A stretch of 63,088 nt of DNA, filler included, from Reclinomonas americana ATCC 50394 (lineage: Eukaryota), in NCBI GenBank assembly GCA_048213135.1. It is 6 parts of 3 records of this genome, joined end to end, with 100 filler letters (N's around TTAATTAATTAA, not from the genome) between each part and the next. Parts side by side here need not be neighbours in the genome. Positions count along the whole stretch, not along the records: positions 1 to 11,843 come from PS015340.1; 5 more parts are not named here. One strand, given 5' to 3'. Positions within the stretch are counted from its first letter, which is position 1. Each line of letters begins with the position of its first letter. The notes under the pieces are model-generated. The model was not told the DNA's origin, did no database searches, and worked only from the letters and a program-made list of their open reading frames with translations. Shown in pieces: positions 1-63,088 of this stretch. The position numbers and the translations under genes were made by a program.

Positions 1-174
1 TGTTGAAGAGGTCCTGGTTGCGGATGCCAAAGTGAGCGGCCAGGTCGGTCCGCACGAATCGCTCGTCGGCAGAGAGCGCCTTGAGCGCCTCAGTCACCGC
101 CTCCTCCACATCAGCCTCGTCCAGCTGCAGGGGCCAGTGCTATTGATGGAGGAGAGAGAGGTGAATCATCCATG

Positions 175-212
<38 letters not shown>

Positions 213-330
213 GCCACACACACCTCCATGCACGCTGACATCCATCGCGTTGCAGCAACGCGCAACTTGCGCTTCGAGGGCTTCAGCCCTCTCTGCCCGC
301 CCGCAGGCGCAATCAGCGCGCGCAGTGAGA
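1..330 (-). CDS. Partial spliced gene of unknown function, running off the window start
   Basis: Minus-strand exon about 1-125 reads LDEADVEEAVTEALKALSADERFVRTDLAAHFGIRNQDLFN after a cag acceptor. An upstream exon ends ..ALEAQ at an A|GTTGCG donor (261-266) in phase 0. No family recognised. Confidence 0.35.
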
Positions 331-1299
331 ACTGTGCGAGCGTCAAGGCCAGCGGGGGAGCAGAATAAGGGTCAGAGTTGGCCCACATCAATGAGAGAGG
401 TGGCGTTCGCTCAGAAGGCAAAGATAAAATGAGTGTGAGGGGGGTGCGCGGGACGTGGGGTACGGGGGTACAGCACTTTTTTGACCTCGGGGTACGGGGT
501 ACAGTCGACCGGGAAAGGTCGGGGTACAGGGTACTCTCCAGCTCTGGCAATCGGGGAACAGCGGTACCCCGTTGTGGTGGTCGACGTCGACGTCGACTCT
601 TGAACTGCATGTCGACCGGGTGATGTTCTCGACTCTCCACGATCCACACCGACTTCGGCGTACACGCAAGCACACAACAACGATCGAATGAACCGTGTCG
701 ACAGTTGCCCATGCTGACTCGACGCTGCATGCATGCACTGGTCTGCAGGTCGATCGATCGGTTGAAACGGTGCCGGCTTGGAGTGAGGTGAATCGCTCTC
801 ATGACACATCGATGCGGCAGCACGACCCCCTCCCCAATCGTTCAAAGTCCTATCGCGTTGCTGGCTTCCGTGCGGACCAGTGCGGACCACAGCAAGCAAA
901 GAGGCAAGTCACATTCGAACAAGATTGGTGGCTGGTTTTGATCGGTTTGGACTGCCCCAGTTTTTCTCATCCACCGATTGTAGCCGTGCAACATGTATTC
1001 CAGTGCTAGAATGAATGTCAACCAGTGCTCGATGGTGAGTACGTGCCGAGAGTGGTCAGAATGTACGCCTTGCAGATTTTCAGCATCAACTGGTTCATTT
1101 ATTGTCTGCAACACAATGTAGAGCGCAGCGTGAAACATCTGGATGGAGACCTCCAATCCCAGTCACGATCGACGATTGCCTCCGAGTCTTCTGTCGATGC
1201 ATCCTCAGTCAGTGGTGCACTCGTGTACTGACGGTACGAGCAGTGGTGTTGGAGTGTAAACCATTACCACTGCTGACGCTCACACAACTGCGCAAAAAC

Positions 1300-2490
1300 A
1301 GTTCACACGTCGCCGAGGAGCTGCGCTGCGCGCGCCTCCACACACACAGCCACACAAGACAGCCCTCCGGCTGAAGGCATCGGTGTCATCCACGAAGCAG
1401 CGCAGCAAGGAGACATGCAGCAAGGATGCCTGCACACACGTATTCACATTCGTGCGAGCGCACTCTGCCTCAGTCTCCGCCACACACACGGCCACGCAAA
1501 AGAGCGTGCACACCGCCGAGGAGCTGCGCTGCGCGCGCCCCCACACGCACAGCCACACAAGACAGCCCTCCGGCTGAAGGCATCGGTGGCATNNNNNNNN
1601 NNNNNNNNNNNNNNNNNNNNNNNNNNNNNNNNNNNNNNNNNNNNNNNNNNNNNNNNNNNNNNNNNNNNNNNNNNNNNNNNNNNNNNNNNNNNNNNNNNNN
1701 NNNNNNNNNNNNNNNNNNNNNNNNNNNNNNNNNNNNNNNNNNNNNNNNNNNNNNNNNNNNNNNNNNNNNNNNNNNNNNNNNNNNNNNNNNNNNNNNNNNN
1801 NNNNNNNNNNNNNNNNNNNNNNNNNNNNNNNNNNNNNNNNNNNNNNNNNNNNNNNNNNNNNNNNNNNNNNNNNNNNNNNNNNNNNNNNNNNNNNNNNNNN
1901 NNNNNNNNNNNNNNNNNCCACGAAACAGCGCAGCAAGGAGACATGCAGCAAGGATGCCTGCACACACGTATTCACATTCGTGCAAGCGCACTCTGCCTCA
2001 CACACACGGCCACGCAAAAGAGCGTGCACACCGCCGAGGAACTGCGCTGCGCGCGCCCCCACACGCACAGCCACACAAGACAGCCCTCCGGCTGAAGGCA
2101 TCGGTGGCATCCACGAAACAGCGCAGCAAGGAGACATGCAGCAAGGATCTGCAAGCCTGCACACACGTGTTCATTCGTGCAAGCGCACTCCGCCTCACAC
2201 ACACGGCCACGCAAAAGAGCGTGCACACCGCCGAGGAGCTGCGCTGCGCGCGCCTCCACACGCACAGGCACACAAGACAGCCCTCCGGCTGAATGTATCG
2301 GTGTCATGTACGAAGCAGCACAGCGCAGCGATGCAACATCACGTCATCGTGGCGTGCAGTGAGGATCTGCAAGCCTGCACACACACGTTCACATTCGCTG
2401 CGTGCAAGAGCACTCCGCCTTAGTCTCCGCCTCACACGACCACGCAAAGTAGCCCACAGACTGCCGGGAAGCTGCGCTGCGCGCGCTCAA
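1300..2490. repeat. Tandem array of about 190-200 bp units, interrupted by N gap 1593-1917
   Basis: The unit ...cacacggccacgcaaaagagcgtgcacaccgccgaggagctgcgctgcgcgcg...agacagccctccggctgaa... recurs at about 1310, 1490, 2005 and 2200, with a decayed copy near 2435. Confidence 0.9.
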
Positions 2491-3059
2491 AGTATCGACA
2501 CCAAGAGGCAATGCACCTTGTTGATAAATCGACAGTACGACTTCAGTGAATAGCCTTCGGCAGTCGCGGAGAGGAAGGGCGGAGGTTGCGGTACACGACG
2601 GAGAAAAAAGACGGGGAACAGGGTGCAGACGCGGCCAAAAAATCGGGGTACGGGGTACAATTGAAAACGCGAGTTTTGGCCGCGCACCCCCCTCGAGTGT
2701 GTGCACAGATAGACTTGTCAGAAATAGCCGGGAATGAAGCGTGTCCCGTCGAAGTGTTGTCAAGGCTGTCTGTCGGGTAGGTCGTGTTTGTCGGGAATGT
2801 CGGGCAGATTCGACAATAATAAAACAACACCACATTCCAATAATGCGACAAACGCCCATAAAGCCCTTGCCGACAATGACCTTGGCATTCCAACAAAATA
2901 CAAACTATGCACGCCGTCCCGCCTGCGCACAAGAAAAAGGCTGCTCAAAAGCACACACGCTGGACAAAAACATTAGAAAGCCTTTGTTGGAGAAAGTATT
3001 ATTGTTGTCGCTCCACTCTCTCTCCACGCCCACTCAAAACTCTGCACGCCGACCCGCCT

Positions 3060-6000
3060 GCGATGATCCCGCCGCGCCTATGCACAAGAAACCGCATGTC
3101 AAACAATCGCACACCTCTCTTCCATGCACCTGCGATCCCACCTTGCTGCTCTGGCGCTGGCTGAGATGGCAGCCAATCTCGTCCACCACGACCTGCAAGT
3201 ACACTTCTTAAGTTTGAGGACCACACAGGCGGAACAACAACCACACTTGCCTCCGCCATGACCACCGCCTCCACGACCTGTGGCGCGAAAGCGGTAAGAT
3301 CGGGCACGGAAACACACGAAGCACGCACACACGCCACAAACCCGAATTCTGCGGCGGCGGCAGGTCACCACCACGCCCTGCATGAAATCAAGAAAAATGA
3401 GTCACCCAGGGTATCACGGCACACGAGAGACAACCCCGAGCTCTGCTGCTGCTGAGGCTGCTCACCACCTCGTCCTGCACGAATCAAGAACAATGAATCC
3501 AAGACACACAACACCCGCGTGAGCTGTGCTGTGTGATGATGTGATTGCTAATTCTCTGCAGTGCAGGCTGTTGCGTGACACTACGGTAATTGTGTGCGTC
3601 GCCATTCGGTGTGCATGCGCTTCTACTGCTGCTCACCGCCTCGTCCTGCACGAAACCCAGAACAGTGAGCGAGCAGACCAAGGAAAACATTGCGGTTGCC
3701 GCACACAGACCTCCTTGTCGTGGCTCCTGTGGTTGCTGGTCACCGCGTCCTGTGGAGAACCAACGACATTAAGTCACTGCAGAGCAGCATGTGCATCATG
3801 AGAGACACGGACAGACCTGCTTGTTGTGGCTGCTGTGGCTGCTGGTTACCGCGTCCTGTGGAGAAACAACGACACAATGTCACTGCAGAGCAGCATGTGC
3901 ATCATGAGAGACACGGACAGACCTGCTTGTTGCGGCTGTTGCAGCTCGCTGCGACCGCCATCACCACCACCGCGACCTGTGCAAATGGATGAGCGTCTCA
4001 CCAACAGCGCACATACACGCGCAACAAGATCAACATTGACGATGCTGACCTCCACGTCCACCTGTACACACGGTGTGAGAAACGACAACCGAGAACATGA
4101 TCATCAACGCCCAGTCTCACCACGCCCGCCGCGACCACCACGACCGCCACCACGATCTGCAATCACCCGTCAATTCACAAGGACGCATCTCGGATTCACC
4201 CTTCTTCCACAAACCTTGCTGCGGCAATTGAGCTTCTTGAACATTGATCGCTGGTTGCTGTTGTGAATGCGGCTGCGGAGGCCCACCAGCACCTTCGAGA
4301 GGGGAAAGTGAGTATCCAGCACGCAATCTCATGCACGAACCACTCAGACGCAACTCTGTGGTCGAGGAGCGCGACCTCCATCACCCTGCTGCTGCTGTTG
4401 CTGTGGAAGTGGCGGCGGCGGCGCACCAGCACCTGACACAGACACTCAACAAACCACACACAAAGCAACAACCAAGGCCACTCAGTCGCAACTCTGTGGC
4501 CGGGGAGCGCGGTTTCCTCCTCCCTGCTGCTGCTGCTGCTGCGGTGGTGCCTGCTGTTGCTGCTGCGGCGGCGCGCCAGCACCTATCGCCGACATTCAGC
4601 GAGCAACACGCAGTGTGGCACGCAAGGCCAATCACACGTAACTCTCTGGTCGAGGAGCGCGACCTCCACCTCCTTGATGCTGCGGCTGCGCTTGCTGTTG
4701 CTGCGGCGGCGCACCAGCACCTGTCACAGACACTAAGCAACCCACACACAAAGCAGGAATCAAGACCACTTATCGAAACTCTGTGGCCGGGGAGCGCGGT
4801 TTCCTCCTCCATGTTGCTGCTGGTGCTGTTGCTGGTGCTGTTGCTGTTGTGGTTGCTGCTGCGGGGGTGCCTGCTGTTGCTGCTGCTGCGGTGCACCAGC
4901 ACCTGTCGCCAATATTCAGCACCCGTACCCGGAATACACAACACACAAGCAACGCAACTCTGCGGCCGCGGTGCTCCTCCCTGCTGCTGTTGCGCTCCTG
5001 GTCGGTCGCCTTTCACGTCCGTGAGAGACGAAGGTGAAGCCGCCTTGATGAGCGAAAAGCACTCACCACGTTGGTTCTGACCACCACGTCCACCTACGCC
5101 ACAGAGAAAGGTAAGTTTCGACAAGGAGGCGATGGTGTGGTTGTCAGCAGCAGCTCACCCTCGAAATGTTGACCACCTCGACCACCTTTGCAACAAGCCG
5201 AACGTGAGAGTAGACAAGGGAGATATGCTGCGAGCAGACGACTGCACACCTTCGTAGTGCTGACCACCTACGCCACACAGAAAGATGAGTTTCGACACGG
5301 AGAGTATCGAAAGACTGTCGGGCAGCTCACCATGTTGGTGCTGACCGCCTCGTTCGCCTTCGCAACGAGCAGAGGGTAAGCGTTGACTTCGGTCCTGAAA
5401 GCAGGCGATTACACACCTTGGTACTGCTGGCCGCCTCGTCCGCCTGCACACCGAGGGAAAGTGAGATGCAAAGAGTTGAAGTTACGCATCGAACCCCCTC
5501 ATGAACACTTGCCTTCGTGATGCTGGCCGCCTCGCCCACCTATGACGAGCAACAAGGTTAGTTTCACCGTGCAGTTGTTTAGACACTTGTACAAGCACAC
5601 CTTCGTGATGCTGGCCGCCACGTCCACCTTTGCAAAGAGTCGATGTGATCATCGAAGCTGCAGCACACAGCGAGACACCTCATGAACACTTGCCTTCGTA
5701 ATGTTGACCACCTCGTCCGCCTTCGCAACGAGCATTGGCCAAGGGTTAGAATCGACTCACGAGAGATACTTAGAACAGGCGATTAAACACCTTGGTACTG
5801 CGGGCCGCCACGTCCGCCTGCACCACGTGGGGCAGTGAGTTGCAAAGCTGAAGTAACGCAGTAATTCCCTCTATGAACACTTGCCTTCGTGATGCTGACC
5901 TCCTCGTCCGCCTTGTCCACTCAGACAGGTCAGTTTCGACTCCGGTGAGCGATAGCAGGCGATTACACTACCTTGATACTGCTGGCCGCCTCGTCCACCT

Positions 6001-9000
6001 GCACCCGCAGAAGGTGAGATTGCACATAGAGAGCATCGATAGCTTGTCCGCCAGCGCACCTTCGTGGTGCTGACCACCTCGTCCACCTTTGCAAGGAGTT
6101 GTTGTGAGCATCAAAGCACAGGGAATACCTCATGAACACTTGCCTTCGTGATGCTGACCGCCGCGCCCACCTTGTCACATTAAAAACGCATCAACACCAA
6201 CAATGCACGCCAGAATCGATTTCACCCTCCACCACGCACGCACCTCTCCGACTCGATTGCTGAAACTGATTGCTTGCCGCAGCCTACCAACCACAGCACT
6301 GAGATTGCTGCTACACAAACGCCACAGTCTAACGACTCACCATCTCCTGAATCAACGACGGCACATCAGATCTCCGCGGAACAAATGCCGCAGCGCTCAA
6401 ATCAAGCGCACGCCCCGCGTCCAACGACGACGGAGGCGGAGCCGCTGGCTTCGAGGGAGGAGGCGGAGGTGGAGGCGGCGGAGGAGCAGGAGGCCGCGGT
6501 GCACCACCAGGGCGAGCCTGCTGCTACGCAATGTGTCAATCACTGCTTTTCTTCTCCCCACCCCTTCTCTCTCCCCGCTTCCGCCTCACCGCCCCCTCAT
6601 CATCTCGCGCATACGGCGCCGACTGTGGTCGACGTCCACCGTCAAACTCCTGCCGACCTCCACCAAATCCACCCCGACCGCCGCCACCTCCTCGCGGTCG
6701 CCGCTCGAATCGCTGACCGCGCCCGCCACGCCCGCCCCGTCCCGATCCGCCCAAGTAGCCATCATCCTCGATGCCAAAGTCGTCGTCGTCGCCACCGTCG
6801 AAAGCGCCAATCTGTGGACCCTCCGGCTGAGACAAGACGCCATCAGTCAGCATGCTACATCTCATCTGGCCGACGAAGCACGCACCACCGCGCCGCTGAC
6901 GAGCAGCTCGATCGCCTGCTGCAGGTTGCCATCGGCCCTCCGCAGAGCCTCGGCGGACTGATCGCGATCCACAAAGCCCATGGACTCGAGGGTCGCTGTT
7001 GTTATCGGAGAGATGAGCAACACAGCATACAGAGTGTTCCTCGATTCTAAGCGACGCAACAGTAATTAGCATGCTCCTGCATTGTCACTGCGTGTGAAAA
7101 CGGTGAGTCATGAGCACAGCAAGCACATTCGCAGGAAAACACGAAACGCTGCACAGCTCCGCCTCGGTAATCAGCACTGAATGGACGGTCGCGTCCACGG
7201 CCACCTCGACCTGAAAGAATGAGGTCAGCAACCAGATGCCTTGCGACGGAATCCACTCAGCTCTGTCTCCTTCACTCGACACGACCAACTCTCTTTGTCC
7301 TCTCCTGGCTCTCACGCCGGTAAGTAATCAACTTTCTTTTTTCTTCTCCCTCATCCCCTCATCCGTCGCCGGCTTCTCCTCACTCCCTTTCGCTTTCTCT
7401 GTTCCTCGTCACAGGCTTTTCACAGATTTTGTCTTCTGCCGTCATAAATATCGTACTCCTCTGCTACTCACTGGCTCTCTCCTTCGGTGGTCATTCTCTT
7501 TTCTCACAGATTTTCTCCTTCTGCGATCCTCACAGATTTTCTCCTTCTGCGTCCCTCACAAGCTTTCTCTTTTTGCGTCCCTCGACTTATTGTCCCCCTT
7601 CTCCCACTCGGAAAGTGCCTGCTCTTGTTCTCTACCCTCACAACCTGTCGCCCTTTCCCCTCTTCACTCACCACCGCGACCACCACGACCCCCTCGCTGA
7701 CTCTCAAATCCTGTGCCAGCAATACAGCTGTGAGCAATGTGCACACGCTTGCGACAGCAAAGACAAACTCTTGAGCGCACCAACTTTGCCGCGTGCACTG
7801 GGTGGTCCGCGCACCGAGCCACCAAGGCGCTTGCCTTCGTCGTCCCCGTCATCATCATCATCGTCGTCGTGATCACGGTCGTTGCCTCCGGCTGGTTTGT
7901 TGGCGGGGCGCGACGGTGGCGGCGGCGGAGGTGGCACAGACGCAGATTTCCCAGGCTGCGCGGGCGTCGTCGACGCCAAGCCAGAGCCACCGGGCTCGGT
8001 GCTGCTGCCCGAGGCGTTCCAGCCCTGCAGCAAGACGGGTGAGAGGGGCCAATATGTGATGGACAATCTCCTGCACGTTTCCTCCCTGACCGTGAGCGGC
8101 TTTCGCTGTCCCTGGTAGCCGGTGCCGACAAAGGAAGTTTGCGCGAGTGGAATCTTGCGCCCCAGCATGCCCTGCGCGACCGACAGGATGAATAAGAAGA
8201 AGAAGAAGAAGAGCAGGCATGTCTGTGCACGACGCACCTTGGGGAGGGGCTTGAACGGCGGCGGTCCACCAGCCACGGGCGCCGCCGAACCACTGGCTCC
8301 TTGCGCAGCCGCAGCTGTGGCTTCGTACGCCTCGGCGGCCTTGACGGAAAAATGACCACGAAGCCGACCGTGTTCCTGGCAACCACGCGCAAGATCAGCA
8401 CGACATGCACGCACACGCCACAAATCAATGTACACAAACCCGCTTCAACGCCCACGCCTCGTACAGATCCTTGACGCGGCCGCCCACCACGCGGATGCAA
8501 CTCGGCGTGAGCAACAATGTGCCATTTCGCACCGTCACGCCCCGCAGCTCGACCTTGGTGCCGGGGGGTGTGTTGATGCTAGCAGGAGCATGAAAGTGGG
8601 TGAGGAAGGCAAAGGGAGCAGAGAGAGGAAAGCAGCGATGAGAAGCAAGAAGCAGTGGGGCAGAGAGGAGTGGCGAACAATGAGAGGCAAGAAGCAGTGA
8701 GGCGGAGAGGAGCAGCGTGAGCAATGAGAGCAATGAGAGGAACGAGAGGAACGAGAGCAGCGAGTGGAAAGGAGCAGCGAGGGGAACGAGAGCAACGAGG
8801 GGAACGAGAGCAATGAGAGCAGTGACGGGAAAAGCAGCGAGAGGACCGAGAGCAGCGAGAGCAACGAGAGCAGTGAGAGCAACGAGAGCAACGAGAGCAA
8901 CGAGAGCAGTGACGGGAAAAGCAACGAGAGCAACGAGAGCAACGAGAGCAGCGAGAGCAACGAGAGCAACGAGAGCAGCGAGAGCAACGAGAGCAACGAG

Positions 9001-10147
9001 AGGAGCGAGAGCAGCGAGAGCAGCGAGAGCAACGAGAGCAGCGAGAGCAACGAGAGCAACGAGAGCAACGAGAGCAACGAGAGCAACGAGAGCAACGAGA
9101 GGAGCGAGAGCAGCGAGAGCAATGAGAGCAGCGAGAGCAATGAGAGCAACGAGAGCAGCGAGAGCAATGAGAGCAACGAGAGCAGCGAGAGCAACGAGAG
9201 CAACGAGAGCAGCGAGAGCAGCGAGAGGAACGACAGGGAGGGGTGCAACAAGAAGAAGAAAAAGCGACTCATCCCCACAAGCGACTCACGTGATCTCTTT
9301 CCCGAGGCTGTACACAGCACAACAAAACAACGCAAGTGAGTCACGCCTGTCAACACTCTCCCTCTCTCCTCCTTGCTCGCCGCACCTTCCATACGAGACT
9401 CCATGCGCGATGATATGCCCATCCGTCAACGACACCTGCAACAGTGCCGGCTCACGATCCTGCGCATGCGCAGGCGCAGTCACATTGCGAATGCGACCGA
9501 CTTGCAGCACGAGAGGACCCTCCAGCTGTTTCCCGGCGACAAGAGATGAGAGACAAGTGAAGACTGATAACAACAATAACAAAAAAGGATGAGAAAAACT
9601 TGAATGTTGTCTGCACGGTTGATATCGTCGGGAAGAACAGCGCGGAAAACGTCTTTCCAGTTCCACTGAGAGAGAGAGAGGGTGAGAGTGAGTGAGACAG
9701 GAAAATCACTGTTAACAGTCACTGATTGCAATCTGCAGTCATTCTCTCACTCACACACTTACACACACTTGCACACACTCGCACACACTTGTACACACAC
9801 ACTTGCACACACTTCCACACACTTGCACACATTTTCACACACTTGCACACACTTGCACACACTTGCACACACTTGCACACACTTGCGCACACGCATCTTC
9901 TTGTCTCTCTCTTCCCTCTTTTCCCTCACTCTCTCTCTCACTCTCTCTCTCCCTCTCTCTCCTCTCACTCAACATTGAGCACGCGCTGCCAGACTTGCTC
10001 CGCACTCATTGCACCCGCAGAAGGCTTCTTTCGCGCCTTCTGCATGCTTGTTCCTGCGTCATCATCATCATCATCATCATCGCTGTCCTGCGCAAGCCAC
10101 TCTTCTCCAGTGGCGTTGAGGAAGACTCCTCGTGACTCAAGTGCCAT
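3060..10147 (-). CDS. TDRD3-like protein: RMI1-type OB fold, UBA, PAM2-like motif and a long RGG/Gln-rich tail; more than 30 exons; no Tudor domain seen; 3' end uncertain
   Basis: ATG at 10147. Spliced exons give VLN|WNWKDVFRAVLPDDIN..|LEGPLVLQVGRIRNVTAP..LLQVSLTDGH..|INTPPGTKVELRGVTVRNGTLLLTPSCIRVVGGRVKDLYEAWALKR..GGPPPFKP, matching the TDRD3/RMI1 N-terminal OB region (LEGPCVLQ, LNTPPGTKV, GGPPPF). UBA: TLESMGFVDRDQSAEALRRADGNLQQAIELL at about 6890-7000. RGG exons continue below 6200. A possible stop lies at 3623, but RGG-type exons continue to about 3060. Confidence 0.8.
5067..6170 (-). repeat. Array of 13 coding microexons (12 x 27 nt, 1 x 18 nt), period about 90 bp, each encoding a GGRGGQHHE-type unit
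   Basis: Each unit reads ag|GTGGACGAGGTGGTCAGCACCACGAAG|gt or gc, for example exons 6144-6170, 6060-6086, 5885-5911 and 5067-5093. The sequences between them are less conserved introns of about 60-70 nt. Confidence 0.8.
8717..9230. repeat. Intronic 9-bp minisatellite (gagagcaac/gagagcagc)
   Basis: Directly visible tandem units lying inside a TDRD3-like intron. Confidence 0.95.
9755..9890. repeat. Intronic 10-bp minisatellite (acttgcacac)n
   Basis: Directly visible in intron 1 of the TDRD3-like gene. Confidence 0.9.
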
Positions 10148-10938
10148 GAGACTGAGAGAGAGAGAGAGAGAGACACGCGCTCAAGGAAGAGTTTGCAATG
10201 TTCCTCAGAGGACACGAGTTCGGTATTGAGAAGTTGTGATAACTCTCTCTTGCTGCTGCAACATGCATGTACGCAACTTCGGAGACGGGGCAAATACAAG
10301 GGGAAAGCTCGATTTGCAACTGGCAGCAGTCTCCGCACGTCGCGACGTGCACAACTTCAGAGGTGCTGCAGATTCGGTCGGAAGGCGAAGTTGGCAACAC
10401 AGTGGAACTCGCTGCTCTCCAGACATCACAGATGGTAGAGACGCCGAGGAAGCAAGTTCGACATTGCAGCTCCTACGTGGAGAAGCGCAGGAGGCGCAGT
10501 CTGACCCTGGCAATGCACGTCATTTATGGTTCCAGGCGAGCCGAGGTGCTGGCAATACCTGTGCTGCTGCTTGCTTGCCCGCTGCATTCCGACGTCGCGA
10601 TCGGCGACCACGTCCTCCGAGATGGTGGCAAGAGAAGGGGAGGATGAGAAGGGACAGAAGAAGTAGGAACCAGGTGTTTTTTTGGGAAAAGGGGACACGG
10701 ACAGCAGAGTGACGTCAGAGTGACAGGTAATAGGAGAAAGAGAGTGAGAGAGAGGCAGTAACACGCTTGAGAGCAAAGAGAGACGCGAGACAATCTGAGC
10801 GTGAGAGAGACGGGCAGAAAACAACTCAACACCTGCGAAACACCACCTGCCGTTGTTTGACTTCTCGTTTTGTGCTTTCCACGCAACCCACTAAGTCTAC
10901 ACTGGGAAATCATCTTGTTTGCGGTCGACGCATGCCGC

Positions 10939-11787
10939 CTAAACGTACTCTTCGGTGGTGTACGATGAGCCGCGAGGCGGATCGACGCGGTACCCGGGCA
11001 CCCAGTAGACCAGCCACCAACTGCGTGACGCGAGTGGAGGGGGAGTGTGAGTTTACGACAGCGGAGGCGAAAGCGAGGCATGCTGTCACGCAACTTGCGC
11101 ATCGGACCCAGCACCAGTTCACAGTTGCGTCTCCAGCCGCGGTCGTAAGGATTGCGGTAGCTCTGCGACGAAGCGGTGTTGCAACGATTAGTCATTTTGC
11201 TCACCCGTTCTCCTCACCTCTCTCTCTCTGTTTCTGTCAGTCTACATAGCTCACTCCTCCTGCTTCCTCTTTCAAATTTCATCGTACTTTGAGCACACAC
11301 TCTCTCACATTTTCTCTCTCTCAGTCTTTCTGCAGGATGCACAGTGTCGTCCACATACGTGCCCCCTCGTTCGTCACCATTCTCTCTCTCTCTCAGAGGA
11401 CCACAAGTCGAACATCGTCGCACCCAACAACTGCCGGTGACTTTCTCATACGACTAGAACGCCCACAACCAGAAGAAGGCTTGCAGTCCTTGTCGACAAA
11501 TATTTTTCGCGTTCAGGCCGGATAGGCCAGCCCACCTGCTCCCTCTCCCTCTCCCTCTCCCTCCCTCCCTCTCTCCCTCTCCATTCCCCCAGCCTCCCCT
11601 TCTTCCACGCAACTGGTGTATGCGCCTTGCGCTCCCGATTCACCACCCATTCCAACGTCGTCTGCCCCGTCAGCAACAAGTACGTGTGCCACACACCGAG
11701 GCCGCCAAGAATGCCGCCGAATGTGCACGACAGGATGAACAGGAAGCGGAGAGTGTTCAAGTCGTCGACGGTGACACCGGGCGGGAG
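10939..11787 (-). CDS. DHHC-family palmitoyltransferase, 3' part (last TM helix, TTxE motif, PaCCT-like motif)
   Basis: Exons 11787-11614, 11162-11095 and 11020-10939 give ..LFILSCTFGGILGGLGVWHTYLLLTGQTTLEW..HTP|SYRNPYDRGWRRNCELVLGPMR|NWWLVYWVPG..YV*. QTTxE and NPYDxGxxxNxxxVLG are DHHC C-terminal hallmarks. The DHHC motif itself lies beyond the contig end. Confidence 0.85.
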
Positions 11788-11843
11788 CTAAAACGCGCGG
11801 GGAGAGGAAAAAGCAGTCAGTGAAACAACAGAGTCCTTCGCCT

Positions 11844-11943
11844 NNNNNNNNNNNNNNNNNNNNNNNNNNNNNNNNNNNNNNNNNNNNTTAATTAATTAAN
11901 NNNNNNNNNNNNNNNNNNNNNNNNNNNNNNNNNNNNNNNNNNN
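11844..11943. other. Artificial assembly linker (44N + TTAATTAATTAA + 44N)
   Basis: An identical 100-nt cassette with stops in all six frames occurs five times in the window. Confidence 0.97.
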
Positions 11944-12484
11944 GAGAGAGAGAGAGAGAGAGAGACAGAGCCCACTTCTTGCCATTCTGTCCACAGTTGC
12001 TATTCTACCTGGAGAAGAGAGATGGCTGACAAGAGAAAGGCGTTACGACATGACAAGGAAGGAGGGCAACGAGTGCGATCCAAAACGAGAGAGAGAGAGA
12101 GAGAACATGTCCTTCTGTAAGGAAAAGAGAGAAAGGCGTGACGACAAGACAAGGCAGGAGAGCGACGAGTGCGTTCAAAGACGACAGAGAGAGAGAGAGA
12201 GAGAGCCTGCTCATCGCCCTTCGCACTTCCCAATGAGAGACGCAACTCGATGCGACGTGAGCTGCAACACCAATCGAGCGTACTCGAGCACGCCTTCCCA
12301 CACTCGAGTGACAGTTGGTTTGTTGGGCACCATGGAAGAGCGACTTTCGCTGTCCTCATGAGCTGCTTGAGAAAGGAAGAAGGGAGTGAGAGGGGAAGAG
12401 AGAGAGAGAGAGTGAGCAAAAGACAAGTCATCTTTGCATGCAGAGAGAGAAAGAAGACTTGCGGAGAATAGAGGATGACTGCAT

Positions 12485-12517
<33 letters not shown>

Positions 12518-13067
12518 AGAGCAGTCCTGCAGTCACCTGAGAGTGCATGCAACTCTCTCTCACTTTCTCTCCTTGCGAGTGAGTGAGTGTGTGAGTGAAT
12601 GAATGAGAAGGACAGTGAGAGTGACTGAGGGAGGAGAGTGAGTGAGTGNNNNNNNNNNNNNNNNNNNNNNNNNNNNNNNNNNNNNNNNNNNNNNNNNNNN
12701 NNNNNNNNNNNNNNNNNNNNNNNNNNNNNNNNNNNNNNNNNNNNNNNNNNNNNNNNNNNNNNNNNNNNNNNNNNNNNNNNNNNNNNNNNNNNNNNNNNNN
12801 NNNNNNNNNNNNNNNNNNNNNNNNNNNNNNNNNNNNNNNNNNNNNNNNNNNNNNNNNNNNNNNNNNNNNNNNNNNNNNNNNNNNNNNNNNNNNNNNNNNN
12901 NNNNNNNNNNNNNNNNNNNNNNNNNNNNNNNNNNNNNNNNNNNNNNNNNNNNNNNNNNNNNNNNNNNNNNNNNNNNNNNNNNNNNNNNNNNNNNNNNNNN
13001 NNNNNNNNNNNNNNNNNNNNNNNNNNNNNNNNNNNNNNNNNNNNNNNNNNNNNNNNNNNNNNNNNNN

Positions 13068-16000
13068 CTCGCCGTCGGCACAGCGTGATGTGTCGCTAAC
13101 GGTCAACGTGTGGCACATTCCGCTGGCTTTTTGCGCGTCGGCGCTGCTCTCGCTGGGTTGCTCGGTGTTTTCGCACTTTGGCGTGGTTACGGTGAACAAT
13201 ATTCCGCTCAAAAAGTCCACTACCGAGACCGTGCGCACGCTGTCGGATCGTGTCACGCTGGTGACGGCTCGCGACGTGGGTGTGCGCGTACTGCAGTGGA
13301 AGAACGCGGAGAAGCAGTCGACGCCGGAGACATTGTATGTGCCTCTGTCGGCGCGGTCGGTCGGCGCAGTCGAGGAGACTGGTGGTGGCAGTACACGCAG
13401 CGCGCGTGCAGGCACCGGAGCGGCAGCAGCGGCGGCAGCAGCGGCAGCAGCAGCTGCAGCCTCCGCGTCGTCGCCCTCGCCGTCACCTTCGACACCCCTG
13501 CCCGGCATCGGCAGCAGCAGCAGCAGCAATGCAGCTGTGCCCTGTCGCGTGACACCCCTGCGACCGGATGCCGCCGCCACCGGATGCATTGTCAAGTACT
13601 GGAACAGTGGCAAGGTGGTGCTGTTGACGGCCGGTGTCCCCGCCGCCACGTCCTCGGCCACCACGGCCACAGCGGCGGCAGCAGCAGCAGCAGCAGCGGC
13701 TGCCGCGGCCGCGCCGGTGTTTGTTGTGTCGCACGGTATCGTACAGCACGGTGGACGCACACTGCTGCACACCTTCAATACCGCGGATCCGAAGCAGTTT
13801 CACCAGGTGGGAAGAGAGGGGGAAGGGAGAGGGAGAGGGATAGGGATAGGGGAAGGAGGAAAGAGTAGTAGTCGATTCCACTTCTTTTCTCTCTCTCTCT
13901 CTCTCTGTCTGCTTGTCTGCTGACTGTGCTCCTCCTGCTTGCTCGCAGTTGAAATCCATCAAAAAGTCCAGTCCCGCCGTGTTCCCGAACCTCGACGCCA
14001 CGGGATCGGTGGACGATACCAGTGCGGCGACCGGCAGTGGCAGTGGTGCTGGTGGTGGTGGCGAGTTGGTGGGCGGCCCGATCCAGACGCAGCACTTTGA
14101 GGAACTGGTCAAGCTGTTTGTGTATCGACTCGGGCGGCGTGGGAATCACACACAGAGGCAACTGGGATCGGTCAGCGGGACCACCACAACACTGGAGGTA
14201 AGAGTTGGAAGCGGAGAGAGTGACTGTTGTTCTTGGTCTCTCTGTCTCACGTTTCCTGCAGACTGAAAACGGCATCCCCTACAAGTGCCCTGCCACGCTG
14301 GAACGATGGACGCGCGCCTTTTCATTCCAGCCCACCCACGTCAACCACCCCAGCTACTCGCCCGAGTTGCTGTGTCTGACAGGGGTACGCAGTGCGTCAA
14401 GACTCTTGGCCTTTTTTTGCTGCTTCTTATTTGTCGTGCTGCTGCAGAATGTCACCAACTGCGTCATGGCCAGTCACCTCGACGACGACATGATTCGCGA
14501 AGTGACCGAGGTATGTCGAGCAGCTCGACTATGAAGCATCGTGAGACTCACCGTCAACGTCAGGCACTCCATCGCATTCGTGAGGCCGCACGAGAAAACG
14601 ACCCCAACATGATGCCGCGTCTGGCGCACTCGGACACGGAGCGATTCCGGCAGTACAAGAGGCTGTGGAGAGACATTAAGGACTTGGTGAAGGTGAATTG
14701 AGAAGAAAAAGAATTGCATTCTGTCTCCATGCTATTCACCTTGCACCCCTCGCAGGAGCACGCTGACGCCTCTCCCAAACATGCCTCCCTGGTGGCACAC
14801 ATGGATCGGTTGTGGATATGGCACCCGTTCACCATGATTGAGCCTGTGAATGGTACGCGCAGCACAACTCTCTCCTTTATTTTTCTCAATGCTCACCTCC
14901 TTCGTCCCCACACAGACACCTCCATCAAAAAGGAGAAGCGCGTGATGGATGTGCAGCGAAATCCCGACGGCACCGCCGTCATGCCGCTCGACATTGGCAA
15001 GCACGTGATTGAGAATCTGGGGCGGGTGGTCACAGACCGGCCGCACTACCACACCGACAAGTACATCTGTGAGTGCGAGCCGAGCTGCAGTCGCCCCACC
15101 TCTGCCTTCAGCTCATTGTGTGTCGATGCAGGGGCTGTTGGATTTAGGAGTACGCGCAAGTACCAAAGCATTAAGGACGTGTCGAGGCGCTGCACGTACA
15201 CGTCGGAGATTCGTGATGGTGGTGATGTTGCGTGAGAAGATGAGGGATAGGGAGAGAGAGGAGGGAGAAGAGGGAAAGAGTGGGAGGGAGTGGGTGAGGG
15301 TGAGAGAGAAGGAGAGAGGGAGATGGGTTCCACAGATGAGCAGAGTACGCGGCGCGATTTCTGAGAAGTGCGCGTCGTGGTGCTGAATTTTGTTGAAACG
15401 AGGTACGAATGCAGTGACAGTTCCCACTCTCTCCTTACTCTCCATTCTCCGCACCCTTGCCCTGTCTATCCGAAGATGTTGACGCGAGAGAGGGTGATGA
15501 TAATTCCTTTACTCCTCACTCTCCATTCCCCTCACCCTTGCCCTGTCTATCCGAAGATGTTGACGCGAGAGAGGGTGATGATGATTCCTCTCTCTCTCTC
15601 TCCATTCTCCTGCCCCTTTCTCCGTCCTATCTGAAGACCGTCAACACGAAAGTTGATGCAGTCATTGTTGCTGCTCTCTCCGTACTCTCCATTCCCTTCA
15701 CATCTACCCTGTCCCATCTACAAGTTGATAGTTCCCACTCTTTCTCTCTCTCTCTCTCCATTGCTCTCACCCTTTGCCCGGTCCCATCTGAATACTGTTG
15801 TTGACACGAGAGTTAGTGATGTTAGTTCCCACTCTCTCTCCCTTCCTCTCTCTCTCTCTCTGTCTCCTTTCTCTCGATTCCCCTCACCCTCTCCCTCTCC
15901 CTCTCCCTCATCCCCCTTTTCTTTCCCTCATTCCCCTTCTCTTTCCCATTCTCCTCCTCCTTCACCGTCCTTCCTTCCTCCTTCACCTTCTCCTTCACCT

Positions 16001-17213
16001 TCTCCTTCCCCTTCCTCTTCCTCTTTCCCTCTCCCTTCTTCTCTCTCTTATTCCTCTCCATTCTCCTCACCCTTTGGCTCTGTTCCCCTCCAGACACCGC
16101 TGTTCGTCGTCACCTGCGCCGACGAAGAGGACAACCCGTTCGAGGGACCCAACGCCACCGGTGAGCACGTGCAGTCCTCCTTCATGTTTCTTCACGACCC
16201 CCATTCCCCCTCCCTCACTGTCATTCGCGCAGCACCGTGGATGATGGTTCTGAAGCGAGTCATGGCCCAGAAAACCGAGATTCGCACCAGCATCAGTGGG
16301 CCCGATTTCTATGGCCTGGCGCACCCCACCATCATGATGCTGATGCAGGAGTTGCCGGGAGTGGAGCGACTGGAGAAGTTCCAGTATCAGGATTTCAGCG
16401 GAGGTGTGGCGCCGCCGTCCGAGTTGACCGGGAGAGCAGCGACGGCGGCCAAGAAACGCGGCGTCTCCAACAAGGTACTCGTGGCAGTCGATCCTTCTTT
16501 CCCATATGCATGTTCTCACCGCCCTTCTCTCTATTGCGCACCAGTCGGGCAAACGAGAACGCGGCGACGACGAAGGAATGGACGATGGGGAGGGTGGCGG
16601 TGACGAGATGGCGGGTGGAGCGGGAGGCAGTGGCGCCGACTCGACGGTGCACTCGCCACAGAACAAGCGTGCCAACACGAACTCTGTCGCGTCACTGTTC
16701 CAGCCGAGCGCGGCCGGAGGTGCCGCACAATCCTCTTCCTCAGCATCTGGGTTGGCCGCCACCACGTATCGCCAACCGCTGCCACTGGCGTGGCCGACGG
16801 CAACGTTGGCGGCGACGGCCACTCAATCGAGCGGCACATCGTCTTCGTCCGTCAATGCTTCATCGGCCTCCTCTGCCGCCCCTGCAGTGTCATCATCATC
16901 ATCATCGTCATTGTCCTCTAACCTACACGCCATGCCGCACTGGCTGCACCGCACGCGCCTGTGCTCGGATGTGTGGGCCAACGAACAAGGTCAGCACGGC
17001 GAAGAACTGGCCTCCATGATGGCCGTCGCCACGCCCACGCCAGGCGCCAACGGGCACGTCCGTGATGCGCGTGTGTCGTTGGCGCGCGTGGCTACCATGG
17101 CCGGTCGTCGGCATGCGGCATCGGCGGCGGTGCTCTCGGGGGTGAGCACGGGGGCACGGCTTTATGCGGGTCTCGATCTCGCCACCATCTCCAAGAGACC
17201 ACAATATGAATGA
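13068..17213 (+). CDS. INTS13: Integrator subunit 13 (Asunder)-like protein with C-terminal FYRN/FYRC domains; 5' end lost in N gap
   Basis: Motifs FGVVTVNNIPLK, VLQWK, CRVTPLRPDAAATGCIVKYWNSGKVVLL, VVSHGIVQHGGRTLLH, LERWTR and RQYKRLWRDIKDLVKEHADASPKH occur in the same order as recalled Asunder motifs [62 protein letters not shown] and EQYRIMWNELETLVRAHINNSEKH. These are followed by IENLGRVVTDRPHYHTDKYIWAVGFRSTRKYQS..RRCTYTSEIRDGG (FYRN) and PLFVV..PWMMVLKRV..SGPDFYGLAHPTIMMLMQELPG (FYRC). All introns join in frame; stop at 17213. Confidence 0.78.
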
Positions 17214-17332
17214 ACGCGGAAAGATGGAAGGACGCATGGCATTCATTGATTGCGCGGAGGAGATAATGCCTGCGTTCCCGACGCGGGAAGAGAGAAACAA
17301 CACACACACACTGAGACGGGGGAAACACAGAG

Positions 17333-19948
<2,616 letters not shown>

Positions 19949-21524
19949 TCCTGTGCGCACACCAAAGAGAGAATGTGAGTGTCAGAGGCAAGTTGGAAAT
20001 GTCGCACACGCAAGCAAGCGCGGGAGACAGCATGAATGTGAGTGTGAGTGAGTGGGAGGGAAAGAGAGAGAGGGGAGAGGCACAGCACGCAGGCTATCTG
20101 ATTGTATGTGAGAGAGCGTGTGTGCAAAAGAGTGAGTCAAAGTCACTTTTGCGGTGACACGTGACACGTGTGCGCGACTCACAAGCGATTGCGCAAGAGA
20201 GTGAGTGGCAGAGTATGAGAGTGAGTGAGTGTGTGTGCGTGTGTGTTTGTGAGTGAGAGAGGAGAGAGAGTGTGTGTGCAAAATGAATCAAAGTCACTTT
20301 TGTGACGACTCAAGAAAGACTGTACAAGAGAGTGAGTGAGTGAGTGAGTATGAGAGTGAGTGAGTGTGTATGCGAGTGAGTAAGAGAGAGAGAAGAGGCA
20401 CAACACGAGAGAGAGAACAGAGAGACAGAGATGATTGTGAAGGCCAAGAACAAACATGCGCAGGTTCTCACGAGTGAGCACAGCGCACAGTGACAGTGCG
20501 TTGTGAGCACTAACATGAGTGCTCTCGGCGTACCAACCTTGTTGTGAATGAGGAAGTGTCATGCAGGACAACTAACTCTCACTGTCTTAGTCGTCGTCTC
20601 TCTCTCATCAAGCAAAGGCAAGCTCTGCTCTACTGAGTCGCACACTCACTGCCAAGCAATCACACGGACAGGTGTTACTGTTCTTTTCACAGGCTGCACT
20701 GTGTGTGAAGAGCTCGTACGGGGAGAAATGTTGATACCCTGCGTGATGGCAGTGATGAACTCTGGATGGAGCAACTGGTGAGACTGAGCGCTGTGTGGTG
20801 GTCATTCGTGGTCAACCCTGCGTGCAAGTGTAAAAGATAGATGACATGGAGATGGAGTGACTTTGGCCTCAACTGGGCGCTCATGGCCGGAGCTGCTTGG
20901 AGATGACGCGATGGAGGATGATAAGCTGACGAGACTGGGCATGAGTGTTCACCTTGTGCTGTGGCGGTACTGCTTCGAAGTTCAAACAATAGATGACATG
21001 GAGATGGAGTGACTTTGGCCTCGTGAGTGCTGAGACCGGGCGTGCGCTGGCCACTCAGATATGGGTGTTCACCTTGTGCTGTGGCGGTACTGCTTCCAAG
21101 TTTACACGCCAGATGGAGTGGCTTGGCCTCATGAGTGTCGAGACTTGGCCGGCGCTGCATGGAGACGGGAGAAAGATCAGCTGCCGAGAATGAGCATGGG
21201 TGTGCAGAGAGAGCGAGGGTCCACCTGTGTGGTGGCGAAGCTGCTGTAATGCGTGGAGAGCGAGAAGTCCACTTGTGCAATGGCAGTCAGTGTCGCACTG
21301 CTGCGCACGGCGTCATGTGGTTCATCGAGAAGACGCGCGCAAGTTCTTTTGGCTCAGCGCGCTCACTTGTGTCTCACTGGCAGTTCTTGCGTCCCCTCGC
21401 AGAGCGCACGATGTGTCGTGACGCTTGCCTGTTGTGGTTCACAGCTCAACGAGAGAGTTGCCCTGCATCTACGTATCAGGGTGTATCCGACTAAGAGACG
21501 AGACCGGAGTCCACGAAGTACATC

Positions 21525-23000
21525 TCACAGGACGAGTCGGTGGCATTGTGTAAACTTGCGAGATGGCAGAGACGGTCACGGATACTATTGTGTCGCTGGC
21601 TTGGGTCACCGAGCTGTTGGAGGAGGGCGAGATAGCCACGTGGACCTTTCTCGGTTCCCTTCTTGAGGTACGTTCCCCCGTGTCGCTTGTGTCTTTCTTG
21701 ATGAATCACCAACATCCACACAAAAGGAGGCGTGCCTATCTCGGCGCAGGTTCCTCGCGGACACCTTCTTTGAGCTCTATGAGGAGAAGATTGAGAAGGG
21801 TGCGCCTGTCTCGGTTTGGTTGTGTGTGGCGATGGTCATTGCCTGAATCCATTCTCAGTCGCCGATGTCGTCCACCACCTACACGAGGCACGACGTGATG
21901 AACAGCGACGTCACGAGCGCTGCCACGATGACGATGAGAGCGAGAGTGACGACGATCATGAGAGCAAGGGTGACATGACGTCGTGGAGTGACGATGAACT
22001 GGACGTGGTGCGGCGGTTCGAGATTCGACAGGGGCAGGGGAGCAGTAAGAGGAGGAGCAGGAGGAGCAGGAGGAAGACGAGCGATGCGAGTTCCGTGTGC
22101 TCGGCGCCGTCTGGAGTCGGAACTTGAGCACGGTACAAGTACATAGTTTCCCAATGCTTCCCCCACGATTCATATGACCAAGTTCTCTTCGCCTTGTATG
22201 CAGTTACTGCGATGGACGTCTTCAGGTGGTCACTGCTGACGAAGTCTTCTTCCTGGCCTGGAGGTCGTGTGTCCTGAGTTGGGCTTTATTCTCAACATCG
22301 ATAACACGCTTTAAACGGCACACGAGACTTGTTGGCGATCACTGATAGATGAGGATCAGTGAGTGACGTTTCAATTATTTTTCGTCTCACAGGACGAGTC
22401 GGTGGCATTGTGTAAACTTGCGAGATGGCAGAGACGGTCACGCATACTATTGTGTCGCTGGCTTGGGTCACCGAGCTGTTGGAGGAGGGCGAGATAGCCA
22501 CGTGGACCTTTCTCGGTTCCCTTGTTGAGGTACGTGCCCTCGTGTCGCTTGTGTCTTTCTTGATGAATCACTGACATCCACACAAAAGGAGGCGTGCATA
22601 TCTCGGCGCAGGTTCCTCACGGACATCTTCTTTGAGCTCTATGAGGAGAAGATTGAGAAGGGTGCGCCTGTCTCGGTTTGGTTGTGTGTGGCGGTGGTCA
22701 TTGCCTGAATCCATTCTCAGTCGCCGATGTCGTCCACCACCTGCACGAGGCACGACGTGATGAACAGCGACGTCACGAGTGCTGCTACGATGGCGATGAG
22801 AGCGAGAGTGACGACGATCATGAGAGCAAGGGTGACGTTGAGATGACGACGTCGTGGAGTGACGATGAACTGGACGTGGTGCGGCGGTTCGAGATTCGAC
22901 AGGGGCAGGGGAGCAGTAAGCGGAGGAGCAAGAGGAGCAGGAGGAGGACGAGCGATGCGAGTTCCGTGTGCTCGGCGCCGTCTGGAGTCGGAACTTGACC
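21525..23000 (+). other. Tandem duplication (about 860 bp period) of the spliced 3' end of an unidentified gene or pseudogene
   Basis: About 21525-22130 and 22385-23000 are near-identical. Both contain ag|..FLADT/IFFELYEEKIEK|gtgcg and a terminal acidic/Arg-Ser exon (VADVVHHLHEARRDEQRRHE..WSDDELDVVRRFEIRQG..GT*). Upstream exons could not be joined without stops. Confidence 0.55.
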
Positions 23001-23083
23001 ACGCGTACAAGCATGTATAGGCGCAGAAGGTGGTTTGGGAAAGGCAGAGATGTGGGAGGAGGCAGTGCGGTCTGGTCGCGAAT

Positions 23084-23183
23084 NNNNNNNNNNNNNNNNN
23101 NNNNNNNNNNNNNNNNNNNNNNNNNNNTTAATTAATTAANNNNNNNNNNNNNNNNNNNNNNNNNNNNNNNNNNNNNNNNNNNN
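23084..23183. other. Artificial assembly linker
   Basis: 44N + TTAATTAATTAA + 44N. Confidence 0.97.
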
Positions 23184-23194
23184 ATTTCGTGGCG

Positions 23195-23340
23195 CTGTGT
23201 GTTGGTGTGTGTTCGCTCTCGGAGCTCCGAACAAGTCGAGAACTGCGATCTTCACACCGCATACAGCGTGGTTGACCAGTGGGTTTGACGCACTTGCATT
23301 AGACGCACAGCGTTTTCTGCGATCGTACACGGCATTCCTG
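23195..23340 (-). repeat. Copy of a dispersed, decayed intergenic repeat family
   Basis: The reverse complement gccgtgtacgatcgcagaaaacgct..atgcaagtgcgtcaaa.ccact..gcagttctcgac..tgttcggagctccgagagcga matches 57459-57640 on the + strand. Confidence 0.8.
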
Positions 23341-23464
23341 CTGACATGCGAGGGAACCAAAACTGCTAGGTGGTCTGGAGGGAGCACGCAGAAAATCAAA
23401 ACACTTCATCACATAAATCGACAAACGAAACTGAACAATGGAACATACCCCTCGCTTGCCTTCA

Positions 23465-23560
23465 AGGTGGTGTTCGTGGTGCATTCAGACCTTCTCCTCC
23501 TCACGCTGCTCACACAGCTTGTGGCCAGCGCCCACACAGCCGACCTTCGCGGCAACAAAG
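23465..23560 (+). pseudogene. Diverged duplicate of the GGH signal-peptide-coding start
   Basis: VFVVHSDLLLLTLLTQLVASAHTADLRGN versus MFIARSDLLLLTLLTLLVASAHAAELRGN at 23891. The copy has no ATG at the equivalent position. Confidence 0.75.
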
Positions 23561-23887
23561 GCAAGGGAGAAAAAGTTCGATTTCCACGTGCGATATTGGA
23601 CACTTCGACTTTTCTTCCTCACTTTCTCTGCAAGTACGAAATGTCTCCGTACATGATTGCCGTGGACATAGTTGCATTCACGATAAAAGCCTTGCAATAT
23701 ACGATATCGATCGAATTCAAATACAAAAAAAGCAAAATAATCTTCCGATATTCCGACGCGCTTGTCTTTCTCATTGATCATACTTGATCTCCGCTACATT
23801 CAGAGCACACCACTGCGATTATAACAGAGTGGGCGGGAAAACCAATAAATCAGTCCATCCGATTTTCCCCGCGCATTGTTCGGAGAG

Positions 23888-25133
23888 ATGATGTTCATTG
23901 CGCGTTCCGACCTGCTCCTCCTCACGCTGCTCACGCTGCTCGTGGCCAGCGCGCACGCCGCCGAACTTCGCGGCAACGACATGGAAGAGGGAGGAGGCGC
24001 ACGTCCTCGCCCGCGTCCTCGCCCGCGGCCTCCGCGCGTCTCCAACGACCGCCCAGTCATTGGCATCCTCACTCGTTGCGTCTCTTTGCGCGCGCCCCGC
24101 TCTTGTCGTTGTGCGCAGAGAGGCGTTGTGTAGTGGCGTGTGTGTACACGTGCATGTGCATGCGCTGCTCTGTTTGTTGCCACTGTGTGTGTGCGAATGA
24201 GGGTGGTGGGGGTCAGTGTTTTGTCTTTTCACATATGCACACACACACGCGCGCGCTCTCTCTCTGTGCTCATGCGTGCGTGTGTGTGTCTCTCACTGTG
24301 TGTTGCTCTTTGTGTGTCATGCTGCATGCGTGTGTGTCTCTCTTTCGGCGAATCTCTTTTTGTCTGCAAGTTCTTCTCACACTCTCGCGCTCTCTTGTGC
24401 GTGCTCATTGTTACTCTGCTGCATTTGTTCCGCGTTGCGCTCTTGACTGAGATGCGCACTCACTGCTCTCTCACTCACATTCGCACTCATTCACACTCTC
24501 TTGCACCCTTCCCTCTCACTCACCGTCCTCACTGTTGTCTTCCTCTGTCGCCCGCTCATTCACACTCTCTCCTTCACTCACACATTCACACACTCTCTTA
24601 CACCCTTCCCTTACCTCTCACTCTCCCTCGCTCTTCTCTCTCTCTCTCTCTCTCTCCACATTCACACACTCCCTTACACCCTTCCCTTCCCTCTCACCCT
24701 CGCTCTTCTCTCTCTGTCTCTCTCCCTCCTCCTCCTCTCTCTCTGTCTCTCTCTCCCTCCTCTCTCTCCCTTGCTCTCCCTCCCTCCTCTCTCTCCCTCC
24801 TTTCATCACCTCATCACTCACTCTTCACACCGTTTTGCAGAACCGACGCACCCTCCTATGGACCAATATGGTGGGAGCTACTTGGCTGCATCGTATGTCA
24901 AGTACGTGGAGAGCGCCGGCGCTCGAGTCGTCCCTGTTAGGTGAGTCACCAGCGTGTTGGATGGCGATTGCCCTCTTTTTCTGGACCGACGTGGGAGCAA
25001 TGCGTGTGGTGCCTTCTCCTCCTCCGCGGTTGACCGAACTTCCTTTGACCACTGTTCTTGCATTGTGTCTCTTGCACTACATCGATCCAGAAGTCTACGC
25101 CTTGACCTCGTTCTTTTTCATCTCGTCTTTCTC

Positions 25134-25171
<38 letters not shown>

Positions 25172-26615
25172 NNNNNNNNNNNNNNNNNNNNNNNNNNNNN
25201 NNNNNNNNNNNNNNNNNNNNNNNNNNNNNNNNNNNNNNNNNNNNNNNNNNNNNNNNNNNNNNNNNNNNNNNNNNNNNNNNNNNNNNNNNNNNNNNNNNNN
25301 NNNNNNNNNNNNNNNNNNNNNNNNNNNNNNNNNNNNNNNNNNNNNNNNNNNNNNNNNNNNNNNNNNNNNNNNNNNNNNNNNNNNNNNNNNNNNNNNNNNN
25401 NNNNNNNNNNNNNNNNNNNNNNNNNNNNNNNNNNNNNNNNNNNNNNNNNNNNNNNNNNNNNNNNNNNNNNNNNNNNNNNNNNNNNNNNNNNNNNNNNNNN
25501 NNNNNNNNNNNNNNNNNNNNNNNNNNNNNNNNNNNNNNNNNNNNNNNNNNNNNNNNNNNNNNNNNNNNNNNNNNNNNNNNNNNNNNNNNNNNNNNNNNNN
25601 NNNNNNNNNNNNNNNNNNNNNNNNNNNNNNNNNNNNNNNNNNNNNNNNNNNNNNNNNNNNNNNNNNNNNNNNNNNNNNNNNNNNNNNNNNNNNNNNNNNN
25701 NNNNNNNNNNNNNNNNNNNNNNNNNNNNNNNNNNNNNNNNNNNNNNNNNNNNNNNNNNNNNNNNNNNNNNNNNNNNNNNNNNNNNNNNNNNNNNNNNNNN
25801 NNNNNNNNNNNNNNNNNNNNNNNNNNNNNNNNNNNNNNNNNNNNNNNNNNNNNNNNNNNNNNNNNNNNNNNNNNNNNNNNNNNNNNNNNNNNNNNNNNNN
25901 NNNNNNNNNNNNNNNNNNNNNNNNNNNNTCTTCACTGCTTGTTTTCTCGATGCCTCTTAGTTCGAGTCTACGAATCGACCGCTCCTATCGCCATTTCCTC
26001 TGTTCCTCTCGCACTTGTCAATCTCAATGTCGAATCCCGGTCCTCGCACTTCTCTCTTGCTGTTTCGCCTCCTCGCACCACTCCTTCTCTTGAGACGTTT
26101 CCCTGTCCATCAAGTCCTTCTCTCTTTTGCTTCCCGTTTCTCATCCTCTCGCCTCTCTCCTTCCCTTGCAGATATGACGCCTCCGACGACGAGCTCAACA
26201 CCATTTTCAACGGCATCAACGGTCTCCTGTTCCCCGGTGGTGGCGCCGACTTCAAGGGCCAGTTTTTGCATGCCGGTTCGTCCCCCTCTCCTCTGGACGA
26301 GAGCGCATTCACTATCTGCCTTCCACTCTCTCTTCCACGCACAAACACCCATTCGCGATCCTGTTTCACTCCCGCGCGCACACACACACTACTTCGCCCT
26401 CTGCGGCGACCTTGTCGCCCCTTGTCTCTCGCTCTGTTCTGTTTCCCCTGATTATCTCTCTCCCGCGCGCTGGGCTTTGGCCGTGTATCGTCTTCGTGGC
26501 TCATCCTCTCTCATTCCTCTTCCTCTCTTTCTCTCTTGTCCACTTGCTCACCTACTCAGCGTACACGAATCTCTTTCTTCCTTTTCTACCATTCCTTAAT
26601 TGTCTCTCGCTCTCT

Positions 26616-26684
<69 letters not shown>

Positions 26685-40000: not shown

Positions 40001-41098
40001 GTCACCCACGTACATCACTTGGTTTGTGGCATCCACCGCCACTCCCGCAGGCTGATTGAACGAGGCGGCTGCACCAGAGGCATTCGCACTCCCCGACGCC
40101 CCGTTTCCCGCCAGCGTGGTAACTGCGGCTCCTGCGGTGACCGCACGCACAGCGTGGTTCGTCAACTAAGGGAGAGAGACAGCACATAGTCAGCAGAATG
40201 CATCGAGCTGCAATCATGCATGCCAACACACACTCACATCGGCGACATACATCGTTCCCGTGGTTTGATCGATGGCGAGGCCGGCAACACTGTGAGAGTG
40301 CGTGAGTGAGTGGGAGAGAGAGAGAGAAGAGAGAGAGATGAGAGAGAAGAGAGAGAACGCAAGTACGCACTTTTTGAACTTTGCTGACACTCCTGTCGCG
40401 TTCGTCAGGCCGCACGTGCTTCCCGCAAAGGTGGTCACTGTGGCTGCGGGTGTGATGCGTCGAAGGAGACAGTTGCTGCAATCATCATCGTGTGTGCGTG
40501 CATGAGTGAGTGAGAGAGTGAGACTAATCAACAATCGACAGATGGAAGACGGAAGAGCGCACGCATGACAAACCCATAGTCGCCCACATACACGTTGCCT
40601 GCGGCGTCAAAGACCAGTCCCTGTGGAGAGAGCACACACTCATAATGTCAGCGAAGTGCACGGCTGGCGCAGCAGAGACACTTGTCGTGCACACACCATT
40701 GGTGTGTTCAGCAATGCACTTGCTCCAACGCCATCCGTTGTTCCCGAGGTACCTGCCGTGCCCACAATGGTGGAGACAGTGGAGGAGGAGACACCCAGAG
40801 TGGCAAAGTAGGGCGACCACTCAAAGGAGTTGGTGGTGCCACCCGCAACATTGTTGGGATTGATCCACGCGTTGAGAGTGACAGTCGAGCCTGTGATATT
40901 GGTGGCGACGGCGGTGGTAACTGTTTGGGCGTCTGTTGCACGTGTGCGTGTGCGTGAGTGAGAGTCGAACGAGACACGCAGCAGTGTGTAAGATAAGTGC
41001 GTAAGCGCCCACATTACCCCTCACACGCAACTCGCAGTGAGAGAGAGTGAGTGGACGAGCACGAGAACGACGAGTGCAACGCCGAGCGTTGCACGCAT
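34201..41098 (-). CDS. Large secreted protein, copy A: signal peptide, 2 x (FN3-like with inserted NHL propeller plus cadherin-like), further cadherin/Ig-like domains, 2 PAN/apple domains
   Basis: MRATLGVALVVLVLVHSLSLTA signal peptide. NHL blades such as VTTLAGNGASGSANASGAAASFNQPAGVAVD..MYVGDWLNNTVRRV. Cadherin-like NVAPTDI..TTDANAGQSFTYSIVGG..IRSTDNG..FDKAFTI. PAN domains DRPGG..CCEACDRYSQCRSWTF..CTLK and CSLWCSQLTACGSWTF..CVPK. Stop at 34201. Exon joins just before the PAN domains are not fully resolved. Confidence 0.85.
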
Positions 41099-41220
41099 CA
41101 CACCGCTGCGTGTGCGTGCGTAGACAGCGGAGTAGTATGGCATGCTTGCACTCACGCAGACAGAGCACTGAAGGAAACGGAAGAAACCCCATTTTGGCGC
41201 CAAAATTACACCAACTTCAC

Positions 41221-44200
41221 TCAGATCTTCGACCCCGACGTGCAGTCACCGCTCGTCGCACACGCCGTCGCCGTCGATGTGGCCACCACGCCACTCTTCG
41301 GCACACACTGCTTTGTCGACGCAGTGAATGTCCACGACCCGCATGCGGTCAACTGCGAGCACCACAGCGAGCACGCTTGAGGGCCAGTCGTTGTCTTGAT
41401 GGCCCACGTGAGATCGCCACCTGGTCGGTCTGCATGCAATGTCAATCACAGATATCTCTTATCACTTTTCTCTGCGAGCACTCACCCGTGCTGGTCAAGA
41501 AGCCGCTGCTGTCATACGCCGCCACACTTGTCTTTCGTCCCGACACCAAACAGAAATGCGAGCCACACACATTGCTTGTCTCTGCATTCGCGGCCGCCGA
41601 AGGCACGGTGCTCTGCATTCACCGGTGAGCATGTCATTTCCTCACAAACCCCGTCTTCGATCTCCGATCACGTACCTTCAGCGTGCACACGCTCGCGCCT
41701 GACGAGTTCGACGCCGCACCAGCATCCAGGAATGTCCACGATCGACACTGCGAGTACCGATCACACGCTTCGCAGCACCCGACCTCGCTTGCAACAGAGG
41801 GCAACACAGCCAGAGTTGTGCCGCCAGGTCGATCCACAGCTTCGAATAGGCACACTTCCAATGCCGCTGCTCAGTGTATGACGGAGAGTGAGACGGCAAA
41901 CGACGGAGCACACTGAAGCCCACAAGAAGCGCAACGAGCCACCACTCCATTCTGCACCGCTGCACAACCCGTTCCCCAAGCTGCACAAGCATCCAGTCAC
42001 CGTCAGCACCAACCACATACTCTGAATACACTACTACGCAGAAGGAAGAGCGGGCGACGACATTCATGCAGATCTGCTGCTTCCATTTCTCTCTTCTCCT
42101 CTTCATCCCTTACTCCTTCCTCCCTCACCACCACGCACCGTAGACAATCGTGAACTGCTTCGTGTACGTCAGTACGCCATCGCTCACTTGCACAAATACT
42201 TGCAGTCGCCGACTCAGTGGCGGCGCCACCGAGATCGTCAACTGATTGCCACCTACGATGCTGAATAGAGCCGCGTGCACGCCACCCGCAATGCTGAATG
42301 TCGGCGTCTGTCCCGTGTTGAGATCCACCATACTCAGTGTGCCCACCGTGAATGGCACTGTCGCACTCGAGTACGTCTGCGCACCCGACAACAGAATGTC
42401 GCTCGGACCAACGCTCCCTGCACACCTCACTCGTTTAGCTGACTCACGTATACACACTCATTCACACACATGCTTGCATACACACAGACGTACTTACACA
42501 GAGAGGGAGAGGGAAGAGAGAGAGAAGAACAACATGAAAGAAAATGAAGCACANNNNNNNNNNNNNNNNNNNNAGTCGGCCGAGGTGTTCACCAGCGCGG
42601 TTCCTGTCAGCGTCACCACTTGGCCAGCCAGTGCCGACACAAAGGTGGCCGACAGAGACGTCACAGTGGGTGCTGCATGAATGAGGGCAAAGCCAGATCA
42701 GTATCCTCGCACAGAAGAACGCGAAATCAGAGTAGCACGCAACCAGCAATGTTGAGGGTCTGGTCAAACGACATGGCAGGATTGCCATTGTCGGTCGTCC
42801 GCACAATCACCACCAACGACGCCGTCACTCCCGCATTCACAAACTGCAGCTGATTGCCGGACACAATCGTCACCAATGCGCTGCTCGCACCACCCACCAC
42901 CGAATACGTGAACGACTGCTGCGAATCCACATCACTCGTGCTCATCGTGCCGATCGCCAGTCCTGCCGTGCTGGGTGGAAGGTACGAGCTCGCGCTCAGT
43001 GTCACCGCCGTCGGTGCATTATTCACTGCCGAAAGACTAGGTCAGCATCCACATGAAGAAACACAACACTTTCACAGCGTACCACTCACCCGACGTCACA
43101 CTGAATGACTTGTCGACAAACATCGGCGGCGTGCCATTGTCGAATGAGCGAATCGAGACGGCCAGCGGACTCGCCGACTGTCCCGCCGACGTGATCTGCA
43201 ACTGCGCGCCTCCTCCGCCCAGGGAGAAGACGCCGCTGTTCGCTCCGCCGGTGACTGCATAAGTGTACGACTGGCTCCCATCGCCGTCTGTGGTGCTCAT
43301 CGTACACACAGGCATGGCGGCCGTCGACGGTGCGACATAGGTGGCAGAGCAGACAATGTCGGTCGGTGTCGAGTTGGAGGTGGTGAAGGACATGGTTGAC
43401 CCGGTGAGAGTGCTTGGTACAGTGGACGTGGAGAGGGCACGGAAGTAGTACGTCCAGTTGGCGGCGAGCGATGTGATTGACGCAGTGAGGGCGGTGCTGG
43501 AGGCAACACCAGAGGTGGCCGGGGTGGCCGAGATGGCAGTGGTGGAGCCGATGGTGAGACGGCGAATGGTGGAGTTGCTGTACTCTGGTGTATGAAAACA
43601 TTGAGAACGAAGTGACACAATAGTCGCACAAGCTCCCGTGAGACCTCGGACCTGCAATATACAAGGTAGAAGATGCAGCGTGGTACGCTATAAAGTGCTA
43701 AATGCCAAGACAAGCACTCAAGTCAGAGCAGTCTCCACACAGCGCAGGGGGAAAAGAAACACTTACCGGAGAGTAGAACCGAGCAGTCGTGAGTGGACTT
43801 CCGTCTGCCGACCCGGACATTCCTGCAGCTCCAGCGATGGTTGTGACAACGCCAGTACTGATGACGATTTGGCGAATCAAGTGATTGCCCGTCTGTGGAG
43901 ATTATCTTGTGAACAAGAAGGTAACAATAGGACCAAAACGGCCGACACAACCGCAACTTCAGCAACGTAAAGAACGCCTCGTGCTCGGTCGAGCTGGATG
44001 CCAATGGGGGTGCCGAATCGAGCCGCAGTCCCTGTAGCATCTGTTGAACCTTGTGTTCCGGTGAGCGAGCCGGCCACAGTCGACACAGTCATCGCCAGCA
44101 TGTCGATCACACGAATGTTGTGGCGATTTCGATCAGCTACAATCATTTTCCATAGTGTGAGCACGCGCGTCTTGCTACAATGATTGCACACTCGCATACC

Positions 44201-47114
44201 GACATACAGCCGATTGGCCGTCGAATCCAGTGCCACGCCAGATGGACCACTAATACGTGCCGTTGTGGCACAAGCTCCGTCAACCGTGCCCAACGATCCG
44301 ATCGTTCCACAGTACGTGGTGACCTCGCCACCATACGTGATCTGAAGAGTGGCACGTAAGTACTTGATGAGGAAGTGGTCAAAGAACGCAAACACCTTTC
44401 TTACAGCCGAGTTTCCCCAATCACCAACATACATCACTTTGTTGACCGAATCAACAACAATGCCGTGTGGAGAATTAAATCGCGCACTCGATCCGGTGCC
44501 ATTTGCAGAGCCGGAAGATCCGTTGCCAGCCAGCGTTGACACAAATCCGGAAGGCGTGCTCACACGGATTGCATGACTCCCATCCTGCAGAGCCCGACGG
44601 TGAGACGTGGTGGGAAGAGTCTCTCAAGGACGTCTCAATACTCAACGGCAGAGATGTAAAGGTATCCGGTGGTCAGGTCGAACGACAAGTCGAAGGGTGA
44701 GTTGAATCGCGCGGCATTGCCGATTCCATCAACCAGGCCAGCGACGCCTGCAGTCCCCAGAAACGTCGTTACCACACCTCCACTCGTCACTCGCCGAATC
44801 GTGTGATTGTAGATATCACACACGAATGCGATACCCGAAGCGTCAAACGCAATGCTCTGTCACATAGACGCAAGCGCGTGAGACACGCTTACGTGGTATT
44901 GTTACAATCACACCTACATCAGACGAACCGTTGCGAAATTGAATCGAGCAGCTGTGCCCGTGCCATCTGCCGATCCGGCCATACCCGCAGTGCCCAGCCA
45001 CGTCGACACCGCTGGTATGACACCCAACGCAGCCGTCGTTGGTGCCCACTCGAATGAGTTTGTCATTGTCGAGGCAGCCACAGAGTTGCCCACCACTGCA
45101 TTCAGTGTCGCCGACGACGTCGTCACACTGCTGGCTGCCAGCGTGGCCAGCGACTGGGTGGCTGTGACGCACCAAAGGGAGTAGAGGAGAACTGTGAACG
45201 ACCAGCGATGCAGAACCGACAAAGGTGACGGTGAACCAAGAAGAGAAGAGAAGAAGGAGGAAGGATAGGAGCAGGAGGAGGAGGAGGAAGAGGAAGAAGA
45301 AATCGAGGAAGGGGAGAAGCTACAAGAGCAGGAGGACGAAGAGACAGAGGATTGGAGGAGAAGGAAGAACAAGACAACGAAGATAACCATACCGACAAGA
45401 AGATGGCGAAAAAAGGAGAGAGACCCAGAGCACACTTCAACCCCCATTTGCCCCACCGGTAGTGATGGTGAACGCCTTGTCAAAGAACAGCGGCGGCGTT
45501 CCATTGTCCGTCGACCGGATCGTCACCGCCAGCGAGCTGCCCGCCTGCCCCGCCGCCACAATCACCAACGACTGCCCGCTAATCGAAAACACCGCACTAT
45601 TGGCGCCACCGACAATCGAGTACGTGAAAGACTGACCCGCGTTCGCGTCTGTCGTCTGCAGCGCACACACGGCTTGATTCGCCACCGACGGCGACACATA
45701 TGTTGTCGGCGAGCACGTAATGTCGGTCGGCGCCACATTGGTGGATGTGGTGAACGACACGGTGGCGCCATTGATGGTGCTGGGTGTGGAGGTGACACCG
45801 ACAGCGCGATAGTAGAATGTCCAGTTGGTCACCAATCCACTCAGTGAAGCGGTGATCGATGTGGCAGCGGAGCCGGTGGCGGTGGCGGGAGTGGCCGACA
45901 CCAATTGCGACGCCAGCGAGAGGCGACGGATGATGTGCGTGGTGTAATCGGCAATGAGCACCGATGCAGTCGATGCATCGAAGGCGAGGTGAACAGGCGA
46001 GTTGAAGCGTGCCACAGCCAGAGCACTGCCATCGGCTGATCCACTCATGCCCGCCGCACCGCCAATCGTTGTCACAGACGAGTCTGACACACGAATGCTT
46101 CGCACGGTGTTGTTGACTGACTGCGTGGGGGGGTTCAGGCAGTGAGAGTCAAGAAGCGAGACGTCTCAAAGTGTGGAAAAGATACGCAACATCGGCGACA
46201 TAGATGACGTTGTTTCCAGAGTCGTATGCCAGTCCGATCGGCGTGTTGAAGCGAGCGGCCGTTCCTGGTGACCGGTAAGAGCACACGCAACAAGTCCAAT
46301 CGGGGGTGAACATGATGAACTCACCAGTGGCATCCGTGGATCCAGATGCGCCGCTCGCTGAACCCGCCACCGTCGTCACCGTCATCGCCACCGTGTCAAT
46401 CGCTCGGATGGAGTTGTTCACACGGTCGGCTGCACTCACGCAAAACCAAGCAGAAGGCGCAGGTGAGGATGGGAGGAAGGGCATCATCTCTCCCGCACAC
46501 CACTCACCAACATACAGCGTGGTTCCGACGAGCAGCACGCCGTTGGGACCACCGAACCGCGCCGCCCCCGCACAGGCACCATCGGCGGTGCCACTCACGC
46601 CCGTAGAGCCACAGAAGGTCGTCGCCGCACCAGCGTAGGTCACTCGCCGAATGGTGTTGTTGAGCCAGTCACCCACATACACCACTTGGTTTGTGGCATC
46701 CACCGCCACTCCCGCAGGCTGATTGAACGAGGCGGCTGCGCCGGAGGCATTCGCACTCCCCGACGCCCCGTTTCCCGCCAGCGTGGTAACTGCGGCTCCT
46801 GCGGTGACCGCACGCACAGCGTGGTTCGTCAACTGTGTGAGAGAGACGCACGCACAGAGTTAGAATGTGTGCCTGCATCGAGCTGCGATCATGCATGTCA
46901 GCACACACTCACATCGGCAACATAGATGGTGCCAGTGGTTTGGTCGATGCCGAGGCCAGCGACACTGTGAGAGTGCGTGAGTGTGTGTGGGAGAGAGAGA
47001 NNNNNNNNNNNNNNNNNNNNNNNNNNNNNNNNNNNNNNNNNNNNNNNNNNNNNNNNNNNNNNNNNNNNNNNNNNNNNNNNNNNNNNNNNNNNNNNNNNNN
47101 NNNNGGTAGGTAGG

Positions 47115-47157
<43 letters not shown>

Positions 47158-47891
47158 AGAGAAGAGAGAAAAGAGTGAGAATGCAAGTACGCACTTTTTG
47201 AACTTTGCTGACACTCCTGTTGCGTTCGTCAGGCCGCACGTGCTTCCCGCAAAGGTGGTCACTGTGGCTGCGGGTGTGATGCGTCGAAGGAGACAGTTGC
47301 TGCAATCATCATCGTGTGCGCGTTCGAGTGAGTGAGTGAGACTAATCAACAATCGACAGATGGAAGACGGAAGAGCGCATGCATGACAAACCCATAGTCG
47401 CCCACATACACGTTGCCTGCGGCGTCAAAGACCAGTCCCTGTGGAGAGAGCACACACTCATAATGTCAGCGAAGTGCACGGCTGGCGCAGGAGAGACACT
47501 TGTCGTGCACACACCATTGGTGTGTTCAACAATGCACTTGCTCCAACGCCATCCGTCGTTCCCGAGGTACCTGCCGTGCCGACAATGGTGGAGACAGTGG
47601 AGGAGGAGACACCCAGAGTGGCAGAGTAGGGCGACCACTCGAAGGAGTTGGTGGTGCCACCCGCAACATTGTTGGGATTGATCCACGCGTTGAGAGTGAC
47701 AGTCGAGCCAGTGATATTGGTGGCGACGGCGGTGGTCACTGTTTGGGCGTCTGTGAGGTGCACGTGTGCGTGTGCGTGTGCGTGAGTGCGCTTATGCATG
47801 ATTATAATGCACCGCGCGTTCATCACACACAACTTGCATTGATGGCGAGTGAGAGAATGACGAGGAGCGCGACACTGAGGAGCGTGCGCAT
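41221..47891 (-). CDS. Large secreted NHL/FN3/cadherin-like/PAN protein, copy B (tandem paralog)
   Basis: Same exon-intron structure as copy A. It has its own signal peptide MRTLLSVALLVILSLAINA (ATG 47891) and its own stop (TSGSKI*, 41221), about 120 bp before the copy A ATG. Gaps at 42553-42573 and 47001-47104. Confidence 0.85.
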
Positions 47892-48339
47892 TGCAGAGAC
47901 GCGTGTGCGTGTGCGCATGTTCGCGGTGGCGGTGGTGCAGAGTGGCGTGTTCGCACCCGGGAAAGTGAATAAAATCTAACGGTTATAACGCCAATTTTGG
48001 CGCCAACATTTGAGTTTACACAACGGCGACTTTGCAAGGAGAAAATTGCTAAGCGCTTGCACTGCGCCAACTGTAGCGCGTTATCGCGTTTTTATCGCTC
48101 TCTCAAGATGGTGATCATCAGAGACTGAGATTTAATTTTCAGTTTACAACATGCACAACAGCGTAGTACTCACAGCGCATTCCACCACCTGCGCATGATC
48201 AAGCCACCACCGACATGAGTCTCATCGACAATACGACAGGCTGTCTTTTGTTCAACCGCATCATCTACGACGACGCCTCAACCGTTTTGCTTGCTTCACG
48301 GATCCATACCCGGCTTTGCTTTGTTTGCCTGGCTCTCAT

Positions 48340-48590
48340 ACACCCGCAAGGAATCTGCTGCTGCCTCAGGATTGGTGTCTGTGCTGATGTTTTGGATGCG
48401 GTTGAACTTGCTCATCAAGACAGCTGTTGCTTGTACATGTTTGTTGGTGAATGATGTTATCGCCATCGCGATCGATCGCGACTTGCAATTGATCGAAGCC
48501 CCAAGAGCGAACACATGTATACACACGCAAGAAACCTGCTGCTGCCCTCAAGTCTGGTGTTTGTGTTGATGTTGGATATAGTTGGAGACA
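48340..48590 (+). repeat. Two decayed copies of the dispersed intergenic repeat
   Basis: cgcaag.aa.ctgctgctgcc.tca.g..tggtgt.tgtg.tgatgtt occurs twice. gagcgaacac and ggttgaacttgctcatcaagacagc are shared with about 57640-57715, 34095-34165 and 62580-62630. Confidence 0.65.
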
Positions 48591-48661
48591 GCGTTTACAG
48601 TGGACAAATGACTCACTGCTGACTGTCCACTCTTCTGTTGCAAAGCCGACGCGCACACACA

Positions 48662-49362
48662 ATGAATCGCTTCTTCGAGTCGATTCCCACAGTCACACGC
48701 ACATACCTGCTATTAGGTGCGACTTTTGCGCGTGTGGTGTATGGTGTCTTGGCGTGAGATGGCCCGTCTGACTTGTCGATCACTCTCTCGCTCTCTCTTG
48801 TGAACACACAGCGGGGTTGACCACGGCAGTGGTCTCACTTGACTTGGCCTCTCCCTACTCGCTGTACTTCAATCCGGCAGCTGTCGTTGCCAAAAATGAG
48901 GTCGGTGATCACGCTTTTCTTTGCTCAACTCTCACACTGTCGCTCACTCTCTCTTGCTCTCTGTGTGTGCGTGTCTCTCTCTGTTTGCAATGTGCGCACA
49001 CGCAGTGGTGGAGACTAGGTGCGCGTGGGCAAGTGTGTGTTGTCTGATGGCCACGTGGACTTTGTGCACTCACACGTGTCACTCTCTGCTCTGTGCTCTC
49101 TCTATGTGTGTGTGTGTGTGCGTGTGCTCTCTCAGTGACGACTTTCTGGTACTTTGACACGTTCAGGTGAGCTGCGATGTGGTGTGGGAGAGGAAGTGCG
49201 GACAAGTCGCGACAGTTGGGATGTGACGTGGCGCGGGTGTGGAGAGAGAGAGGCGCAAGGAGGGAGAGAGAGAGAAAGGGAAAGAGGGGGAAGAGAGAAG
49301 ATTGAGTTGCGATGAGATTCGCGTGATTGTTGTGGACATATTGTGAGAATGATGCACACACT

Positions 49363-49406
<44 letters not shown>

Positions 49407-49529
49407 CTGTGTGTGTGAGTGTGTGAGAGAGAGAGAAGAGAAGAGCTTGGGCAATGGGGATCAAACACACTTTGCAGGCTCACTCTAATTCCGTTCAACG
49501 ACAACAGAGAGAATAGAGAGAGTGTGTGT

Positions 49530-49563
<34 letters not shown>

Positions 49564-51023
49564 GAGGCAGTGTGTGTATATGTTAGAGAAGAGCTTGGGC
49601 AATGGGGTCAAACACAGGTTGCAGGCTCACTCCAATTCTGTTCAACGACAAGAGAGAGAAAAGAGAGGCAGTGTGTGTGTGTGTGTGTAGACCTTGGGCA
49701 CTGCAGGCTCTCTCTCTCTCTCTCTGATTCCGCTTTGGAGAGTTGTCTCACCTCTTCCTTCTCTCTCTCCGCGCAGCCTCAACTGGTTCTTCCACATGCA
49801 CTTCCTGACATTGTACTGGAGCTCGTTGGAGCGCAACCAGTTTGATGGCAAGACTGGAGACTTTGTTTGTTGCGTTCGTCTCTCCCATTGCGTCGTTTGA
49901 ATGGCGCAGTTTTGCTGACGTGTTCTTGTGCAGTCATGATTATGTTTGGCGCTGCGCTGTTGTTGGTGAGTGGTGCGATTGATGCATAGCGAGACTTTTT
50001 CCTTTCGTCTCGCTGCTCCGTTCCTCTCACTGTTGTCCCGTTCCTCTCGCTGCTGCTCTATCCCTGCTCCTTGCCTCTCGCACTGCTCCTTCCCTCTCGC
50101 ACTGCTCCTTCCCTCTCGCACTGCTCCTTCCCTCTCCTTCCCTCTCGCTCTTCTCCCCTCCACTCGCTGTGCTTCTTGTCACTCGCTGCTCCTCTCCTTG
50201 CCTCTCGCCCTGCTTTTTCCCTCTCGCCCTGCTCCTCCCTCTCCCGCTCTGCTTCATGTCTCTCGCTGCTCCTCTCGTGTCTCTCACTGCTGCTCCTTGT
50301 CTCTCGCCCTGCTCCTTCCCTCTCCTTCCGTCTTGCTGCTCCTTGCCTCTCGCTGCTCCTCTCTCCAGCTGCTTCCCTTCCATTTCGTTGCCCCGTTCCC
50401 TCTCGCTGTTGCTCCTTGTCTCTCGCAGCTGCTCTTATCCTTCGCACTCCGCTCCTTGTCTCTCGCTGCTGCTCCTTTCCTTCTCACTCGCTCTTTTTTC
50501 TCGCTGCTCCGCTCCTTCCCTCTCGCCTTGCTCCCTCCCTCCCCTCCGTCCCCCCTCTTCCCTGTCCTCCCCCCTCCCCCCCATCTCCCCCTCCTCACCA
50601 CCACCCTTCCCCTTTTCACCGCCACAGGGCCTCGGCACCCTCCTCGGCGTCCCCTTCCTCAGCTTCTCGCTCGTCTTTATGGTGGTCTACGTGTGGAGCC
50701 GGCGGCACTCGTTCCAGCATGTACAGCTCTTCTGGTTCCAGTTCCGCGCGCCGTGGCTGCCGTGGGTTCTCATGGGATTCTCCGTAATGCTCGGCGGCTC
50801 GCCCACCATTGACCTGCTGGGCATCTTTTGCGGTCACATTTACTACGTGCTGCGCGACGTGTGGCCGCTGTACCTCTGCAAATCGCACGAGACCACCTTC
50901 CTCCCCACTCCCGGCTTCATCCAGAACCTCTTTGACCGCCGACCCCGCCCCGCAGCCGCCGCTCCCGCAGCACCAGCATTCAACCTGGCCGGTGTCGCTG
51001 CTCCCGCACCAGCGGCAGCGTAA
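48662..51023 (+). CDS. Derlin (Der1-like, Derlin-2/3 type), 7 exons including a 13-nt microexon
   Basis: MNRFFESIPTVTRTYLLL|AGLTTAVV..SPYSLYFNP..E|WWRL|VTTFWYF..|LNWFFHMHFL..LERNQFDGKTGDFV|FMIMFG..|..FLSFSLVFMVVYVWSRR..FRAPWLPWVLMGFS..DLLGIFCGHIYYVLRDVWP..LPTP..*. Confidence 0.93.
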
Positions 51024-51549
51024 CGAGACCGAGAAGAAGAAGGAACGAGTGGGAAGGTGGAGCGACAATGTGAATTTGGACAAAAATGTATCATGACTCA
51101 TTGCAAGTGGCGCGCGGGTGAGGAGAGAGGAGGAGGAGAGGAACAAGACGCGCGTTTGATAAGAGGGACAAATGTGGGCGGTGACTCATTGCGAGTTCCG
51201 CGTATGTGTTTGAGAGATGCCCAAGCGCTCACGTGGCGAGGGGGCAGACAATGACCGTGCATAGCTCGGCACTGCATTCAACAGTTTCGTGTTTTTCTCT
51301 CTGCGGACAATCCGAGTGGACAGACAGGCGGTGACTCACCGCGATCTCCTCGTCTGTATGAAGAGTGAGAGTGGAAGGAGATGCCGAAGCGCACACGCGG
51401 AGAGGTGATAGACATTACTTGTCATAACTCGGCACTGCATGCGACAGTTTCGTGTTCTTCTTACTGCGGACAATGCGAGTGGACAGATGCGGCGTGACTC
51501 ATTGTCTTGTGTGTGATTGTGTGTGAAAAAAGTGTGAGAGTGAAAGAAG

Positions 51550-54290
<2,741 letters not shown>

Positions 54291-54410
54291 GTTGCGTGTG
54301 GGCGTAGCCGTATGTGTGCCTTCTTCTTTTTTTACTCTCCTTGCTGAATGTCTTTGTGATTCAAGTCTGCGCTTTCCCTTCTTCTCGTCCCTCTCTCAAT
54401 CTCCCTTTCC

Positions 54411-54510
54411 NNNNNNNNNNNNNNNNNNNNNNNNNNNNNNNNNNNNNNNNNNNNTTAATTAATTAANNNNNNNNNNNNNNNNNNNNNNNNNNNNNNNNNN
54501 NNNNNNNNNN
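54411..54510. other. Artificial assembly linker
   Basis: 44N + TTAATTAATTAA + 44N. Confidence 0.97.
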
Positions 54511-54557
54511 CGTTTCGCATGTCTTCTAACTCGGGATGTGCGTTTTCCTGCTCGCAG

Positions 54558-54896
54558 CCAGCAGCGTCGTCAAGTCCGATGACCTCCCCATGCACATTGC
54601 CCCGCCAACCATCACCCGCGAGTACAAGAAGCTCATCACCACGTACGCACCGGAGGACAGAGGCCCGCTGTTCATCAGCAAGCCCGTGTCGTTCAAGCAC
54701 GAGGTGCACGTGTCGTTTGACCAGACCTCTGGCAACTTTGTCGGTCTGCCTCAGGAGCTGCAGCTGATGCTCGAGACGAGCGGTATTCGCAAGGATGAAG
54801 TGCGTGAGGATCCGCAGGCCGCTCTCGGCGCAGTGGAGATGATGGCGGAGGGTCCGAAGGCCGTGCAGAGGCCATCTCGAGGCAACAAGAAACTTG
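54558..54896 (+). CDS. Single exon encoding a PAK/STE20-type CRIB (PBD) domain
   Basis: ISKPVSFKHEVHVSFDQTSGNFVGLPQELQLMLETSGIRKDEVREDPQAALGAVEM fits ISxPxxFxHxxHV plus the PAK autoinhibitory segment. Bounded by cag| and G|gttcgt. Confidence 0.85.
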
Positions 54897-54961
54897 GTTC
54901 GTGGGAATGGGTGGGCAAGTGGTGACAGGGGATTTGCAAAGAGCGGATCAGATCTTAAGCA

Positions 54962-55016
<55 letters not shown>

Positions 55017-55178
55017 GTCGTCGTCGTCNNNNNNNNNNNNNNNNNNNNNNNNNNNNNNNNNNNNNNNNNNNNNNNNNNNNNNNNNNNNNNNNNNNNNNNN
55101 NNNNNNNNNNNNNNNNNNNNNNNNNNNNNNNNNCCAAGGACGGGCAGCACTCTCTCTATACTGCCTCTGCATACTCAC

Positions 55179-55652
55179 CAGAAGCGCCCGGCACAAAATC
55201 CTTCCATGTATCGGGCACACCGAGCAGTTCGCCCGTGACAGGGTCCCTCGTGATGTTCAGCACCTTGCTGAAACCCATCGGCCGCGATATTGGCGTCGAG
55301 TCGTCCACAATGGCCGGCATGGACCCAGAGGGACCGGCCAGTGCTGCTGCAGAGGCCGCTGCCGTCGGCGTGGTCGTGGTGGTCGTGGTGGTGGTGGTCG
55401 ACGAAGAACCGCTGCCGCTTCCTGACGGCGCGGGGGGTGCCGGGCGGGCGGGCGGGTTTGCCGCGGCTGGCGTGCAGTACGCGTGAGACGACGGAAAAAG
55501 GGGAGGAAAGGGGGAGAGGGGGGTGGGTTCTCACCGGTGGACGCACGCGGCGGCTGTGATTGCAACGCAGGCGGCGGCGGCGGTGGCGGACTCAGTGGAC
55601 CGGCAGAGATGGCCACAGCGGAACCGGCGGCCGCGCCAATACGTGACACGAC
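55179..55652 (-). CDS. Two exons: Pro/Thr-rich linker and a degenerate CRIB-like motif
   Basis: Exons 55652-55535 and 55466-55179 read ..PPPPPPA..|..TTTTTT..ISRPMGFSKVLNITRDPVTGELLGVPDTWKDFVPGAS|gtgagt. Confidence 0.65.

Positions 55653-63088: not shown

Follow-up and report, generated by a model that had tools for sequence, protein, structure and literature searches.

A tandem array of probable RGG-type microexons in the tail of a putative TDRD3-like gene of Reclinomonas americana

Our data suggest that a run of thirteen very short exons on the minus strand of Reclinomonas americana DNA (positions 5067..6170) probably represents real coding microexons, mostly or wholly constitutive, that were duplicated in tandem and lengthen the disordered tail of a Tudor-less TDRD3-like protein. 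It is very probable that all thirteen are real exons and that they were generated by repeated duplication. The array lies in a 63,088-nucleotide stretch of DNA (referred to here as the window), a draft sequence interrupted by 21 runs of N, none of them inside the array. The splicing described here is predicted from sequence only.

Anatomy of the array and coding constraint

The initial annotation had described twelve exons of 27 nt and one of 18 nt, all in phase 1-1 and with lengths that are multiples of three, and a minus-strand reading together with a coordinate scan reproduced this arrangement, with 12 internal introns between the units. Following the direction of the gene, the array consists of microexons 1 (6144..6170, GGRGGQHHE, with a GC donor, GCAAGT), 2 (6060..6086, GGRGGQHHE), 3 (5972..5998, GGRGGQQYQ), 4 (5885..5911, GGRGGQHHE, GC donor), 5 (5791..5817, GGRGGPQYQ), 6 (5694..5720, GGRGGQHYE, GC donor), 7 (5601..5627, GGRGGQHHE), 8 (5513..5539, GGRGGQHHE, GC donor), 9 (5417..5443, GGRGGQQYQ), 10 (5331..5357, GERGGQHQH), 11 (5250..5267, 18 nt, GGQHYE), 12 (5159..5185, GGRGGQHFE), and 13 (5067..5093, GGRGGQNQR). 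Microexon 11 looks like a 27-nt unit minus 9 nt. The unit peptides first listed were recovered in phase 1, with GGRGGQHHE occurring five times in the units listed above, GGRGGQQYQ twice, and the others once each. The array product is a 114-aa repeat of the type GGRGGQ-x-x-x, rich in Gly, Gln, His, and Arg (G49, Q20, H15, R13, E9, Y5). A repeat search recovered the unit family independently, with 15 copies at a spacing of 81-97 nt within the array. One further 27-mer bounded by AG and GT (5043-5017, GGFTFVSHG) was rejected because it falls within the intron that follows unit 13 and does not resemble the other units.

We found that all thirteen units are preceded by AG and followed by GT (9 units) or GC (4 units), with every GC donor matching the extended AAG/GCAAGT. 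The internal introns span 57-70 nt, and 14 of the 19 other modelled introns of the gene measure 56-74 nt. In 11 of 12 internal introns, a CTNAY branch-like motif is located at a distance of 17-26 nt from the 3' splice site. AAG acceptors are found at 7 of 13 units compared to 2 of 19 elsewhere in the gene. Given the four GC and seven AAG sites, splice sites in the array are not optimal, and their constitutive use is not assured. The array joins in frame to exon 6283-6244 on its 5' side and exon 5009-4959 on its 3' side, the exons first placed near 6250 and near 5000. A search for open-frame AG...GT exon chains that maximized exon number returned many alternative paths; because of this, an open frame and splice dinucleotides alone are weak evidence.

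Differences between copies had been described as mainly third-position, and this was confirmed by pairwise counts of 81, 44, and 296 at codon positions 1, 2, and 3 (421 in total). Minimal changes per site numbered 3, 4, and 15 at the same positions, with position 3 holding 15 of 22 (binomial p = 8.8e-4), and within the GGRGG core they numbered 0, 1, and 8 (third position, 8 of 9). Of the codon pairs that differed among the units, 209 were synonymous and 148 non-synonymous. In 65 of 66 pairs the exons were more alike than either of their flanking introns, and GC content was 0.64 in exons versus 0.51 in introns. The earlier statement that the spacers diverge far more stands in part: mean identity over 66 pairs was 0.76 for exons and 0.56 for introns (0.48 for shuffled introns), but the introns form homologous classes. 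Codon-position bias, exon identity above intron identity, and intron-like anatomy all support the proposal that the units are genuine coding exons under coding constraint (i.e., purifying selection).

The host gene and its relationship to TDRD3

The host gene is modelled on the minus strand from 10147 to about 3035. Exon 1 (9974..10147) opens with a presumed start codon at 10147-10145, and exon 2 (9600..9665) encodes the end of a helical DUF1767-like part, with an LPDDIN motif common to homologues. The OB-fold is divided between an exon for its N-terminal half (P0002; 9386..9525), which carries a short insertion loop, and an exon for its C-terminal half (P0001; 8440..8578), which matches RMI1_N_C (E 3.6e-13). 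These are followed by an exon with the conserved GGPPPF motif (8238..8339) and a Pro-rich, acidic linker exon (7790..8024) placed by eye, with its acceptor at 8024 and several candidate GT or GC donors near 7790-7830. Two RGG exons in phase 1-1 (7672..7710 and 7148..7210) precede an exon encoding a UBA domain (6886..6995; PF00627, E 9.7e-7, 29 bits with the cut-off at 22.4), an exon that is acidic and carries a canonical RGG box (6590..6826), and a Pro-rich exon (6341..6523) with a PAM2-like motif at 6377-6406. The 40-nt exon 5' of the array (6244..6283) carries the reading frame from phase 0 into phase 1. Beginning in the start codon region, the frame stays open across the array and another 11 exons.

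Furthermore, the array sits within a longer tail, which is made up of at least 24 consecutive phase-1 exons in several duplicated exon-plus-intron module families. Beyond the array lie six Gln/Pro-rich exons (4215..5009; 5009-4959, 4902-4780, 4720-4643, 4582-4493, 4432-4355, and 4292-4215), all phase 1-1 and separated by introns of 56-62 nt, which form a second module family with a period of 138-150 (repeats D3, D4, D8, and D10). A 36-nt canonical RGG-box exon in phase 1-1 (4121..4156) is followed by a 14th 27-nt exon of the array family (4035..4061, GGRGGQHRQ, repeat family D1), for which an alternative donor 6 nt upstream is likewise in frame. Three more phase 1-1 exons occupy 3711..3976 (3976-3923, 3855-3817, and 3749-3711), and the last two of these sit in a 106-nt exon-plus-intron tandem duplicate that is 92% identical (D11). 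The 3' end of the model (3035..3645), drawn by eye and from repeats D6 and D9, holds further candidate RGG-like small exons, among them a 27-nt phase-1 unit (3277-3251) followed by a GC donor. The same region also has an in-frame TAG (3625-3623) and a phase-breaking unit of 40 nt (3474-3435).

The initial annotation had called the product TDRD3-like. We found that the N-terminal DUF1767 and OB-fold region (Pfam RMI1_N) is closer to TDRD3 than to RMI1: searched against PDB, P0001 matched human TDRD3 best (E 4e-9), with RMI1 at 1e-4, while P0002 matched TDRD3 only (E 2.5e-6) and gave no match to RMI1. A 205-aa N-terminal model is 39% identical over 173 residues to the TDRD3-family protein P0113 (E 8e-32). 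No close relative of the organism emerged from these comparisons, in which identity peaked at 45% with the TDRD3-like N-terminus and at 44% with a neighbouring helicase. PMC5296760 describes a human TDRD3 beta2-beta3 insertion loop (V79-P92) that has 23 fewer residues than its RMI1 counterpart and has hydrophobic ends; in the protein described here the loop has 2 residues fewer than in human TDRD3, keeps the equivalents of V79, P82, and P92, and has Leu in place of M94. The same source names R96, V109, and F139 as core residues that select TOP3B over TOP3A. In alignments their equivalents here are Gln, Val, and Thr, so that V109 is identical and F139 is not conserved, and Gln at position 96 is reported for Drosophila (PMC5296760).

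No Tudor/SMN domain was found in 39 minus-strand ORFs of at least 30 aa below position 4300, nor a Tudor domain in other ORF scans (one of which took 67 of 223 ORFs of at least 90 aa), where a domain divided among tiny exons, or one located outside the window, could escape. The OB-fold, the N-terminal model, and the UBA domain thus uphold the name TDRD3-like, but since the scans gave no Tudor domain, it applies only to the TOP3B-adaptor half. The window contains no TOP3B gene. Animal TDRD3 (PDB 5GVD/5GVE and 9C9W; PMC5296760) and the host protein are alike in their helical part and OB-fold, short loop, GGPPPF motif, and UBA domain, and both have a long disordered middle and C-terminal region after the folded domains. 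In contrast to animal TDRD3, which carries a Tudor domain, the C-terminal half here is rich in RGG, Gln, and Pro. The animal RGG box is found on TOP3B, with TDRD3 as the reader of methyl-arginine, whereas here the RGG repeats are on the adaptor itself.

A likeness is also seen with Tudor-less TDRD3-like proteins of protists and algae (for example P0033, P0035, P0083, P0089, P0130, and P0134), which share the N-terminal domain with LPDD(I/V)NR and have RG/RGG-rich C-termini that lack a Tudor signature. In several of them a conserved MTLEE(W/Y)E segment occurs and a UBA domain is not evident, whereas the host protein has one. Compared as proteins only, their tails are irregular RG/RGG runs with no 9-residue repeat. 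Among 67 library matches of at least 150 aa, 15 have six or more RGG/GGR/RGR motifs in their second half, and none carries the GGRGG[QP]xxx repeat, which leaves the repeat itself without comparative support.

Duplication, exon skipping, and decay

Intron pairs 1/6, 4/8, 3/9, 5/9, 10/12, and 2/7 form classes at 0.70-0.77 identity, and mosaic exon-plus-intron repeats reach 76-85% (D2, D5, D13, and D15; 85% in D2 and D15). We found no copies of array introns elsewhere in the window, where the longest match was 15 nt. The array therefore combines homologous symmetric exons with homologous flanking introns, and since introns are homologous between modules, our data indicate that it grew by tandem duplication. 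We suggest that a module of approximately 88 nt, comprising a 27-nt phase-1 exon and a minimal intron, was duplicated repeatedly through unequal recombination, and that repeat number would be set at the DNA level over evolutionary time as modules are gained and lost. It is possible, if somewhat doubtful, that repeat number is tuned mainly in this manner, with the modules acting as a coding minisatellite whose copy number differs between strains or alleles. The mosaic intron homology, which implies several duplication events in different registers, favours this idea, as do the 18-nt unit resembling a 27-nt unit after a 9-nt loss and the same behaviour of two other module families in the gene, including the 92% identical pair. 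However, a single assembly was compared, and the modules are mostly 56-85% identical, which indicates that most duplications are old. Such tuning is compatible with predominantly constitutive microexons and does not exclude them.

The units had also been proposed to be skippable in any combination, and arithmetically this is true since all are in phase 1-1. Cassette use, in which variable subsets are skipped to yield a ladder of isoforms differing in RGG number and hence in RNA-binding or condensate valency, appears unlikely. Each skip would keep the frame across all 13 units and the wider symmetric tail, the exons are very short, and the GC donors (4 of 13) and AAG acceptors (7 of 13) are weaker or more heterogeneous than sites in the rest of the gene. 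Skipping accompanies short exons and weak splice sites across eukaryotes (PMC6142364), and alternatively spliced genes are enriched in GC donors (PMC2490688). However, the four GC donors belong to copies of a single intron class and so count as one event rather than four independent ones, purifying selection on every copy is in keeping with units being included as a rule, and the flanking introns are of this gene's minimal size. Minimal introns are described as favouring intron-definition splicing, in which skipping is uncommon, while skipping accompanies longer flanking introns and exon definition, with raised rates only in bilaterians; outside animals, alternative splicing is believed to take the form of intron retention most often, and three species in which skipping is tied to short introns are the exception (all in PMC6142364). 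A related reading, in which the 13 (in all at least 24) phase-1 microexons act as a splice-level rheostat, with weak GC donors and AAG acceptors letting the cell vary the number of 9-residue RGG units, seems improbable. If true, a unicellular-grade eukaryote would use it to adjust how many RNA-binding or condensate contacts a topoisomerase-3-beta adaptor can make, and it would be an intracellular RNA-binding analogue of schistosome micro-exon genes.

We consider it very unlikely that the array is not expressed as protein, being instead a decaying repeat in an intron or 3' region or a set of relic exons at a pseudogene locus. The absence of the repeat from all 67 library homologues, the ease with which alternative open chains are found, and the signs of decay at the 3' end (the in-frame TAG and the phase-breaking 40-nt unit) point in that direction. 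Neutral decay would not be expected to leave the strong third-position bias, the conserved splice dinucleotides at all 13 units, or the branch-like motifs of 11 of the 12 introns, and the frame is open well beyond the array on both sides.

The putative RNA-binding tail and known systems

Closely spaced RGG motifs are defined as tri- or di-RGG with 0-4 residues between them. RGGs in the array are 9 residues apart (6 between), wider than that definition and than the canonical close runs of the same protein (exons 7710-7672/7210-7148, 6826-6590, and 4156-4121). Taking the units as mostly constitutive exons, they would add the 114-residue repeat to a long disordered C-terminal half. Like known RGG/RG regions, this tail may bind RNA or another nucleic acid and undergo arginine methylation, and it could make multivalent weak contacts. 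We propose that it would bring a TOP3B-type topoisomerase to mRNPs and that in this lineage an RGG tail may replace the Tudor/EJC-binding C-terminus of animal TDRD3; splice-level variation would be possible but secondary. The anatomy, open frame, codon-position signature, and intron homology are observations, and the function suggested for the tail draws on knowledge of RGG/RG regions.

Schistosoma mansoni micro-exon genes, including antigen 10-3, are described in PMC4015677 as likewise having runs of very short symmetric exons, some of 27 bp, any of which can be omitted without a frameshift. The array here has 13 exons of 18-27 nt in phase 1-1 within at least 24 symmetric exons that lie between ordinary exons. 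The schistosome products are secreted, have signal peptides, and show documented skipping (PMC4015677), whereas the host protein is intracellular and nucleic-acid-related, its introns are minimal, and skipping is possible only in principle. Membership of the Schistosoma-type family was rejected, as the N-terminus is a TDRD3-type helical/OB domain and not a signal peptide.

The array belongs to an already known class, that of tandem symmetric exons for disordered repeats. Fibrillar collagen 54-bp exons and titin PEVK exons are tandem symmetric-exon arrays for disordered or repetitive protein. Human genes with tandem symmetric exons likewise encode disordered repeats that derive from internally tandem-duplicated symmetric exons (PMC3632108). 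In all of these and in the array described here, each exon encodes one repeat or a whole number of repeats, whereas the R. americana exons are shorter (27 nt), are separated by minimal introns of about 60 nt, encode RGG-type sequence, and occur in a non-animal-like eukaryote.

The microexon array and its coding signal

We found that the array, which occupies 6170-5067 on the minus strand, comprises twelve 27-nt units and one 18-nt unit (5267-5250) that looks like a 27-nt unit from which 9 nt are missing. The units start 82-97 nt apart, and exon sequence makes up 31% of the span. An AG lies directly before every unit, with GT directly after nine of them and GC after the other four. A frame-independent repeat search of the window returned a family (D1) with 15 copies, 13 of which lie inside the array. 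Another 27-nt stretch bounded by AG and GT, at 5043-5017, was considered as an array unit and dropped, being intronic and unrelated to the array units. Joined in phase 1, the units encode 114 residues (including 49 Gly, 20 Gln, 15 His, 13 Arg, 9 Glu, and 5 Tyr), and this reading reproduces exactly the RGG-type peptides listed in the initial annotation. Canonical tri-RGG motifs have a narrower RGG spacing than the 9 residues that separate one RGG from the next inside the array; closely spaced canonical RGG runs are present in other exons of the same TDRD3-like protein.

The exon status of the units was judged on sequence alone. A search for open AG...GT chains yields many alternative paths; thus splice dinucleotides and an open frame by themselves prove little. 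Since this chain search, which maximized exon number, gave an implausible model, the gene model was built by reading homologous modules. Among the twelve 27-nt copies, the 421 pairwise differences are distributed over the three codon positions as 81, 44, and 296, and the codon pairs that differ comprise 209 synonymous and 148 non-synonymous cases. Counted as minimal changes per site, the distribution is 3, 4, and 15 (position 3 holds 15 of 22, p = 8.8e-4) while the GGRGG core has 0, 1, and 8 (p = 9.7e-4). Mean identity is 0.76 for exons versus 0.56 for the introns on either flank and 0.48 for shuffled introns, with exon identity exceeding that of both flanking introns in 65 of 66 pairs. GC content is 0.64 in array exons and 0.51 in array introns. 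The 12 internal array introns measure 57-70 nt, and 14 of the 19 other modeled introns of the gene belong to the same narrow size class (56-74 nt). A CTNAY motif lies 17-26 nt from the 3' splice site in 11 of 12 array introns, and all four array GC donors share the extended context AAG/GCAAGT. A point against exon status is the share of AAG acceptors, 7 of 13 in the array compared with 2 of the 19 acceptors outside it. The array joins in frame with the upstream 40-nt exon at 6283-6244 (phase 0 to 1) and with the downstream 51-nt exon at 5009-4959. Without splicing, the array frame is not open, and minus-strand ORFs in the span reach at most 108 aa. Our data indicate that the predicted gene structure of the array is a neat and well-supported case.

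A TDRD3-like host gene with an RGG-rich tail

Reading of 10300-2300 on the minus strand, with exon borders verified by coordinates, gave a coherent model of the host gene. It opens with an N-terminal helical part (10147-9974 and 9665-9600), followed by the OB-fold exons (9525-9386 and 8578-8440), an exon with a GGPPPF motif (8339-8238), a linker exon whose donor is ambiguous (from 8024), RGG exons (7710-7672 and 7210-7148), a UBA exon (6995-6886), an acidic exon that also carries RGG (6826-6590), a Pro-rich exon (6523-6341), and the 40-nt exon that precedes the 13 microexons. Downstream of the array, the gene model and the repeat search place six Gln/Pro-rich exons of a second module family with a period of 138-150 nt (5009-4215), and the gene model continues with an RGG exon (4156-4121), a 14th 27-nt unit (4061-4035), and three further small exons (3976-3923, 3855-3817, and 3749-3711). 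All 24 exons from 6170 to 3711 are of phase 1-1, those of the second module family included. The latter family shows 70% matches by TRF, codes for segments that are rich in Gln and Pro and terminate in NRAPRPQ-like motifs, and has introns of 56-62 nt that mostly start with GTTGCG or GTTTCG. At 3705-3916 lies a 106-nt tandem pair, 92% identical and with a 39-nt exon and a 67-nt intron in each copy, which appears to be the youngest duplication of the gene. Upstream, about 600 bp of a 9/18-nt minisatellite (8700-9285), with repeat units such as GCTCTCGTT in minus-strand orientation, take up the greater part of the 807-nt intron between the two OB-fold exons, and the first intron holds an octamer microsatellite at about 9760-9900.

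The 3' end of the gene (3035-3645, minus strand) looks partly decayed or mis-assembled. By eye, an in-frame TAG at 3625-3623 is avoided only with a 9-nt exon, a 40-nt exon-like unit at 3474-3435 disrupts phase 1, and further RGG-like units occur within 3645-3035 down to a possible stop near 3035. A 27-nt phase-1 Gly/Arg unit at 3277-3251 is followed by a fifth GC-AG intron donor (GAG/GCAAGT), which repeat family D9 connects with the GC-donor class seen in the array. N's interrupt the window in 21 places, in runs of 20-757 nt that include several 44-nt pairs, so that it is a gapped draft assembly; since no N occurs between 1918 and 11843, the TDRD3-like gene is gap-free. Elsewhere in the window we noted a gene for an FYRN/FYRC protein (14702-16600, plus strand), one or more NHL-repeat (arylesterase-like) genes (37450-46859, minus strand), and a DDX24/MAK5-like DEAD-box helicase gene (53009-53944, plus strand). 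All matches listed for the DEAD-box ORF are DDX24/MAK5-like proteins, drawn from across the eukaryotes, and for most of them identity does not exceed 44%. No close relative of the organism turned up in the libraries searched, and identity for the TDRD3-like gene is at most 45%.

In a comparison with solved structures, human TDRD3 is the best match of both OB-fold exons (E 4e-9 and 2.5e-6), while RMI1 matches one of them at E 1e-4 and is absent for the other. The joined 205-aa N-terminal model aligns best, within the representative library, to the TDRD3-family protein P0113 (39% over 173 residues, E 8e-32). As in TDRD3, the beta2-beta3 insertion loop is short, with 2 residues fewer than in human, and it retains the equivalents of Val79, Pro82, and Pro92. 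V109, R96, and F139 are described as the TDRD3 core residues that select TOP3B, and a Gln at residue 96 is reported for Drosophila, in PMC5296760. The protein described here retains V109 and has Gln at the position of R96 and Thr at that of F139. Its UBA domain scores as a significant match (PF00627, E 9.7e-7). Scans for a Tudor domain were negative for 39 minus-strand ORFs of at least 30 aa below 4300 and for further ORFs of the window (one scan covering 67 of 223 ORFs of at least 90 aa); a Tudor domain split over tiny exons could escape them. The description of the predicted protein as TDRD3-like in the initial annotation thus applies to its TOP3B-adaptor half only. The Pro-rich exon just upstream of the array also encodes L-D-L-S-A-A-A-F-V-P (6377-6406, minus strand), which we take to be PAM2-like given the PAM2 consensus. 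A similar motif is present in 2 of 34 TDRD3-like homologues of at least 300 aa (P0012 and P0066, both TDRD3-family proteins of the library) versus a shuffle mean of 0.11. Through this motif the protein might be connected to poly(A)-binding protein.

Used as query in an exhaustive search of the representative library, the 46-aa OB-fold exon retrieved 133 proteins at E <= 1e-3. The top matches with multiple stretches resemble unrelated repeat proteins, and single-stretch matches at residues ~100-170 are TDRD3 relatives. Against longer proteins in a homologous-protein search, an OB-fold exon had no match at E <= 1. None of the 67 matches of at least 150 aa contains the GGRGG[QP]xxx repeat; 15 of them have C-terminal halves with six or more RGG/GGR/RGR motifs, and many of these 15 lack a Tudor signature and have an LPDD(I/V)NR motif in common with this gene. 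RG/RGG tails thus recur among TDRD3-like proteins that lack a Tudor domain. As far as could be seen, only this gene has the regular 9-residue repeat and the layout of one exon per repeat.

Origin and splicing of the array

The initial annotation held that the spacers diverge far more than the exons. The lower intron identity bears this out only in part, since the introns form homologous classes. With units numbered in transcript order (unit 1, 6170-6144; unit 13, 5093-5067), downstream introns group as units 1/6 (identity 0.76), 4/8 (0.77), 3/9 and 5/9 (0.70 each), and 10/12 (0.75), and upstream introns as units 2/7 (0.76) and 5/9 (0.77). Identity is 76-85% in segments that combine an exon with flanking intron sequence (repeat families D2, D5, D13, and D15), and the four GC-donor introns constitute one homologous exon-plus-intron class. 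Homologous intron classes and repeats that span exon and intron point to growth by tandem duplication of exon-plus-intron modules in several registers, not to separate intron gains. Independent insertion of introns into a continuous repeat was rejected, because the introns are homologous and occupy an identical codon position throughout the array. As to introner-like spread, a comparison of the 14 array introns with the rest of the 63-kb window (blastn-short) gave no match longer than 15 nt; no introner-type family is therefore seen within that small sample. Metagenome sequences were scanned for the peptide that spans the junction of two neighboring microexons, with a degenerate 30-nt pattern, and no spliced or related copy emerged. 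Its two pattern matches, each a lone match on a GC-rich contig with no repeat, look like chance occurrences in bacterial DNA.

The initial annotation had proposed that in-frame skipping would allow RGG valency to be controlled. Omission of any unit preserves the frame, the exons are tiny, and their splice sites are heterogeneous (GC donors at four units, AAG acceptors at seven). Across eukaryotes, skipping is associated with exons that are short and splice sites that are weak (PMC6142364), alternatively spliced genes are reported to be enriched in GC donors (PMC2490688), and alternatively spliced 27-bp exons are described as making up schistosome antigen 10-3 (PMC4015677). However, the introns flanking the array units are minimal, whereas longer flanking introns and exon definition are what accompany skipping; raised skipping rates are seen only in bilaterians, and non-animal lineages are believed to use intron retention most often (PMC6142364). 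Moreover, the array GC donors are copies of a single event, and purifying selection acts on all array copies. We consider regulated or combinatorial skipping of the microexons unlikely; some detectable low-level skipping would be somewhat less improbable. Retention of array introns would meet a stop in 7 of 12 cases and could stay in frame only for the 60- and 63-nt introns. The array would offer a natural test case for whether intron-definition splicing can process thirteen consecutive microexons faithfully and whether units with a GC donor or an AAG acceptor are skipped in frame as a result.

Proposed function and comparison with known systems

The RGG box of TOP3B is described in PMC10969213 as methylated and as required for the enzyme's RNA and DNA activities. 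Beyond the anatomy and the signature of selection that the sequence shows, and by analogy with this box and other established RGG/RG regions, the tail encoded here would bind RNA or other nucleic acid, would provide multivalent weak contacts, and may be methylated. If the exons are used as we infer, the result would be an unusually clean low-complexity RNA-binding tail, made by module duplication with one repeat per exon, in which 27-nt exons and ~60-nt introns are near the lower size limits of both. It would also mean that outside animals a TDRD3-type adaptor can itself carry RGG repeats instead of a Tudor reader, and RGG repeats on the adaptor itself bear on how TOP3B-type enzymes reach RNA.

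We found no description of an RGG-encoding microexon array, or of Tudor-less TDRD3-like proteins, in the open-access literature. The 54-bp exons of collagen and the PEVK exons of titin are the classic cases of symmetric tandem exons. The array introduces no new principle, since symmetric tandem exons for disordered repeats and alternatively spliced 27-bp schistosome exons are both known. Genes of mostly disordered proteins are reported to tend toward symmetric exons, often derived from internal tandem duplication (PMC3632108). Schistosome micro-exon genes are composed of symmetric microexons, as is the array described here, and skipping is known in the schistosome genes (PMC4015677).
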